Source: Desulfuromonadales bacterium
GTDB lineage: Bacteria; Desulfobacterota; Desulfuromonadia; Desulfuromonadales; SZUA-540
NCBI GenBank assembly: GCA_033549025.1
Contig: JAWSUS010000003.1
Location: 128,001-192,000, forward strand
Direction of reading: 5' to 3'
Length of the DNA: 64,000 nt
Shown: in pieces, positions 1 to 64,000 of the stretch
Position numbering within the stretch: position 1 is the stretch's first letter
Layout of the letters: each line of letters begins with the position of its first letter
The notes under the pieces: generated by a model
Seen by the model: the letters and a program-made list of their open reading frames with translations, nothing else
What the model was told of the DNA's origin: nothing
Database searches by the model: none
Translations under genes and position numbers: made by a program

Positions 1-1071
1 TTCGACCGGAGGGGGGGCGCAGTAGACCTCTTTTACCAGGGGGAGCAAAGGCGAGAGAAGATCGGCAGGATTTCGGCCGGCCTTCATACCGAACACCCAG
101 CGAATCCCCGCAGGCCGCAGTGAGATGAGATATTCAGCCAGCACCTCGGCGCCGGCAGCGTTGTGGGCGCCATCCAGCAGGAGAAAGTTCCCGCCACCCC
201 ACCATTCCAAACGCCCCGGCCAGCGTACGCTCTCGACCCCGCGCCGAAGAGCCTCTTCGGGCAGAGCCACCCCTTGCTCGCGCAGGGCCAGAGCACCGGC
301 CAGAGCCTGCCCCATATTGTGCATCTGATGACGGCCGGGCAGGGCCGGCTTCACATTCTCCAGGCAGATCCCCTGGGCGGCAAAGGTAAATCGTCCCCCT
401 CGTGGGATAACGGTATAGTCGACCCCGGCCACCCAGGTGGGGCAGTTCTTTTGACCGGCCCGTGACAGAAGTACCTCCAGGGCGCTGTCATCCTGGCTAC
501 CAATGACTACCGGCACACCTTCTTTGAGAATGCCGGCTTTCTCGCCGGCGATGGAGGCGAGGTCTCCCCCCAGATGCTCGACATGGTCAAGACTGACCGG
601 GGTAATGAGGGTAAGTTGGGGCGTGACGGCGTTGGTTGCATCCAGCCGGCCGCCCATTCCGGTCTCCAGTATGGCAAAATCGACCTTTTGTCGGGAAAAA
701 TAAAGAAGAGCCAGCGCCGTGGTGAATTCGAAGAAGGTCGCCGGAACAGAGCTGGAAAAAGCCCTGATCTCTTCGGTCAGCGCACAGACATCGGCTTCCG
801 AGATAGGGCAACGGTCCACCTGGATGCGCTCAGTGAAGGAGTGCAGATGGGGGGAGGTGTAAAGGCCTGTTTTGTAGCCGGCCTGCCGAAGAATTTCCGC
901 CAGAGCGGCCGAAACCGAGCCCTTACCGTTGGTGCCAGCCACATGAATGACGGAGTAGGCCTTTTCGGGATGGTGCAAGGCATCCAGCAGGTTTTTTATA
1001 TTCTCGAGGCCGAGTTTGATACCAAACCGCTGAAGGCCGTACAGGTAATCAAGGCTCTCGCCGTAGTGCAC
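1..1071 (-). CDS. folC: Bifunctional folylpolyglutamate synthase/dihydrofolate synthase (3' end runs off window)
   Basis: Not in the ORF track. Manual translation from GTG at 1071 gives MHYGESLDYLYGLQRFGIKLGLENIKNLL...HVAGTNGKGS (FolC P-loop). Directly downstream of accD. Confidence 0.93.
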   Translation of the reverse strand, partial: MHYGESLDYLYGLQRFGIKLGLENIKNLLDALHHPEKAYSVIHVAGTNGKGSVSAALAEILRQAGYKTGLYTSPHLHSFTERIQVDRCPISEADVCALTEEIRAFSSSVPATFFEFTTALALLYFSRQKVDFAILETGMGGRLDATNAVTPQLTLITPVSLDHVEHLGGDLASIAGEKAGILKEGVPVVIGSQDDSALEVLLSRAGQKNCPTWVAGVDYTVIPRGGRFTFAAQGICLENVKPALPGRHQMHNMGQALAGALALREQGVALPEEALRRGVESVRWPGRLEWWGGGNFLLLDGAHNAAGAEVLAEYLISLRPAGIRWVFGMKAGRNPADLLSPLLPLVKEVYCAPPPVE

Positions 1072-1074
1072 CGG

Positions 1075-1923
1075 TCAGCTCTTGGTGAAAATACGTAAAA
1101 TCTGGCCAAGCCTCGCCTTCATTTCCTGGCGGCGGACGATCATGTCGACCATGCCATGCTCCAGCAGGTATTCGGAGCGCTGGAAACCTTCGGGGAGTTT
1201 CTGCCGGATCGTCTGCTCGATGACACGGGGGCCGGCAAAGCCGATGAGGGCCCGTGGTTCAGCCATATTGATATCCCCCAGCATGGCGAAACTGGCCGTC
1301 ACGCCACCGGTGGTGGGATCGGTCAGCACCGAAATAAAGGGGATGCCGGCTGCCTTGAGTTTAGCCAGCGCCGCACTGGTTTTGGCCATCTGCATGAGGG
1401 AGAGAATACTCTCCTGCATGCGGGCACCGCCGGAAGAGGAAAAAACGATCACCGGAGCTCTGTTCTCCAGTCCCTTTTCAATCGCCCGGGTGATCTTTTC
1501 ACCGACCACCGAGCCCATGCTGCCGCCCATGAAACCGAAATCGAAGACGGCCACCACCACGGCCAGCCCCTCGATGGTTCCCTCGCCGCAGACGACCGCG
1601 TCGCCGCCACCGCTCTTCTTGACGGCCGCCTTGATTCGCTCCTTGTATTTTTTGGAATCCTTGAAGTCGAGAAAGTCGACGGACTCCATGGCGGCATCCA
1701 TTTCGACAAAAGAGCCCTCGTCGAGGGTCAGCGCGATCCTCTCGCGGGCACTGATGCGAAAGTGATAGTCGCACTTCGGGCAGACATTGAGATTGCGCTC
1801 AATCTCCTTGGTATAGATAATCTCATTACAGTTTTTGCATTTGCTCCAGACGCCTTCGGGCATCTTAACTTTTTTCGTTTCAACCGGCGCAATGGGCGCT
1901 TTCGATTTTTTAAACCAGGACAT
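1075..1923 (-). CDS. accD: Acetyl-CoA carboxylase carboxyltransferase beta subunit
   Basis: Zn finger [18 protein letters not shown] and SGGARMQE motifs. Confidence 0.97.
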
Positions 1924-2083
1924 CTCGTTTCCTCATTTCTCCAGGGACCGGCAATCGCCTTCCCCTGCGAATAGGGCGCCATGACGTGCAGGCCCTGTCA
2001 TCTGACTGAGGCCTGAGCCGAAGCGCAGTCCGCAAAACGGCGGAGCGCTCTTGCGCTCTTCACTAACCCAGCTCCACCTTGTA

Positions 2084-2893
2084 TTAAGCCGTATATCCGG
2101 AACGAACACCTTCTTTGAGCGCCCTGACAAATTCCCGCACTCTCGATACCAGCTCAGGGGACTCCCCATAGGCCTCTATCACGCGGACCAGGGCGCTGCC
2201 AACCACCACGGCATCCGCAAAGCCTGCTACCGCCCTGGCGTCATCCGGAGTCGCGATGCCGAAACCAACGGCTATGGGAACGGGGCTCTTTGCCTTCAGC
2301 TCGGCGACACTCTCAGCAATAGCGGCCGCGTCGATAGTCCTGCTTCCCGTCACCCCGGTCATGGACACGTAATACAGGTATCCTTCTGCCGTCGCCGCCA
2401 GCCTCATGGCCCGGTCGCTGGGGGTTGTCGGCGCCAGCAGGGTGATCAGATGCAGGCCGGAGGACTGAAGAGCTTCACCGATCTCTTCCGCCTCTTCGGG
2501 AGGCAGATCGACCAGGAGAAGGCCATCGACTCCCGCCTTGGCCGCATCGGCGCAAAACCGTTCGGGACCATAGCGAAACACCTGATTGTAATAGCCCATC
2601 AACACAATAGGGATATTGGTGTGCTGCCGTACGCGCCGGACCGACTCAAGTATTCCCGCCAGGGTCGTACCGGCGGCCAGAGCCCGCTCGGAGGAGGCCT
2701 GAATGGTCGGGCCGTCGGCCATGGGATCGGAAAAAGGTACGCCGAGTTCGATAATATCAGCGCCGGCGTCCACTAGGGCATGGATCAACTCTTCCGTCCG
2801 GGCGAGATCTGGATCCCCTGCCGTCAGGAAGGGAACCAAAGCCCGCTCCCCCTTATTTTTCAGTTGCGCAAAGGTCGTTTCGATCCGCCCCAT
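2084..2893 (-). CDS. trpA: Tryptophan synthase alpha chain
   Basis: ELGVPFSDPMADGPTIQ and VGFGI motifs; start set at MGRIE, downstream of an AAAGG RBS. Confidence 0.97.
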   Translation of the reverse strand: MGRIETTFAQLKNKGERALVPFLTAGDPDLARTEELIHALVDAGADIIELGVPFSDPMADGPTIQASSERALAAGTTLAGILESVRRVRQHTNIPIVLMGYYNQVFRYGPERFCADAAKAGVDGLLLVDLPPEEAEEIGEALQSSGLHLITLLAPTTPSDRAMRLAATAEGYLYYVSMTGVTGSRTIDAAAIAESVAELKAKSPVPIAVGFGIATPDDARAVAGFADAVVVGSALVRVIEAYGESPELVSRVREFVRALKEGVRSGYTA

Positions 2894-2949
2894 GGTCATC
2901 CTTTTAGCCAGATTAAATTCCGTCAGTCTAATCGAACGCCGATTCCATT

Positions 2950-3630
2950 TCAACCGTTTTCTCCCGCAACCAGCTCCCGAACCCGACTCAGTAACTGCAG
3001 AAACATGTCGCTGGTTATGCGGCCCGTTTGTACATTATAGCGGCTGGTGTGGTAACTGGCCACCAGCACAGGTGCTCCCTCGGGCCGGTAAACGGCGCCA
3101 TGGGCAAAGGGGTAACGGGAAGCGCGGTCGATAATACCCTCTTCCACCAGATGCTTGAGAAAGCTGACAAAAGCCCCCTGCCCCAGCAGGACGACAACCT
3201 TGAGGCAAGACAGGGAGGCCAGCTCCTCGGCCAGATAAGGGCGGCAGCAGGCAAACTCGTCGGCGGTCGGCTTGTTCTGCGGAGGCAGGCATTTGACGGC
3301 ATTGCTGATATAGAGATCATGCAGGGTCAGACCGTCGCCGCGATGAGAAACCTCGCTTTGGTTGGCGAAACCGACCTTGTGCAGCAATGGGTACATAAAA
3401 TCGCCGGCGCCGTCACCTGTAAAGGGCCGTCCCGTCCGATTGGCGCCGTGCGCACCCGGAGCCAGCCCCACCAGAAAAACCCGGGCCAGCGGGTCACCAA
3501 ATCCGGGCACCGGGCGGTTCCAGTAGTCGGCGCGGTCATAACCCTTTTTGGGCGGCAGTTCGTCCATGCAGCGTCGGAGTCGACCGCAACGGGTACAGGT
3601 CAGCAACCCACGCATCTGCTCCCCTAGCAT
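2950..3630 (-). CDS. Uracil-DNA glycosylase, family 5 (UdgB-like, Fe-S)
   Basis: N-terminal CxxC; GLAPGAHGANRTGRPFTGD, KCLPPQNKP and SYHTS motifs. Confidence 0.9.
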   Translation of the reverse strand: MLGEQMRGLLTCTRCGRLRRCMDELPPKKGYDRADYWNRPVPGFGDPLARVFLVGLAPGAHGANRTGRPFTGDGAGDFMYPLLHKVGFANQSEVSHRGDGLTLHDLYISNAVKCLPPQNKPTADEFACCRPYLAEELASLSCLKVVVLLGQGAFVSFLKHLVEEGIIDRASRYPFAHGAVYRPEGAPVLVASYHTSRYNVQTGRITSDMFLQLLSRVRELVAGENG

Positions 3631-3706
3631 ATCGCCCCCCCCTGACCAAAAGTCCCGAGAGTCCAGAAAAGACCATCAAGCCCTGCGATTGGGTGCATGG
3701 TGTCCA

Positions 3707-4990
3707 TCACCCTTTAGGGGGAGCGCCCTTGTCCCCGGGCTTTTTCTTGCGGCGGCGGGGAGCGTGACGCGGCCGCTCCGACTTGCCGGGCCTGGCGGAT
3801 CGCTCCGGTACCGGGGCTTTTTTGCGCGGAGGGGCCTTTTTGTAATCCCAGACAAAATCGGCCTCAACGGGGAAGTCGCTGGGAACTTTATGGCCGATAT
3901 ATTCCTCGATTTCCGCCAGATGGTAGACGAGCTCCTCATCGGCAAAACTGATGGCCTTGCCCAGGGCTCCCGCCCGCGCCGTGCGACCGATGCGATGCAC
4001 GTAGTCTTCCGCATCCTGCGGCAGATCATAATTGATGACGTGGGTGACGCCATCGATGTGCAGGCCGCGAGAGGCCACATCCGTCGCCACCAGGAAATTG
4101 AGACGATCTTCCTTGAAGTCCTTGAGAATGCGCATCCGCTTGTTCTGGGGGATATCGCCTGAAATCACCGCGGCCTTGAAATCATTGGCCTTGAGACGGG
4201 CGGCCAGAAACTCCGCTTCACGCTTGGTGTTGACAAAAACCACGACCCGGTCGGCCCCGGGTTCTTTTTTCAGCAGGCCAAGCAGGAGGGGAAACTTCTC
4301 GCGCTGGGCCACATGGTAGACAATTTGCTCCACCCGTTCGGCGGTGACCTGCTCCGGCTCGATGCGCACCTTTTCCGCCAGATTCATGAATTCATAGGCC
4401 AATTCCATCACTCGCGGCGACAGCGTGGCGGAGAACAGGAAGGTCTGCCGTTTTTCAAAGGGGGGCAACTGGCGCAAAATGTAGCGCAGATCCTTGATGA
4501 AGCCCATGTCGAACATGCGATCGGCCTCGTCGATGACCAGGGATTCAACCTGGCGCAGGGAAAAGACCCGCTGTTTGGCATAGTCGATAAGACGGCCCGG
4601 GGTGGCGATAATGATATCGACGCCATCCTTGAGGGCCTGCCGCTGCTTGTCGTAATCCACCCCGCCGAAGATAGGTTGCAGGACGAAAGGGCAATGAGCG
4701 CCGAGGGCTTTGGCATCCTCCCAGATCTGCACGACCAATTCGCGGGTGGGAGCGAGAATGAGGGCGCGGGGGTTGTTGCCCGTGCGCTTTTCATTCTGTA
4801 GCAGGCGGGTAAAGAGAGAAATCAGAAAGGCGGCCGTCTTGCCGGTGCCGGTCTGCGCCTGGCCGGCGACATCATTGCCCGCCAGGGCCAGGGGAATAGA
4901 TTCTTCCTGGACGGCGGTCAGTTCGGTAAAGCCGACATCCTGAATGCCTTTGAGTACAGGTTCCGGCAGGTTGAGCTCGGTAAATTTCAT
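3707..4990 (-). CDS. DEAD-box ATP-dependent RNA helicase (RhlB-like)
   Basis: AQTGTGKT, PTREL, DEAD, SAT and HRIGRTAR motifs; basic C-terminal tail. Confidence 0.95.
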   Translation of the reverse strand: MKFTELNLPEPVLKGIQDVGFTELTAVQEESIPLALAGNDVAGQAQTGTGKTAAFLISLFTRLLQNEKRTGNNPRALILAPTRELVVQIWEDAKALGAHCPFVLQPIFGGVDYDKQRQALKDGVDIIIATPGRLIDYAKQRVFSLRQVESLVIDEADRMFDMGFIKDLRYILRQLPPFEKRQTFLFSATLSPRVMELAYEFMNLAEKVRIEPEQVTAERVEQIVYHVAQREKFPLLLGLLKKEPGADRVVVFVNTKREAEFLAARLKANDFKAAVISGDIPQNKRMRILKDFKEDRLNFLVATDVASRGLHIDGVTHVINYDLPQDAEDYVHRIGRTARAGALGKAISFADEELVYHLAEIEEYIGHKVPSDFPVEADFVWDYKKAPPRKKAPVPERSARPGKSERPRHAPRRRKKKPGDKGAPPKG

Positions 4991-5008
4991 GGTTTTCCTT
5001 ATGGTAAT

Positions 5009-6202
5009 CTAGAGTTCGACCCCCATGGCCTCGGCTACCGTGTGAATATCCTTGTCGCCACGCCCCGAGAGGCAGACCACGATGAGGGCCTCCTTGGGCA
5101 GACTCGGCGCCATTTTCACCACCTGGGCGATGGCATGGGAGCTTTCAAGAGCGGGGATGATCCCTTCCAACTCCGTCAGGAGGCGGAACGATTCAAGAGC
5201 CTCCTGATCCGTTATGGAAACGTACTCGGCACGGCCCAAGGCGTGTAGATGGGCGTGCTCCGGTCCTACTCCGGGGTAATCCAGGCCGGCGGAAATGGAG
5301 TGGGCGTGCTGAATCTGGCCGTGGTCATCCTGCAGCAGAAAGGTTTTGTTGCCGTGAAGCACGCCGACGCTGCCCGCGGAGATACTGGCGGCATGTTTGT
5401 CGGTATCGACGCCCAGTCCGGCGGCCTCCACACCGACCAGGCGCACATCCTTATCCTCGACAAAGGGGTAAAACAGGCCCATAGCGTTGGAACCGCCCCC
5501 GATGCAGGCAACGGCAATATCGGGCAGGCGCCCTTCGGCCGTCAGGATCTGTTCACGGGTCTCCCGCCCGATGACCGCCTGAAAATCACGCACGATCTGA
5601 GGGTAAGGGTGGGGGCCCGCCACGGTTCCGATGATGTAGAAGGTGTCGCGGACATGGGTCACCCAGTGGCGCAGGGCATCGTTCATGGCATCCTTGAGGG
5701 TCGCCGTGCCGCTGGTCACCCCATGCACCTTGGCACCGAGCAGTTTCATGCGAAAGACATTCAGGGCCTGACGGCGGATATCCTCCGTCCCCATGAAAAC
5801 CTCGCATTCCATTCCGAAAAGGGCAGCGACCGTCGCCGTCGCCACACCGTGCTGGCCCGCCCCTGTTTCGGCAATCACCTTTTTCTTGCCCATGCGACGC
5901 GCCAACAGCGCCTGCCCGACCGTATTGTTCACCTTGTGGGCGCCGGTGTGATTGAGGTCTTCACGCTTGAGATAGATTTTGGCGCCACCGAGATGTTCGG
6001 TCAGGCGGCTGGCGAAGTAGAGGGGGCTGGGCCGCCCGACATAGTGCTGAAGATAGTACGAAAACTCCTGCTGGAAGGAGGGGTCGGCCAGGGCCTGGCG
6101 ATAGGCCTCTTCCAACTCGAGCAGAGCGGGCATCAAGGTTTCTGCGACGTAACGGCCACCGAACTGTCCAAAGTGGCCTCGTTCATCAGGGTAATGATAC
6201 AT
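5009..6202 (-). CDS. trpB: Tryptophan synthase beta chain (TrpB1)
   Basis: [12 protein letters not shown] (PLP lysine), [21 protein letters not shown]. Confidence 0.98.
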
Positions 6203-6205
6203 GGG

Positions 6206-6847
6206 TCAATCCGTCCTTTTTTTGGCGCGGCGCACAAAAGCGGCCACCTTGTTCGGGTCCTTGCGTCCCGGTGAGCTCTCGACCCCACTGGAGACATCCA
6301 CAGCGTAGGGCCGCACACGTTGGACGGCGTCAGCCACATTCTCCGGCGTCAACCCGCCGGCCAGAATGACGGGATAACGCGAAGCCGCCTCGGCCGCGAG
6401 GTCCCAATTGAAACGATGCCCGGTGCCGCCATAGCTCCCGGCGACGTAGGAGTCGAGCAGAAAAGCCGAAACCTCATAGGCAGGCAGGGTGGACAGGCTG
6501 TTTTGGTCCTGCACCCTGAAAGCCTTGATCACGCGATGCGGCGGCAGGACACAATCAGCCGGAGCCTCATCCCCATGAAGCTGCGCGACATCCAGACCAC
6601 AGATGTCGAGGATTTCAGTCACACGAGAGGGGTCTTCATTGACAAAGAGTCCCACCGTGGTGACAAAGGGCGGCAGCGTCGCCACGATCCGCTTCACATC
6701 CTGGGGACGCACACAACGGGGACTGCCCGCATAAAAAACAAAACCCAAGGCATCGGCGCCGCATCGCGCGGCCATCAGCGCATCTTCTATGCACGTGATG
6801 CCGCAGACTTTAACCCGAACCTTCGCGTCTATGGGTTCCCCACTCAC
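6206..6847 (-). CDS. trpF: Phosphoribosylanthranilate isomerase
   Basis: VKVCGIT, QLHGDE, LAGGLTPENV, DVSSGVE. Confidence 0.97.
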   Translation of the reverse strand: MSGEPIDAKVRVKVCGITCIEDALMAARCGADALGFVFYAGSPRCVRPQDVKRIVATLPPFVTTVGLFVNEDPSRVTEILDICGLDVAQLHGDEAPADCVLPPHRVIKAFRVQDQNSLSTLPAYEVSAFLLDSYVAGSYGGTGHRFNWDLAAEAASRYPVILAGGLTPENVADAVQRVRPYAVDVSSGVESSPGRKDPNKVAAFVRRAKKRTD

Positions 6848-8200
6848 CTAGTCGACCTTCGGCAGATTGGCCAAAGACGCCTTGATGCTTTCTTCAGGAT
6901 AATCATAATCCTTGAGCTCACCGGAAAAGTAGGCGTCGTAGGCGGCCATATCGACGTGGCCATGGCCGGAAAGGTTGAAGAGGATGGTCTTCTCCTTGCC
7001 TTCCTCCTTGGCCTGCAGCGCTTCGTCGACAGCGCCGCGGATGGCGTGACTCGACTCGGGGGCGGGAATAATCCCCTCGGTGCGGGAGAAGAGAACGGCC
7101 GCTTCAAAACAGGCCAGCTGGGGCACTGCCCTGGCATCGACGATACCGGCATGGACCAGTTGGGATACCAGCGGCGAGGCCCCATGGTAGCGCAGCCCAC
7201 CGGCATGGATGCCCGGCGGCATGAAATCATGCCCCAGAGTGTACATCTTGGCGACCGGAGCCATCTTGGCGGTATCCCCATAGTCAAAGGCATAGACACC
7301 GCTGGTGAGGGTGGGACAACTCGCCGGTTCCACCGCCACCACGCGCACATCCTTGCCGTTGGCCTTGTCGGCGACGAAGGGGAAAGCGATGCCGGCAAAG
7401 TTGGAGCCCCCACCATGGCAGCCGATGACGACGTCAGGATAGTCCCCCACCATGGCCAACTGCTCCTTGGCCTCAATACCGATGATGGTCTGGTGCAGGC
7501 ACACATGATTGAGGACGCTGCCCAGGGCATAGCGGGTATCTTCATGGGTGACAGCATCCTCCACCGCCTCACTGATCGCCATGCCGAGGGAGCCATTGCT
7601 GTCCGGGTCCTTGGCCAGGATCTCACGGCCGGCGTTGGTGCGGTCTGAGGGAGAAGGGATGACCTCGGCCCCCCAGAGCTGCATCATGCTCTTGCGGTAA
7701 GGCTTCTGGGCGTAGGAAACCTTAACCATATAAACCGTACATTCGAGCCCGAACATCTGGCAGGCCAGGGAGATGGAAGAGCCCCACTGCCCCGCCCCCG
7801 TCTCCGTGGCGATGCGGCGGGTTCCCGCCATTTTGTTGTAGTAGGCCTGAGGCACGGCGCTGTTTGGCTTGTGCGATCCGGCGGGGGAGCCCCCTTCGTA
7901 TTTGTAATAAATGCGGGCCGGCGTACCGAGTGCTTTTTCCAGACGATGGGCCCGGAACATCGGCGCCGGGCGCCAAATCTGGTAGATTTCACGCACCGCT
8001 TCCGGAATATCAATCCAGCGCTGACTGGAAACCTCCTGCTCAATCAGCGCCATGGGAAAGATGGGCAGCAGATCATCGGGGGCCACGGGTTGCATGGTGC
8101 CCGGATGAATCACCGGCGCCAACGGACCCGGCATGTCTGGAATAATATTGTACCACTGCTTCGGAATGCGATCTTCAGGAAGAAGAATCTTGGTCTGCAT
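6848..8200 (-). CDS. trpB2: TrpB-like PLP enzyme (TrpB2)
   Basis: [39 protein letters not shown]; start at MQTKILL, downstream of AGGAG. Confidence 0.95.
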
Positions 8201-8290
8201 GATATCTCCTTGAAATGACAGAGCAGGCACAGGGCCATGCCCCCATGCCGCGCCTGAACAGAAAAACAGGATCCGTCGGGCAGCCGTCGG

Positions 8291-9091
8291 TTATCCCAAA
8301 AGTTCCTCTAGCTTGCCGCCCATGTCCGCCTCGCGCATGAGCGATTCTCCCACCAAAAAAGCGCCTGCTCCCGCCCGCAGCAGGCGTTCGACGTCACCAC
8401 GACTGTTGATACCGCTTTCCGACACCACCAGCCGGCCCGTCGGCACCAGGGGCCGCAGTCGCTCCGTGGTCGCCAGATCGGTGACAAAAGTATGCAGCGA
8501 GCGGTTATTGATGCCGATCAGCCTGCAGTCGGTCTGAAGAGCCCGCTCCAGCTCTGCTTCATCATGGACTTCCAGCAGGACGTCGAGCTGCAGTTCAGCC
8601 GCCAGGGCGGAAAACTCCTGCAACTGAGGTACGTCGAGCATGGCCGCGATCAGGAGGATGGCATCGGCGCCATAGGCCCGCGCCTCGTAAATCTGATAGG
8701 GGTCGAAGATGAAGTCCTTGCGCAGCAGGGGCAAGCTGACCTGTTCCCGAACCAGACCGAGATAATGGAGATGTCCCTGGAAAAATGTCGACTCCGTAAG
8801 AACAGAAAGACAGGTTGCTCCGTGGTCCTGATAAACTTCCGCAATCTCCAGGGGATCGAAATCAGTGCGGATTATCCCCTTGGAGGGCGAGGCCTTCTTT
8901 ATTTCGGCAATGATGGCCGTACCGCCCGACTCCGCCATGACGCCCAGCGCCTGCGCAAAGCCCCGGGGCGTGTCTTCGACCAGAGAGAGCCGGTCGAGCA
9001 GGCGTTCCAAAGGGAATTGGCTTTTGGCTGCCGCCACCTCTTCACGTTTGCGGTCGACAATTTTTTTCAGAATATCGGGGGTAGCGATCAT
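8291..9091 (-). CDS. trpC: Indole-3-glycerol phosphate synthase
   Basis: IAEIKKASPSKG, LRKDFI, GINNR, SESGI; start trimmed to MIATPDILKKI. Confidence 0.96.
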   Translation of the reverse strand: MIATPDILKKIVDRKREEVAAAKSQFPLERLLDRLSLVEDTPRGFAQALGVMAESGGTAIIAEIKKASPSKGIIRTDFDPLEIAEVYQDHGATCLSVLTESTFFQGHLHYLGLVREQVSLPLLRKDFIFDPYQIYEARAYGADAILLIAAMLDVPQLQEFSALAAELQLDVLLEVHDEAELERALQTDCRLIGINNRSLHTFVTDLATTERLRPLVPTGRLVVSESGINSRGDVERLLRAGAGAFLVGESLMREADMGGKLEELLG

Positions 9092-9140
9092 GAATTCATC
9101 CCGAGGACGGCGGTCGTCCAGAATATGAGCTTTTTCCAGG

Positions 9141-10190
9141 CTACTGGGCCATTTTGACCAATTTATCCAGCTTCTGCAAGGCCTGCCTCGAGTCAATGGC
9201 AGCGGCCGCCATGGCCAGACCATCGGCCGGCGTTTCAACCTTGCCGGCAGCACACAGGGCGTAGGCAGCATTGAGCAGAACGATATCCCGTTTGGGCCCT
9301 TTTTCGCCGGAGAGAACGGCTCGTACAATTTTGGCATTACCCTGGGCATTGCCGCCGCGGAGATCTTCCATGGTGCAGCGTGTCAGCCCGAATTCCTCCG
9401 GCGTGATGCGCTTCACCTGCACACCGCTCTCGTCCACCGTGGCCACAACGGTCGCATCGGTCAGAGTAATCTCATCCATGCCATCGAGACCATGAACAAC
9501 AAAACCGCGCCGGCAGCCCAGTTTATGCAGCACCCAGCCCAGGGTCTCGACCATATCCTCGCGGTAAACCCCCATAACCTGACAATCGGCTTTCGCCGGA
9601 TTGGTCAACGGTCCAAGAATATTGAAGATGGTGCGAATGCCGATCTCTTTCCGGGGACCGATGGCGTGCTTCATGGCCCCATGAAGCGCCGGAGCAAAAA
9701 GAAAGCCGACACCGATTTCATTAACACAGCGTTCGACGACATCCGGAGTGACGTCGAGGTTGACACCGAGGGCCTCCAGGACGTCGGCACTGCCGCAGGC
9801 CGACGAAACGGAACGATTCCCGTGTTTCGCTACTTTAACACCACAGGCGGAAACGACAAAGGAAACGGTGGTCGAGATATTGAAGGTATTGGTGCAGTCT
9901 CCACCCGTACCCACCACATCCAGGATGGTTTCCTGATCGATATTAATATCATCGCGGTCAATATCCAGGACGTTGCGCCCAACCCGGATCGGCGTCGCCC
10001 TCTCCCGCATGACTTTAGCCGCACCGGTGATTTCATCAACCGTCTCCCCCTTCATGCGCAGGGCGGTGATAAAAGACCCGATCTGAGCCGGGGTCGCTCC
10101 TCCCGACATAATCTGATCCATCACGTCCACCATCTCTCCCATGGTGAGATCCTGGTGTTCGACTACTTTGGCAATAGCCATTTTGATCAT
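9141..10190 (-). CDS. trpD: Anthranilate phosphoribosyltransferase
   Basis: [27 protein letters not shown]. Confidence 0.97.
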
Positions 10191-10247
10191 GGCAACTCCT
10201 TCGGCTGAAACAGGGGAATCTTTTGTATCCCCCGGCTCGCCCTCTGG

Positions 10248-10814
10248 TCAGGTCATTTTCAGAAAATTGGCAAGCAACGTCTTACCCTCGGCCGTCAGAA
10301 TGGACTCGGGATGGAACTGCACTCCCCACAGGGGCCGCTGACGGTGTTCGAGTCCCATGATGGTGCCGTCATCCACCCAGGCGGTCACGTGCAAGCAATC
10401 CGGCAGACTCTCCCGTTCAACGATCAAGGAGTGATAACGAGTGGCCACAAAAGGATTGGACAGCCCGGCAAAGACGCCACTGTTGTCGTGCCGTATCAGG
10501 CTGGTCTTTCCGTGCATAAGCTCGGCAGCCCTGACCACCTTTCCCCCAAAAGCGTAGCCGATGGACTGATGTCCCAGGCAGACGCCGAGCATGGGGATGG
10601 AATCCGACAGCGTCTTTATCAGCTCAACCGAGATGCCCGCTTCGGTCGGAGAACAAGGTCCCGGAGAAATAACGATGCGGCGGGGCCTGAGGGCAGCAAT
10701 TTCACCAATTGTTATCTGGTCGTTGCGGCGCACCACGACCTCTGCCCCCAACTCCTGCAGATACTGGACGAGGTTGTAGGTAAAAGAATCGTAGTTGTCC
10801 AGCATCAGCAGCAT
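10248..10814 (-). CDS. trpG: Anthranilate synthase component II (glutamine amidotransferase)
   Basis: [27 protein letters not shown]. Confidence 0.96.
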
Positions 10815-12292
10815 CAGTCCAGACCTCCACAGGCCATGTCAATCGCCTTGCGAACCCCCATGGCTTTATTGATTGTCTCCTGATACTCAGCCTCTGGATC
10901 CGAGTCAGCCACGATGCCGGCGCCAGCCTGCAGATAGATTTTGCCTTCGTGCACCACCAGAGTACGGATGGCGATAGCCATATCCATATTGCCCGAAAAG
11001 GAAAAGTAACCGACCGCACCGCCGTATATCTCGCGTCGACAGGGCTCGAGTTCATCGATTATTTCCATGGCTCTAATCTTGGGTGCCCCGGACAGGGTCC
11101 CGGCCGGAAAAGCCGCCCGAAAAACGTCGAAGGCATCCTGCCCTTCCTCCAATTGCCCACGGACGTTGGAAACAATGTGCATGACATGGGAGTAACGCTC
11201 GACCACCATCAATTCACTGACTTCAACGGTACCAGGACGGGAAACACGACCCACGTCATTGCGACCGAGATCGACCAGCATGATGTGCTCGGCCCTTTCT
11301 TTGGGGTCTTTGAGCAATTCTTGCTCTAGGCGCCTGTCTTCTTCTGGCGTAGTCCCCCTGGGTCTGGTCCCGGCGATGGGGCGTACTTCGATACGATCCT
11401 CTTCCTTGCGAACAAGGACTTCCGGAGAGGCGCCTATCACCATGGTGGAACCGAAGCGTAAGAAGAACATATACGGGGAAGGATTAATCGTACGAAGAGC
11501 GCGGTAGATGTCGAAGGGATCACAGACCAGATCGCCGGAAAAGCGCTGAGACAGCACCACCTGAAAAATATCTCCAGCCCGAATATACTCTTTGCACTGC
11601 TCAACAGCGGCCTGAAAGGCGCCGGCAGGGAAATTGACGTCCAGCGGACTTCCTGCAACGGCAGTCTTTGCCATCCGCGGAGCCGAGCCGACGCGAAGCT
11701 TTTCGACAAGAGCATCGACACCGGCCAGTCCCCGTCGGTAGGCGACATCGGCGTCCTCACCCGGCTGTACGTGAACATTGCAGACAACCTTGATCTTCTG
11801 ACGCATGTTGTCAAAAATGAGCAATTGCTCGGTCAACATGAAGCATGAGTCAGGCGCGCCAATACACTTCGGGTTGGTATCCGGAAGACGTTCGATAAAA
11901 CGAATCATATCGTAGCCGAGATAGCCGACAGCGCCACCAAAAAAACGGGGCAATTCAGGTAGGTCTACGGGTCGATAAGGTGCCAGGAATTGGCGGAGTT
12001 CATCGAGAGGATCCGATGTCTCACCAGAACGGAGAATGGAGTCTCCCTCAAGAATCTCGAAATAATGCCCACTGGAACGAAAAACCTTGGCGGGACCACT
12101 CCCCAAAAAGGAGTATCGGGCCCACTTCTCCCCCCCCTCGATACTTTCGAGCAAAAAAGAGGTCTGACCATCATCAATTTTACGAAAGGCGGAAACAGGC
12201 GTTTCCATATCGGCGAGAATATCGCGGCAGACAGGAATAAGATTGCCTTCTCGGGTCAGGGAACGGAACTGTTCCAAAGAAGGATAATACAT
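10814..12292 (-). CDS. trpE: Anthranilate synthase component I
   Basis: [31 protein letters not shown]. Confidence 0.97.
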
Positions 12293-12319
12293 CGGGACTC
12301 CAAGGGAAAAAGGTGGGAC

Positions 12320-12349
12320 AAACTAGCACGAAACCAGAACCACCGTCAA
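12320..12349 (-). promoter_or_regulatory. Putative sigma70 promoter of the trp cluster
   Basis: TTGACG-N18-TAGTTT with extended TG, about 27 nt upstream of the trpE ATG. Confidence 0.5.
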
Positions 12350-12401
12350 GACGCGAGGCCCCAGAAGGGAGCCACCCGGTATTTTATAATCCTCCTCAAC
12401 G

Positions 12402-12435
12402 ACAAAGGGCAAGGAGTCGACTCCTTGCCCTTTGT
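12402..12435. terminator. Perfect 34-bp palindrome/hairpin after rplQ
   Basis: ACAAAGGGCAAGGAGTC|GACTCCTTGCCCTTTGT. Confidence 0.7.
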
Positions 12436-12460
12436 TACCATTCAGCAATATGCGAGGCCC

Positions 12461-12940
12461 TTAGGCCTTTTCCTCTTCTGACTCTCCCTTTTCAGGAGCA
12501 GCAGCCTCTTCCGAAACCACTTCTTCTGCCTTTACCGCGGGGGCAGCAGGAGCAGCGGCGGCTTTACGAGGACGAGGGGTAAACTCTTCTTCTACCAGCT
12601 CGACAATCGCCATCGGAGCGTTATCACCAAGACGACTGCCGACCTTGAAGATACGGGTATAACCACCGGGGCGATCCTTGTATCGGGGCGCTACCATATC
12701 AAAAAGCTTGGCAACCGCCTTGCGCTCGCGCATAACAGCGAGAGCCTGGCGGCGGGCATGCAGATCTCCGCGTTTCCCGAGGGTGATCATCTTTTCAGCG
12801 ATCTTGCGAAGTTCCTTGGCCCTGGCATCGGTAGTAGTGATCTTCTCATGCATAATGAGAGAGGTCACCATATTGCGCATCATGGCCGAACGGTGGCTGG
12901 AGTTGCGGCCAAGCCGTTTTCCAGATTTATTGTGACGCAT
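12461..12940 (-). CDS. rplQ: 50S ribosomal protein L17 (Ala/Glu-rich C-terminal extension)
   Basis: [20 protein letters not shown]. Confidence 0.98.
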
Positions 12941-12981
12941 TGTTTTCGGGTCCTTTCTTCTTTATTCCTCGGAAGGAGAAA

Positions 12982-13998
12982 CTATTCTTCTTCGCTCCCC
13001 TTTTGGATCATCTTGAGATATTCGGGATCCGGGAAATTATCCAGTTTCATACCCAGAGTCAGGTCCATTTCAGCCAGGATATCTTTGATTTCATTCAAAG
13101 ATTTTCTGCCAAAATTCTGGGTTTTAAGCATTTCGGCTTCACTGCGCTGCACCAGGTCTCCAATAAGATGGATGTTGGCGTTTTTAAGGCAGTTGGCACT
13201 ACGAACGGACAACTCGAGTTCATCAACGCTACGGTAGAGATTTTCGTTGATCTTCCGACCTTCTTCAGGAACTTCCTGCGCAGCGGGCTCAAGATTTTCA
13301 TCAAAATTGATGAAAATCTGCAGTTGTTCTTTCAGAATCTTGGCCGCATAGGCCACCGCGTCATCAGGTCTCACACTGCCATCGGTCGCCACTTCCAGAG
13401 TCAGTTTATCGTAATCGGTAATCTGCCCGACCCTGGCATTGGCAACGGTAAAATTCACCTTTTTGATCGGTGAAAAGATGGAATCAATGGGAATGGTTCC
13501 CACTGGAGCCCGTTCGTCCCGATTGCGATCGGCCGGCACATAGCCCTTGCCAAGCGCGACCACCATGTCCATCTCCACATCGGCTTCCTTGGAGCAGGTG
13601 GCGATATGATGATCGGGGTTGAGAACTTCGACCTGCGAATCAGTAATGATATCACCAGCGGTGATAACACCGGCACCCTTTTTTACGATGCGGATATTCC
13701 GGCTCTCATTCCCGTGAAGCTTCAGAAGAACTCCCTTGAGATTGAGAATGATGTCGGTCACGTCCTCGGTCACCCCAGGAACAGTTGAGAATTCGTGCAG
13801 AACCCCCTTGATACGAACCGATGTAATAGCTGCCCCCTGCAAAGAGGAAAGCAGAATACGACGCAAGGAGTTCCCAAGAGTGGTGGCAAAACCACGCCCG
13901 AAAGGTTCAGCAAAAAACTTCCCGTAGGTATCGGTCAGACTGTCCGACTCAATCTGGAGGCGCTTAGGCTTGATGAGATCTCTCCAGTTTTTATACAT
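12982..13998 (-). CDS. rpoA: RNA polymerase alpha subunit
   Basis: [32 protein letters not shown]. Confidence 0.99.
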
Positions 13999-14045
13999 TC
14001 GTATCCTCCGTAATGAGGTTACATCAGCGGACTGCCAAGATTAAA

Positions 14046-14675
14046 TTACTTGGAGTACAGTTCGACAATGAGGTGTTCTTGGAATTCAGGTGTGGTCATC
14101 TCTTCACGCACGGGCAAAGTTTTAACAGTACCCTTGAAAGCATCCCGCTCCAACTCAACCCAAGTGGGAATGCCGCGGCGCATCACACCATCCAACGCCT
14201 CATTGATTCGAACAATTTTCCGACTTTTCTCTTTGAGTTCAATCACATCGCCGATACGAACAAGGTAGGAAGGGATATTAACCTTGCGTCCATTAACGAG
14301 GAAATGCCCCTGGCGAACCAACAGGCGCCCCTCATTACGGGAAGTGGCGAAACCCATGCGGTAAACCATGCTATCCAGCCGCCTTTCGAGCAGCATCAGG
14401 AGGTTTTCACCCGTAACCCCCTTCATGCGGTCCGCCTTATCGAAGGTGGCCCTAAACTGCTTTTCAACCAGCCCGTAAGTACGTTTGACCTTCTGTTTGG
14501 CGCGCAACTGGGTACCGTAGTCCGTAACCTTGGTGCGCCCCTGACCATGCTGACCCGGAGCGTAATTGCGGCGCTCCAAAGAGCATTTATCCGTATGGCA
14601 TCTGTCCCCCTTAAGGAACAGTTTAGCATTTTCTCTCCTGCACAAGCGGCAGACAGGACCTGTATATCTAGCCAA
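14046..14675 (-). CDS. rpsD: 30S ribosomal protein S4
   Basis: [30 protein letters not shown] start. Confidence 0.99.
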
Positions 14676-14696
14676 CGTTCGTCCTCCTTATCTCGT

Positions 14697-15092
14697 TTAG
14701 ACTCTTCTGCGTTTGGGCGGCCGGCAGCCGTTGTGGGGAATCGGGGTCACATCTTTAATCATCGTGATGTTGAGCCCGGCAGACTGCAAAGCGCGCAGGG
14801 CGGATTCGCGACCAGACCCAGGCCCTTTTACGTAAGCAATAAGGCTGCGCATACCATGCTCCATGGCTTTTTTGGCCGCATCCTCAGCCGCGACCTGAGC
14901 CGCGAAAGGCGTGCTTTTACGAGAGCCTTTGAAGTTTTTAGCACCACAGGTCGACCAGGAGATGACGTTTCCGGCAGGATCGGTAATGGTGATAATCGTA
15001 TTGTTAAAAGTTGCCTGAATGTGAGCAACCCCATTGGCGATGTTCTTTTTTTCTACTTTTTTTCTAACGACTTTCTTTCCTGGCTTAGCCAT
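14697..15092 (-). CDS. rpsK: 30S ribosomal protein S11
   Basis: [20 protein letters not shown]. Confidence 0.99.
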
Positions 15093-15103
15093 GCTTCCTC
15101 CAG

Positions 15104-15472
15104 TTATTTCTTCTTGCCGGCGACAGTCTTGCGAGGACCTTTCCGGGTGCGAGCATTGGTCTTGGTTTTCTGTCCACGAACAGGAAGCCCGCGTCTGTGC
15201 CGAAGACCGCGGTAGCAGCCAAGATCCATCAGGCGCTTGATGTTCATGGAGATCTCACGGCGAAGATCCCCTTCAACCCGAAATTCGCGGTCGATGATTT
15301 CACGAATCTTGGCAACTTCTGCCTCAGTCAGGTCATCAGTCCGAGTATTTCCATCCACCCCAGCTTTGGCAAGAATCTCCTGGGAGGAGGATCGGCCGAT
15401 ACCATAAATATAGGTGAGGGCAATCTCACTTCTCTTATTTCTCGGTAAGTCGATACCAGCAATACGTGCCAA
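15104..15472 (-). CDS. rpsM: 30S ribosomal protein S13
   Basis: [24 protein letters not shown]. Confidence 0.99.
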
Positions 15473-15492
15473 TGTCTTTTCCTCCTAATACC

Positions 15493-15606
15493 TTAACCTT
15501 GTTTCTGCTTATGCTTGGGATTTTCACAGATGATCCGGACAATGCCTTTACGCTTAATCACTTTGCACTTATCGCAGATCGCCTTAACCGAAGCTCGGAC
15601 TTTCAT
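15493..15606 (-). CDS. rpmJ: 50S ribosomal protein L36 (Zn-binding type)
   Basis: Below the ORF-track cutoff; manual translation [37 protein letters not shown]. Confidence 0.97.
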
Positions 15607-15687
15607 CGTATGTTCCTTTACTGAAAATGAAGTATCAAAAACGTCAGAGCCAACCCGGATATATTTATTTCCAAGCCGCCCTTCGAC

Positions 15688-16434
15688 CTACAAAGCTGTC
15701 AAAATTTCTGGTCCATTATCGGTCAAGGCAACAGTGTGTTCAAAATGCGCCGACAATTTTCCGTCAACAGTAACCGCCGTCCAGCCGTCGTCCAGTATTT
15801 TTACCCCAGGGAGCCCGGCGTTGATCATGGGCTCGATGGCAAAAGTCATGCCCGCTCTTAATTTTGTCCCTTGCCCAGGCGGCCCAAAATTGGGGATTTG
15901 GGGATCTTCATGCAATTGTCGCCCGATGCCGTGACCGACAAATTCACGAACAACACTAAAACCTTCGTTTTCGGCACAAACCTGAACCGCATGGGAGATA
16001 TCCGTCAACCTACCGTGCACCACGGCGGCGGAGATACCTTTTTGCAGTGACTTTTCTGTGACTTCAAGAAGCCGCCCGGCTTCGTCACCAATCCGGCCTA
16101 CAGGCAGAGTAATAGCGGCATCCCCATAGAAACCCTTATACAAGACGCCAAAATCAATACTCAGAATGTCGCCTTCCTTCAGGGGCTCCCGATTTGAAAA
16201 CCCGTGGACCACCTTTTCATTCGGTGAGGCACAAATCGTATAAGGAAAGCCGCCATACCCCTTGAAGGCGGCTTTTACGTTTCGCCTTTTACACTCTTTC
16301 TCAGCAAGTTGATCCAGCTCAATCGTCGTGATACCTGGCGCGGCGTTTTCTTTTAGAACCGCCAATATTTCTGCGACGATCTGGCCGGCTCCACGCATAA
16401 GGACCAGTTCCTGTTTGGTCTTGATGCTAACCAC
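15688..16434 (-). CDS. map: Methionine aminopeptidase type I
   Basis: VVHG, GHGIG, HEDP, AIEPM, SAHFEHT; GTG start just after the adk stop. Confidence 0.97.
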   Translation of the reverse strand: MVSIKTKQELVLMRGAGQIVAEILAVLKENAAPGITTIELDQLAEKECKRRNVKAAFKGYGGFPYTICASPNEKVVHGFSNREPLKEGDILSIDFGVLYKGFYGDAAITLPVGRIGDEAGRLLEVTEKSLQKGISAAVVHGRLTDISHAVQVCAENEGFSVVREFVGHGIGRQLHEDPQIPNFGPPGQGTKLRAGMTFAIEPMINAGLPGVKILDDGWTAVTVDGKLSAHFEHTVALTDNGPEILTAL

Positions 16435-16435
16435 G

Positions 16436-17083
16436 TCACTTCGCTGCGAGGACGACAAGGATCTTGTTTTTGACGACCTGAATATCCTGCATGCCATCGA
16501 TAGCATGAAGCAGACCGGCCGACCCGTAATACGCGACAAGTGGTTCAGTCTGAGCGCGATAAACCTCTAAGCGCTTACGGATGGTCTCTTCCTTGTCATC
16601 GTCACGCTGAACGAGTTCACCCTGACAGGCATCACACTTACCGGCAACAGCGGGAGGATCAAACTTGATGTGAAAACCACGACCACAGTCGCGGCAGGTC
16701 CGACGACCAGTCAAGCGCTCCACAAGGGCCTCAGGATCCACCTCAAGGGAGATAACCGCATCGAGATTCTTATCTAAATCGGCCAAAGAATCCCTAAGAG
16801 CATCGGCCTGAGCGACGGTACGGGGAAAGCCATCAAGAATGAACCCATTTTGACAGTCGGCCTGTTGCAGTCTCTCACGTACAATCCCAACCACGACCTC
16901 ATCGGGGACAAGACCACCCGCGTCCATGAAGCTTTTGGCCTTCACCCCCATGGGAGTCCCATCTTTAACAGCTGCCCGCAGAATATCGCCGGTAGAAATC
17001 TGAGGGATCTGATATTGCCCTGTAAGCATTTTAGCCTGGGTACCCTTACCCGCTCCGGGAGGCCCAAGTAGAATAAGTTTCAT
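16436..17083 (-). CDS. adk: Adenylate kinase (Zn-LID type)
   Basis: GPPGAGKGT, DGFPRT, CxxC..CxxC in the LID. Confidence 0.98.
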   Translation of the reverse strand: MKLILLGPPGAGKGTQAKMLTGQYQIPQISTGDILRAAVKDGTPMGVKAKSFMDAGGLVPDEVVVGIVRERLQQADCQNGFILDGFPRTVAQADALRDSLADLDKNLDAVISLEVDPEALVERLTGRRTCRDCGRGFHIKFDPPAVAGKCDACQGELVQRDDDKEETIRKRLEVYRAQTEPLVAYYGSAGLLHAIDGMQDIQVVKNKILVVLAAK

Positions 17084-17100
17084 CTCGTCAAATCCTTAAA

Positions 17101-18411
17101 TCAACCACGACGTCCCTTGATGGTCACACCTTTCATAAAACCCTCGTAGGAGCGGGAGATAAGGTGCGCCTCGATCTGGGAAGCCGTATCGAGACCGACG
17201 CCAACAACGATCAACAGCGAGGTTCCGCCAAAATAAAATGGCACATTGAACTGCCCGATCAAGATTGTCGGCAAAACACACACAGCGGAAACATACATGG
17301 CCCCAGCAAAGGTGATCCTGCTGAGCACCGTGTCAATGTGCTCGGCGGTCGCCTTTCCAGGCCTCACACCAGGAATGTAGCCACCCTGCTTCTTGATATT
17401 ATCCGCGACATCCACTGGGTTGAAAGTCACAGCCGTGTAGAAATAACAAAAGAAAATTATAAATGCAACGAAAAAAACATTGTAGAGCCAGTGATCCGGC
17501 GTCATCATGGCGGCCACAGTCTGAACCCAGGGCACATCCACCAGGTTGGCGACAGTTGCAGGGAACATGATGATGGAGCTGGCAAAAATTGGCGGTATGA
17601 CACCGCTCATATTGACTTTGAGAGGCAGGTGGCTTGTCTGCCCGCCGTAATTGCGCATACCGACCACACGCTTGGCGTAATGGATCGGTACCCGCCGCTG
17701 TCCCCTCTCCATGAAAATGATTGCCGCCACCACCGCAACCATGACGGCAAGAATCAGGAGGATCATGAAGATGGTCAGTTCTCCGGTGTTGAACAGCCGG
17801 ACGCTGTTAACAATAGCGGAGGGCATGTTTGCCACAATGCCGGCAAAGATGATCAATGAGATGCCATTGCCGATGCCACGCTCCGTAATCTGTTCACCCA
17901 GCCACATGATAAAAGCCGTACCCGCCGTCAGGGTGATGATCGTGAGCAAAATAAAGCCCATCCCTTGGTTCGGCACGACAAGTTCACCGGCGGGACCGCG
18001 CATGGTTTGCAAACCAACGGCAATCCCGGCGCCCTGAATGACCGACAGGACGATGGTCCCGTAGCGGGTCCACTTGGTAATGGTTTTTCGACCCTGCTCA
18101 CCCTCCTTGGACAGTCGTTCGACCGGCTCAAAGACCACGGTCAACAACTGCAGAATGATAGATGCGCTGATATAGGGCATGATCCCCAGCGCAAAAACCG
18201 TCATTCTTTCGAGAGCACCGCCAGTAAAGGCACTGACCAGGCCAAGAAGGGTCCCCTGGGTTCCCTCGAAAAATTTGGCGAGAACCTGGGCATCCACCCC
18301 GGGAGTAGGCACATGGCAGCCCACACGATAGACAGCCAGCATTCCAAGGGTGAAGAGAATCCGTCTTCTTAATTCAGGAATATTGAAGATATTCTGGATG
18401 CTGGATATCAA
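17101..18411 (-). CDS. secY: Preprotein translocase SecY
   Basis: [33 protein letters not shown] start inferred. Confidence 0.98.
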
Positions 18412-18412
18412 T

Positions 18413-18853
18413 TTAAATAACCTCGGCTTTGCCACCTGCGGCTTCAATTTTCTCCGCGGCAGACTTGCTGAATTTGTGGGCTTTTACAGTCAGGGCCTTG
18501 GTAAGTTCACCGTCGCCGAGAATCTTGATGCCGTCACAGACATCAGTCACCAGGCGAGCCTTGCCAAAGGCTTCAAGGTCAACAACCGAACCAGCCTCAA
18601 AAACCTCAAGGTCCTTAAGGTTGACCAAGGCATAGACCTTTTTGTTAAGCGACCGAAAACCTCTTTTAGGCAGGCGGCGCTGCAAGGGCATTTGCCCCCC
18701 CTCGAAGCCAGGCTTCACGCTACCACCCGAACGGGCCTTTTGTCCCTTGTGCCCTTTACCGGCAGTCTTGCCGGTTCCAGACCCGGGTCCCCGTCCAATG
18801 CGTTTTCTATTTTTTGTAGAACCGTAGGCCGGTTGCAGATTACTTAAATCCAT
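18413..18853 (-). CDS. rplO: 50S ribosomal protein L15
   Basis: [15 protein letters not shown]. Confidence 0.99.
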
Positions 18854-18873
18854 GTCAATTCTTCCTTATTGAA

Positions 18874-19056
18874 TCACTCTTCGACGAGGACCATGTGGGA
18901 GACCTTGTTGATCATCCCGCGAATCTCAGGAGTATCCTTAAGAACCACGGTCTGATGCAACTTGGTCAAGCCGAGCCCCTTAAGTACTTGAGTGAAATAA
19001 GCCTTACGACCAATTCCGCTCTTTTTCAGAGTCACTTTTATCTCTGGAGCCATCAT
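18874..19056 (-). CDS. rpmD: 50S ribosomal protein L30
   Basis: IKVTLKKS..IRGMINKV; position in spc operon. Confidence 0.96.
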   Translation of the reverse strand: MMAPEIKVTLKKSGIGRKAYFTQVLKGLGLTKLHQTVVLKDTPEIRGMINKVSHMVLVEE

Positions 19057-19076
19057 CCATTCTCCTTCTTTGGGCC

Positions 19077-19568
19077 TTACTCAGCGGAGGCAACACCACG
19101 GCGCTGAAGAATCTCTTCCGCACTTTTAAGTTGCTCCAACGCATTGAAAGTCGCCTTGACAACATTGTGCGGGTTGTTGGACCCAAGGCACTTGGAAAGG
19201 ATATCGCCGACACCCGCCACCTCGAGGACAGCACGGGCTGCGCCGCCTGCGATAACACCAGTACCTTGAGAAGCAGGGCGCAACAAGACCTTGCCAGCTC
19301 CAAACTTGCCAATAATGTCAAAGGGAATGGTACGGTCCTTAAGAGGAACCCGAATCAGCGACTTCTTGGCTTGTTCAACCCCTTTGCGGATTGCTTCAGG
19401 CACTTCCTTGGCTTTACCAAGACCATAACCTACGTAACCTTGCCCGTCTCCAACCACTACAAGAGCGGAGAAACTGAAACGGCGCCCGCCTTTAACGACC
19501 TTGGCGCAACGGTTAATATGAATGACCCTGTCGGTCAGATTTAGCTCATTGGGATCGATGCGATGCAA
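19077..19568 (-). CDS. rpsE: 30S ribosomal protein S5
   Basis: [22 protein letters not shown] start inferred from RBS spacing (ATG at 19574 is the alternative). Confidence 0.98.
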
Positions 19569-19584
19569 AGACATCCTCCTTTAC

Positions 19585-19953
19585 CTAAAAAGACAGACCG
19601 GTTTCCCGAGCCGCCTCGGCAAGCGCCTTGACGCGACCATGGTACAAAAACCCATTGCGGTCAAACACAACCTGCTTGATGTTTTTCTCAAGGGCCATCT
19701 TGGCGATAGCCCGGCCCACAGCCTTTGCTGACTCTATATTTCCGCTGCTCGTCCCAGCTTCCACGATGCCGTCATTGACAGTACCAGCGGACGCAAGAGT
19801 CGTTCCGTTAGTGTCCTCAATGATCTGGGCATAGATATGTTTGGCGCTCCTGAAAACACAAAGACGGGGGCGTTCAACCGTTCCACGAACCTTTTGGCGC
19901 ACCCGAATTTTGCGTTTGATACGTGCCAGGGACCTTTCTTTTGCGATGCTCAC
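19585..19953 (-). CDS. rplR: 50S ribosomal protein L18
   Basis: [21 protein letters not shown]. Confidence 0.99.
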
Positions 19954-19979
19954 AGTGTTTCTCCTTGACCTGTAATCAA

Positions 19980-20522
19980 TTATTTTTTACCGGTCTTGCC
20001 TGCTTTACGCAAAATCCGCTCATCAGCATACTTGATTCCCTTCCCCTTGTAGGGTTCAGGAGCTCGGAAAGAACGAATTTTTGCGGCTGTAGCGCCGACA
20101 AGCTGCTTATCTATCCCCTTCACTGTAACCTTGGTCTGTTTTTCGACCTCGACAGTGATGCCTTCGGGCAGGGGATATTCGACGGGATGCGAGTAACCCA
20201 GGGCGAGACTCAGCATCTTCCCTTTCAATTCGGCCCGGTAACCAACGCCATTGATTTCGAGCACTCTTTCGAAACCCTTGGTGACACCATCGACCATATT
20301 GGCGATAAGCGTCCGGGTCAGGCCCTGCAAAGCTCCACCCTGCTTGTTTCCCTCTGCAAGGGGAGAAACTTGGATATTACCGGAATCCACCTTGACTTCG
20401 ACATCCGTACTGATTGTCCTCTCCAGGTGGCCCTTTGGTCCCTTTACCCGAATAGCAGCCCCCGAGAGGGTCACTTCAACTCCGGCAGGGATGACGATGG
20501 GTTTTTTCCCTATTCTTGACAT
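19980..20522 (-). CDS. rplF: 50S ribosomal protein L6
   Basis: [17 protein letters not shown]. Confidence 0.99.
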
Positions 20523-20548
20523 CCTCTATACTCCTTAAGCCGTAACGG

Positions 20549-20947
20549 TTACCAGACGGTACAAATGATCTCACCGCCAACCTGCGCCTCACGTGCGGCA
20601 ACGTCGTGGAGAACACCCCGTGAAGTGGATAGAATAGCGCAACCAAGCCCGTTCTTCACACTGGGGATTTCATCCTTACCCACGTATACGCGACGGCCAG
20701 GAGTAGACATCCGTTTAATTTCATGGATCACGTGCTTGTTATTATCATCAAATTTCAAATAAATCCGCAGGATGCCCTGTTTGTCGTCTTCTACGGTCTT
20801 GAAATTTTTGATGTAGCCGAGATCCTTCAGCACCTCGGCCAGTGCCACCTTCACCTTGGACATGGGCACGTCCACCTTTTGGTGCTTCGCCATTCCCGCA
20901 TTACGAATACGGGTAAGCATATCAGCTATAGGATCAGTCATTGCCAT
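20549..20947 (-). CDS. rpsH: 30S ribosomal protein S8
   Basis: [18 protein letters not shown]. Confidence 0.99.
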
Positions 20948-20964
20948 GGATGCAACTCCTCTTT

Positions 20965-21150
20965 TTACCAGCTTGATTTAACAACGCCGGGGATTTTACC
21001 GTCCAGCGCCAATTTGCGCAGGCAAATCCTGCACATATCAAATTTCCGATAGTATCCGCGCGAACGCCCGCACAATGGGCAGCGATTATAATTACGAACG
21101 CTGAATTTTTTAGGCCGCGCGGCCTTTATCATCATCGATTTTTTTGCCAC
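20965..21150 (-). CDS. rpsN: 30S ribosomal protein S14 type Z (Zn-binding, 61 aa)
   Basis: [22 protein letters not shown]. Confidence 0.98.
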
Positions 21151-21174
21151 CGTATACCTCCGCTATCTGATTCA

Positions 21175-21714
21175 CTATTTCCTGAAGGGCATCCCAAGTT
21201 GCGTCAGCAGAGCACGACCTTCTTCATCGTTACGCGCTGTCGTTACAATGGTGATATTGAGACCCTTGACCTTGTCGATTTTCTCGAGATCGATCTCAGG
21301 AAAAATCAGCTGTTCCTTGATCCCGAAGGTATAGTTGCCACGCCCGTCAAACGCCTTAGGAGAAACCCCCTTGAAATCTCTTACGCGAGGCAAGGCGACA
21401 TTGATGAGGCGATCCAGAAACTCAAAGGCTTTTTCCCGACGCAGAGTGACCATGCAACCAATGGGCATCCCCTCACGAAGCTTGAAGCCGGCGATGGATT
21501 TTTTGGCCTTGGTAATGACAGCTTTCTGTCCGGTAATGCGGCCAAGTTCCTCGACAGCAGATTCCAACACCTTGATATTCTGAATGGCTTCCCCAAGGCC
21601 CATGTTGATGACGACCTTTTCAACCCTGGGAACTTCCATTACGTTTTTAAGTTGCAGGTCCTTCATGAGCTGGGGAACCAGCTCGGCCTGGTAAATCCCT
21701 TTAAGTCTGGCCAT
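21175..21714 (-). CDS. rplE: 50S ribosomal protein L5
   Basis: [13 protein letters not shown]. Confidence 0.99.
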
Positions 21715-21726
21715 GGAAATTCTCCG

Positions 21727-22056
21727 TTACTTATCAACAGTCTCGTTACATTTTTTACAAAAACGAGTCTTGCTACCGTCCTCAAGTATCCGGATGCCGG
21801 TACGAGTCGGTTTATTGCAAGCCCCGCAAAGCAGAAGAACGTTAGAAGCATCAATCGCAGCTTCCTTTTCGACAATGCCGCCTTCCGCGTTGCTGCGACT
21901 GGGCCTAGTGTGCCGCTTCACAACATTGAGATTCTCAACGGTGATACGACCTTTTTCAGGAAATACACGGGTCACTTTCCCCGATTTACCCTTTTCCTTG
22001 CCCGCTATGATCATAACCATGTCATTCTTTTTGACATGAAGTTTCTTAGCCGCCAT
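21727..22056 (-). CDS. rplX: 50S ribosomal protein L24
   Basis: KOW motif IAGKEKGKSG, GGIVEKEA. Confidence 0.98.
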   Translation of the reverse strand: MAAKKLHVKKNDMVMIIAGKEKGKSGKVTRVFPEKGRITVENLNVVKRHTRPSRSNAEGGIVEKEAAIDASNVLLLCGACNKPTRTGIRILEDGSKTRFCKKCNETVDK

Positions 22057-22077
22057 GTTTCAATCTCCTACACAAAT

Positions 22078-22446
22078 TTAAAGGACTTCCGGCGCCAGAG
22101 ACACGATTTTCATGAAACGGCGGGCACGCAGTTCACGGGCCACAGGTCCGAAAATCCGGGTTCCTACCGGCTCACCCGAAGCATTGACAACAACCGCCGA
22201 GTTGTTATCGAAACGGATATAGGAACCATCAGGCCGAGGAACTTCCTTGGCCGTTCTGACGATCACCGCCCGCACGACATCACCCTTCTTCACCTTGGAA
22301 TTGGGCAGTGCCTCTTTGACCGAGCAGATGATGATGTCACCAAGGCCGGCATATTTCCGTTTTGAACCGCCGAGAACCTTGACGCAGCAGAGCTTTCGGG
22401 CCCCCGAATTGTCTGCGACATCAAGCATCGTCTGCATCTGAATCAT
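22078..22446 (-). CDS. rplN: 50S ribosomal protein L14
   Basis: [19 protein letters not shown]. Confidence 0.99.
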
Positions 22447-22458
22447 AACTATGGTCTC

Positions 22459-22725
22459 CTAAACGGTTACGTTCTTTTCAAGAATTTCGCGGACTCTCCA
22501 CCGCTTGTCACGAGACAGCGGTCTGGTCTCCACGATGAGAACCTTGTCGCCAACAGCACAGCTGTTCTGTTCATCGTGTGCTTTGTACGTCACCTTGCGC
22601 TTGATGTACTTTTTATAGATGGGATGCTTGACCAGCTGATCGACCTTGACCACCACGGTCTTGTCCATCTTGTCACTGGTGACAACCCCCACACGGGTTT
22701 TTCTGTTTCCACGTTCAGTCGTCAT
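22459..22725 (-). CDS. rpsQ: 30S ribosomal protein S17
   Basis: [16 protein letters not shown]. Confidence 0.99.
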
Positions 22726-22746
22726 ATCCAACCTCGTTGATCCTGA

Positions 22747-22935
22747 TTAAGCCTGCTTTTGCCGCAGAACCGTATTAACCCGTGCGATATCTTTTTTGAT
22801 TTGAGAAATACGGGCAGTATTTTCCAGATGCCCGGTATGCATCTGGAATCTCAGGTTAAACAGCTCCTGGCTGAGTTCCTGAGACTGTTTCTTCAAATCA
22901 TCAACGCTTTTATCTCTCAACTCATTAGCCTTCAT
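22747..22935 (-). CDS. rpmC: 50S ribosomal protein L29
   Basis: [23 protein letters not shown]. Confidence 0.98.
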
Positions 22936-23350
22936 GAGCTTCTTCCTCCCTGATAACAAACTTGGTCTTCATCGGGAGCTTGTGTGCAGCAAGACGAAAA
23001 GCTTCGCGTGCAACATCTTCAGCGACTCCCTGCATTTCATAGAGCACCACTCCGGGCTTTATGACGGCGACCCAGCTGTCCGGGGAGCCTTTCCCCTTAC
23101 CCATACGGGTTTCGGCGGGCTTTCGGGTCAGAGGCTTATGAGGAAAGGCCCTGATCCAGATTTTACCACCGCGCTTGATATAACGCGTCATCGCCCGACG
23201 GGCTGCTTCAATCTGGCGCGAAGAAAGCCATCCGCACTCAATGGCCTGGAGGCCGAAATCACCAAAGTTAAGCTCGGTGCCTCCCTTGGCCGCACCTTTC
23301 ATGCGACCTTTAAATGTCTTTCTATGCTTAACCTTCTTGGGCATTAACAT
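22925..23350 (-). CDS. rplP: 50S ribosomal protein L16
   Basis: [18 protein letters not shown]. Confidence 0.99.
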
Positions 23351-23381
23351 AGCAGTTTACTCCTATACCTGTCCTGGATTT

Positions 23382-24017
23382 TCACTGTTCTCTTGCGAGA
23401 ACTTCGCCCTTGAAGATAAGTACCTTGACACCGATAATCCCGTAGGTGGTTTTCGCCTCAGCGAATCCATAATCGATGTCTGCACGAAGAGTGTGTAGAG
23501 GCACTCTCCCTTCGCGGTACCACTCCGTACGAGCGATTTCGGCTCCTCCCAAACGGCCGGCACAGTTGATCTTGATCCCCTGTGCACCGAATTTGAGAGC
23601 TTGAGTAACCCCTTTTTTCATGGCGCGGCGGAAAGCAACACGCCTCTCGAGCTGAAGGGCCACGTTTTCGGCAAGCAACTGAGCGTCGATCTCAGGCTTG
23701 CGTACTTCCTGAATATTGATAAAAACTTCTTTATCGGTGAGTTTGGCCAGCTCTTTCTTGAGAGCCTCAACCTCGGATCCCCTCTTTCCGATGATGATAC
23801 CGGGACGAGCGGCAAAAATATTTATTTTTGCCTTGCTGGCCGCACGCTCGATTTCGATTTTGGAAATGCCTGCGTGATAAAGCCTCTTTTTGAGGTAGTT
23901 ACGCAGCTTAATATCTTCATGCAGCAGCTTGGCGTAATCCGCCTCGGCATACCACTTGGAGTCCCAGGTTTTGACGACTCCCAGACGAAATCCTACAGGA
24001 TGAACTTTCTGGCCCAA
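23382..24017 (-). CDS. rpsC: 30S ribosomal protein S3
   Basis: [25 protein letters not shown]. Confidence 0.99.
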
Positions 24018-24037
24018 ACTATCACCTCCTAAACACC

Positions 24038-24370
24038 TTATTTTTCGTCAAGAATAACCGTCATGTGACTAGTCGGTTTACGAATACGGGTCGCACGTCC
24101 CTGAGCCCGAGGCAGGAACCGCTTTAGAACAGGACCCTGATCTACGGTAATCGACTTGATAAAAAGACGATCGACATCGTTAACACCCTTTTGCTCGGCG
24201 TTAGCCACTGCCGAACTGACAAGTTTAGCGACAATGGGCGCGGCCTTCTGGGGAGAAAACTTGAGGACGTTAAGAGCCTCCTGCACCCCTTTTCCACGTA
24301 CCATATCGACAACCAGTCGTGCTTTCTGGGGCGAAAGGCGCGCGTAACTCAACTTTGCTCTGGCTTCCAT
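24038..24370 (-). CDS. rplV: 50S ribosomal protein L22
   Basis: [15 protein letters not shown]. Confidence 0.99.
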
Positions 24371-24397
24371 GAAATGAAACTCCTCTAACGGAACTAT

Positions 24398-24676
24398 TTA
24401 TTTACGCTTGCTCTTTTTGTCGGCTCCGTGACCATAGTAGGTCCGGGTAGGAGCAAACTCACCCAGTTTATGCCCGACCATATTTTCGGTAACAAACACC
24501 GGGATAAACTTTTTACCGTTATGCACAGCAAAAGTATGACCTACGAATTCAGGAAGGATGGTTGAACGCCGCGACCAGGTCTTAATGACCTGCTTACTGG
24601 TAGTCCCACCTTCCAGATCGACTTTTCGCAAAAGGCTTTCTTGGACGTACGGCCCTTTTTTGATTGATCTAGCCAC
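24398..24676 (-). CDS. rpsS: 30S ribosomal protein S19
   Basis: [18 protein letters not shown]. Confidence 0.99.
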
Positions 24677-24701
24677 TGCCGTCTCCTCTATTTAAAATGG
24701 T

Positions 24702-25526
24702 CTATTTAGTACGACGCCGGACGATGAATCGATCGGTCCGCTTGTTGACTCGGGTCTTGTACCCTTTGGTCGGAATGCCCCAGGGTGTTACAGGATGCCG
24801 GCCACCGGAGGACTTACCTTCACCACCACCATGCGGGTGATCAACAGGGTTCATGGCAACGCCACGGGACTGGGGACGCTTGCCAAGCCAGCGATTTCGT
24901 CCTGCTTTCCCCACCTTAACGTTTTCGTGATCCTGGTTCCCAACCTGACCGATGGTTGCGCAGCATTCCTGCAGGACGAGGCGAACCTCGCCAGAAGGAA
25001 GTCGAAGCTGGGAATACTTGCCTTCTTTGGCTGCAATCATGGCGTAGGTGCCGGCGCTACGGGCCAACTGGCCACCCTTGCCCACCTTCAGTTCAACATT
25101 GTGAACCCAAGTGCCTAGGGGAATGGCGCGGATAGGCATGGCGTTACCAGGCTTAATGTCAGCTTTTTCGCTCGCAACCACAACGTCACCAACACTAAGA
25201 CCGACAGGAGCCAAGATGTAACGTTTTTCGCCATCGGCATAGTTAAGCAGGGCAATGCGGGCCGTCCGGTTCGGATCATATTCGACAGAAACGATTTTGG
25301 CCGGCACTTCTTTTTTGTCCCGCTTAAAATCAATGATCCTGTATTTACGCTTGTGCCCACCACCCGTGTGACGCTTGGTGATCCGGCCATTATTGTTACG
25401 TCCTCCGGTGCGCTTCAGCGGTGCCAGAAGTGACTTCTCAGGAGTCGAGGTGGTGATCTCCTCATAAGTCGAAGATGTCATATTGCGACGACCGGGTGAG
25501 GTCGGTTTATACTTTTTGATCGCCAT
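24702..25526 (-). CDS. rplB: 50S ribosomal protein L2
   Basis: [19 protein letters not shown]. Confidence 0.99.
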
Positions 25527-25559
25527 TATGGTTACTCCGTATCGCTAGATTACTTGCCG

Positions 25560-25844
25560 TTAGACCCCGAAGAAATCGATGGTGCCTTCAGCCAGGGTGA
25601 CGTAAGCTTTTTTGGTATTGGACCGTTTTCCGAAATTGCGACCGACCCTCTTAACTTTCCCGCGAGTCAGAGCGGTATTCACGTCCTTAACCTTGACGCT
25701 GAAAGCCTTTTCAACGGCTTGCTTGATTTCAATCTTGTTGGCATTCAGTGCTACTTCAAAAGCAACCACCTGGCCCACTTCTTTCTGCAGGCTGGTCTTC
25801 TCGGTAACCAGCGGTCTCTTAATAATCTGATGCAACGGTTTCAT
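25560..25844 (-). CDS. rplW: 50S ribosomal protein L23
   Basis: PLVTEK, KKAYVTL. Confidence 0.98.
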   Translation of the reverse strand: MKPLHQIIKRPLVTEKTSLQKEVGQVVAFEVALNANKIEIKQAVEKAFSVKVKDVNTALTRGKVKRVGRNFGKRSNTKKAYVTLAEGTIDFFGV

Positions 25845-26464
25845 CAGGCCAACGCTCCTTCCAGTTGAGACACGGCGCCCTCAGTCATCACGAGGTTCGG
25901 ATACTTCATGACGTCGTAAACGTTTACACCCTCGGCCTTAAGAACCTTTACAAAAGGAAGGTTTCTGGCAGACAACTCAACTTGGGGGTTTTCACCCTCA
26001 ATGACAACCAGCACCTTTTGAAGATCGAAGCGACCAAGAAATTCAGCAAAGGACTTGGTGCTGATTTTCCCGAGGTCAATCGTGTTGAGAACGGTCAGCT
26101 TGCTATCCTGAAAGCGCACCGAAAGAGCGCTCTTCAGGGCTGCTTTTTTAACCTTACGATTGAGCTTGAAATTGTAATCGCGAGGATTAGGCCCGAAAGC
26201 CGCCCCACCACCCACATAGTGAGGTGCGCGGATACACCCTTGACGGGCGTTACCAGTACCCTTCTGCTTATAGGGCTTTTTCCCGCCGCCAGCAACTTCA
26301 CTACGGGTCTTGCTGGCAGAGGTTCCCTGCCGACGGGCAGCGAGTTGATAGCGAACCATGTCGTGAATCAGGTAGGATCTGACTTCGGCATTAAACACCG
26401 CGTCTGAAATTTCCTTTTCAGCCACCTGGTTTTTATTTATGTCATATACAGCGATTTTAGCCAT
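25844..26464 (-). CDS. rplD: 50S ribosomal protein L4
   Basis: [16 protein letters not shown]. Confidence 0.99.
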
Positions 26465-26494
26465 GGAGTTTCTCCCAAATCATATATCTAGAGG

Positions 26495-27133
26495 CTACTT
26501 TTTAGCCTTAAGGCCTTTGCGGATCTCCACCACAGCGTTTTTTGGCCCAGGGATGGCACCTTTAACCAAAATAAGGTTCTGATCGGGGCGGACATCAACA
26601 ATCTGTAGATTCTGGGTGGTTACCTTTTTATTGCCCATCTGCCCAGCCATCTTTTTACCCTTGAACACCCTGGAGGGCCAAGCGCTGGCGCCGATAGACC
26701 CTGGAGCACGGTGGAACATGGATCCGTGCGTAGCCCTACCGCCGGAAAAGTTCCAGCGCTTTATAACACCCTGGAATCCCTTACCTTTGCTCGTTCCAGT
26801 AACATCGACGATATCACCGGCAGCAAAGATTGCCTGGCAAGTTATCTCATCGCCCACGTTATATTCATCCACGCTGTCAGCGCGAAACTCGCGAAGTGTA
26901 CCGAAGGCACCCTTGCCTGCTTTTTTGAAATGTCCAAGCTCGGGCTTACTGACGCGGTGGATCTTCTTAACACCGTAGCCGACCTGCACAGCGTTATACC
27001 CGTCCGTCTCAACGGTCTTCTTCTGAAGAACCACACAGGGACCGGCTTCAACAACCGTAACAGGAATTCTTCTGCCATCGATGGCGAAGACCTGGGTCAT
27101 CCCCAACTTCTTTCCCAAGATTCCATTTATCAT
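26495..27133 (-). CDS. rplC: 50S ribosomal protein L3
   Basis: [24 protein letters not shown]. Confidence 0.99.
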
Positions 27134-27166
27134 CGGACCTACCCTTACCTAATATGAAGATTAATC

Positions 27167-27475
27167 TTAAAGCTTAATTTCGACATCAACCCCGGCAGAG
27201 AGATCAAGCTTCATCAAGGCGTCCACGGTCTGCTGGGTCGGTTCGAGAATATCCAGTAAACGCTTGTGCGTGCGCATCTCGAACTGCTCACGGCTTTTCT
27301 TGTCAACGTGGGGACCACGAAGAACAGTGTACTTGTTAATTACCGTCGGCAGAGGAATGGGGCCGGCAATCCGGGCTCCTGTACGCTTGGCGGTATCCAC
27401 GATTTCGTTCACAGACTGATCAAGAAGCTTATGATCATAAGCCTTCAAACGGATTCTAATTTTCTGGCTCGGCAT
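27167..27475 (-). CDS. rpsJ: 30S ribosomal protein S10
   Basis: [20 protein letters not shown]. Confidence 0.99.
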
Positions 27476-27490
27476 GACTCTATTCCTCTA

Positions 27491-28681
<1,191 letters not shown>

Positions 28682-28701
28682 AACTAAACCCTCCTCGGCA
28701 A

Positions 28702-30780
28702 TTAGCCCTTAACCTTGGCAATTACCTCGTCGGAAATCGCCTTGGGGACCTGCTCATAGTGGTCAAAAACCATGGTGTAAGTAGCGCGACCCTGAGTGGC
28801 ACTGCGCAAATCGGTGGCATACCCGAACATATTGGCCAAAGGTACCTGAGAATTGATAACCTGGGCAGCGCCACGCGCCTCCATTCCCATAATCCGGCCA
28901 CGACGGCTATTCAGGTCGCCGATGACATCTCCCATATACTCTTCGGGTACGACGACTTCAACCGCCATGATGGGCTCAAGCAGAACAGGACCAGCTTTTG
29001 CTGCCCCCTCTTTAAAGCCCATCGAACCCGCGATCTTAAAGGCCATCTCGGAAGAGTCGACATCATGATAGGAACCGTCGAAGCAGGTGACCTTGACATC
29101 AACAATGGGGAAGCCAGCGATAACGCCGTTCTGAGCGGCCTCTTCAGCCCCCTTGCCGACAGCAGGGATGTATTCCTTGGGAATAACGCCACCCTTAATA
29201 GCATCGACATACTCAAAACCAGCACCGGGCTCCTGCGGTTCAATGCGCAACCAACAGTCACCATACTGACCACGGCCACCGGACTGGCGCACAAACTTAC
29301 CCTGAACCTCGACAGTTTTGGTGACCGACTCGCGGTAGGCCACCTGAGGAGCACCCACATTGGCGGCAACCTTGAATTCACGCATCATGCGGTCAATGAT
29401 AATCTCAAGGTGGAGTTCACCCATACCGGAAAGTATGGTCTGCCCCGTCTCCTCATCCGTGTGAACACGAAGCGAAGGATCTTCCTGAACCAGCTTGCCA
29501 ATAGCGATGCCCATCTTTTCCTGGTCTGCCTTGGTTTTTGGCTCAACAGCAATACTGATAACCGGCTCAGGGAACTCCATGGCCTCAAGAAGACAAGCGT
29601 CTTTCTCGGAGCACAGGGTATCGCCCGTCGTCGTATACTTCAGACCGACAGCGGCAGCAATGTCACCAGAGTAAATTTCTTTGATTTCCTCACGCTTATT
29701 GGCATGCATCTTCAATATGCGGCCAATACGCTCTTTCTTATCCTTGGTGGAGTTGTAAACACTCGAACCGGACTCAAGGACACCAGAGTAAACCCGGAAG
29801 AAGGTCAACTGCCCGACAAAGGGGTCCGTCATGATTTTAAACGCGAGAGCGGCAAAAGGCCCACTGTCATCCGCAGGTCGGGTGATCTCGGCCTGAGTGT
29901 CAGGATCGACACCCTTAATAGGAGGCACGTCTGTCGGAGAAGGCATGTAGTCGACGACTGCATCAAGAAGGTTCTGAACACCCTTGTTCTTGAAGGAAGA
30001 CCCACACAGAACGGGATTGATAGCCAAAGCCATTGTCGCCTTGCGAATACCCGCCTTGAGCTCCTTATTGGAGATCTCCTCGCCGCCGAGGTATTTATCC
30101 ATCAAGACATCGTCATGAGAACAAACTTCCTCAACAAGCTTTTCACGGGCCTCCTGAACCTCATCGACCATCTCGGCCGGAATCTCGATGACATCGTATT
30201 TCGCCCCAAGAGACTCATCGTCCCAAACAATGGCACGCATCTCAACGAGATCGACAACGCCCTTGAAGTAATCTTCTTTACCAATGGGAAGCTGAATAGG
30301 GATAGGATTGGCGCCAAGACGGTCACGCATCATGCTTACGCCGCGCCCGAAATCAGCGCCGATACGGTCCATCTTGTTGACGAAGGCCATCCGAGGAACG
30401 CCATACTTGTCAGCCTGACGCCAGACAGTCTCAGACTGAGGCTCAACGCCACCAACCGAGCAGAAAACGGCGATAGCGCCATCGAGCACGCGCAAAGAGC
30501 GCTCTACTTCGATGGTAAAGTCAACATGCCCAGGAGTGTCTATGATATTGATACGGTGTTCGCCCCAAAAACAGGTCGTAGCAGCAGAGGTGATGGTAAT
30601 ACCACGCTCCTGCTCCTGCTCCATCCAGTCCATGGTGGCAGCGCCGTCATGGACCTCACCAATTTTATGGGAAACACCAGTGTAGAACAGAATACGTTCG
30701 GTCGTCGTAGTCTTGCCGGCATCGATATGTGCCATAATGCCGATATTACGCGTTTTTGCGAGTGATACTTTTCGTGCCAC
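28702..30780 (-). CDS. fusA: Elongation factor G
   Basis: [27 protein letters not shown] start inferred. Confidence 0.99.
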
Positions 30781-30816
30781 TGTCATTGATCCTTTCAGGG
30801 TCCTGCGATCGCCAGC

Positions 30817-31287
30817 CTACCAGCGGTAGTGAGCAAAGGCCTTGTTCGCTTCAGCCATACGGTGGGTATCCTCTTTCTTCTTCACAGAAGCACCGCGATT
30901 ATTGGCGGCATCAAGAAGCTCCCCAGCCAAACGCTCTTCCATCGTCTTCTCGCCACGAGCGCGGGAATAGGTCATAATCCAGCGCATCGCCAGAGCACTA
31001 CGACGGTCCGCACGAACCTCGACAGGAACCTGGTAAGTCGAGCCACCAACACGACGGGACTTAACTTCCACAACCGGACGAACATTCTCCATAGCCTTCT
31101 TGAAGACATCCAAAGGCTCGTCATCGACCCGGGAGGAGATCAGATCAAAGGCACCATAGACAATACTCTCAGCGGTGCTCTTCTTACCGTCCAGCATAAG
31201 AAAGTTAACAAACTTCGCCACCAGACGATCACCATATTTAGGATCGGGGAGAATAACCCGCTTAGCAACTTCTCTTCTTCTCGGCAT
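30817..31287 (-). CDS. rpsG: 30S ribosomal protein S7
   Basis: [21 protein letters not shown]. Confidence 0.99.
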
Positions 31288-31309
31288 AGCTTCCTCTCAG
31301 CCTTCTACT

Positions 31310-31681
31310 TTATTTAGGGCGCTTGGCACCGTATTTAGAACGACCCTGCTTACGATTCTTTACACCGGCAAGGTCCAGGGTACCACGGACGATATGATAA
31401 CGAACGCCAGGCAAATCCTTGACGCGGCCGCCACGAATCAAAACCACAGAGTGTTCCTGCAGATTATGGCCCACCCCGGGAATGTAAGAGGTCACTACGA
31501 CACCGTTGGTGAGACGCACACGTGCCACCTTACGAAGAGCGGAGTTCGGCTTCTTCGGAGTCGTGGTATAGACGCGGGTACACACTCCACGCTTCTGAGG
31601 ATTACTCTTAAGCGCAGGCGCGGTAGATTTTCTTTCTTTTTTTTCGCGTCCATTGCGGATCAACTGATTAATAGTCGGCAT
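31310..31681 (-). CDS. rpsL: 30S ribosomal protein S12
   Basis: [18 protein letters not shown]. Confidence 0.99.
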
Positions 31682-31753
31682 CTACATACTCCCGATAAAC
31701 GTATTCTCAATGTTGAAAGAACAAAAGATTTACAACAGGGGAAAAACCCGCAA

Positions 31754-31782
31754 ACATTATCAATCGGCCTCAACTTTGTCAA
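31754..31782 (-). promoter_or_regulatory. Putative sigma70 promoter of the str operon
   Basis: TTGACA-N17-TAATGT with extended TG. Confidence 0.65.
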
Positions 31783-31790
31783 GGCATTTT

Positions 31791-31824
31791 TTAGGCCACT
31801 GCTAAAAAAGACACAGTGGCCTAA
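31791..31824. terminator. Hairpin after rpoC (no U-tract in the sense direction)
   Basis: TTAGGCCACTG...CAGTGGCCTAA, 11-bp stem. Confidence 0.45.
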
Positions 31825-31845
31825 TTGCAACGTATTTTCAAACAG

Positions 31846-34800
31846 TTATTCGACAGAGATATCTTCACTCTCTTCGACAACATCGTCGTCGATGTCTTCC
31901 TCGTAGACCTCCGGCACCTCTTCAGGCTCCTCAATATTGAGTTTGGCGCTGCGGTACTTGGAAATCCCGGTGCCAGCAGGGATCAACCGTCCCATGATGA
32001 CGTTTTCCTTGAGGCCACGCAGGAAGTCAACCTTGCCCTCGATAGCCGCCTGAGTCAAGACCTTGGTGGTCTCCTGGAAGGAGGCCGCGGAAATAAAGGA
32101 CTCGGTCGACAAGGAGGCTTTGGTAATACCCAGCATCAGGGGCTCACCGACGGCCGGCTGACCGTCTTCAGCCATAACCCGCTGGTTTTCCTGTTCAAAC
32201 TCCCACCGCTCTACTTGATCATCGAGCAGGAATCGCGTATCGCCGACCTCTTTGATGCGAACCCGGCGCAGCATCTGGCGCACGATCGTTTCGATATGCT
32301 TGTCATTGATCTTAACGCCCTGGAGTCGATAGACTTCCTGTACCTCGTCTACGAGATACTTGGCCAGTTCCTTTTCGCCCAGAACACGGAGGATATCGTG
32401 AGGGTTGCTGGAACCATCCATCAAAGCCTCGCCAGCCTTGACAGAATCCCCTTCATGGACGCTGATATGTTTCCCTTTGGGAATCAGATACTCCTTGGGC
32501 TCCCCAATCTCGGGGGTGACAATGACCTTCCGTTTGCCCTTGGAATCCTTGCCATAGGAAACCACGCCGTCAATTTCGGAAATAACGGCAAACTCCTTGG
32601 GTTTACGGGCCTCGAAGAGCTCAGCGACACGGGGCAGACCGCCGGTGATGTCTTTGGTTTTGGTGGTTTCCCGCGGAATTTTGGCCAGAATATCGCCGGC
32701 GCCGACAACTGCGTCTTCGGCCACGACAATGTTGGCACCGACAGGCAGCATGTAGCGGGCAGCCGCCCCATTGGGCAACTTGACCGTCTTGCCATCCTCG
32801 TCCTTGAGGGTGATGCGAGGACGACGGTCTGCCGCCTTCGATTCGATGATAACCTTACGGGACAGACCCGTAACATCATCGAGCTGCTCTTCCATGGTTA
32901 GGCCTTCGACGACATCACCGAAGCGGATTCGACCGGAGCCTTCCGTGAGGATCGGCATGGTGTAGGGGTCCCACTCAGCCACCAGGTCACCTGCCTTGAT
33001 GGCGCCATCAGGACCGACACGCAGCTTGGCACCATAGACAACACCATAGCGTTCCCGCTCGCGCCCGGTTTCATCGATAACCGCAACCTCGCCGTTTCGA
33101 TTCATGACAACATGGAAGCCGGCGCTGTCTACAACCGTGTTCAGGTTGATGTACCGAAGCGTTCCGTCAAAACGGGCCTCAAGAGAGGTCTGCTCAGCCC
33201 GACGGGAGGCGGTACCACCGATGTGGAAAGTACGCATGGTCAGCTGCGTGCCTGGCTCACCAATGGATTGGGCGGCAATAACTCCGACAGCCTCACCCAA
33301 GTTGACCATATGTCCGCGAGCCAGGTCGCGACCATAACAGGTCGCGCAGATGCCTCGGCGGCTCTGGCAGGTCAACACGGACCTTATTTTAAGTTTCTCT
33401 ATACCCGCATTCTCGATTTTGGTCACCAGGGTCTCATCGATTTCCTGATTCGCCTCCACAAGAATGTCACCCGTTACCGGATCCAGGACGTCTTCAAGGG
33501 CGGCGCGGCCGAGAATCCTGTCGCCGAGAGGCTCAATGACCTCGCCCCCCTCGGTGAGGGAAGATACGAGAATGCCATCGAGAGTGCCGCAATCCTGCTC
33601 GGTGATGATGGCATCCTGCGCGACGTCGACCAAGCGACGCGTGAGGTAACCGGAGTTAGCCGTTTTCAGCGCGGTATCAGCCAGACCTTTACGGGCACCG
33701 TGGGTCGAAATGAAGTACTGAAGAACGGTCAGACCTTCACGGAAGTTGGCGGTAATCGGCGTTTCGATAATTTCGCCGGAAGGCTTGGCCATAAGTCCGC
33801 GCATACCGGCCAGCTGGCGAATCTGCTGAGCACTGCCTCGGGCCCCCGAATCAGCCATCATATGGATGGCATTGAAGGAAGGAATCTTCACCTGTTCACC
33901 AGACTCCGGGTCCGTCAGCACATCAACGGAGAGGTTGCCCAGCATGATACCGGCGATATCCTCCGTACATTTGGCCCAGATATCGATAACCTTGTTGTAG
34001 CGCTCGCCATCGGTGATCAGACCTTCAGTATACTGGTTCTGGATTTCGGTAACTTCCTGAACCGCCTTGTCGATATGGTCCTGCTTGGCGGCCGGGATAA
34101 CCATGTCGTCGAGACAGATGGAAATACCGGCAATGGTTGAAAATCGGTAACCTGTGTCTTTGAGACGGTCAGCAAGAATGACGGTTTCCTTCGGCCCCGC
34201 CAGACGGAAGGCCGTGTCGATCAGCTCGGCTACCTGTTTTTTGGTCATGGTCCGGTTGATGTGCTCGAAGGGAATGGAAGCCGGAACAATCTCGCGGAGC
34301 AGCACCCGCCCTACCGTCGTATCGACCAAAGCGGACTCACGCCCTTCCCCGGTCACCATGCGCACCTTGATCTTCGCCTGCAGATCAGCTTCGCCGGCGT
34401 CATAGGCGATGCGCACCTCTTCAGGAGAGAAGAAGATTTTGCTGTCACCTTTTACAAAAGCCCGCTCACGCGTCATGTAATAGAGACCGAGAATCATGTC
34501 CTGCGAAGGCACAATGATGGGTTTGCCATTGGCCGGGGACAGGATATTGTTGGTCGACATCATCAGTACGCGCGCCTCAATCTGGCTCTCGATGGAAAGA
34601 GGCAGATGCACGGCCATCTGGTCACCGTCAAAGTCGGCGTTAAAAGCGGTACAGACCAAAGGATGCAGCTGGATGGCCTTACCTTCAATGAGAACCGGTT
34701 CAAAGGCCTGAATACCGAGACGGTGCAGCGTCGGGGCGCGGTTGAGCATGACCGGGTGTTCGCGAATGACTTCGTCGAGAACATCCCAGACCTCGGGCTT

Positions 34801-36012
34801 TTCCTTCTCGACCAGCTTTTTGGCACTCTTGATCGTGGTGCAGTAGCCCCGTTCTTCAAGCTTGTTGTAGATAAAGGGCTTGAACAACTCCAGAGCCATC
34901 TTCTTGGGAAGACCACACTGGTGGAGCTTGAGCTCAGGACCGACGACGATAACGGAACGGCCGGAATAGTCGACACGCTTACCCAGCAGATTCTGGCGGA
35001 AGCGGCCACCCTTTCCTTTGAGCATGTCCGAAAGAGACTTCAGGGGACGCTTGTTGGGGCCAGTGATGGCGCGGCCGCGTCGGCCGTTATCAAAAAGCGC
35101 ATCCACCGACTCTTGCAGCATCCTCTTTTCGTTGCGGATGATGACCTCGGGGGCCCGAAGTTCAATCAGACGCTTAAGGCGATTATTCCGGTTGATTACC
35201 CGGCGGTAGAGATCATTGAGGTCCGACGTCGCAAAGCGTCCTCCGTCAAGAGGAACCAGCGGACGCAGTTCCGGGGGCAGAACCGGGATAGCTTCGAGAA
35301 TCATCCACTCGGGTCGGTTCCCGCTGACCTTGAAGGCTTCTACAACCTTCAGACGCTTGGCGACCTTTTTGCGTTTGGCTTCACTGGCGGCCTCGCGCAT
35401 CTCGACGCGTAGAGATTGGGACAATTCGTCGAGTTCAATCGTGGTCAGCAGTTCCCTGACCGCTTCGGCACCCATGGCGGCCGTAAACTGACCGGCAAAC
35501 TCGTCCATCAGTTCACGATACTTGTCTTCGCTCAGGATCTGGCCGACAGCGAGAGTGGTATCCCCCTTATCCAGAACAACATAGGCCTCAAAATAGAGGA
35601 TTCGCTCAACCTCTTTAAGAGTAAGGTCGAGCAAAGTCGCAATACGCGAAGGCAGCGACTTGAGGAACCAGATGTGAGCCACCGGACAAGCCAGATCGAT
35701 GTGACCGAGACGTTCCCGGCGCACCTTGCTGGGAATGACCTCTACGCCACATTTTTCGCAGACAATGCCGCGATGTTTCATCCGCTTATACTTACCGCAG
35801 TTACACTCGTAGTCCTTCGTCGGACCGAAGATTTTGGCGCAGAAGAGGCCATCGCGCTCCGGCTTGAAGGTGCGGTAGTTAATGGTTTCCGGTTTTTTGA
35901 CCTCACCAAAGGACCGCTCACGGATCTTGTCCGGCGACGCCAGTGAAAGACGGATCGAGTTAAAATTGAGGGGATCCTTCGGTCGCTCAAAAAAGCTGAA
36001 AATATCGTCCAA
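31846..36012 (-). CDS. rpoC: RNA polymerase beta' subunit
   Basis: NADFDGD catalytic motif, Zn finger, [11 protein letters not shown] start. Confidence 0.99.
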
Positions 36013-36039
36013 AGCACATCCTCCTTATAGGATGGTGGT

Positions 36040-39000
36040 TTATTCTTCTTCCTCTTCGAGGAGTTCCACATCGAGGCACAGAGACTGCAGTTCCTTGATG
36101 AGCACGTTGAAGGATTCGGGCAGTCCGGCCTCCAGTGTGTGCTTCCCTTTGACTATGGCTTCGTACATCCGGGTCCTTCCCGCCACATCGTCCGATTTGA
36201 CGGTGAGGAATTCCTGCAGGGCATGAGCGGCCCCGTAAGCCTCAAGAGCCCACACCTCCATCTCACCGAGTCGCTGGCCACCGAACTGGGCTTTTCCGCC
36301 CAGCGGCTGCTGCGTAACCAGGCTGTAGGGACCGATGGAACGAGCGTGAATCTTGTCATCGACCAGGTGATGAAGCTTGAGCATGTACATGATGCCCACG
36401 GTAACCTTCTCGAGGAACGGTTCGCCGGTCTTGCCATTGTACAAGGTCATCTGACCGGAACTGGAGAAGCCAGCCCGCTCGATTTCCCCTTTGATCTGCT
36501 CTTCGTTCACCCCTTCAAAGACGGGCGACGCCATGGGAACCCCCTTGGAAAGGCGGCGAGCCAGGGCCATCAGATCGTCTTCATCAAGACCGTCGATAAA
36601 CGAATCAAGCTCCTTGTTGCCATAGATGGACTTGATCTTCTCGCGGATCTTTTCCGGGCTGAACTGGTTGTCAATAACCTCCTGGATACGCATCCCCAGG
36701 CCACGTGCGCCCAAACCGAGATGGATCTCCAGAATCTGCCCGATGTTCATACGGGAAGGAACACCCAGAGGATTGAGAACGATCTCAACCGGGGTGCCGT
36801 CTTCCATGTAGGGCATATCCTCCTCAGGGAGTATCCGAGACAGTACCCCCTTGTTGCCGTGACGGCCGGCCATCTTGTCACCGACGGAAAGCTTGCGTTT
36901 GATGGCGATATACACTTTGACCATCTTGATGACGCCGGGGGGCAGATCATCGCCACGCTTGAGCTTTTCGATCTTGTCGGAAAAAACGCCGCGGATCAAT
37001 TCCTCGCGTTCATGGAGGTGAGCCAGCACAGTAGCCACTTTATCCTCAACTTCCGGGGCGTTGGCGAGAGAGATCTCCTGCCAGCGCTTGAGGGGCACAG
37101 CGGAAAGCAGTTCTTCCGTCAGCTTCTGTCCCTTGGGCAGCAAAGTCTTGCCCGTTTCGTCGACAATGGCGACGGCCGAAGTCTGTTGCGCCAGCAGGGA
37201 AAGCATTTTCCCGCGGGCTGACTCCCGGATAATGCGGATTTCGTCGTTCTGATCTTTGAGCAGCTTGTCGATTTCAGTCTTTTCGATGTGCTCGGTGCGG
37301 GTATCTTTATCGATCCCTTTGCGGGAAAAGACACGAGCCCCGATAACCACCCCTTCGACACCGGGCGGTACACGCAGGGAGGTGTCGCGAACATCCCCGG
37401 CCTTTTCGCCAAAAATCGCCCTGAGCAGTTTTTCTTCCGGCGAAAGCTGGGTTTCTCCTTTCGGCGTGATTTTACCTACGAGGATATCTCCAGGTTTGAC
37501 CTCAGCGCCAATACGGATGATGCCGCTCTCGTCGAGATCCGCGAGGGCATCTTCGCCCAAGTTGGGAATATCGTCAGTGATCTCTTCTTTGCCGAGCTTG
37601 GTGTCGCGGGCGACGCATTCGAACTCCTCAATATGGATGGAGGTATAGCGATCCTCCTTGACCAGCTTTTCGGAGATAAGGATGGAGTCCTCGAAGTTGT
37701 AGCCTTCCCATGGCATGAAGGCGACCAGGACGTTCTGCCCCAGGGCCAGCTCGCCCCATTCGGTGGAGGGTCCATCGGCGATGATCTCGCCGCGCCGCAC
37801 CCTGTCCCCTACTTTGACGATAGGTTTCTGGTTAAGACAGGTGTTCTGGTTGGAGCGCAGGAACTTGATGAGCGTGTAAATATCCACGCCGGTTCCTGAC
37901 TCATCCAACTCGCCTTCGTCAATCTTGACGACGATGCGCGCCGCGTCGACACTCTCGACCACACCGTTGTGCCGCGCCACGACTGCTGCACCCGAGTCAT
38001 GGGCGACAATGCGCTCCATCCCCGTCCCGACCAGTGGCGCGTCGGCACGAAGCAGGGGCACAGCCTGTCGCTGCATGTTGGAGCCCATCAGGGCGCGGTT
38101 GGCGTCGTCGTTTTCAAGGAAGGGGATAAGCGCCGCGGCCACGGAGACCAGCTGCTTGGGCGAAACGTCCATCAGCTCGATCTCTTCGCGGTTCATTAGC
38201 ATAAACTCGCCGTTTTTCCGGGCGTTGACCAACTCGTTGACAAAGGTGTTGTCCTCGTTCAACGGCGCATTGGCCTGCGCAATGGCGTGGCCTTCCTCTT
38301 CCAAGGCCGAAAAGTATTTGATTTCAGTTGTTACTTTACCCGCAGACACCAGGCGATAGGGTGTCTCGACGAACCCGTGCTCGTTGATGCGCGCATAGGT
38401 CGAAAGCGAGGCGATCAGACCGATATTCGGTCCTTCCGGGGTTTCAATAGGACAAACCCGGCCGTAATGGGTCGGATGAACGTCACGGACTTCGAAGCCG
38501 GCCCTCTCTCGAGTCAAACCACCGGGTCCAAGCGCGGAAAGGCGTCGCTTGTGGGTAATTTCGGAGAGCGGATTGGTCTGGTCCATGAACTGAGACAGCT
38601 GTGATGAGCCGAAAAACTCCTTCACAACGGCCGAAACCGGTTTGGAGTTGATCAGATCATGAGGCATGAGGCTGTCGATCTCTTGCAGACTCATGCGCTC
38701 CTTGATGGCCCTTTCCATACGGACGAGACCAACGCGGTACTGGTTCTCAAGGAGTTCGCCAACGGCGCGGACGCGTCGGTTACCGAGATGATCGATGTCG
38801 TCGATCGCCCCTTTACCGTTTCGCAGATCGATCAGGTAGCGCACCACCTCCAAAATATCTTCTTTGGTCAGGGTGGTCAGGTCCAGAGGGGACTTCAGCC
38901 CCAGCTTATAGTTGAGCTTGAGACGACCAACTACCGAAAGATCATAGCGCTCTGAATTGAAGAAGAGGCTGTCGAACAGGGCAGTGGCACTACGGATCGT

Positions 39001-40149
39001 CGGCGGATCCCCGGGACGGAGACGCCGGTATATCTCGATTTTGGCGTCATCGGGCGTAGCCACTTTGTCAAGCTGCAGGGTTTCACGCAGATAGGGTCCG
39101 ACAAAGAGGTTATCTATAAAGAGCACCTTGAACTCGGTGATCCCTCTGGACAACAGCTCTTCGAGCTTGCCTTCGGTGATCTCCTCGTTGCATTCGACGA
39201 CAATCTCACCCGTGGCCGTATCGACAATATCCGAAGAGGCGACCTTACCAACCACATCCTCCTTGAGGATGGAAATCGCTTCGATGCCCTTATCCGCCAG
39301 TTTGCGAATGGCCGCTTTGGTAAATTTGCGGTTGGCCTTAACCAGAACCTCGCCATCGGGCGCCACGATATCGCAGCTGGCCCTCTGGCCGGACAGCAGG
39401 TCAAGATTGACCTTTTTCTGATAGTTATCGCCATCGACCACGATGGTATCGACATCGTAGTAGTAATTGAGCAACTCTTCAGCCGTGTAGCCCAGGGCCT
39501 TCAGCAGAACGGTTGCAGGCAGTTTACGGCGACGGTCAATACGAACATAGAGAATATCTTTATGATCAAAGTCAAAGTCAAGCCAGGATCCACGATAGGG
39601 GATGACACGCGCACTATAGAGGATTTTACCACTGGAGTGCGTCTTGCCCTTATCATGGTCGAAAAAGACACCGGGCGACCGGTGCAACTGGCTGACAATA
39701 ACCCTTTCAGTCCCATTAATAATAAAGGTACCGTTTTCGGTCATCAGCGGGATTTCACCGAAATAGACCTCTTGCTCCTTGATGTCGCGGATGGACTGGA
39801 CACCCGAGTCCTTATCGACATCCCAGGAAACAAGACGAACGCGTACCTTTACCGGGGCGGCAAAAGTCATACCCCGTTGGTGGCACTCATCAACGTCGTA
39901 CTTGGGAGTTCCCAGTGAATAGGCTACGTATTCAAGTGAGCTGGTTTCATTAAAGTCCCGAATAGGAAATACGGAACGGAAGACGGCTTCCAGGCCGACG
40001 TTCTGCCGGGCCGAAGGAGGTAGCTCCGCCTGAAGAAAACGCTTGTAGGAAGTCTTCTGGATATCAATGAGGTTGGGTATGTCGATGATCCTCTTGATCT
40101 CGGCAAAATGTTTCCTCAGAAGCTGGTTATTCGCGATCGAATAAGCCAT
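36040..40149 (-). CDS. rpoB: RNA polymerase beta subunit
   Basis: [34 protein letters not shown]; start at MAYSIANN, downstream of AAGGAG. Confidence 0.99.
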
Positions 40150-40178
40150 GATTTCTCCTTTAGGTAACGAAAGTAGAA

Positions 40179-40209
40179 TAGCCAAGGCCGCACAAGGCGA
40201 CCTTGGCTA
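40179..40209 (-). terminator. rplL-rpoB intergenic hairpin (attenuator-like)
   Basis: TAGCCAAGG...CCTTGGCTA stem followed by a pyrimidine-rich tract on the minus strand; same position as the E. coli rplL-rpoB attenuator. Confidence 0.55.
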
Positions 40210-40232
40210 ATGGCGAAACTATGGGAAGGGAA

Positions 40233-40616
40233 CTACTTGAGTTCCACAGTGGCGCCAGCTTCGACGAGCTGCTTTTTGAGCTCTTCGGCTTCGGCTTTAG
40301 GCATGGCTTCCTTGACGGTCTGAGGAGCACCATCAACGAGATCCTTGGCTTCTTTGAGGCCCAGGCCTGTGGCAGCACGAACAACCTTGATGACGTTGAT
40401 CTTTTTATCGCCAGCGGCGGCGAGAACAACATCGAACTCATCTTTTTCTTCTACAGCAGCAGCACCACCAGCGGCAGGAGCGGCAGCGGCCACCGCAACA
40501 GGAGCGGCAGCGGAGACACCGAACTTCTCTTCGAGTTCCTTGACGAGCTCAGCCAGCTCAAGGACGTTCATTTTTTCGATAAATTCAACAACCTGTTCTT
40601 TAGTGATATCAGCCAT
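40233..40616 (-). CDS. rplL: 50S ribosomal protein L7/L12
   Basis: [19 protein letters not shown]. Confidence 0.99.
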
Positions 40617-40670
40617 GATAAATATTCCTCCGTAACGTGTTATGCGTAAAATGGGGTAAAAAGGGCCAAA

Positions 40671-41189
40671 TTAAGCCGCTTTTTTGTCTTGAATAGCTGC
40701 CAATACCTGCACCAGGGAGCGCGGAATAGCTGCCAGCACACCAACAAAATTGGTCGCGGGAGCATTAAGCGAACCAAGGACTTTGGCCAGCAGAACCTCG
40801 CGGCTCGGCAATTCAGCCAGGGCCTCGATCTGTGCGAGGTCAAGCAGGTTGCCATTGAGCGCACCAACCTTCAGAGCAAAGGTCTTATTGGTTTTGGCGA
40901 ATTCGGACAGAATTTTGGCGGGGGCCACAGGGTCCGATCCAGCAATAGCGATCGCTGTGGGTCCGGCAAGGTGGTCGGAAAGGCACTCACTTGAAGTTCC
41001 TTTGGCGGCCAGCTTCAACAGGGTGTTTTTGACAACGCGGTATTCGACTCCTGCTCCGCGCAGTTCACCGCGCAGCTTATCCACCTGCTCCACGTTGAGA
41101 CCGCGATAGTCCGCAAGAAAGGCCGCTTTGGCCGACCCGAGCTTTTCACTCAACTCGGCGACAATCTGTTCTTTGCTGCTTTTGTTCAA
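40671..41189 (-). CDS. rplJ: 50S ribosomal protein L10
   Basis: DYRGL, VVKNTL, LPSRE; TTG start downstream of GGAGG. Confidence 0.98.
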
Positions 41190-41287
41190 CGTCTCTCCTC
41201 CTTTCATTGAGATTTGGGGATCCATTTGATCCCTTGCCCCAGTCTGAGGTCATGGAGTGAGACGAAATCGTCGATCCATTGTTCCAG

Positions 41288-41345
41288 CCTCGGCAGGCAG
41301 TCCATCTTTTAAGCGCGATCGGCTAGCGCACCTGCTGTCTTTGAC
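41288..41345 (-). ncRNA. L10 leader (ribosomal protein autoregulatory RNA), core region
   Basis: Minus strand AAGACAGCAGG...TTAA...CCTGCCGAGG, upstream of rplJ. Confidence 0.75.
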
Positions 41346-41366
41346 CGGGAGCGTTATGTAAACCAC

Positions 41367-41395
41367 CAGTCGCCCACTCGAAGAGAGGGCGACTG
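41367..41395. terminator. Hairpin after rplA
   Basis: CAGTCGCCC...GGGCGACTG stem. Confidence 0.45.
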
Positions 41396-41419
41396 TCGTG
41401 CGAACAAACCTTGCTTAAC

Positions 41420-42121
41420 TTATTTGACCATCGCCTGCAAAGCAGCGACATCGATATTGAGGCCAGGTCCCATCGTGCTGGAAATGCACACCTTTTTAAG
41501 GTAAGTCCCCTTGGAGGTAGCGGGTTTGGCCTTAACAAGAGCATCAACCAGGCTGACCACGTTTTCCTTGAGTTTTTCAACGTCAAAGGAAACCTTGCCC
41601 ACCGGGGCATGAACGATACCCGCTTTTTCAACGCGGTATTCGATTTTACCCGATTTGGCCTCGGTCACTGCCCGCTCGATGTCAAAGGTGACGGTACCAA
41701 CCTTGGGGTTAGGCATAAGGCCGCGGGGGCCGAGAAGCTTGCCGATTTTGCCGACCGTACCCATCATATCCGGGGTAGCGATAGCAGTATCAAAATCGAA
41801 CCAGCCGGCCTGAATCTTGGCCACGAGATCGTCCGCCCCGACGTAGTCGGCACCAGCCGTGGTGGCTTCCTGAGCCTTCTCGCCCTTGGCAAAGACGAGA
41901 ACACGGACAGTTTTACCCAGACCGTTAGGAAGGACAACGGCACCACGAACCATCTGATCCGCCTTACGCGGATCAACGCCCAGGCGAATGGAGACGTCGA
42001 CCGTTTCGTCAAATTTGGCGAAGGAAGTCTCTTTGACAAGAGCAAGAGCCTCCTCAATAGGATAGGCATTTGTTCTGTCTATCTTGGCCTTAGCTTGAGT
42101 ATGTTTTTTTCCTGCACTCAT
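41420..42121 (-). CDS. rplA: 50S ribosomal protein L1
   Basis: [23 protein letters not shown]. Confidence 0.99.
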
Positions 42122-42133
42122 TTGCAACTCCAG

Positions 42134-42556
42134 TTAAACGACTTCGAGGCCCATGCTGCGGGCGGTGCCTTCAATAGTAAGGATTGCCTTTTCGATATCA
42201 AAGGCATTGAGATCCGGCATTTTCAGCTCGGCAATCTCCCTGACCTGATCCTTGGTGACCTTGCCCACTTTGTTTTTATTGGGCACGCCGGATCCCTTCT
42301 GAATCTTGGCGGCCTTCAGGAGAAGAACGGCTGCGGGCGGCGTCTTGGTGATGAAGGAAAAGGACCGGTCGGCGTAGACAGTAATGACGACAGGTGTAAT
42401 CATTCCGTCCTGTGCCTGGGTCTTTGCGTTAAACGCCTTGCAGAACTCCATAATGTTGACCCCATGCTGGCCGAGCGCGGGACCGACCGGAGGCGAAGGA
42501 TTCGCCTTGCCGGCAGGAATCTGCAGTTTAATCAAACCAACAACCTTCTTGGCCAT
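42134..42556 (-). CDS. rplK: 50S ribosomal protein L11
   Basis: [17 protein letters not shown]. Confidence 0.99.
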
Positions 42557-42592
42557 GAGTGACTCCTTGAGTTTATCTTGTTAGAACCAGCT

Positions 42593-43126
42593 CTAGCTGG
42601 TTTTTTCTACTTGAATGAATTCCAGTTCGACCGGCGTAACCCGCCCGAAAATACTGACCATGACCTTGAGTTTGCCCTTGTCGGGCTTCACATCTTCGAC
42701 CACACCGGTAAAGTTGAGGAACGGACCGTCAACCACGCGTACCGTTTCACCAACTTCAAACTCGACCTTCGGCTTGGGTCGCTCCACACCTTCTTCGATG
42801 CGCGAGGTAATCTTAGCAACCTCTTCGTCGGGGATGGACGGTGGAGCAGTCCCCCCTCCAACAAATCCAGTAACCTTCGGTATATCTTTAACTATGTGCC
42901 AGGTTTCGTTGTTCAACTCCATCTGGACAAGTATATAGCCAGGAAAAAATTTACGGGAAGAGGTCTTGCGCTCTCCCTTTTTCAACTCGACCACCGTTTC
43001 GGAAGGGATCAATATTTCCCCAAAGAACTCTTCCGCTTCGAGCGATCGAATTCGCTCCTCCAGATTGAGCTTTACCTTATTTTCGAATCCAGAGTACGTG
43101 TGTACGCCATACCACTTTTTCGCCAT
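42593..43126 (-). CDS. nusG: Transcription termination/antitermination factor NusG
   Basis: [21 protein letters not shown] motif DGPF. Confidence 0.99.
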
Positions 43127-43141
43127 ATCAGCTTCTCCCTA

Positions 43142-43327
43142 TCAACTCAGGAGCGCGCGTATCACCGCGGAGAGAGCTGAGTCCACAACCCACAAAAACA
43201 CGGCAACGACGAAGACCAGAACGATAACAACCGTTGTTGACGCGATTGTGTCCTTGCGCGTCGGCCAGGTAACCTTTTTAAGCTCACCCTTTACGTTCGT
43301 CAAAAACTCTGTCGTTTTGGCAAGCAC
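43142..43327 (-). CDS. secE: Preprotein translocase SecE
   Basis: ELKKVTWP followed by a single TM helix; upstream of nusG. Confidence 0.96.
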   Translation of the reverse strand: MLAKTTEFLTNVKGELKKVTWPTRKDTIASTTVVIVLVFVVAVFLWVVDSALSAVIRALLS

Positions 43328-43359
43328 TATAAAACCCCTTTGGAGGATGACCATCAAAA

Positions 43360-43436
43360 TGGCAGGCCAGGAGGGACTCGAACCCCCAACACCCGGTTTT
43401 GGAGACCGGTGCTCTAGCCATTAGAGCTACTGGCCT
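43360..43436 (-). tRNA. tRNA-Trp(CCA)
   Basis: Cloverleaf, anticodon CCA, TTCGA T-loop, encoded CCA end. Confidence 0.97.
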
Positions 43437-43478
43437 GCATGCAGAAAACTGCGTAATTCCTCTTCCTGCCGCTAGCCC

Positions 43479-43628
43479 CTACTTCGTTTCCTTGTGGGGG
43501 GTGTGCTTCTGACAGAAACGGCAATATTTACTAAACTCCAGTTTATCGGGAGTATTTTTTTTGTTTTTCGTGGTGGTGTAATTGCGCTGCTTGCATTCAG
43601 TGCAAGCTAAGGTAACGATATCCCGCAT
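43479..43628 (-). CDS. rpmG: 50S ribosomal protein L33 (Zn-binding type)
   Basis: Manual translation [49 protein letters not shown]. Confidence 0.97.
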
Positions 43629-43682
43629 GGTGTCGTCCTTCAACCCCCCCCCTCTAACGAGGGGAGGAGGTTTTGAATGTTT

Positions 43683-44873
<1,191 letters not shown>

Positions 44874-44983
44874 TGTGTCATCCTCCCTTTTTACTGATTT
44901 TGCTTATTTCGCCTAATGTTGGGCCAGCTGCGTTTGCGAGGCCAAGATCCAATACAAACAGACAAACCCCCAGACACAGTGCA

Positions 44984-45059
<76 letters not shown>

Positions 45060-45097
45060 CTATTCACTGACTTTCTGCGGAATCACCAGGGTTAGTT

Positions 45098-45174
45098 TGG
45101 AGCGGGAAACGGGATTCGAACCCGCGACCCTCAGCTTGGAAGGCTGATGCTCTAGCCAACTGAGCTACTCCCGC
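45098..45174 (-). tRNA. tRNA-Gly(TCC)
   Basis: Cloverleaf, anticodon TCC, CCA end. Confidence 0.97.
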
Positions 45175-45297
45175 CCAAAAACAACCAACCTTAAATTTAT
45201 CTGCTACACGGTGGACTCCAGAAGGATCGACTTCCCAGTACATTCAGCCCATGGCCTCCTGGAAACGCCTACCCGACCTCATCCGGCGAGTTTCATA

Positions 45298-45382
<85 letters not shown>

Positions 45383-45427
45383 AGGGGAATTTAAAACAAA
45401 AGGTTTTTCAGCCCCTTTGTAGCTCAT

Positions 45428-45503
45428 TGGAGCTGGCGACAGGAATTGAACCCGCAACCTGCTGATTACAAGTCAGCTGCTCTACCTATTGAGCTACGCC
45501 AGC
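45428..45503 (-). tRNA. tRNA-Thr(TGT)
   Basis: Cloverleaf, anticodon TGT, CCA end. Confidence 0.97.
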
Positions 45504-45514
45504 ACAGGGGGGGA

Positions 45515-45543
45515 TTTATACAACAGTGACTTTCGAATTGCAA
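45515..45543 (-). promoter_or_regulatory. Putative sigma70 promoter of the tRNA-tuf operon
   Basis: TTGCAA-N17-TATAAA followed by a C-rich discriminator; a second TTGACA lies at 45610-45615. Confidence 0.65.
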
Positions 45544-45634
45544 GCCTTTTTTTCTACTGCGATCATTCCCGCCCAGAACGGGTGAACGTATAATTCATTT
45601 GCTCGGTGATGTCAATAATTTTATAGGCAAAAAA

Positions 45635-46387
45635 TCAGCAACCACTCAAGACCCGACGCTGGCGAACAACCTCATACATGGCCAAGGCGCCGGCGACGGA
45701 GGCATTGAGGGAAGAGACCGCGCCCGCCATGGGGATACGCAGCAGGCCGTCGCAATGGGTTTTTACGTTGGGACGGAGCCCGCTCCCTTCGCTGCCGACG
45801 ACCAAGGCAATGTTCCCCGCCAGATCGCATGAATAGATATCCTGGCTGTCAGCCTCGCCGGCAAGGCCATAGACCCACACCCCAGCCCGCCGCAGTTCAT
45901 CCATGGTGCGAGCCAGATTAGTGACCTGGCAGAGCGGGATATGCTCGAGGGCGCCCGCCGAGGACTTGTCCACGACCCCGGTGACACCACAGGCCCGGTC
46001 TTTGGGAATGATCACGCCATGGCAGCCGGCGCCCTCCGCACTGCGGATCAAAGCACCCAGGTTGTGAGGATCGGTGATGCCGTCAAGAAGGAGAAAGAAA
46101 GCAGGCCGGCCGGAGGCACGCCAGCTTTCGACCAGATCGTCGACAGAGGCAAAAGAAAAATCTTCCACTTTCAGCAACACGCCCTGGTGGCGGTTGTTCC
46201 CGGCCAGCCGATCCATGTCCCGACGCTCGACCTGGCGAACGGCCACACCCTCGCGCTCCGCCTCCTCGATCACCTCCTGAACCCGAGGGCTGAGAGGCTG
46301 GCGCGTTACGACCAGCTCAAGGGGGCGGCGGAGCCGGCTGCGCAGCCCCTCACGGGCCGGATTTACACCATAGATCCAATCCGCCAT
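45635..46387 (-). CDS. rlmB: 23S rRNA Gm2251 2'-O-methyltransferase (SPOUT)
   Basis: HQGV, DPHNLGA, GSEG, SLNASVA. Confidence 0.93.
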   Translation of the reverse strand: MADWIYGVNPAREGLRSRLRRPLELVVTRQPLSPRVQEVIEEAEREGVAVRQVERRDMDRLAGNNRHQGVLLKVEDFSFASVDDLVESWRASGRPAFFLLLDGITDPHNLGALIRSAEGAGCHGVIIPKDRACGVTGVVDKSSAGALEHIPLCQVTNLARTMDELRRAGVWVYGLAGEADSQDIYSCDLAGNIALVVGSEGSGLRPNVKTHCDGLLRIPMAGAVSSLNASVAGALAMYEVVRQRRVLSGC

Positions 46388-47124
46388 TAACGATTCTCGC
46401 CGAGAGCAGCAGCCATTTCATCCAGAATCTTTTCAGCCGCCCCGACAGGATCGGCCGCCGCCGAAATAGGCCGCCCGATGACCAGATAGTCGGCACCAGC
46501 GCTGATGGCCTCGGCAGGGGTAGTGACCCGTTTCTGGTCATCCAGAGAAGCAAATGTGGGGCGCACGCCAGGCGTCACAATAAGGAAATCATCCCCGCAA
46601 ACTTCCCGGATGAGGGCGACTTCCTTAGGCGAGGCGACCACGCCGTCCATGCCGGCATCCTTGGCCAGCTTGGCCAGACGGGGCACCATTTCCTGAACGG
46701 GACGATCGATGCCGACCTGCTTCAGGGTTTCCTCGGTGGATGAGGTCAGGATGGTCACCGCCAGCAGCACGGGACGCTCGGCGCTACCCTTCGGACAGAC
46801 GCTATCAACAGCCGCCACAGTTTTCTCCATCATCTCCCGCCCGCCCAGGGCATGCACATTGAACATGCGGACACCGAGTCGAGCCGCCTCCACGCCAGCG
46901 CTGGCTACAGTGTTGGGGATATCGTGATACTTGAGGTCAAGAAAGACATCCCCCCCTTCCCCGCGGACCATGTGAACCACCTCGGGACCACAACGGGTAA
47001 AGAGCTGCTTGCCCACCTTAAAAACCCCGACCTTTTCGTGCAGCAACTTGACCCAGCGCTCAGCCTCTTCAAAATTGTCGACGTCCAGGGCGAAAACCAG
47101 GCGATCACGTACAGAATTCTTCAT
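46387..47124 (-). CDS. pyrF: Orotidine-5'-phosphate decarboxylase
   Basis: FALD, DLKYHDIPNT, TPGVRP, VIGRPI. Confidence 0.97.
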   Translation of the reverse strand: MKNSVRDRLVFALDVDNFEEAERWVKLLHEKVGVFKVGKQLFTRCGPEVVHMVRGEGGDVFLDLKYHDIPNTVASAGVEAARLGVRMFNVHALGGREMMEKTVAAVDSVCPKGSAERPVLLAVTILTSSTEETLKQVGIDRPVQEMVPRLAKLAKDAGMDGVVASPKEVALIREVCGDDFLIVTPGVRPTFASLDDQKRVTTPAEAISAGADYLVIGRPISAAADPVGAAEKILDEMAAALGENR

Positions 47125-48335
47125 CACTTGCTCCCAATGATATGTTTCACCCGGCGGGAGATCTCCTGCACCCGCTGAATGAGTTCCGTCGATTCCTCGG
47201 CGCCCAATTGGCGACGGGCGGCCATGCATTCCATGTAAACCAGCTCGCTCAAAGCATCGGCCAGCAGCTTCATCTTGTCCGACTCATCAAGTCCGCCCAG
47301 ATTGACCAGGATACGCCCCGCCTCTATAGAGCCGTCTTCGGCCAGGGTCACATCCCGAAAGACATACGAAAAAGGTTGAGGCAACGTGTGCAGAAAAGCA
47401 TCCACCTCCTGGCCAAAGGCGGGATTCTTCTCACTCAGCCGTCGGAAGAGTGCCGAGAGGGCGCCGTTGAAAATGGAGAGGATTTTACCCAGGTCCCCGG
47501 ATGCCTCCACCGAGGGGGCGTCCTCCATTCTCACCGCCTTTTTCTCGATCAACTGATAGAGCAGGCGCAGCGTCTCGAACTCTCCCATGCCGCTCCGGCG
47601 CAGAATTTCACGCACCGCGAGGCGCCTCTCGCCAATAAGCAGCGCCAGACGTTTTTCCGATGGAGGCAGATCCTCGACGCGCCCCGGCTCCAGCACCGGC
47701 AAGCCATCGAGAGAACCAATGCGGCGCATGAAGAGTTCTTTCTCGTCAACGCGGCGCAGTCCTTCCATGATAAGGTTCTGGGTGCTCAGCGAGAGCCGGA
47801 CGACTTCGCTCTTGCCCGGACGCTGATTCAGGAAGACATAGCTGCCGGCCTGAAAAGCAAAGAGGCCGTAGATAATGGACTCCACCTGCTGGCGCGTCGC
47901 CTGCCAGAGATCTTTGGCCGTGACCAGCCCCTTTTCGACCAGAGACTTGCCGCCGCGGGTCAGATCGACAGATGATTGTCGGATCTTCTGAAGCCCTTCC
48001 GCGCTGAGCTTCCCCATGTCAAAGAGGGCGTCTCCCAGGTCTTCGCCCGGGAAGGTACTCTTTGCCGAGACAATCTCACCCTGCTGGAAGCACAGATCCT
48101 TACAGCCTCCCTTGAGTTCAAAGTGCAGGACGCCGGTTTTCCGGAACATATTAAAGAAGGAGAGGAGATCCGTCACCGAGACCTCCCCCAGCACTCCCGC
48201 CATCAACACCTCGCCCGCCTCCGGCGAGGTAAAGAGGAGATGACAGGAGGAAGATGCGGTCAGCTCCAAAGATGAAACCGCGACCTTGTCGGCCACCTGG
48301 GGAGGAATCGTCAAAAGCGTGCTGTCAGCTGCCAT
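47124..48335 (-). CDS. DUF4388 (PatA-N-like) domain protein
   Basis: G-x-L..DLL..KTGVL..F..GEI..A pattern, LGDAL and NLIMEGLRRVDE, typical of deltaproteobacterial DUF4388 proteins. Confidence 0.75.
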   Translation of the reverse strand: MAADSTLLTIPPQVADKVAVSSLELTASSSCHLLFTSPEAGEVLMAGVLGEVSVTDLLSFFNMFRKTGVLHFELKGGCKDLCFQQGEIVSAKSTFPGEDLGDALFDMGKLSAEGLQKIRQSSVDLTRGGKSLVEKGLVTAKDLWQATRQQVESIIYGLFAFQAGSYVFLNQRPGKSEVVRLSLSTQNLIMEGLRRVDEKELFMRRIGSLDGLPVLEPGRVEDLPPSEKRLALLIGERRLAVREILRRSGMGEFETLRLLYQLIEKKAVRMEDAPSVEASGDLGKILSIFNGALSALFRRLSEKNPAFGQEVDAFLHTLPQPFSYVFRDVTLAEDGSIEAGRILVNLGGLDESDKMKLLADALSELVYMECMAARRQLGAEESTELIQRVQEISRRVKHIIGSK

Positions 48336-48373
48336 AAGTCTCTACTCTCCGTGGCGGCTCTTCAATCCCGCCG

Positions 48374-50092
48374 TCAATCAGACGCCAGGGCCGCCCGGAT
48401 CTTGGCTGCGACCACGGCGGCCGCCTCCGCCACCGGCAGCAGACTCCGCTGCCCGTTCAAACGCTCCTGCAGCTCCAGCGCACCCTCCTTGAGGCCCCGG
48501 GCACCGACGGTCACCCGCAAGGGGATGCCGATAAGGTCCGCATCCTTGAACTTGCTGCCCGGGCGCTCGTCACGATCGTCGAGCAGCACGTCGACGCCGG
48601 CCTGCCGCAGATCGTTATAAAGAGCCTCCGCCGCCGCCCGGACTTCGTCATCGTTGGGGTTGACCATAGTGACGACGACCTGGAAGGGGGCGATCGGCAA
48701 GGGGAAGATGATGCCGTTCTCGTCATGGTTCTGCTCGATGGCCGAAGCGACGGTGCGGCCGATGCCGATACCGTAGCAGCCCATGACCAGCACGCGGTCC
48801 TTGCCCTGATCATCCAGCACGGTCGCGCCCATGGCCTCGGAATACTTGGTACCCAGCTTGAAGACGTGTCCCACCTCGATGCCGCGCCAGATCTCGAGCT
48901 TGCCTTCGCAGCGGGGGCAGGGATCGCCGCCGATGGCCTGACGCAGATCAGCGAAGGTATCAACAGTGAAGTCGCGATTCAGGTTGACGCCGGTGAAATG
49001 GGCATCCTTCTCGTTGGCGCCGGTGATAAAGTCGGCCATGCCCTGCACCTCCAGATCGGCTACGAGGCGGATCTTCAGACCGACGGGACCGGCAAAACCG
49101 CTCGGCGCTCCGGTGACCTTCTGTACCACCTCTTCCGGCGCCAGGGTGACCCAGGTGCAGCCGAGGAGATGCGCCAGCTTGATATCGTTGAGTTCGCGGT
49201 CCCCGCGCAGCAGCACCCCCAGGGTCTCGCCGGCATCCGTTTCGACGATCAGGGTCTTGAGCAGCCGCGACGGGCTGGTTTCCAGAAAGAGGGCCACGTC
49301 CTCGATGGTCTTGCGAGCCGGCGTGGCCACCTTACTCAATTCTTTTGTCGCCGGCGGCGTCGGCAGTGTCCCCAGGCGGATCTCGGCCTTCTCGACATTG
49401 GCGGCATATTCACAGCTGTCACAGGAAACGATGGCATCCTCACCGGACTCGGCCAGCACCATGAACTCGTGGGAAAAAGAGCCACCGATAGAGCCGGTAT
49501 CCGCCTCCACGGCACGGAACTTAAGACCGCAGCGGGTGAAGATGCGGCGATAGGCCTGGTACATCTTCTCATAGGAGGCATCAGCCCCGGCATCGTCGAG
49601 ATCGAAGGAGTAGGCGTCCTTCATGATGAACTCGCGGCCACGCATGAGGCCGAAACGGGGGCGAATCTCGTCACGGAACTTGGTCTGGATCTGATAAAGA
49701 TTCAGGGGGAGCTGACGGTAGGAGCGCACTGTGTTGCGCACGATGTCGGTGACCACTTCTTCATGGGTCGGCCCCATGCAGAAATCGGCATCCTTGCGGT
49801 CCTTGAAGCGCAGCAGCTCCTTACCGTACTTTTCCCAGCGTCCCGACTCCTGCCAGAGCTCGGCGGGGTTGGCCATGGGCATGAGCACCTCGATAGCCCC
49901 GGCCCGGTCCAGCTCTTCGCGGACAATGGCCTCGACCTTGCGGATGGAACGCAGTCCTAATGGCATATAGTTATAGATACCGGCGGCCACTTTGCGGATC
50001 ATGCCAGCCCGCATCATCAGCTGGTGGCTGACCACTTCGGCGTCGGCGGGGGTCTCTTTCAATGTCGGCAACAAATACTGGGACCAGCGCAT
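48374..50092 (-). CDS. proS: Prolyl-tRNA synthetase (with editing insertion)
   Basis: [23 protein letters not shown]. Confidence 0.99.
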
Positions 50093-50235
50093 GGGAAAAC
50101 CTCAACTCTTGATTAAATTGGATAACACGGAAATCGGACGAAGGCGCCAGAGGGCGCCGGCAGGTAGGAAAAGCTAGCGTATCTGCGGGCAAAAGGCAAG
50201 AAAACAGTGCGCAGGAAGCCTCTTGCCGCGGCGAT

Positions 50236-51303
50236 TCAGCTCTTTTCTTTCCGGTGCACCAGCTCCCAGGCTTCTTCCACCAGCGCATCGGCCAGTTCGG
50301 CTTGCGGCACCTTGCGCACCACCTGCCCATGGCGGAAGAGCAGCCCCTGTCCCTTGCCGCCCGCGATACCGATATCGGCCTCACGGGCCTCGCCCGGCCC
50401 GTTGACCACACAGCCCATCACGGCCACGGTGATCTTCTCCGGCAGGTCGTGCAGACGACGCTCCACCTCTTCGGCCACGGCAATAAGGTCGATCTGGCAG
50501 CGGCCACAGGTCGGGCAACTCACGAACACCGGCCCGCGCTCGCGCAATTCCAGGGCTTTGAGAATCTCCCAGCCGACCCGCACCTCTTCTACCGGATCAC
50601 CGGTCAGGGAGACGCGCAGGGTGTCGCCGATGCCGTCATAGAGCAATGCCCCCAGGCCGATGGCGCTCTTGATGGTACCGCTCCAGGTGGTACCCGCTTC
50701 GGTGATGCCGATGTGCAGAGGATAATCCACGCGGTCGGCCAACTGGCGATAGGCCTCCACCGTACGGCGGATATCGGAGGCCTTGAGGCTGACCTTGATC
50801 TGGTCAAAGGAGAGATCTTCCAGCAGGCGAATGTGTCCCAGGGCGCTCTCCACCATGGCTTCCGGCGTCGGATGCCCGTAGCGTTCGAGCAGCTCCTTTT
50901 CCAGGGAACCGCCGTTGACGCCGATGCGGATGGGCACGGAACGCTCGGCGCAGGCCCGTACCACTTCCTGTACTTTCCAGCGTTCGCCAATGTTGCCGGG
51001 GTTGATGCGCAAGCCCTGCACCCCGCTCTCCAGGGAAGCCAGGGCCAGCCGGTAATCGAAATGGATATCGGCAATCACCGGCAGAGGGCTGTCGGCACAG
51101 ATCCCCCGCAACGCCAGGGCGGCCTCTTCGTCGGGGACGGCGCAGCGCACGATCTCGCAGCCGGCCGCGAAGAGGCGGCGGATCTGCGCCGTGGTGGCCT
51201 GGACGTCACGGGTATCGGTATTGCACATGGACTGCACGGAAATGGGTGCCCCATCGCCGACAGCGACGTCTCCAACGGTAATCCGGCGTGTTTTTCGACG
51301 CAT
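50236..51303 (-). CDS. ispG: (E)-4-hydroxy-3-methylbut-2-enyl-diphosphate synthase
   Basis: VQSM, ADIHF, RINPGNI, CPTCGR, MGCVVNGPGE. Confidence 0.98.
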   Translation of the reverse strand: MRRKTRRITVGDVAVGDGAPISVQSMCNTDTRDVQATTAQIRRLFAAGCEIVRCAVPDEEAALALRGICADSPLPVIADIHFDYRLALASLESGVQGLRINPGNIGERWKVQEVVRACAERSVPIRIGVNGGSLEKELLERYGHPTPEAMVESALGHIRLLEDLSFDQIKVSLKASDIRRTVEAYRQLADRVDYPLHIGITEAGTTWSGTIKSAIGLGALLYDGIGDTLRVSLTGDPVEEVRVGWEILKALELRERGPVFVSCPTCGRCQIDLIAVAEEVERRLHDLPEKITVAVMGCVVNGPGEAREADIGIAGGKGQGLLFRHGQVVRKVPQAELADALVEEAWELVHRKEKS

Positions 51304-51387
51304 GGGTCGTTCCTTTCAGGCAAACAGCGGCCTCGGTCTTCCTCCAGGCGCCTGGCGGCGAGAGGCGGGGCGGCAAAAGTGGGCATG

Positions 51388-51416
51388 AGTTTACGGCCGG
51401 CAGAGCCCCAAGTCAA
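51388..51416 (-). promoter_or_regulatory. Putative promoter of the ispG operon
   Basis: TTGACT-N17-TAAACT. Confidence 0.6.
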
Positions 51417-51434
51417 GGGGCGAGGACTGAGCCG

Positions 51435-51463
51435 TTGACAGGAAAAAGACGACAGGGTAATGT
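51435..51463 (+). promoter_or_regulatory. Putative promoter of rlmD (divergent from ispG)
   Basis: TTGACA-N17-TAATGT. Confidence 0.6.
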
Positions 51464-51498
51464 GCCTCCAACTTATTAGCAAAGACAGGTCAAATACC

Positions 51499-52932
51499 AT
51501 GGAAAAGAAGAAGAATTTTCGCCGCAGTGCCCCCCGCAAGCTCCAGCGCCCCCCCATCGAACTGACCATCGAGCGACTCAACGACGAAGGGGTCGGCCTT
51601 GGGCACTATGGCGGCAAAGAGGTTCAGGTGGCCGCTACCCTGCCCGGCGAAAAGATCGCACTGAGCATTGAACATGAAGGGCAGTATCGCATTATCGGCA
51701 ATCTGGAGCGGGTCATCACCCCCCACTCCGAACGCCGCCGCCCGCCTTGCTCGCATTTCGGCCGCTGCCTTGGCTGTTCCCTGATTCACCTTAAGGATCA
51801 GGCCCAACTCCACTTCAAGACCGACCGGGTCAAACAGGCGCTGCAGGCCCACGCCTCCCTCAACGCGGTTCGCGTACATGAAGTCTGGCCGGCGGCCACC
51901 ACTCTCGGCTACCGCACCACGGCCAAACTCGCCATGGCCAAGGATCGCGGCAAAGTCAAGATCGGCCTCTACCGGCGCGGTTCCCATACCGTGGTTGATA
52001 TCGACGACTGCCCGCTGCACCATCCGCTCATCAACCGCATCGTGCAGGTGGTCAAACAGGAAGTCGAGCGCCAGGGGATCTACGTCTACAACCCCGCTCG
52101 CCAGCGAGGCCTGCTGCGTTACCTGACCATCCGGGTCAGCCCGACCTTCGACAAAGCCATGGTCACCTTCGTCACTTCCGAAAAGAATTTCCGGGAAATC
52201 ACCCATTTGGCCAAGGGGCTGCAGAAGAAGGTGCCCGAAGTGGTCTCCATTCATCAGAATATCAACAGCTCGGCCGGCAACGTGATTTTCGGCCGCGACA
52301 CCCTGAAGATGCTTGGAGCCGTCGATCTCATCGACCAGGTGGGGGATATCCGCCTGCGCATCGCGCCGACCTCCTTCTTCCAGGTGAACAACCCGCAGGC
52401 GGCCCGCATCTATGAACTGGTGCGCCAGTGGGCGGCCCTGCAGCCGGAGGATACGGCCATCGACCTCTACTGCGGCATTGGCGGTATCGCCATGAATCTG
52501 GCCCGGGACGCCGGCCGCGTCATCGGCATCGAAGTCGTCGAGGAAGCGGTGCGTAACGCCCGGGAAAATGCGCAGATGAATGGCATCCAGGGGTGCAGTT
52601 TCCGCGCTGGCGACGCCGCCGAACTGGTGCATGATCTCAGCCACGAGGTTCCGCCCGGCAGCGTCGCCGTGGTCAACCCCCCTCGCGGCGGCTGTGCCCC
52701 GGAGGTGCTTGAAGCGCTGGTGCAGCTGAAACCCCGCACCCTCATCTATGTCTCCTGCAATCCCGACACCCTGGCCCGCGACCTCGACCTGCTAGCCGGC
52801 ATGGGCTACCGCACGGAAGAGATCCAGCCCGTCGACATGTTTCCACAGACCTCCCACGTCGAATCCGTCGCCCGCCTGGTGCCCGACCGGGACCGCCTGC
52901 CGCGCAAAAAGAGCCAGCTGTCACCTCTCTAG
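51499..52932 (+). CDS. rlmD: 23S rRNA m5U1939 methyltransferase (TrmA family)
   Basis: TRAM domain, Fe-S cysteines, SFFQVN, DLYCGIG, YVSCNP, DMFPQTSHVE. Confidence 0.92.
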   Translation: MEKKKNFRRSAPRKLQRPPIELTIERLNDEGVGLGHYGGKEVQVAATLPGEKIALSIEHEGQYRIIGNLERVITPHSERRRPPCSHFGRCLGCSLIHLKDQAQLHFKTDRVKQALQAHASLNAVRVHEVWPAATTLGYRTTAKLAMAKDRGKVKIGLYRRGSHTVVDIDDCPLHHPLINRIVQVVKQEVERQGIYVYNPARQRGLLRYLTIRVSPTFDKAMVTFVTSEKNFREITHLAKGLQKKVPEVVSIHQNINSSAGNVIFGRDTLKMLGAVDLIDQVGDIRLRIAPTSFFQVNNPQAARIYELVRQWAALQPEDTAIDLYCGIGGIAMNLARDAGRVIGIEVVEEAVRNARENAQMNGIQGCSFRAGDAAELVHDLSHEVPPGSVAVVNPPRGGCAPEVLEALVQLKPRTLIYVSCNPDTLARDLDLLAGMGYRTEEIQPVDMFPQTSHVESVARLVPDRDRLPRKKSQLSPL

Positions 52933-52944
52933 GGTTCAAATGAC

Positions 52945-52980
52945 AAGAGGCCCTGCCGATTCATGACGGCAGGGCCTCTT
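52945..52980. terminator. Terminator hairpin between convergent genes
   Basis: AAGAGGCCCTGCCG...CGGCAGGGCCTCTT, 14-bp stem. Confidence 0.75.
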
Positions 52981-53005
52981 CTTCTGGAACGAAACAGCGG
53001 ACGGA

Positions 53006-53230
53006 TCAGGGCTGCTTGTCCTCAGCGGCCAGTTCCTTCAGTCTTTCCTGGGCCCGCGCGGCATAAGAGGACGCCGGATATTTTTCCATCAATTCCGTGT
53101 ACAGCCGCACGGCCTGGGTCTGATTGAACTGTTTCTCCTCCAGCACGGCGGTCTCATAGAGATCCTTGGCTCGGTCCCCGCAGCCAGCCAGCGCCAAGGC
53201 CAGCACGATCACTCCCAACAATTTTCGCAT
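53006..53230 (-). CDS. Small lipoprotein with a TPR-like repeat
   Basis: Lipobox LAGC; A..LY..L.EKYP.S.YA..A TPR-like motif. Confidence 0.75.
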   Translation of the reverse strand: MRKLLGVIVLALALAGCGDRAKDLYETAVLEEKQFNQTQAVRLYTELMEKYPASSYAARAQERLKELAAEDKQP

Positions 53231-53232
53231 GG

Positions 53233-53808
53233 TCACTCCCCCCTACCGTTCAATGGTCTTGTTACCGTAAAGGCGCCCCGGATATCGCCCGGCGAAAACC
53301 CTGTCGCCTGATCCTGCGGGTAAAGCCGCTTCAACGCTTCCTGCACATCGGCATCGATGTCCTGACCATGGCAGAGCAGGCAGATCGAACCCATAGGGAT
53401 GGCCTTCATGTAACGCAGCTCCCTTCGCCCCTCAGTCGACACCACCTCACTATACTCCAGAGAGGTCGGATCCTTCCCCTGCTTCCGCAGCTGTTCGAAG
53501 CGCTCCAGCACCTGTCGCTCCCAGGCATCCGGGGCATTGGCCGGATTACGCAGCCGCAGGCTGGTACGGGCGACCTTCCCGCCAGATTCCCGGGATAGCC
53601 GCGCGGCAATGGCCGGGGCCTTTTGCTGGCAGACACTTACCGCCTCAACCGGTCCCTGGGTGCGGATCGCCGATTCCAACTCGCCCTTCAACTCCGCCAT
53701 GAAGGCGCCAACAAGGGCGCGGCTTTCCGTCACTGCCGTCTCCTGTGCCCGGACCGGCAACGCCATCATCACCATGAGCAGCACCAGAACACCTGTCCAA
53801 CGAGCCAT
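53233..53808 (-). CDS. Periplasmic c-type haem protein (Tll0287-like/DUF3365)
   Basis: Signal peptide, RTSLRLRNPANAPD, CLLCH haem motif, GDIRGAF; start trimmed to MARWTG. Confidence 0.85.
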   Translation of the reverse strand: MARWTGVLVLLMVMMALPVRAQETAVTESRALVGAFMAELKGELESAIRTQGPVEAVSVCQQKAPAIAARLSRESGGKVARTSLRLRNPANAPDAWERQVLERFEQLRKQGKDPTSLEYSEVVSTEGRRELRYMKAIPMGSICLLCHGQDIDADVQEALKRLYPQDQATGFSPGDIRGAFTVTRPLNGRGE

Positions 53809-53841
53809 CTTGATCACTCCTTTACAGAGGGCAAAACCTGC

Positions 53842-53870
53842 TTGCAAATCACGCAACGAGAGACTAGTAT
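53842..53870 (+). promoter_or_regulatory. Putative promoter of yedF-selC
   Basis: TTGCAA-N17-TAGTAT. Confidence 0.55.
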
Positions 53871-53904
53871 AGCAGCGTTTTGAACGGATTCGAGAGGAAC
53901 GGCC

Positions 53905-54489
53905 ATGGACACCCTGGATTGCCGCGGCAAAAAATGCCCCCAGCCGGTGATAGAAACGCGCAAGGTTCTGCTGACCAACCCCGCCGCCAGCCAGCGCGTT
54001 CTGGTCAGTGACGAGACGGCCCGTCAAAACGTCAGCCGTCTGGCCGAAAGCCTGGGGCGCTCCGTCATCGCTACCGCGACCGAAGGGGGCTTCGCCCTGG
54101 AAATCTCCGCCGGGGCAACACAGGAAGCGGCCGCCGCCGAACCGGCTGTCCACGGCAAAACCGTGGTCTTCGTCAGCTCGGACAAAATGGGCAGCGGCGA
54201 CGATGAACTCGGGCATATTTTGATGAAAAACTTCATCTTTACCCTGCTCGAGATCAATCCCGTTCCCGATGCCCTCTATTTCGTCAATGCCGGCGTCAAA
54301 CTGACCACAAAGGGTTCGGACGTTCTCGAAGCGCTGGCGCGCCTCGCCGACCAGGGAGCCGATATCGCCTCCTGCGGGCTCTGTCTCGAATTCTTCGACC
54401 TGAAAGAAAGTCTCGCCGTCGGGCGGGCGACCAACATGCTCGACACGGTGGAAACGCTTAGCAAAGCGGGGCGCATCATCCGCCCCTGA
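53905..54489 (+). CDS. yedF: Sulfurtransferase-like selenium metabolism protein (TusA/SirA + DsrE-like)
   Basis: LDCRGKKCPQPVI, MGSGDDELG, NAGVKL, SCGLCL, TNM; adjacent to tRNA-Sec. Confidence 0.88.
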   Translation: MDTLDCRGKKCPQPVIETRKVLLTNPAASQRVLVSDETARQNVSRLAESLGRSVIATATEGGFALEISAGATQEAAAAEPAVHGKTVVFVSSDKMGSGDDELGHILMKNFIFTLLEINPVPDALYFVNAGVKLTTKGSDVLEALARLADQGADIASCGLCLEFFDLKESLAVGRATNMLDTVETLSKAGRIIRP

Positions 54490-54511
54490 GAATAAAATTC
54501 CGTCACCTTAA

Positions 54512-54607
54512 GGGAGTAGGTAGTAGTCTGGTGACGCTCCCGGTCTTCAAAACCGGTGGGGGGCGTATCCCGTCCCCGGTGGGTTCGATTCCCATCTGCT
54601 CCCGCCA
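54512..54607 (+). tRNA. selC: tRNA-Sec(TCA)
   Basis: 8-bp acceptor stem GGGAGTAG/CTGCTCCC, anticodon arm CCGGT-CTTCAAA-ACCGG, long variable arm, G discriminator plus CCA; 96 nt. Confidence 0.93.
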
Positions 54608-54608
54608 A
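54545..54608 (+). repeat. attL (direct repeat copy 1, within selC)
   Basis: Identical to 58082..58145. Confidence 0.95.
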
Positions 54609-54614
54609 TTAATA

Positions 54615-54657
54615 AAAACAAGGGGTTACGGTTCTTCCGTAGCCCTTTTGTTTTTTA
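54615..54657 (+). terminator. Element-supplied terminator after selC
   Basis: AAAACAAGGGGTTACGG-ttctt-CCGTAGCCCTTTTGTTTTTT. Confidence 0.7.
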
Positions 54658-54679
54658 ATTTTCGCTAATCTTCTTGCCT

Positions 54680-54710
54680 TTTGTGACAAATTTGTGACAA
54701 TTGTGACAAA
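54680..54710 (+). repeat. Left arm-type sites, 3x TTGTGACAA
   Basis: Tandem copies at 54681, 54692 and 54701. Confidence 0.8.
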
Positions 54711-54744
54711 TTCAACAACCACCACCAAGGCACGAGGGGAGAAA

Positions 54745-55722
54745 ATGGCGACAATCGTTAAACGCGGGAAAAGCGCCTGGCTTGCTCGGATCAGGAGAAA
54801 AGGGTACCCACCCCAGACCAAGACCTTTGACAGCAAGGCAGAGGCCGCAGCATGGGCCAGGGGCGTTGAAGCGTCTATGGACCGGGGGCTTTTTGTTGAC
54901 TACTCGGAGGCAGAGGGAACAACGCTGGCCGCCGCCCTGGGCCGATACGAAAGGGAAGTTACCAGCAAGAAAAAAGGCAAGGGACAGGAAAAAGACCGCC
55001 TGAACGTGTGGCGGGGGTCTGCTCTAGCCGCCCGCTCTCTGGTCAGCATCAGGAGCGCGGATATTGCAGCATGGCGCGACGGGCGACTTGAGGCGGGGAT
55101 CTCGCCGCACACCGTCTGCAACGACCTCTCCCTCCTTTCTCACGTCTACCGGGTAGCGGCCACGGACTGGGGCATTGCGGGCCTGACGAACCCCTGTGAG
55201 CACGTGCGCCGACCAAAGAGGCCGGAGGGAAGAGACAGGAGACTGGAGGCCGGAGAAGAAGAACGGTTACTGGCCGCCCTGCCCGCCTCTGTCGGGGCGG
55301 TGGTTCGGCTGGCGCTGGAAACAGGAGCAAGGCGGGGGGAGATATTGGCGCTGAGGTGGGAAAATATCGACCTGGGGAAAAGAACGGCCCGCCTCCCAGA
55401 CACAAAAAACGGGACGGCGCGGGACCTCCCCCTTTCAACCAGGGCTGCGGAGGTGTTGCGGCAGCAACCACGGCGCCTGCATGATTCCAGAGTCTTCCAG
55501 ATCACGCCGGCGCACGTGTCAAAAAGCTTCCGGGAGGCGTGCGAGCGGGCAGGGATTGAGGATTTGAGATTTCACGACCTCCGCCATGAGGCCACCAGCC
55601 GCCTGTTTGAAAAGGGGCTGAACCCCATGCAGGTGGCAGCGATCACAGGCCACAAGACCCTGGTGATGCTGCGAAGATACACCCACCTGCGGGCGGAGGA
55701 TTTGGCCGCGCTGCTGGGATGA
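54745..55722 (+). CDS. Tyrosine recombinase/integrase (Rci/HP1-like, with N-terminal arm-binding-like domain)
   Basis: Catalytic R (TGARRGE), K (DTKNG), HxxR (FHDLRHE), H (TGHKT) and Y (RYTH); start at MATIVKRG, downstream of GAGGGG. Confidence 0.95.
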   Translation: MATIVKRGKSAWLARIRRKGYPPQTKTFDSKAEAAAWARGVEASMDRGLFVDYSEAEGTTLAAALGRYEREVTSKKKGKGQEKDRLNVWRGSALAARSLVSIRSADIAAWRDGRLEAGISPHTVCNDLSLLSHVYRVAATDWGIAGLTNPCEHVRRPKRPEGRDRRLEAGEEERLLAALPASVGAVVRLALETGARRGEILALRWENIDLGKRTARLPDTKNGTARDLPLSTRAAEVLRQQPRRLHDSRVFQITPAHVSKSFREACERAGIEDLRFHDLRHEATSRLFEKGLNPMQVAAITGHKTLVMLRRYTHLRAEDLAALLG

Positions 55723-55795
55723 CGGAAAATGGCCTAGAATCGATTTAAAGCGATTGGGTCTAGGGTGGTGGTGGTTGAGTGAATCTTTTTCAATC

Positions 55796-56299
55796 CTAGC
55801 CCCCTTTTTGTTCGTTCTGGGACGTTTTCACAAGGCGGAGGTGACGGCGTTTTTCCGTGGCGCCTTGCTGGAGGGTCCCTTTCCAGCCGATACAGGGGTT
55901 GAGGGTATAACTCTTGTGGGGTCCGTGCTGCGTCTCTCCCGGGAGGATGACGCCGGCTTCCAGCAGCTTCTTGATGCTGCGGGAGAGATTAGGCTGAGAA
56001 AGGTTCATTTCCTTAGCTAGCCCGACCTGGTTGACTAAGACCTCGTTCCCATGGCGCAGAGCCTTCAGCAACTTGAAGAAAACCTTGAAGTCAGCACCGG
56101 TCAAACTGTCACACGTCGATAAATAATCCAGTCCCATCTCTCCGTCTCCCTGCCACAAAATCAACCACTGCTCGTCGGTCTTCGTCTTCTTTTCTACCAG
56201 CATCAGATTGACCGGGGTAGTGGTTTTTTCCACCACCCCTTTCTCGATGTGGTACGTGGTTTGCTCTAAACTGTGCGCTATCTCTTTGTTTTTACTCAT
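55796..56299 (-). CDS. RepL-like winged helix-turn-helix plasmid replication protein
   Basis: LTG.D..V...L...L..N....Q..LA..M.....SRSIKKL...G.I..G......Y.LNP..GWKG pattern, recalled from small-plasmid RepL-type initiators; not verified by search. Confidence 0.7.
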   Translation of the reverse strand: MSKNKEIAHSLEQTTYHIEKGVVEKTTTPVNLMLVEKKTKTDEQWLILWQGDGEMGLDYLSTCDSLTGADFKVFFKLLKALRHGNEVLVNQVGLAKEMNLSQPNLSRSIKKLLEAGVILPGETQHGPHKSYTLNPCIGWKGTLQQGATEKRRHLRLVKTSQNEQKGG

Positions 56300-56326
56300 G
56301 CTTTTACCTCCCCACCTCCGTTGAAA

Positions 56327-56385
56327 TGATATGAACTATATCACCTGTGATATGGGTTATATCATCCGTGATATACCAAAGTCAA
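56327..56385. promoter_or_regulatory. Phased palindromic operators/iterons overlapping the rep promoter
   Basis: TATATCA-N4-TGATATR at 56337 and 56358, half site at 56327; minus-strand TTGACT-N18-TATAAC. Confidence 0.65.
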
Positions 56386-56490
56386 GTGTTTTCAACTGTT
56401 TGAGTGCGAAGCACGAGTGTATTAGAATCAAAATCTTTAACCTTTTTTTGTTTCTTTTTTTACGCACTACTTTACTCAACAATCATTTCT

Positions 56491-56691
56491 CTATTCTTCT
56501 ATCACCCTTCGAACAATCTTCCTTGCCTGCTTCAATGCACTCTCCCTAACGAATACTGACGGCTCCCTGTCTTCCAGCCGCGCGGCCTGTTCTATCTCAT
56601 CCCATTGACCCTGAGTGAACGCCACGCTCTTAACTACCCTGAAAGCATCTTCCTTGCGCGGTCTGCCTGGAATTCCTTTCCTATTGCCCAT
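56491..56691 (-). CDS. Small ribbon-helix-helix-like protein
   Basis: GRPRK, beta strand KSVAF, helices W.EIEQAA and SVFVRESAL; strong GGAGG RBS. Confidence 0.7.
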   Translation of the reverse strand: MGNRKGIPGRPRKEDAFRVVKSVAFTQGQWDEIEQAARLEDREPSVFVRESALKQARKIVRRVIEE

Positions 56692-56693
56692 TT

Positions 56694-57179
56694 TCAACCC
56701 CTCCCAAACATGTTCTTAGCACTGCCTACCAGACCTCCGGCCCTGCGGGTTTTTTCTTCCTTGACGTAGTTTTCAACCAGGTCCAAAGAGTCCTTCAGAG
56801 CCTTGGTCCTAGGGAAGGCCAGGCGGAACGCCTTCACCGCCTCGTCAACGGCTTCCTTGTTGGTGTTTTTTTCCTCCCGCATGGCGTCGGCAATAGATTT
56901 GATCTGGCTCTGTGTGTGGGCGTTGATCTTGTCTATCAGCTTTGCCATCTCCGTTATTACCCTGGTTCTCTCGGCGGTTGCCTGCTCTCTCGCCGCTTCC
57001 ATAGTCTCAGCCAGCTTGATATCAATCCTCGCTATCAGCCTTTCTTCAAGCGCCGTCGCCTCGGACTCAGCGGAGATAAGCGCCCGCGCCGCCTCTGTCG
57101 GCGTGCAGCCCCTTTCCTCCGCCAGCTTCATCAAAAATCGAAACTCCCCTTCCCCCATCCTGATGTTGATCTGTTTCAT
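56694..57179 (-). CDS. Hypothetical protein: N-terminal RHH-like domain plus coiled coil
   Basis: MKQINIRM...L..LA...G.T.TEAARALI followed by a long helical region; AGGAGGTG RBS. Confidence 0.75.
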   Translation of the reverse strand: MKQINIRMGEGEFRFLMKLAEERGCTPTEAARALISAESEATALEERLIARIDIKLAETMEAAREQATAERTRVITEMAKLIDKINAHTQSQIKSIADAMREEKNTNKEAVDEAVKAFRLAFPRTKALKDSLDLVENYVKEEKTRRAGGLVGSAKNMFGRG

Positions 57180-57188
57180 TTTTTCACC

Positions 57189-57266
57189 TCCTTTTTGATA
57201 TTATCATAATATCGAAATTGCCCCGAAAGGTAAAGGCAATTTTCATATTATCGTATTATGAAAAGG
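57189..57266. promoter_or_regulatory. Large imperfect inverted repeat containing two palindromic operators
   Basis: GATATTAT-C-ATAATATC (57197-57213), AAATTGCC/GGCAATTT, TTTCATA-N9-TATGAAA (57241-57263). Confidence 0.6.
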
Positions 57267-57273
57267 ATTTCCG

Positions 57274-57471
57274 ATGGCGTCAGACAAATGGCTGACAGTG
57301 ATATCAGAACAGGCGTGGTTGGTTGATATCGCGGGCACACGCCGCAAAATGGGCGCTGTCGCCGTTATTGCAAGGGCTGGTGATATCGCTCCCGATATCG
57401 CGTGCACACAGCATAGATGTTGGGCTGGCGGCCCGCTGGCGACAGCACACCCTACCACCAAGGGTGAGTAG
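57274..57471 (+). CDS. Possible small hypothetical protein (65 aa)
   Basis: AAAAGGA RBS upstream of the ATG, divergent from the RHH operon; no recognisable motif. Confidence 0.25.
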   Translation: MASDKWLTVISEQAWLVDIAGTRRKMGAVAVIARAGDIAPDIACTQHRCWAGGPLATAHPTTKGE

Positions 57472-57917
57472 GGTGTGCAAGCTAACCACATGTCGCCTTT
57501 CTGGGCCAACGTGCTTCTGTCTGGGCTTTTTCTCCCGGCGCGTGGCGGCGGGCGGTGTGTTCATGATCGGGCAATAGGAAAGGAAAATTTGTCGTTTCTC
57601 TGCGCCCCGTGCGCCGGGTCCGGGTTCCGCCTTGCCCCACTATCCCCTTGAGGGATAGCGGGCCTCTCGGCGCTCGCCCTCGCTCGCCCTCCCCCGGAAC
57701 TCCCCTTGCTGCCTGACTGGTGTTTTTAGACCTTGGTAGGGAAGGCTGGCCTAGCTGAAAGGTCCCTGCCAGAGAACGGCCAGCAGAGAATAATCACTGA
57801 TCCCTTCCCCACGCCTTTAAGCCTTTGACCTGACGAAGCGACGGCGAAGTCACCTCCGCGCCTCGTGGGTCAGAATGCGCCTCGCGACTGTCCGCCCGCG
57901 AGTTGACACGGAAGGGA

Positions 57918-58010
57918 TGTGACAATTTGTGACAAGGGAATTTTTGTTCTTTGTGGGCTGGTGTCACGGGATGGTTAAATCTGATGATTTGTGACAAATT
58001 TGTGACAATT
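57918..58010 (+). repeat. Right arm-type sites, two pairs of TGTGACAA
   Basis: Pairs at 57918-57935 and 57988-58010; the 23-mer TTTGTGACAAATTTGTGACAATT is identical to 54680-54702. Confidence 0.8.
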
Positions 58011-58081
58011 CTTTTCAAAAAGCCAAAAAATAACGCTCGTAAGTTCCTGTTTTTACTGTATTTTTATTGGCTAAAAACGGA

Positions 58082-58145
58082 CTTCAAAACCGGTGGGGGG
58101 CGTATCCCGTCCCCGGTGGGTTCGATTCCCATCTGCTCCCGCCAA
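58082..58145 (+). repeat. attR (3' fragment of tRNA-Sec)
   Basis: 64-bp identity to the selC 3' part, starting at the anticodon loop. Confidence 0.95.
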
Positions 58146-58151
58146 ACAGAG

Positions 58152-58190
58152 AAAGAGGGCTGTACCCCAACGGGTGCAGCCCTCTTTTTT
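58152..58190. terminator. Bidirectional terminator (likely the original selC terminator)
   Basis: AAAGAGGGCTGTACCC...GGGTGCAGCCCTCTTTTTT. Confidence 0.8.
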
Positions 58191-58237
58191 GTGTAAAGGG
58201 ACAACCGGCATTGTCTGCCTCGGCAGGTTGATGAGGC

Positions 58238-59632
58238 TCAGGAGGATGGTGATGCGACCATCGCCGTCTGATGGGTCTGCTCGGCCAGCTGCCTGGGCGA
58301 CTCCGATGCCACCACCGGCTGGGCAATGCGCTGGGAGGGAACCTCCATCAGAGCCACTACCTCATTGACCCGTTCGGTGAACTGGGCCAGCTTGCCTTTG
58401 GGCACGGCCGAGGCCATGGGGATGCTGGCCGTAAGGGGATTGACCGGACGGCCCTTGGTGTGCAGCTCGAAATGCAGGTGAGGCCCGGTGGAGCGACCGG
58501 TGTTGCCCGAAAGAGCGATGCGTTGACCCCGCTGCACTGTCTGCCCCCGCCTAACGAGAGACCGACTCAGGTGCAGGTAGCGGGTGGTGTAATGGCTGCC
58601 GTGCTGGATTTCGACGTATTTGCCGGCAAAGGGGTGATTCTGCACACGGGTGACCACACCATCGCCCGTGGCCAGCACCGGTGTGCCGGTGGGCATGGCG
58701 AAATCGACACCGTTATGGGGGGACACTCGTCCAGTGACCGGATGACGGCGGGTCCGACTGAAGGCAGAGCTGACACGATACTGGCCCTGTGTGGGATAAC
58801 GCCTGAAGGCGCGGGCCAGGCTTTCCCCCTTGTGATCGTAATAGTTGCCGTCCTCGAAGAGAAACGCGCTGTAAAGCCGCTTGCCCCGAAAGATGCGCAC
58901 CCCTTCGATACGGCTCTGACCCGTCCATTCCCCGTTGACGAACTGCTGGCTGCGCACGACCTGAAAGGTGTCGCCGGCGCGGATATCCCGGGCAAAGTTG
59001 AGTTGGTCACGAAAGAGATCGGCAATATTCACCGTTTCGTTTTCGCTCAGGCCGACATTCTTGGCCGACAGATAAAAACTGCCGTTGATGGTGCCGTCCA
59101 GAAACTCCGGCATCCATTCACCCGGCAGGACGATCTCCTCGTAATCAAAGGTCGCTCCATCCACGCGGTGATACATCACCCTCTTACCCGGGTGGATATA
59201 AAGCTCCATGTTGGCCAGCTCGCCGGATTCCTCGTCGAGGGTAAAAGTCAGCCGATTGCCGGGGCGCAGGGTATCGAGAGCCAGCAGCTGTTCATCGGCG
59301 GCCAGAATCTGATACATGGTGCTCTGACCTATCCCCAGCAGGTCGAAGATCGAACTCAGGGTGTCGCCGGGCGCGATATCACGGCTGCGGATATGATCCG
59401 GCACCGGCGGCTGTGCCGGGGCCTCGACAATCGAAGTTGGCGACAGGACAGGGGAGCTGACGTCAAACCCAGGGCCGGGAAGAGCAGAGGATGAAGAACG
59501 GGGCAGCGCCGTCAGCAGGAGACCTGGCACAGCCAGAAAAAAAAGGACGGCGGCAAGCTGCAGTCGGCGCTTGCGGCGCCTGCGGCGGCGCTGCTCTTGA
59601 GTTGTCAACCAGATAGCGTTCATAAACGACAT
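58238..59632 (-). CDS. M23-family murein DD-endopeptidase (MepM-like)
   Basis: N-terminal basic run plus TM helix, LysM-like GDTLS, HNGVD (HxxxD) and TGPHLHFE (HxH); start approximate. Confidence 0.92.
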   Translation of the reverse strand: MSFMNAIWLTTQEQRRRRRRKRRLQLAAVLFFLAVPGLLLTALPRSSSSALPGPGFDVSSPVLSPTSIVEAPAQPPVPDHIRSRDIAPGDTLSSIFDLLGIGQSTMYQILAADEQLLALDTLRPGNRLTFTLDEESGELANMELYIHPGKRVMYHRVDGATFDYEEIVLPGEWMPEFLDGTINGSFYLSAKNVGLSENETVNIADLFRDQLNFARDIRAGDTFQVVRSQQFVNGEWTGQSRIEGVRIFRGKRLYSAFLFEDGNYYDHKGESLARAFRRYPTQGQYRVSSAFSRTRRHPVTGRVSPHNGVDFAMPTGTPVLATGDGVVTRVQNHPFAGKYVEIQHGSHYTTRYLHLSRSLVRRGQTVQRGQRIALSGNTGRSTGPHLHFELHTKGRPVNPLTASIPMASAVPKGKLAQFTERVNEVVALMEVPSQRIAQPVVASESPRQLAEQTHQTAMVASPSS

Positions 59633-59912
59633 AACACCGTTGGGGTATGGTGAGCCCGGGTTTGCATATTGGGAAACCCGGGCAAGAAAACTTGTTCGTT
59701 TTTGCCCTATCTGGACACCAAATGTCAACCCCGAGACGCAGCGTACCGGAATTTTTCCTCTAAAAATCGCGGATGTCGCTGGCCGTTCGGCAGACTAAAA
59801 GCGATGTGATATGCTATGAAGCATTGTTGTTTGACCCCGTTTTTTTACATGAGATACGGATATCTTTTCTTTAAGGGCAAACAGACTCTTCAACCCTTTC
59901 CAGGAGATCCTC

Positions 59913-60650
59913 ATGCGCCGATCCTTTTTACTCAGCCTGTGTTCCCTTATCCTGCTTGCGCTTCTGGCCGGCTGCGCGGAAATGACGGGCGGCGAGTTGG
60001 CCGGCAACGTACTGCGGGCTCTGTCGACCAACGGCGCCGGCAGCGATATGGACGAAGCCACCATCGCCGCCGGGCTCAAGGAAGCCCTCACGGTCGGTTC
60101 CGAACGAGCCGTCGCCGCCACTTCCCAGCCCGACGGTTTCTGGGGCAACCAGCTCATTCGCATCGCCATGCCGCCCGAACTGACCACCATGGCCACCACC
60201 CTGCGGACTATCGGTTTCGCCAACCAGGTCGACGCCATGGAGCTGGCCATGAACCGCGCCGCCGAGAACGCCGCCGCCGAAGCCAAACCCGTTTTGCTCA
60301 ATGCCGTCTCCCGTATGACCCTCAGCGACGCCCTCGGCATTCTGCGTGGTGGCGACACCGCCGCGACCGACTACTTTCGGGCGCAAACCTCCGACGAACT
60401 GCACGGGCGTTTTTTGCCCATCATTCAGGCTAAGATGGGCGAAGTGGGCCTTTACCAGCAGTACAACCAGCTCATGACGACCTACAACGCTCTTCCCCTG
60501 ACGCCCAAATCCAATTTCAATCTCGACGATTATGTTGCCGAGCAGGGGCTGAACGGCCTTTTCACCATGCTGGCCGCCGAGGAAAAGGAGATCCGCGCCA
60601 ACCCCGCCGCCCGCACCACCGACCTGCTGAAAAGGGTCTTTGCCCGTTAA
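59913..60650 (+). CDS. DUF4197 family lipoprotein
   Basis: Lipobox LAGC, GLKEALTVG, MNRAAE, EEKEIRANPAARTTDLLKRVF. Confidence 0.88.
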   Translation: MRRSFLLSLCSLILLALLAGCAEMTGGELAGNVLRALSTNGAGSDMDEATIAAGLKEALTVGSERAVAATSQPDGFWGNQLIRIAMPPELTTMATTLRTIGFANQVDAMELAMNRAAENAAAEAKPVLLNAVSRMTLSDALGILRGGDTAATDYFRAQTSDELHGRFLPIIQAKMGEVGLYQQYNQLMTTYNALPLTPKSNFNLDDYVAEQGLNGLFTMLAAEEKEIRANPAARTTDLLKRVFAR

Positions 60651-60686
60651 GGGTGCCGACACCAGCAGCTCTTCCCACCTTTACAT

Positions 60687-60731
60687 AAATTTGGCCCCCT
60701 GCATGCGCCAAGGCATGAGGGGGCCAAATTT
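60687..60731. terminator. Bidirectional terminator
   Basis: AAATTTGGCCCCCT...AGGGGGCCAAATTT between convergent genes. Confidence 0.75.
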
Positions 60732-60763
60732 TTACGCAGACATAGCAGACGGTGCTAACGACC

Positions 60764-63700
60764 TCAGGCCGACAGCTTGCGAATGCGCACCGGAATCACC
60801 TGACGTGAGTTGGAGCCGACGGCAAAGTCGGACAGGGCAATCCGTCCAGGCCGATCGGGATCGGCAAAGCCCAGCAGGTTGATACAGGCGCCGCTCTTGC
60901 GGAAGCGCAGCCCCTCCAGGGTCTCCTGGCCGATCTGCACGGTTATCGCCCCTTCGCCGCTGCGCCCGAAGCCGTGTTCGACACCGATGGCCTCCGGATG
61001 CATCCCTTCCCTCACCCGCAAAAGCCCCTCAATACGCCCGCCGGGAGAGGTCAACTCGACAACATCGCCATGAGCAAGGTCCAGGCTTTCGGCCGTGCGG
61101 GCGGCGATGTCGATGGTACTGGTGTAGCGCAGATCCCGCAGACGAGACGAAGCCGTATTGGGGGTGGATACCACGTTGGACTTGAAGCTGAAGGCCGTCA
61201 ACGGGTACTCGATACGGGGATAGCGTTTGGCCAGAGGCTCGCCTTTGACCAGGCGCGCCGCATAAAAAGTGGGCACGCCACTGTATTTTTCCGCCGTCAG
61301 GGCGCTGCGGCTGGTGCCGACGATCTCGTTGTAGACGCTGACCATCCCCCCATACTTCTTGGCCAGATGAGCCCCCTTGTAGGCTCCTTCCTTTCCTTCG
61401 AAGCGGCCGCCACGGGCCATAACGTAGGCGACCTTGCGCCAGTTTTGCGGGCTGACCCGGCGCAGGCGCGGCACATAGTCCTGCAGGCCGGCCAGGCGGA
61501 TCTCCTCATCATCGGCATCGGGCACCGGTTTGCCGTCCAGGGCAACATTCTCGAAGAGGCGCAGATAGAAGTCTTCGGGACGCTCCAGCGGGTGCAGGCT
61601 GCCGTCGGCGGCCTTGATGGCCTTGGGGCCGAACCCGGGGAGACCGAGCTTCTTGCCGACTTCGATAACGAAACTGTCCATGCACACCGGCTCGCCGTTG
61701 GCGAAGGCCACCTGACGCGGCGCTACCACGGGGTAACGCACGGCGTTGGTCTTAGTCAGCCAGGCCCCCCAGGGATTGAGCTCGCCCCAGGTTTCGTAGA
61801 GCACGCTGTCGGGGACGATGTAATCGGCCAGTCGGGAAGATTCGTTGATAAAGGGGTCTATTGCAATAATCAGGGGGATGGAGGCCTTGGGGTCCTTGAG
61901 GGCTTCAGTCAAGGTGTTCTCCCCGCCCGATTCACCATAGACGAAGTTGGCGTTCCAGCTGATGAGCGCCTTGAGCGGATAGGGATAACGATTGATGGAG
62001 CCGGTGATCAGCCCCGTCTCGATGGCGTTGGTAAACGGATACCACTGATCCTTGGCTGGATAGGGCTGGCCGGCCGCCTGATTCCGTTTGAACTCGCTGG
62101 TCTTTTCATAGGCGATGCGGGTTCGATCGATGCGGATGCCGGGTTGCTTGGGCTTACCGGGATAAGCCGTGAGATCGTAGGCGGCACCCTTCATATCCTT
62201 GAACTTGCCGCCGCCGGCACTCATCCCCCCCTGGTAGTTGAGACTCCCCACCAGAGCGGACAAGGACAGTATGGCCCAGGTGGTGTAGAAGCCGGTGGTG
62301 TGCATGGTGTTGCCATGGCAGTCCACCGCCACTTTGCGACCGTGGCTGGTAAACTCCTGGGCCAGCTCGGCAATCTCCTCGGCCGGAATGCCCGACTCCT
62401 TGGCGTACTCATCCAGCGTGAAGCGGAAGGCCGATTCCTTGAGCAGGGTAAAGGACGACTTCACCGCCAACGGCTCACCCCGATAGACAATCGTCTCATC
62501 CACCTCGAGGCGGGCTGCATCGACCGAATCCGCCGTCTTAAGTTGCCCATCGGCACCGTCGATGACCAGAAAGTCCTCCTTCTCAGCTTCATCGGAGGCC
62601 TTGAGCATACGTCCTTCGAGGGGATGTCCCGGGGCGACCACCACCAGATGACTCGCATTGGTGAAGCTCGGCTCGCCCACCCGCTCCATCGCCGCCTTGC
62701 TTGGCACACTGAGATAGGCGCTGTTGTGCCGGTTGTTGTCGATAATCCAGCGGATCATCCCCATGGCCAGGGCAAGGTCGCCGCCCGGACGGATGGGCAA
62801 CCAGCGGGAGCGCTCACCGGCGGCGATGCTGTCGCTGTTGGTGAGCATGGGGGTCACGGTAACGTAATGCAGGTTGCCTTCGCTGCGGGCCCGGGCCAGC
62901 AGTTTACCCTGGCGCTTGAAGGGATTGCCCGCCTGCCCGGGGGAGGTGCCGAAGTTGATGAGATACTCGCAGTGCTCAAAATCCGGCTTGAGATGAGGAT
63001 ATTTATTGAAGTCGCTCAAAAAGGCGGCGTTGCCGGCCCGCATGGAGAGGCCGCAAATGGAGGAATGTCCCGAGAAATTTTTGCTGCCAAAGGCCTGCAG
63101 AAAGCGGAAGACCATGAAATCCTTGCGGCCTTCGTCGGTAGTCCCCAGAATGCCCAACTGGTTGGCAACGGTGCCGTATTCGGGATTGGCCGGGTCGATG
63201 GGCGTCTCCAGATCACGGATGGCCGCCAGTCCATCCACATGCCCTTCGCCAAAGAGATTGCCGCCGCCGACCACCTCTTCGATGAGCTGCTCGGGCGAGA
63301 TGGGGATCCATTTATCCTCGCCGCGTTTGCCCGCCCGCTTCAGCGGGGTGAGGACCCGGAATTTGTCGTGAATCTTATCGAAGACGACGTTGCCGCGGGC
63401 GCAGGCCGTCGAACGATTCTCCAGGCCGCTTTCGCCGTAGTTCGAGGTCCAGCGCAGACTCTCGCGCAGAGGAGTCTCATAGGGGAGCCAGGGATCGCTG
63501 GACAGAGGATGATAGGGGTTGCCGGCCGCCCGCACGACCGTGCCGCTCTTGTTGTCCAACTTGACCCGCACGCCGCACTGGGTTGTGCAGCCGATACACA
63601 CGGTGCTCGCCACCGTGAAATCGGCATTGGGCTTCACCTGGCCGTCAGCGTCAATGCGCGCCTCGGGCGCGGGGGCATTGCCGTAGATGGCGTCGGGCGC

Positions 63701-63820
63701 CGGGTTGCCCCGCCGGCTCAGGCGCGCTGCCGCCGTCAGGGTGTCACTATAACCTACAGCGGCGCCGGCCGCCGTGGCCAGCCCCGTGATCTTGAGAAAC
63801 TTCCGTCGGCTCTGTTTCAT
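60764..63820 (-). CDS. ttrA: Tat-exported molybdopterin oxidoreductase, tetrathionate reductase subunit A family
   Basis: SRRKFLK Tat motif, CxxCxxxC..C Fe-S motif, GNPYHPLS, TACARG, ICGLS, KPDF, GTSPGQAGNPFKRQ; 1018 aa. Confidence 0.8.
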   Translation of the reverse strand: MKQSRRKFLKITGLATAAGAAVGYSDTLTAAARLSRRGNPAPDAIYGNAPAPEARIDADGQVKPNADFTVASTVCIGCTTQCGVRVKLDNKSGTVVRAAGNPYHPLSSDPWLPYETPLRESLRWTSNYGESGLENRSTACARGNVVFDKIHDKFRVLTPLKRAGKRGEDKWIPISPEQLIEEVVGGGNLFGEGHVDGLAAIRDLETPIDPANPEYGTVANQLGILGTTDEGRKDFMVFRFLQAFGSKNFSGHSSICGLSMRAGNAAFLSDFNKYPHLKPDFEHCEYLINFGTSPGQAGNPFKRQGKLLARARSEGNLHYVTVTPMLTNSDSIAAGERSRWLPIRPGGDLALAMGMIRWIIDNNRHNSAYLSVPSKAAMERVGEPSFTNASHLVVVAPGHPLEGRMLKASDEAEKEDFLVIDGADGQLKTADSVDAARLEVDETIVYRGEPLAVKSSFTLLKESAFRFTLDEYAKESGIPAEEIAELAQEFTSHGRKVAVDCHGNTMHTTGFYTTWAILSLSALVGSLNYQGGMSAGGGKFKDMKGAAYDLTAYPGKPKQPGIRIDRTRIAYEKTSEFKRNQAAGQPYPAKDQWYPFTNAIETGLITGSINRYPYPLKALISWNANFVYGESGGENTLTEALKDPKASIPLIIAIDPFINESSRLADYIVPDSVLYETWGELNPWGAWLTKTNAVRYPVVAPRQVAFANGEPVCMDSFVIEVGKKLGLPGFGPKAIKAADGSLHPLERPEDFYLRLFENVALDGKPVPDADDEEIRLAGLQDYVPRLRRVSPQNWRKVAYVMARGGRFEGKEGAYKGAHLAKKYGGMVSVYNEIVGTSRSALTAEKYSGVPTFYAARLVKGEPLAKRYPRIEYPLTAFSFKSNVVSTPNTASSRLRDLRYTSTIDIAARTAESLDLAHGDVVELTSPGGRIEGLLRVREGMHPEAIGVEHGFGRSGEGAITVQIGQETLEGLRFRKSGACINLLGFADPDRPGRIALSDFAVGSNSRQVIPVRIRKLSA

Positions 63821-64000
63821 GACTCCAGTTCCTTTCCGTAATGACGATCCATCTCTTCATCCCAGGGGAAGACCAGCAGGACAGCGCACAGCAGGGCCAC
63901 AAAGAGCAGCCAGTTGGCCACCACCGCGCTGACGCTGCCGGCGCCGAAGAGATGGGGATGATAGCTGAGCAGCCCCGCCGTCGTCTTGCCGATGGTCTGG
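63817..64000 (-). CDS. C-terminus of an NrfD/TtrC-like membrane anchor subunit (partial)
   Basis: Manual translation QTIGKTTAGLLSYHPHLFGAGSVSAVVANWLLFVALLCAVLLVFPWDEEMDRHYGKELES*; the stop overlaps the ttrA start (ATGA). Confidence 0.65.
   Translation of the reverse strand, partial: QTIGKTTAGLLSYHPHLFGAGSVSAVVANWLLFVALLCAVLLVFPWDEEMDRHYGKELES

Follow-up and report, generated by a model that had tools for sequence, protein, structure and literature searches.

A cargo-free 3.5-kb element in a tRNA-Sec gene of Desulfuromonadales, probably a relaxase-less mobilisable element with its own small-plasmid replicon

In a 64,000-nucleotide stretch of DNA from a Desulfuromonadales bacterium (the window), the tRNA-Sec gene selC is the target of a compact integrated element (Table 1). 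Its borders are perfect 64-bp att repeats lying 3,537 bp apart, and the whole tRNA-Sec gene is contained in attL. An Rfam scan of 54400-58300 returned nothing but tRNA-Sec above threshold. The element comprises four ORFs without cargo and a gene-free stretch of about 900 bp (57180-58081), in which the short ORFs of 57243-57577 were rejected as genes because they show no coding signal (dN >= dS); the three tested had no Pfam match. Searches of the element for remnants of relaxase, T4CP, DotA and excisionase found none (tblastn with six proteins, best E 0.6), and neither trwB, trwC or mobA fragments nor an excisionase or RDF gene was identified in it.

Table 1. Features of the integrated element and its target gene (positions in the window)
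Feature	Position	Strand	Basis or remark
tRNA-Sec gene (selC)	54512..54607	+	intact; integration target
attL core, 64 bp	54545..54608	+	repeat match; single core in G001
three TGTGACAA arm-type sites, left end	54680..54712	+	word count; putative integrase binding
tyrosine integrase, 325 aa, intact	54745..55722	+	profile matches; dN/dS 0.068
ORF2, RepL-like wHTH replication initiator, 167 aa	55796..56299	-	homologues; dN/dS 0.043
two 18-bp palindromes, 21 bp apart, over rep promoter	56337..56375	.	probable Rep operators / origin sites
conserved region + A/T-rich tract	56385..56461	.	probable replication origin (predicted function)
rhh67, small RHH-like protein, 66-68 aa	56491..56697	-	putative regulator or excision factor; dN/dS 0.28
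left arm, 17-bp inverted pair bracketing orf161 + oriT	56673..56689	-	repeat search
orf161, RHH + coiled-coil protein, 161 aa	56694..57179	-	TrwA position beside oriT; dN/dS 0.36
four GATATC palindromes upstream of nic	57298..57400	.	probable RHH binding sites (predicted)
MOB-F-type nic site + small hairpin	57456..57476	+	predicted nick after 57476
gene-free leading region	57477..58081	+	orientation predicted from nic; 88-97% conserved
right arm, 17-bp inverted pair	57569..57585	+	repeat search
four TGTGACAA arm-type sites, right end	57918..58008	+	word count
attR core, 64 bp	58082..58145	+	repeat match

The integrase matches Phage_integrase (101.6 bits) and phrog_1 (E 2e-66) and carries the R/K/H-x-x-R/H/Y motifs of tyrosine integrases. 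The word TGTGACAA occurs in seven copies near both element ends, whereas its abundance across the remaining genome would predict 0.03. An intact tyrosine integrase, arm-type repeats and the perfect 64-bp att repeats with their 3,537-bp spacing had all been described in the initial annotation of the window and were recovered here.

Judged by its relatives, ORF2 is a RepL-like initiator of the small-plasmid type, which would replicate the excised element. Homologues were found on 242 of 72,556 plasmid records, some of them circular plasmids of just 1.5-2.5 kb on which the homologue is the sole annotated gene or one of two or three. RepL was matched by 18 of the 59 aligned ORF2 relatives at E <= 0.001, and in the ESM Atlas the neighbours of ORF2 at 0.95-0.97 consist of RepL-bearing clusters. 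Both ORF2 and its homologues are preceded by a pair of palindromes at 21-bp spacing; this spacing was the best in 7/7 upstream regions tested, the pair exceeding shuffles in only five of the seven. The conserved region behind them is 85% identical to that of an island in another genome (G011) whose Rep is 37% identical. A small-plasmid-type wHTH Rep with its own repeats had been proposed at the outset, with the caveat that it might match no replication family; the plasmid homologues and RepL-matching relatives uphold the proposal and answer the caveat, and the integrase and small-plasmid replicon hybrid appears intact and helper-dependent, as described. A metagenome scan with a close Rep alignment returned one locus, a cut-off G011-like island, and comparison of the origin and oriT DNA with plasmids gave no meaningful match. 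Seven matches of the origin motif in viral contigs, none with a Rep or integrase, were dismissed as chance.

Alternatively, the element would be an integrative element with an origin of transfer (iOriT, see below) that does not replicate, and ORF2 would be no more than a wHTH repressor acting at the twin palindromes. Several results favour this: ORF2 scores 16.2 bits against Pfam RepL (PF05732), below the curated cut-off of 20.3, with MarR/ArsR models matching first; the PDB matches to its structure model are all generic wHTH regulators, none at E <= 0.001; no four-copy array of the 20-bp iterons of pHW126-type origins was seen in the element; and the depths in run X2 fit one integrated copy without excess (att 78.8 vs 36.4 + 42.1). 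The 1.5-2.5 kb plasmids with few annotated genes, the RepL-bearing ESM Atlas clusters and the retention in G011 of the conserved region upstream of ORF2 argue against it, as does pLA6_12, which according to the available part of its report replicates on repL alone (PMC6789725), and a non-replicating element seems unlikely.

Two RHH proteins had been annotated, and two RHH-like ORFs of 67 and 161 aa are indeed present. The smaller, rhh67, has weak NikA/TacA profile matches. For orf161, RHH structures rank first in a fold search of the PDB, all at E > 0.3 and none at E <= 0.001, and its resemblance to TrwA-like proteins extends over the RHH only (hhalign probability 37%). A near-length protein search with orf161 returned itself alone, and the ESM Atlas only unnamed clusters, at 0.90. 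The 17-bp arms were considered as the ends of an invertible segment, which was rejected: no inversion joint was seen in the contigs of four runs, and the right arm is degenerate in the second copy of the element (genome G002).

The gene-free stretch, initially described as about 650 bp of structured non-coding DNA, is longer and only mildly structured overall (fold of 57478-58081, z -1.86); the structure holds for one strong hairpin (57430-57510, z -6.2). This hairpin surrounds a probable MOB-F origin of transfer at the nic site in Table 1, with an RHH gene placed where TrwA would be, and for this reason the statement that transfer functions were absent is not right, the element itself having no relaxase. 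The nic core matches those of F and R100 at 10/12 bases and that of R388 at 10/14, with the CACC/GGTG hairpin in common. Upstream, four GATATC palindromes stand against 0.05 expected. Between the element and its copy in G002, the non-coding 57272-57600 is 96.7% identical (318/329), compared with 71% (170/239) at four-fold sites (Fisher p 2e-18). If the oriT is used, the gene-free leading region would be the first DNA to enter the recipient.

Four islands (genomes G000, G002, G034 and G275) have the same core motif 252-588 bp upstream of an RHH gene, after which come TrwB and TrwC; in the element the motif lies 297 bp upstream of orf161 in the same orientation. In the window's own genome (G000) it occurs twice, in the element and in the TrwC island. 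The nic search pattern was built from four of these element and island sites; its two new matches fell beside TrwC in G275 and inside an ordinary gene in G389, where no TrwC was found on the 33-kb contig. When oriT-region DNA was searched against 401 genomes at E <= 0.1, 80 were matched, nearly all as noise, with three places below 1e-5. The oriT-region match to the G002 island covers 43 bp at 86%, which is shorter than a whole oriT.

A TrwC-encoding MOB-F island is present in G000 (G000:C3:5696-10761), where TrwC passes the MobF cut-off, and another in G002; the congener G001, with a precisely empty site and flanks 93-94% identical, has neither the element nor a TrwC island. One base separates the element's nic core from that of the co-resident island, and the hairpin loops are not the same either. 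The TrwC island of the same genome is likely the helper, its relaxase being predicted to recognise the near-identical nic site. The nic sites of F and R100 are themselves only two bases apart, so the role of helper might in fact fall to a relative. In G011, the RepL-oriT island is present and TrwC was not found. Whereas the initial annotation had left the helper open among a conjugative element, a phage and a gene-transfer agent, the near-identical nic in one genome points to a MOB-F island. VirB4, TraG P-loop, VirB10 and AAA_10 gave no match over cut-off in G000 and G002. Most likely, the element is an iOriT that exploits another hitcher and whose transfer would still call for a third, conjugative element; no such element was found in G000 or G002.

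Another reading, that of a phage satellite or of an element spread by transduction or vesicles with an incidental or relic nic match, would suit the small size, the tRNA site and the lack of a relaxase, which fit satellites generally, and the integrase family is found in phages too. The element resembles PICMI satellites in being minimal and integrated, with few genes and long non-coding parts; these satellites are defined, in the part of the source available, by an integrase, alpA and a primase at fis (PMC10803314), whereas the element lacks alpA and primase and is not at fis. Against a phage origin also stand 50,697 phage records, which match at most a short integrase stretch, and the complete, conserved oriT layout, which points to conjugation. 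We therefore regard this explanation as very improbable.

The copy in G002 is 90% identical, and integrase and Rep are under purifying selection between the two (dN/dS 0.068 and 0.043 at dS 0.43-0.48). In a third copy, from run X1, the N-terminal part of Rep and the palindromes have been replaced together, the swap boundary lying at 55909, where identity to P0002 stops. Circle, empty-site and inversion joints were found in none of the contigs of the four runs covered, out of 17 listed, and contigs cannot show absence; runs with a small share did not count as evidence on habitat. The G002 copy has diverged about as much as the flanks (dS 0.40-0.61), which makes vertical descent possible and suits a reading in which a larger mobilisable island decayed by deletion to an immobile remnant that was passed down vertically and disappeared from G001. 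A scan for integrase and RepL with one peptide pattern returned 27 loci. Fuller integrase and RepL islands do exist: L109 (10.3 kb) has its own MobA relaxase and excisionase and L018 (8.3 kb) has cargo; in the parent, TrwB and TrwC would come after the RHH gene. Such decay had been named as one of three outcomes that would overturn the initial annotation, none of which was established, and the four ORFs are intact with dN/dS < 0.4, the att cores are unchanged, the oriT is conserved well above neutral, trwB, trwC and mobA fragments are absent, and the three copies are alike in size (3,537 bp, 3,550 bp and a 3,533-bp contig). The integrase and that of the TrwC island share only 56% identity, the two elements have unrelated Reps, and run X1 shows an exchange of the Rep module. 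A remnant is accordingly quite improbable.

The element is most likely an iOriT because its nic is MOB-F-like, TrwC islands occur in G000 and G002, and G001 lacks both. Stated in full, it is probably an integrative mobilisable element that lacks cargo and relaxase and brings along a small-plasmid replicon. The initial annotation recognised no named class, but iOriTs have been named for integrative elements with an oriT and without relaxase or MPF (Ares-Arroyo et al., bioRxiv 10.64898/2026.01.13.699239). In the available passages of that paper, which covers six clinical species, 205 iOriTs with an iMOB-like oriT need two other elements, elements exceed 4 kb with one 2-kb exception, and IMEs with fewer than five genes number 12 (0.5%). 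Like them, the element is att-bounded, has an integrase, lacks relaxase and MPF genes, and carries an oriT that, judged by the shared core motif and the 43-bp match, resembles the one in a relaxase-bearing element to which it is otherwise unrelated; the relaxase gene in cis that marks iMOBs is absent. It differs in its 3.5 kb, four genes, lack of cargo and other phylum, and in having a RepL replicon and an RHH gene beside the oriT; those passages do not discuss replicons. Literature on RepL with integrase and tRNA and on Desulfuromonas islands held no description of the element, as judged by titles and abstract openings.

Several known systems share parts of this design, as far as the accessible portions of the sources describe them. 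MGIVflInd1 and MGIVchHai6 mimic an oriT and borrow a relaxase, and MGIVchHai6 encodes the adaptor MobI beside oriT, a role in which orf161 may be similar; they rely on SXT/R391 ICEs or A/C plasmids as helpers, with SetCD/AcaCD control and an RDF gene (PMC5397120), whereas the element's oriT matches a MOB-F island, searches of the element gave no RDF, and a replicon is present. The plasmids pIGMS31, pIGRK and pLA6_12 (10.1101/2022.12.05.519187, PMC6854812, PMC6789725) have a wHTH initiator without HUH motifs and, like the element, two inverted repeats and a conserved region directly before it (pIGMS31 and pIGRK compared by description). These plasmids exist free and encode a Mob of their own, and pHW126-type origins have four 20-bp iterons; of that replicon type the element has the conserved region, in common with G011, and shows no four-iteron array. 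A like gene inventory (tyrosine recombinase, RepL, two short ORFs and a non-coding region) occurs on pBAS2 of Caldicellulosiruptor bescii, a free plasmid with an Xer-like recombinase for multimer resolution and, in the passages available, no tRNA att site or oriT (PMC5779722). In R388 oriT-trwABC (PMC4853378, PMC4814116) the nic hairpin and core and the RHH gene beside oriT, transcribed away from it, are alike, but rhh67 and repL follow in the element in place of trwB and trwC.

These comparisons suggest a path for the element. The integrase would recombine attP with the 3' part of selC, restoring the tRNA, in keeping with the att structure and the empty site observed. After excision, the RepL-like protein would bind the twin palindromes and the conserved region, repress its own promoter and, by analogy with pIGMS31, pIGRK and pLA6_12, replicate the 3.5-kb circle. 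At the oriT, orf161 may act as a TrwA-like adaptor bound to the GATATC repeats, and a MOB-F island, e.g. that of G000, would contribute the TrwC relaxase and the TrwB coupling protein that nick at 57476/7. A third element would provide the mating channel, possibly of MPF-I type because the G000 helper island carries DotA/TraY. The gene-free strand would enter first, followed by strand completion and reintegration of the circle at selC.

More speculatively, the element may be a satellite of a satellite, wholly selfish and able to amplify itself, whose four genes integrate, replicate via a swappable RepL cassette and capture the MOB-F island's relaxase with their own RHH adaptor, while the island remodels the third element's channel with DotA/TraY. 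This possibility is tentative; if true, it would be a three-tier chain of conjugative parasites, with both lower tiers in the same two genomes, and the element would be among the smallest integrative hitchers on record. Hitchers of hitchers have been predicted from genome surveys of six clinical species, the helper of each mostly unknown (10.64898/2026.01.13.699239). As an iOriT, the element would stand out by its small size in a class named only recently, below the 4-kb floor given there for six other species, and it brings together in one genome a cargo-free 3.5-kb case and a candidate helper, a pairing present in two species from a metal/sulfur-reducing environmental lineage. This co-residence makes oriT mimicry, adaptor function and competition testable with few parts. 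For Desulfuromonadales genetics, the element further offers a candidate family of MOB-F oriTs and, in compact form, a kit of integrase, replicon and oriT.

The element in the tRNA-Sec gene (selC) is bounded by two perfectly matching 64-bp att repeats spaced 3,537 bp apart, the left of which completes the tRNA gene, and the four ORFs between them are all intact. Near its ends, TGTGACAA occurs in seven copies against 0.03 expected. The bacterium carrying it is probably of the Desulfuromonas type, this being the genus recorded for P0001, a database protein of 95% identity. The full-length element was present in two of the 41 genomes searched, namely its own genome (G000) and, at 90% identity, the congener G002, while the congener G001 contains one att core only between flanks that are 93–94% identical, and the right flank is likewise read through in another compared genome, G003. 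Comparison of the two copies gives dN/dS ratios of 0.043 (rep), 0.068 (int), 0.28 (rhh67) and 0.36 (orf161), and a non-coding stretch shows 96.7% identity versus 71% at four-fold sites. As judged from these sequence comparisons, the element is real, discrete, intact, conserved and under selection. The dS values of int and rep (0.43–0.48) are similar to those of the flanking genes (0.40–0.61), which argues against a recent spread.

Coordinates and sizes of the features (window positions unless a contig or locus is named)
Feature	Location	Size	Remark
yedF	53905-54489		selenium-metabolism gene directly 5' of selC; ordinary
Element	54545..58145
int, tyrosine integrase		325 aa
ORF2 (rep), wHTH protein		167 aa
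rhh67, RHH-like protein		66-68 aa
orf161, RHH-like protein		161 aa
Segment substituted in a metagenome contig	55909-56397
Inverted pair bracketing oriT	56673-56689, 57569-57585		12-base core only twice in whole genome
Conserved non-coding stretch	57272-57600
Probable part of oriT	57458-57500	43 bp
Other nic core in G000	C3:11054
MOB-F islands with common nic core	L087:10761-11067, L016:16445-16778, L070, L088		different upstream short repeat each
tRNA-Leu island of G000	C44:4182-6968, C3:1-15033 (L020, L087)	~18 kb	holds TrwC
Second, distant tyrosine integrase gene of G000	C44:2255-3517 (L020)		just 5' of tRNA-Leu island
tRNA-Leu island of G011	L018:3121-11517	8.3 kb
Same inverted pair around oriT in G011 island	L018:9881, 11235
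tRNA-Arg island of a deltaproteobacterial MAG	L109:3283-13656	10.3 kb

ORF2 scored below the cut-off of the Pfam RepL profile, and the structure search with its AlphaFold model (pLDDT 86.5) matched generic wHTH regulators only; the other lines agree on a putative RepL-like protein. Its ESM Atlas neighbours at 0.95–0.97 bear RepL, with the top structural row passing the Atlas bar for that name, and profile searching returned 1,787 relatives, 18 of the 59 aligned ones having a RepL match. Homologues detected by tblastn lie on 242 of 72,556 plasmid records, and the six records inspected each carry at most three further annotated genes, mostly a relaxase, one having a second gene also annotated as RepL. 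Upstream of the ORF2 homologues, a palindrome pair had its best spacing at 21 bp in 7/7 regions (18–25 tried) and stood above shuffles in five of the seven. These twin palindromes are similar to pIGMS31, in which two inverted repeats bound by RepM precede repM. The four iterons of pHW126-type origins were not seen in the element. In pLA6_12, repL by itself was sufficient for replication (PMC6789725).

A 3,533-bp contig from the landfill metagenome run X1 has two arms 95% and 98% identical to the element around a segment substituted by diverged DNA with the length unchanged, and the database protein P0002 equals ORF2 over exactly the last 37 residues, the identity stopping at 55909. We infer that the DNA-binding part of Rep was probably exchanged together with the palindromes. 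Neither a circle joint nor an empty-site joint was found in four runs, all of them contigs, the depths in run X2 were consistent with a single integrated copy, and no excisionase was identified in the element.

The initial annotation had reported no transfer genes, which holds for the relaxase and fails for a probable MOB-F-like oriT with an RHH gene alongside. The overlooked 43-bp region, which matches a second island in G002 at a position 5' of its RHH, TrwB and TrwC genes, is probably part of this oriT. Its nic core agrees with the nic sites of F and R100 at 10 of 12 bases (PMC3074121) and with R388 at 10 of 14 bases with identical hairpin arms (PMC4814116). A nic pattern built from four such sites and run over 401 genomes hit seven places in six genomes, five of them previously known, and the reversed control hit none. 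One new place (G275) adjoins RHH-TrwB-TrwC; the other (G389) lies inside an ordinary gene and is probably due to chance. In G000 the nic core occurs twice, in the element and in an island with RHH, TrwB, TrwC and DotA/TraY. The nic site lies 252–588 bp 5' of the RHH gene in 4/4 TrwC islands and, in the same orientation, 297 bp 5' of orf161 in the element. Every MOB-F island and the element have their own short repeat upstream of nic, the element's being GATATC (four copies against 0.05 expected). The orf161 product shares 27% identity across 105 aa with the RHH of the candidate helper island in G000 (pairwise E 0.002), and since its profile match is limited to the RHH, a putative adaptor role rests mainly on position, for which MGIVchHai6, with its own adaptor beside oriT, offers a precedent. 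The island RHH proteins of G000 and G002 are ~53% identical, compared with ~85% for TrwC and TrwB, and these patterns suggest that specificity modules are swapped among MOB-F islands.

On balance, we favour the element being a replicating iOriT, an integrative element with an oriT and without a relaxase, that borrows a MOB-F relaxase. The class is that of a preprint which counts 205 iOriTs with oriTs like those of iMOBs (IMEs with their own relaxase) in six clinical species, and integrative elements >4 kb with one exception (10.64898/2026.01.13.699239). pBAS2 has the same gene inventory but is a free plasmid, and PICMI features were not found in the element. No paper on the element was found by title or abstract start; the supplements of the iOriT preprint may list its oriT family.

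TrwC was found in three of five genomes tested (G000, G002 and G034) and not in G001 or G011. No channel ATPase or VirB10 scored above the cut-off in G000 or G002, so the candidate helper would itself be a hitcher and a third element would be needed. Because the nic cores of element and candidate helper differ by one base, the true partner may be a relative of that island. The TrwC-holding tRNA-Leu island of G000 carries an integrase, a BglII-type restriction-modification pair (an NgoMIV-type system in the G002 version), DotA/TraY, TrwC, TrwB, RHH and a protein that has a signal peptide and a gp53-like tail-fibre C-terminus, and no channel ATPase. The second integrase gene beside it lies next to the end of a tRNA-Ala and to two genes resembling a toxin-antitoxin pair.

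Across 401 genomes of the class, ORF2 occurs in three and the integrase clade in 26. In the third ORF2 genome, G011, an island at tRNA-Leu encodes a related integrase and a Rep, has the origin and nic motifs, and carries cargo that includes a CAP12/Pycsar TIR-domain protein; there is no relaxase among the ORFs scanned. A full RepL-like ORF was present at one of 29 integrase loci examined, and att pairs, 3.2–17.6 kb apart, were detectable at nine. A GTDB peptide-pattern scan gave 27 RepL loci, seven with terminal repeats like small circles. One of the 27, the tRNA-Arg island at L109, combines the element's integrase clade and RepL with a MobA relaxase and an excisionase of the HTH_17 family, and is a relaxase-bearing counterpart of the element. 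Together, these loci indicate that integrase and RepL islands recur in the phylum with differing mobilisation modules, and the element is the smallest intact form among those found. Six further genomes of the order (L057, L058, L059, L062, L063 and L065) also have an integrase 54–58% identical to that of the element at tRNA-Sec, in larger islands that look defence-rich judged from their ORFs; this integrase clade targets selC repeatedly.
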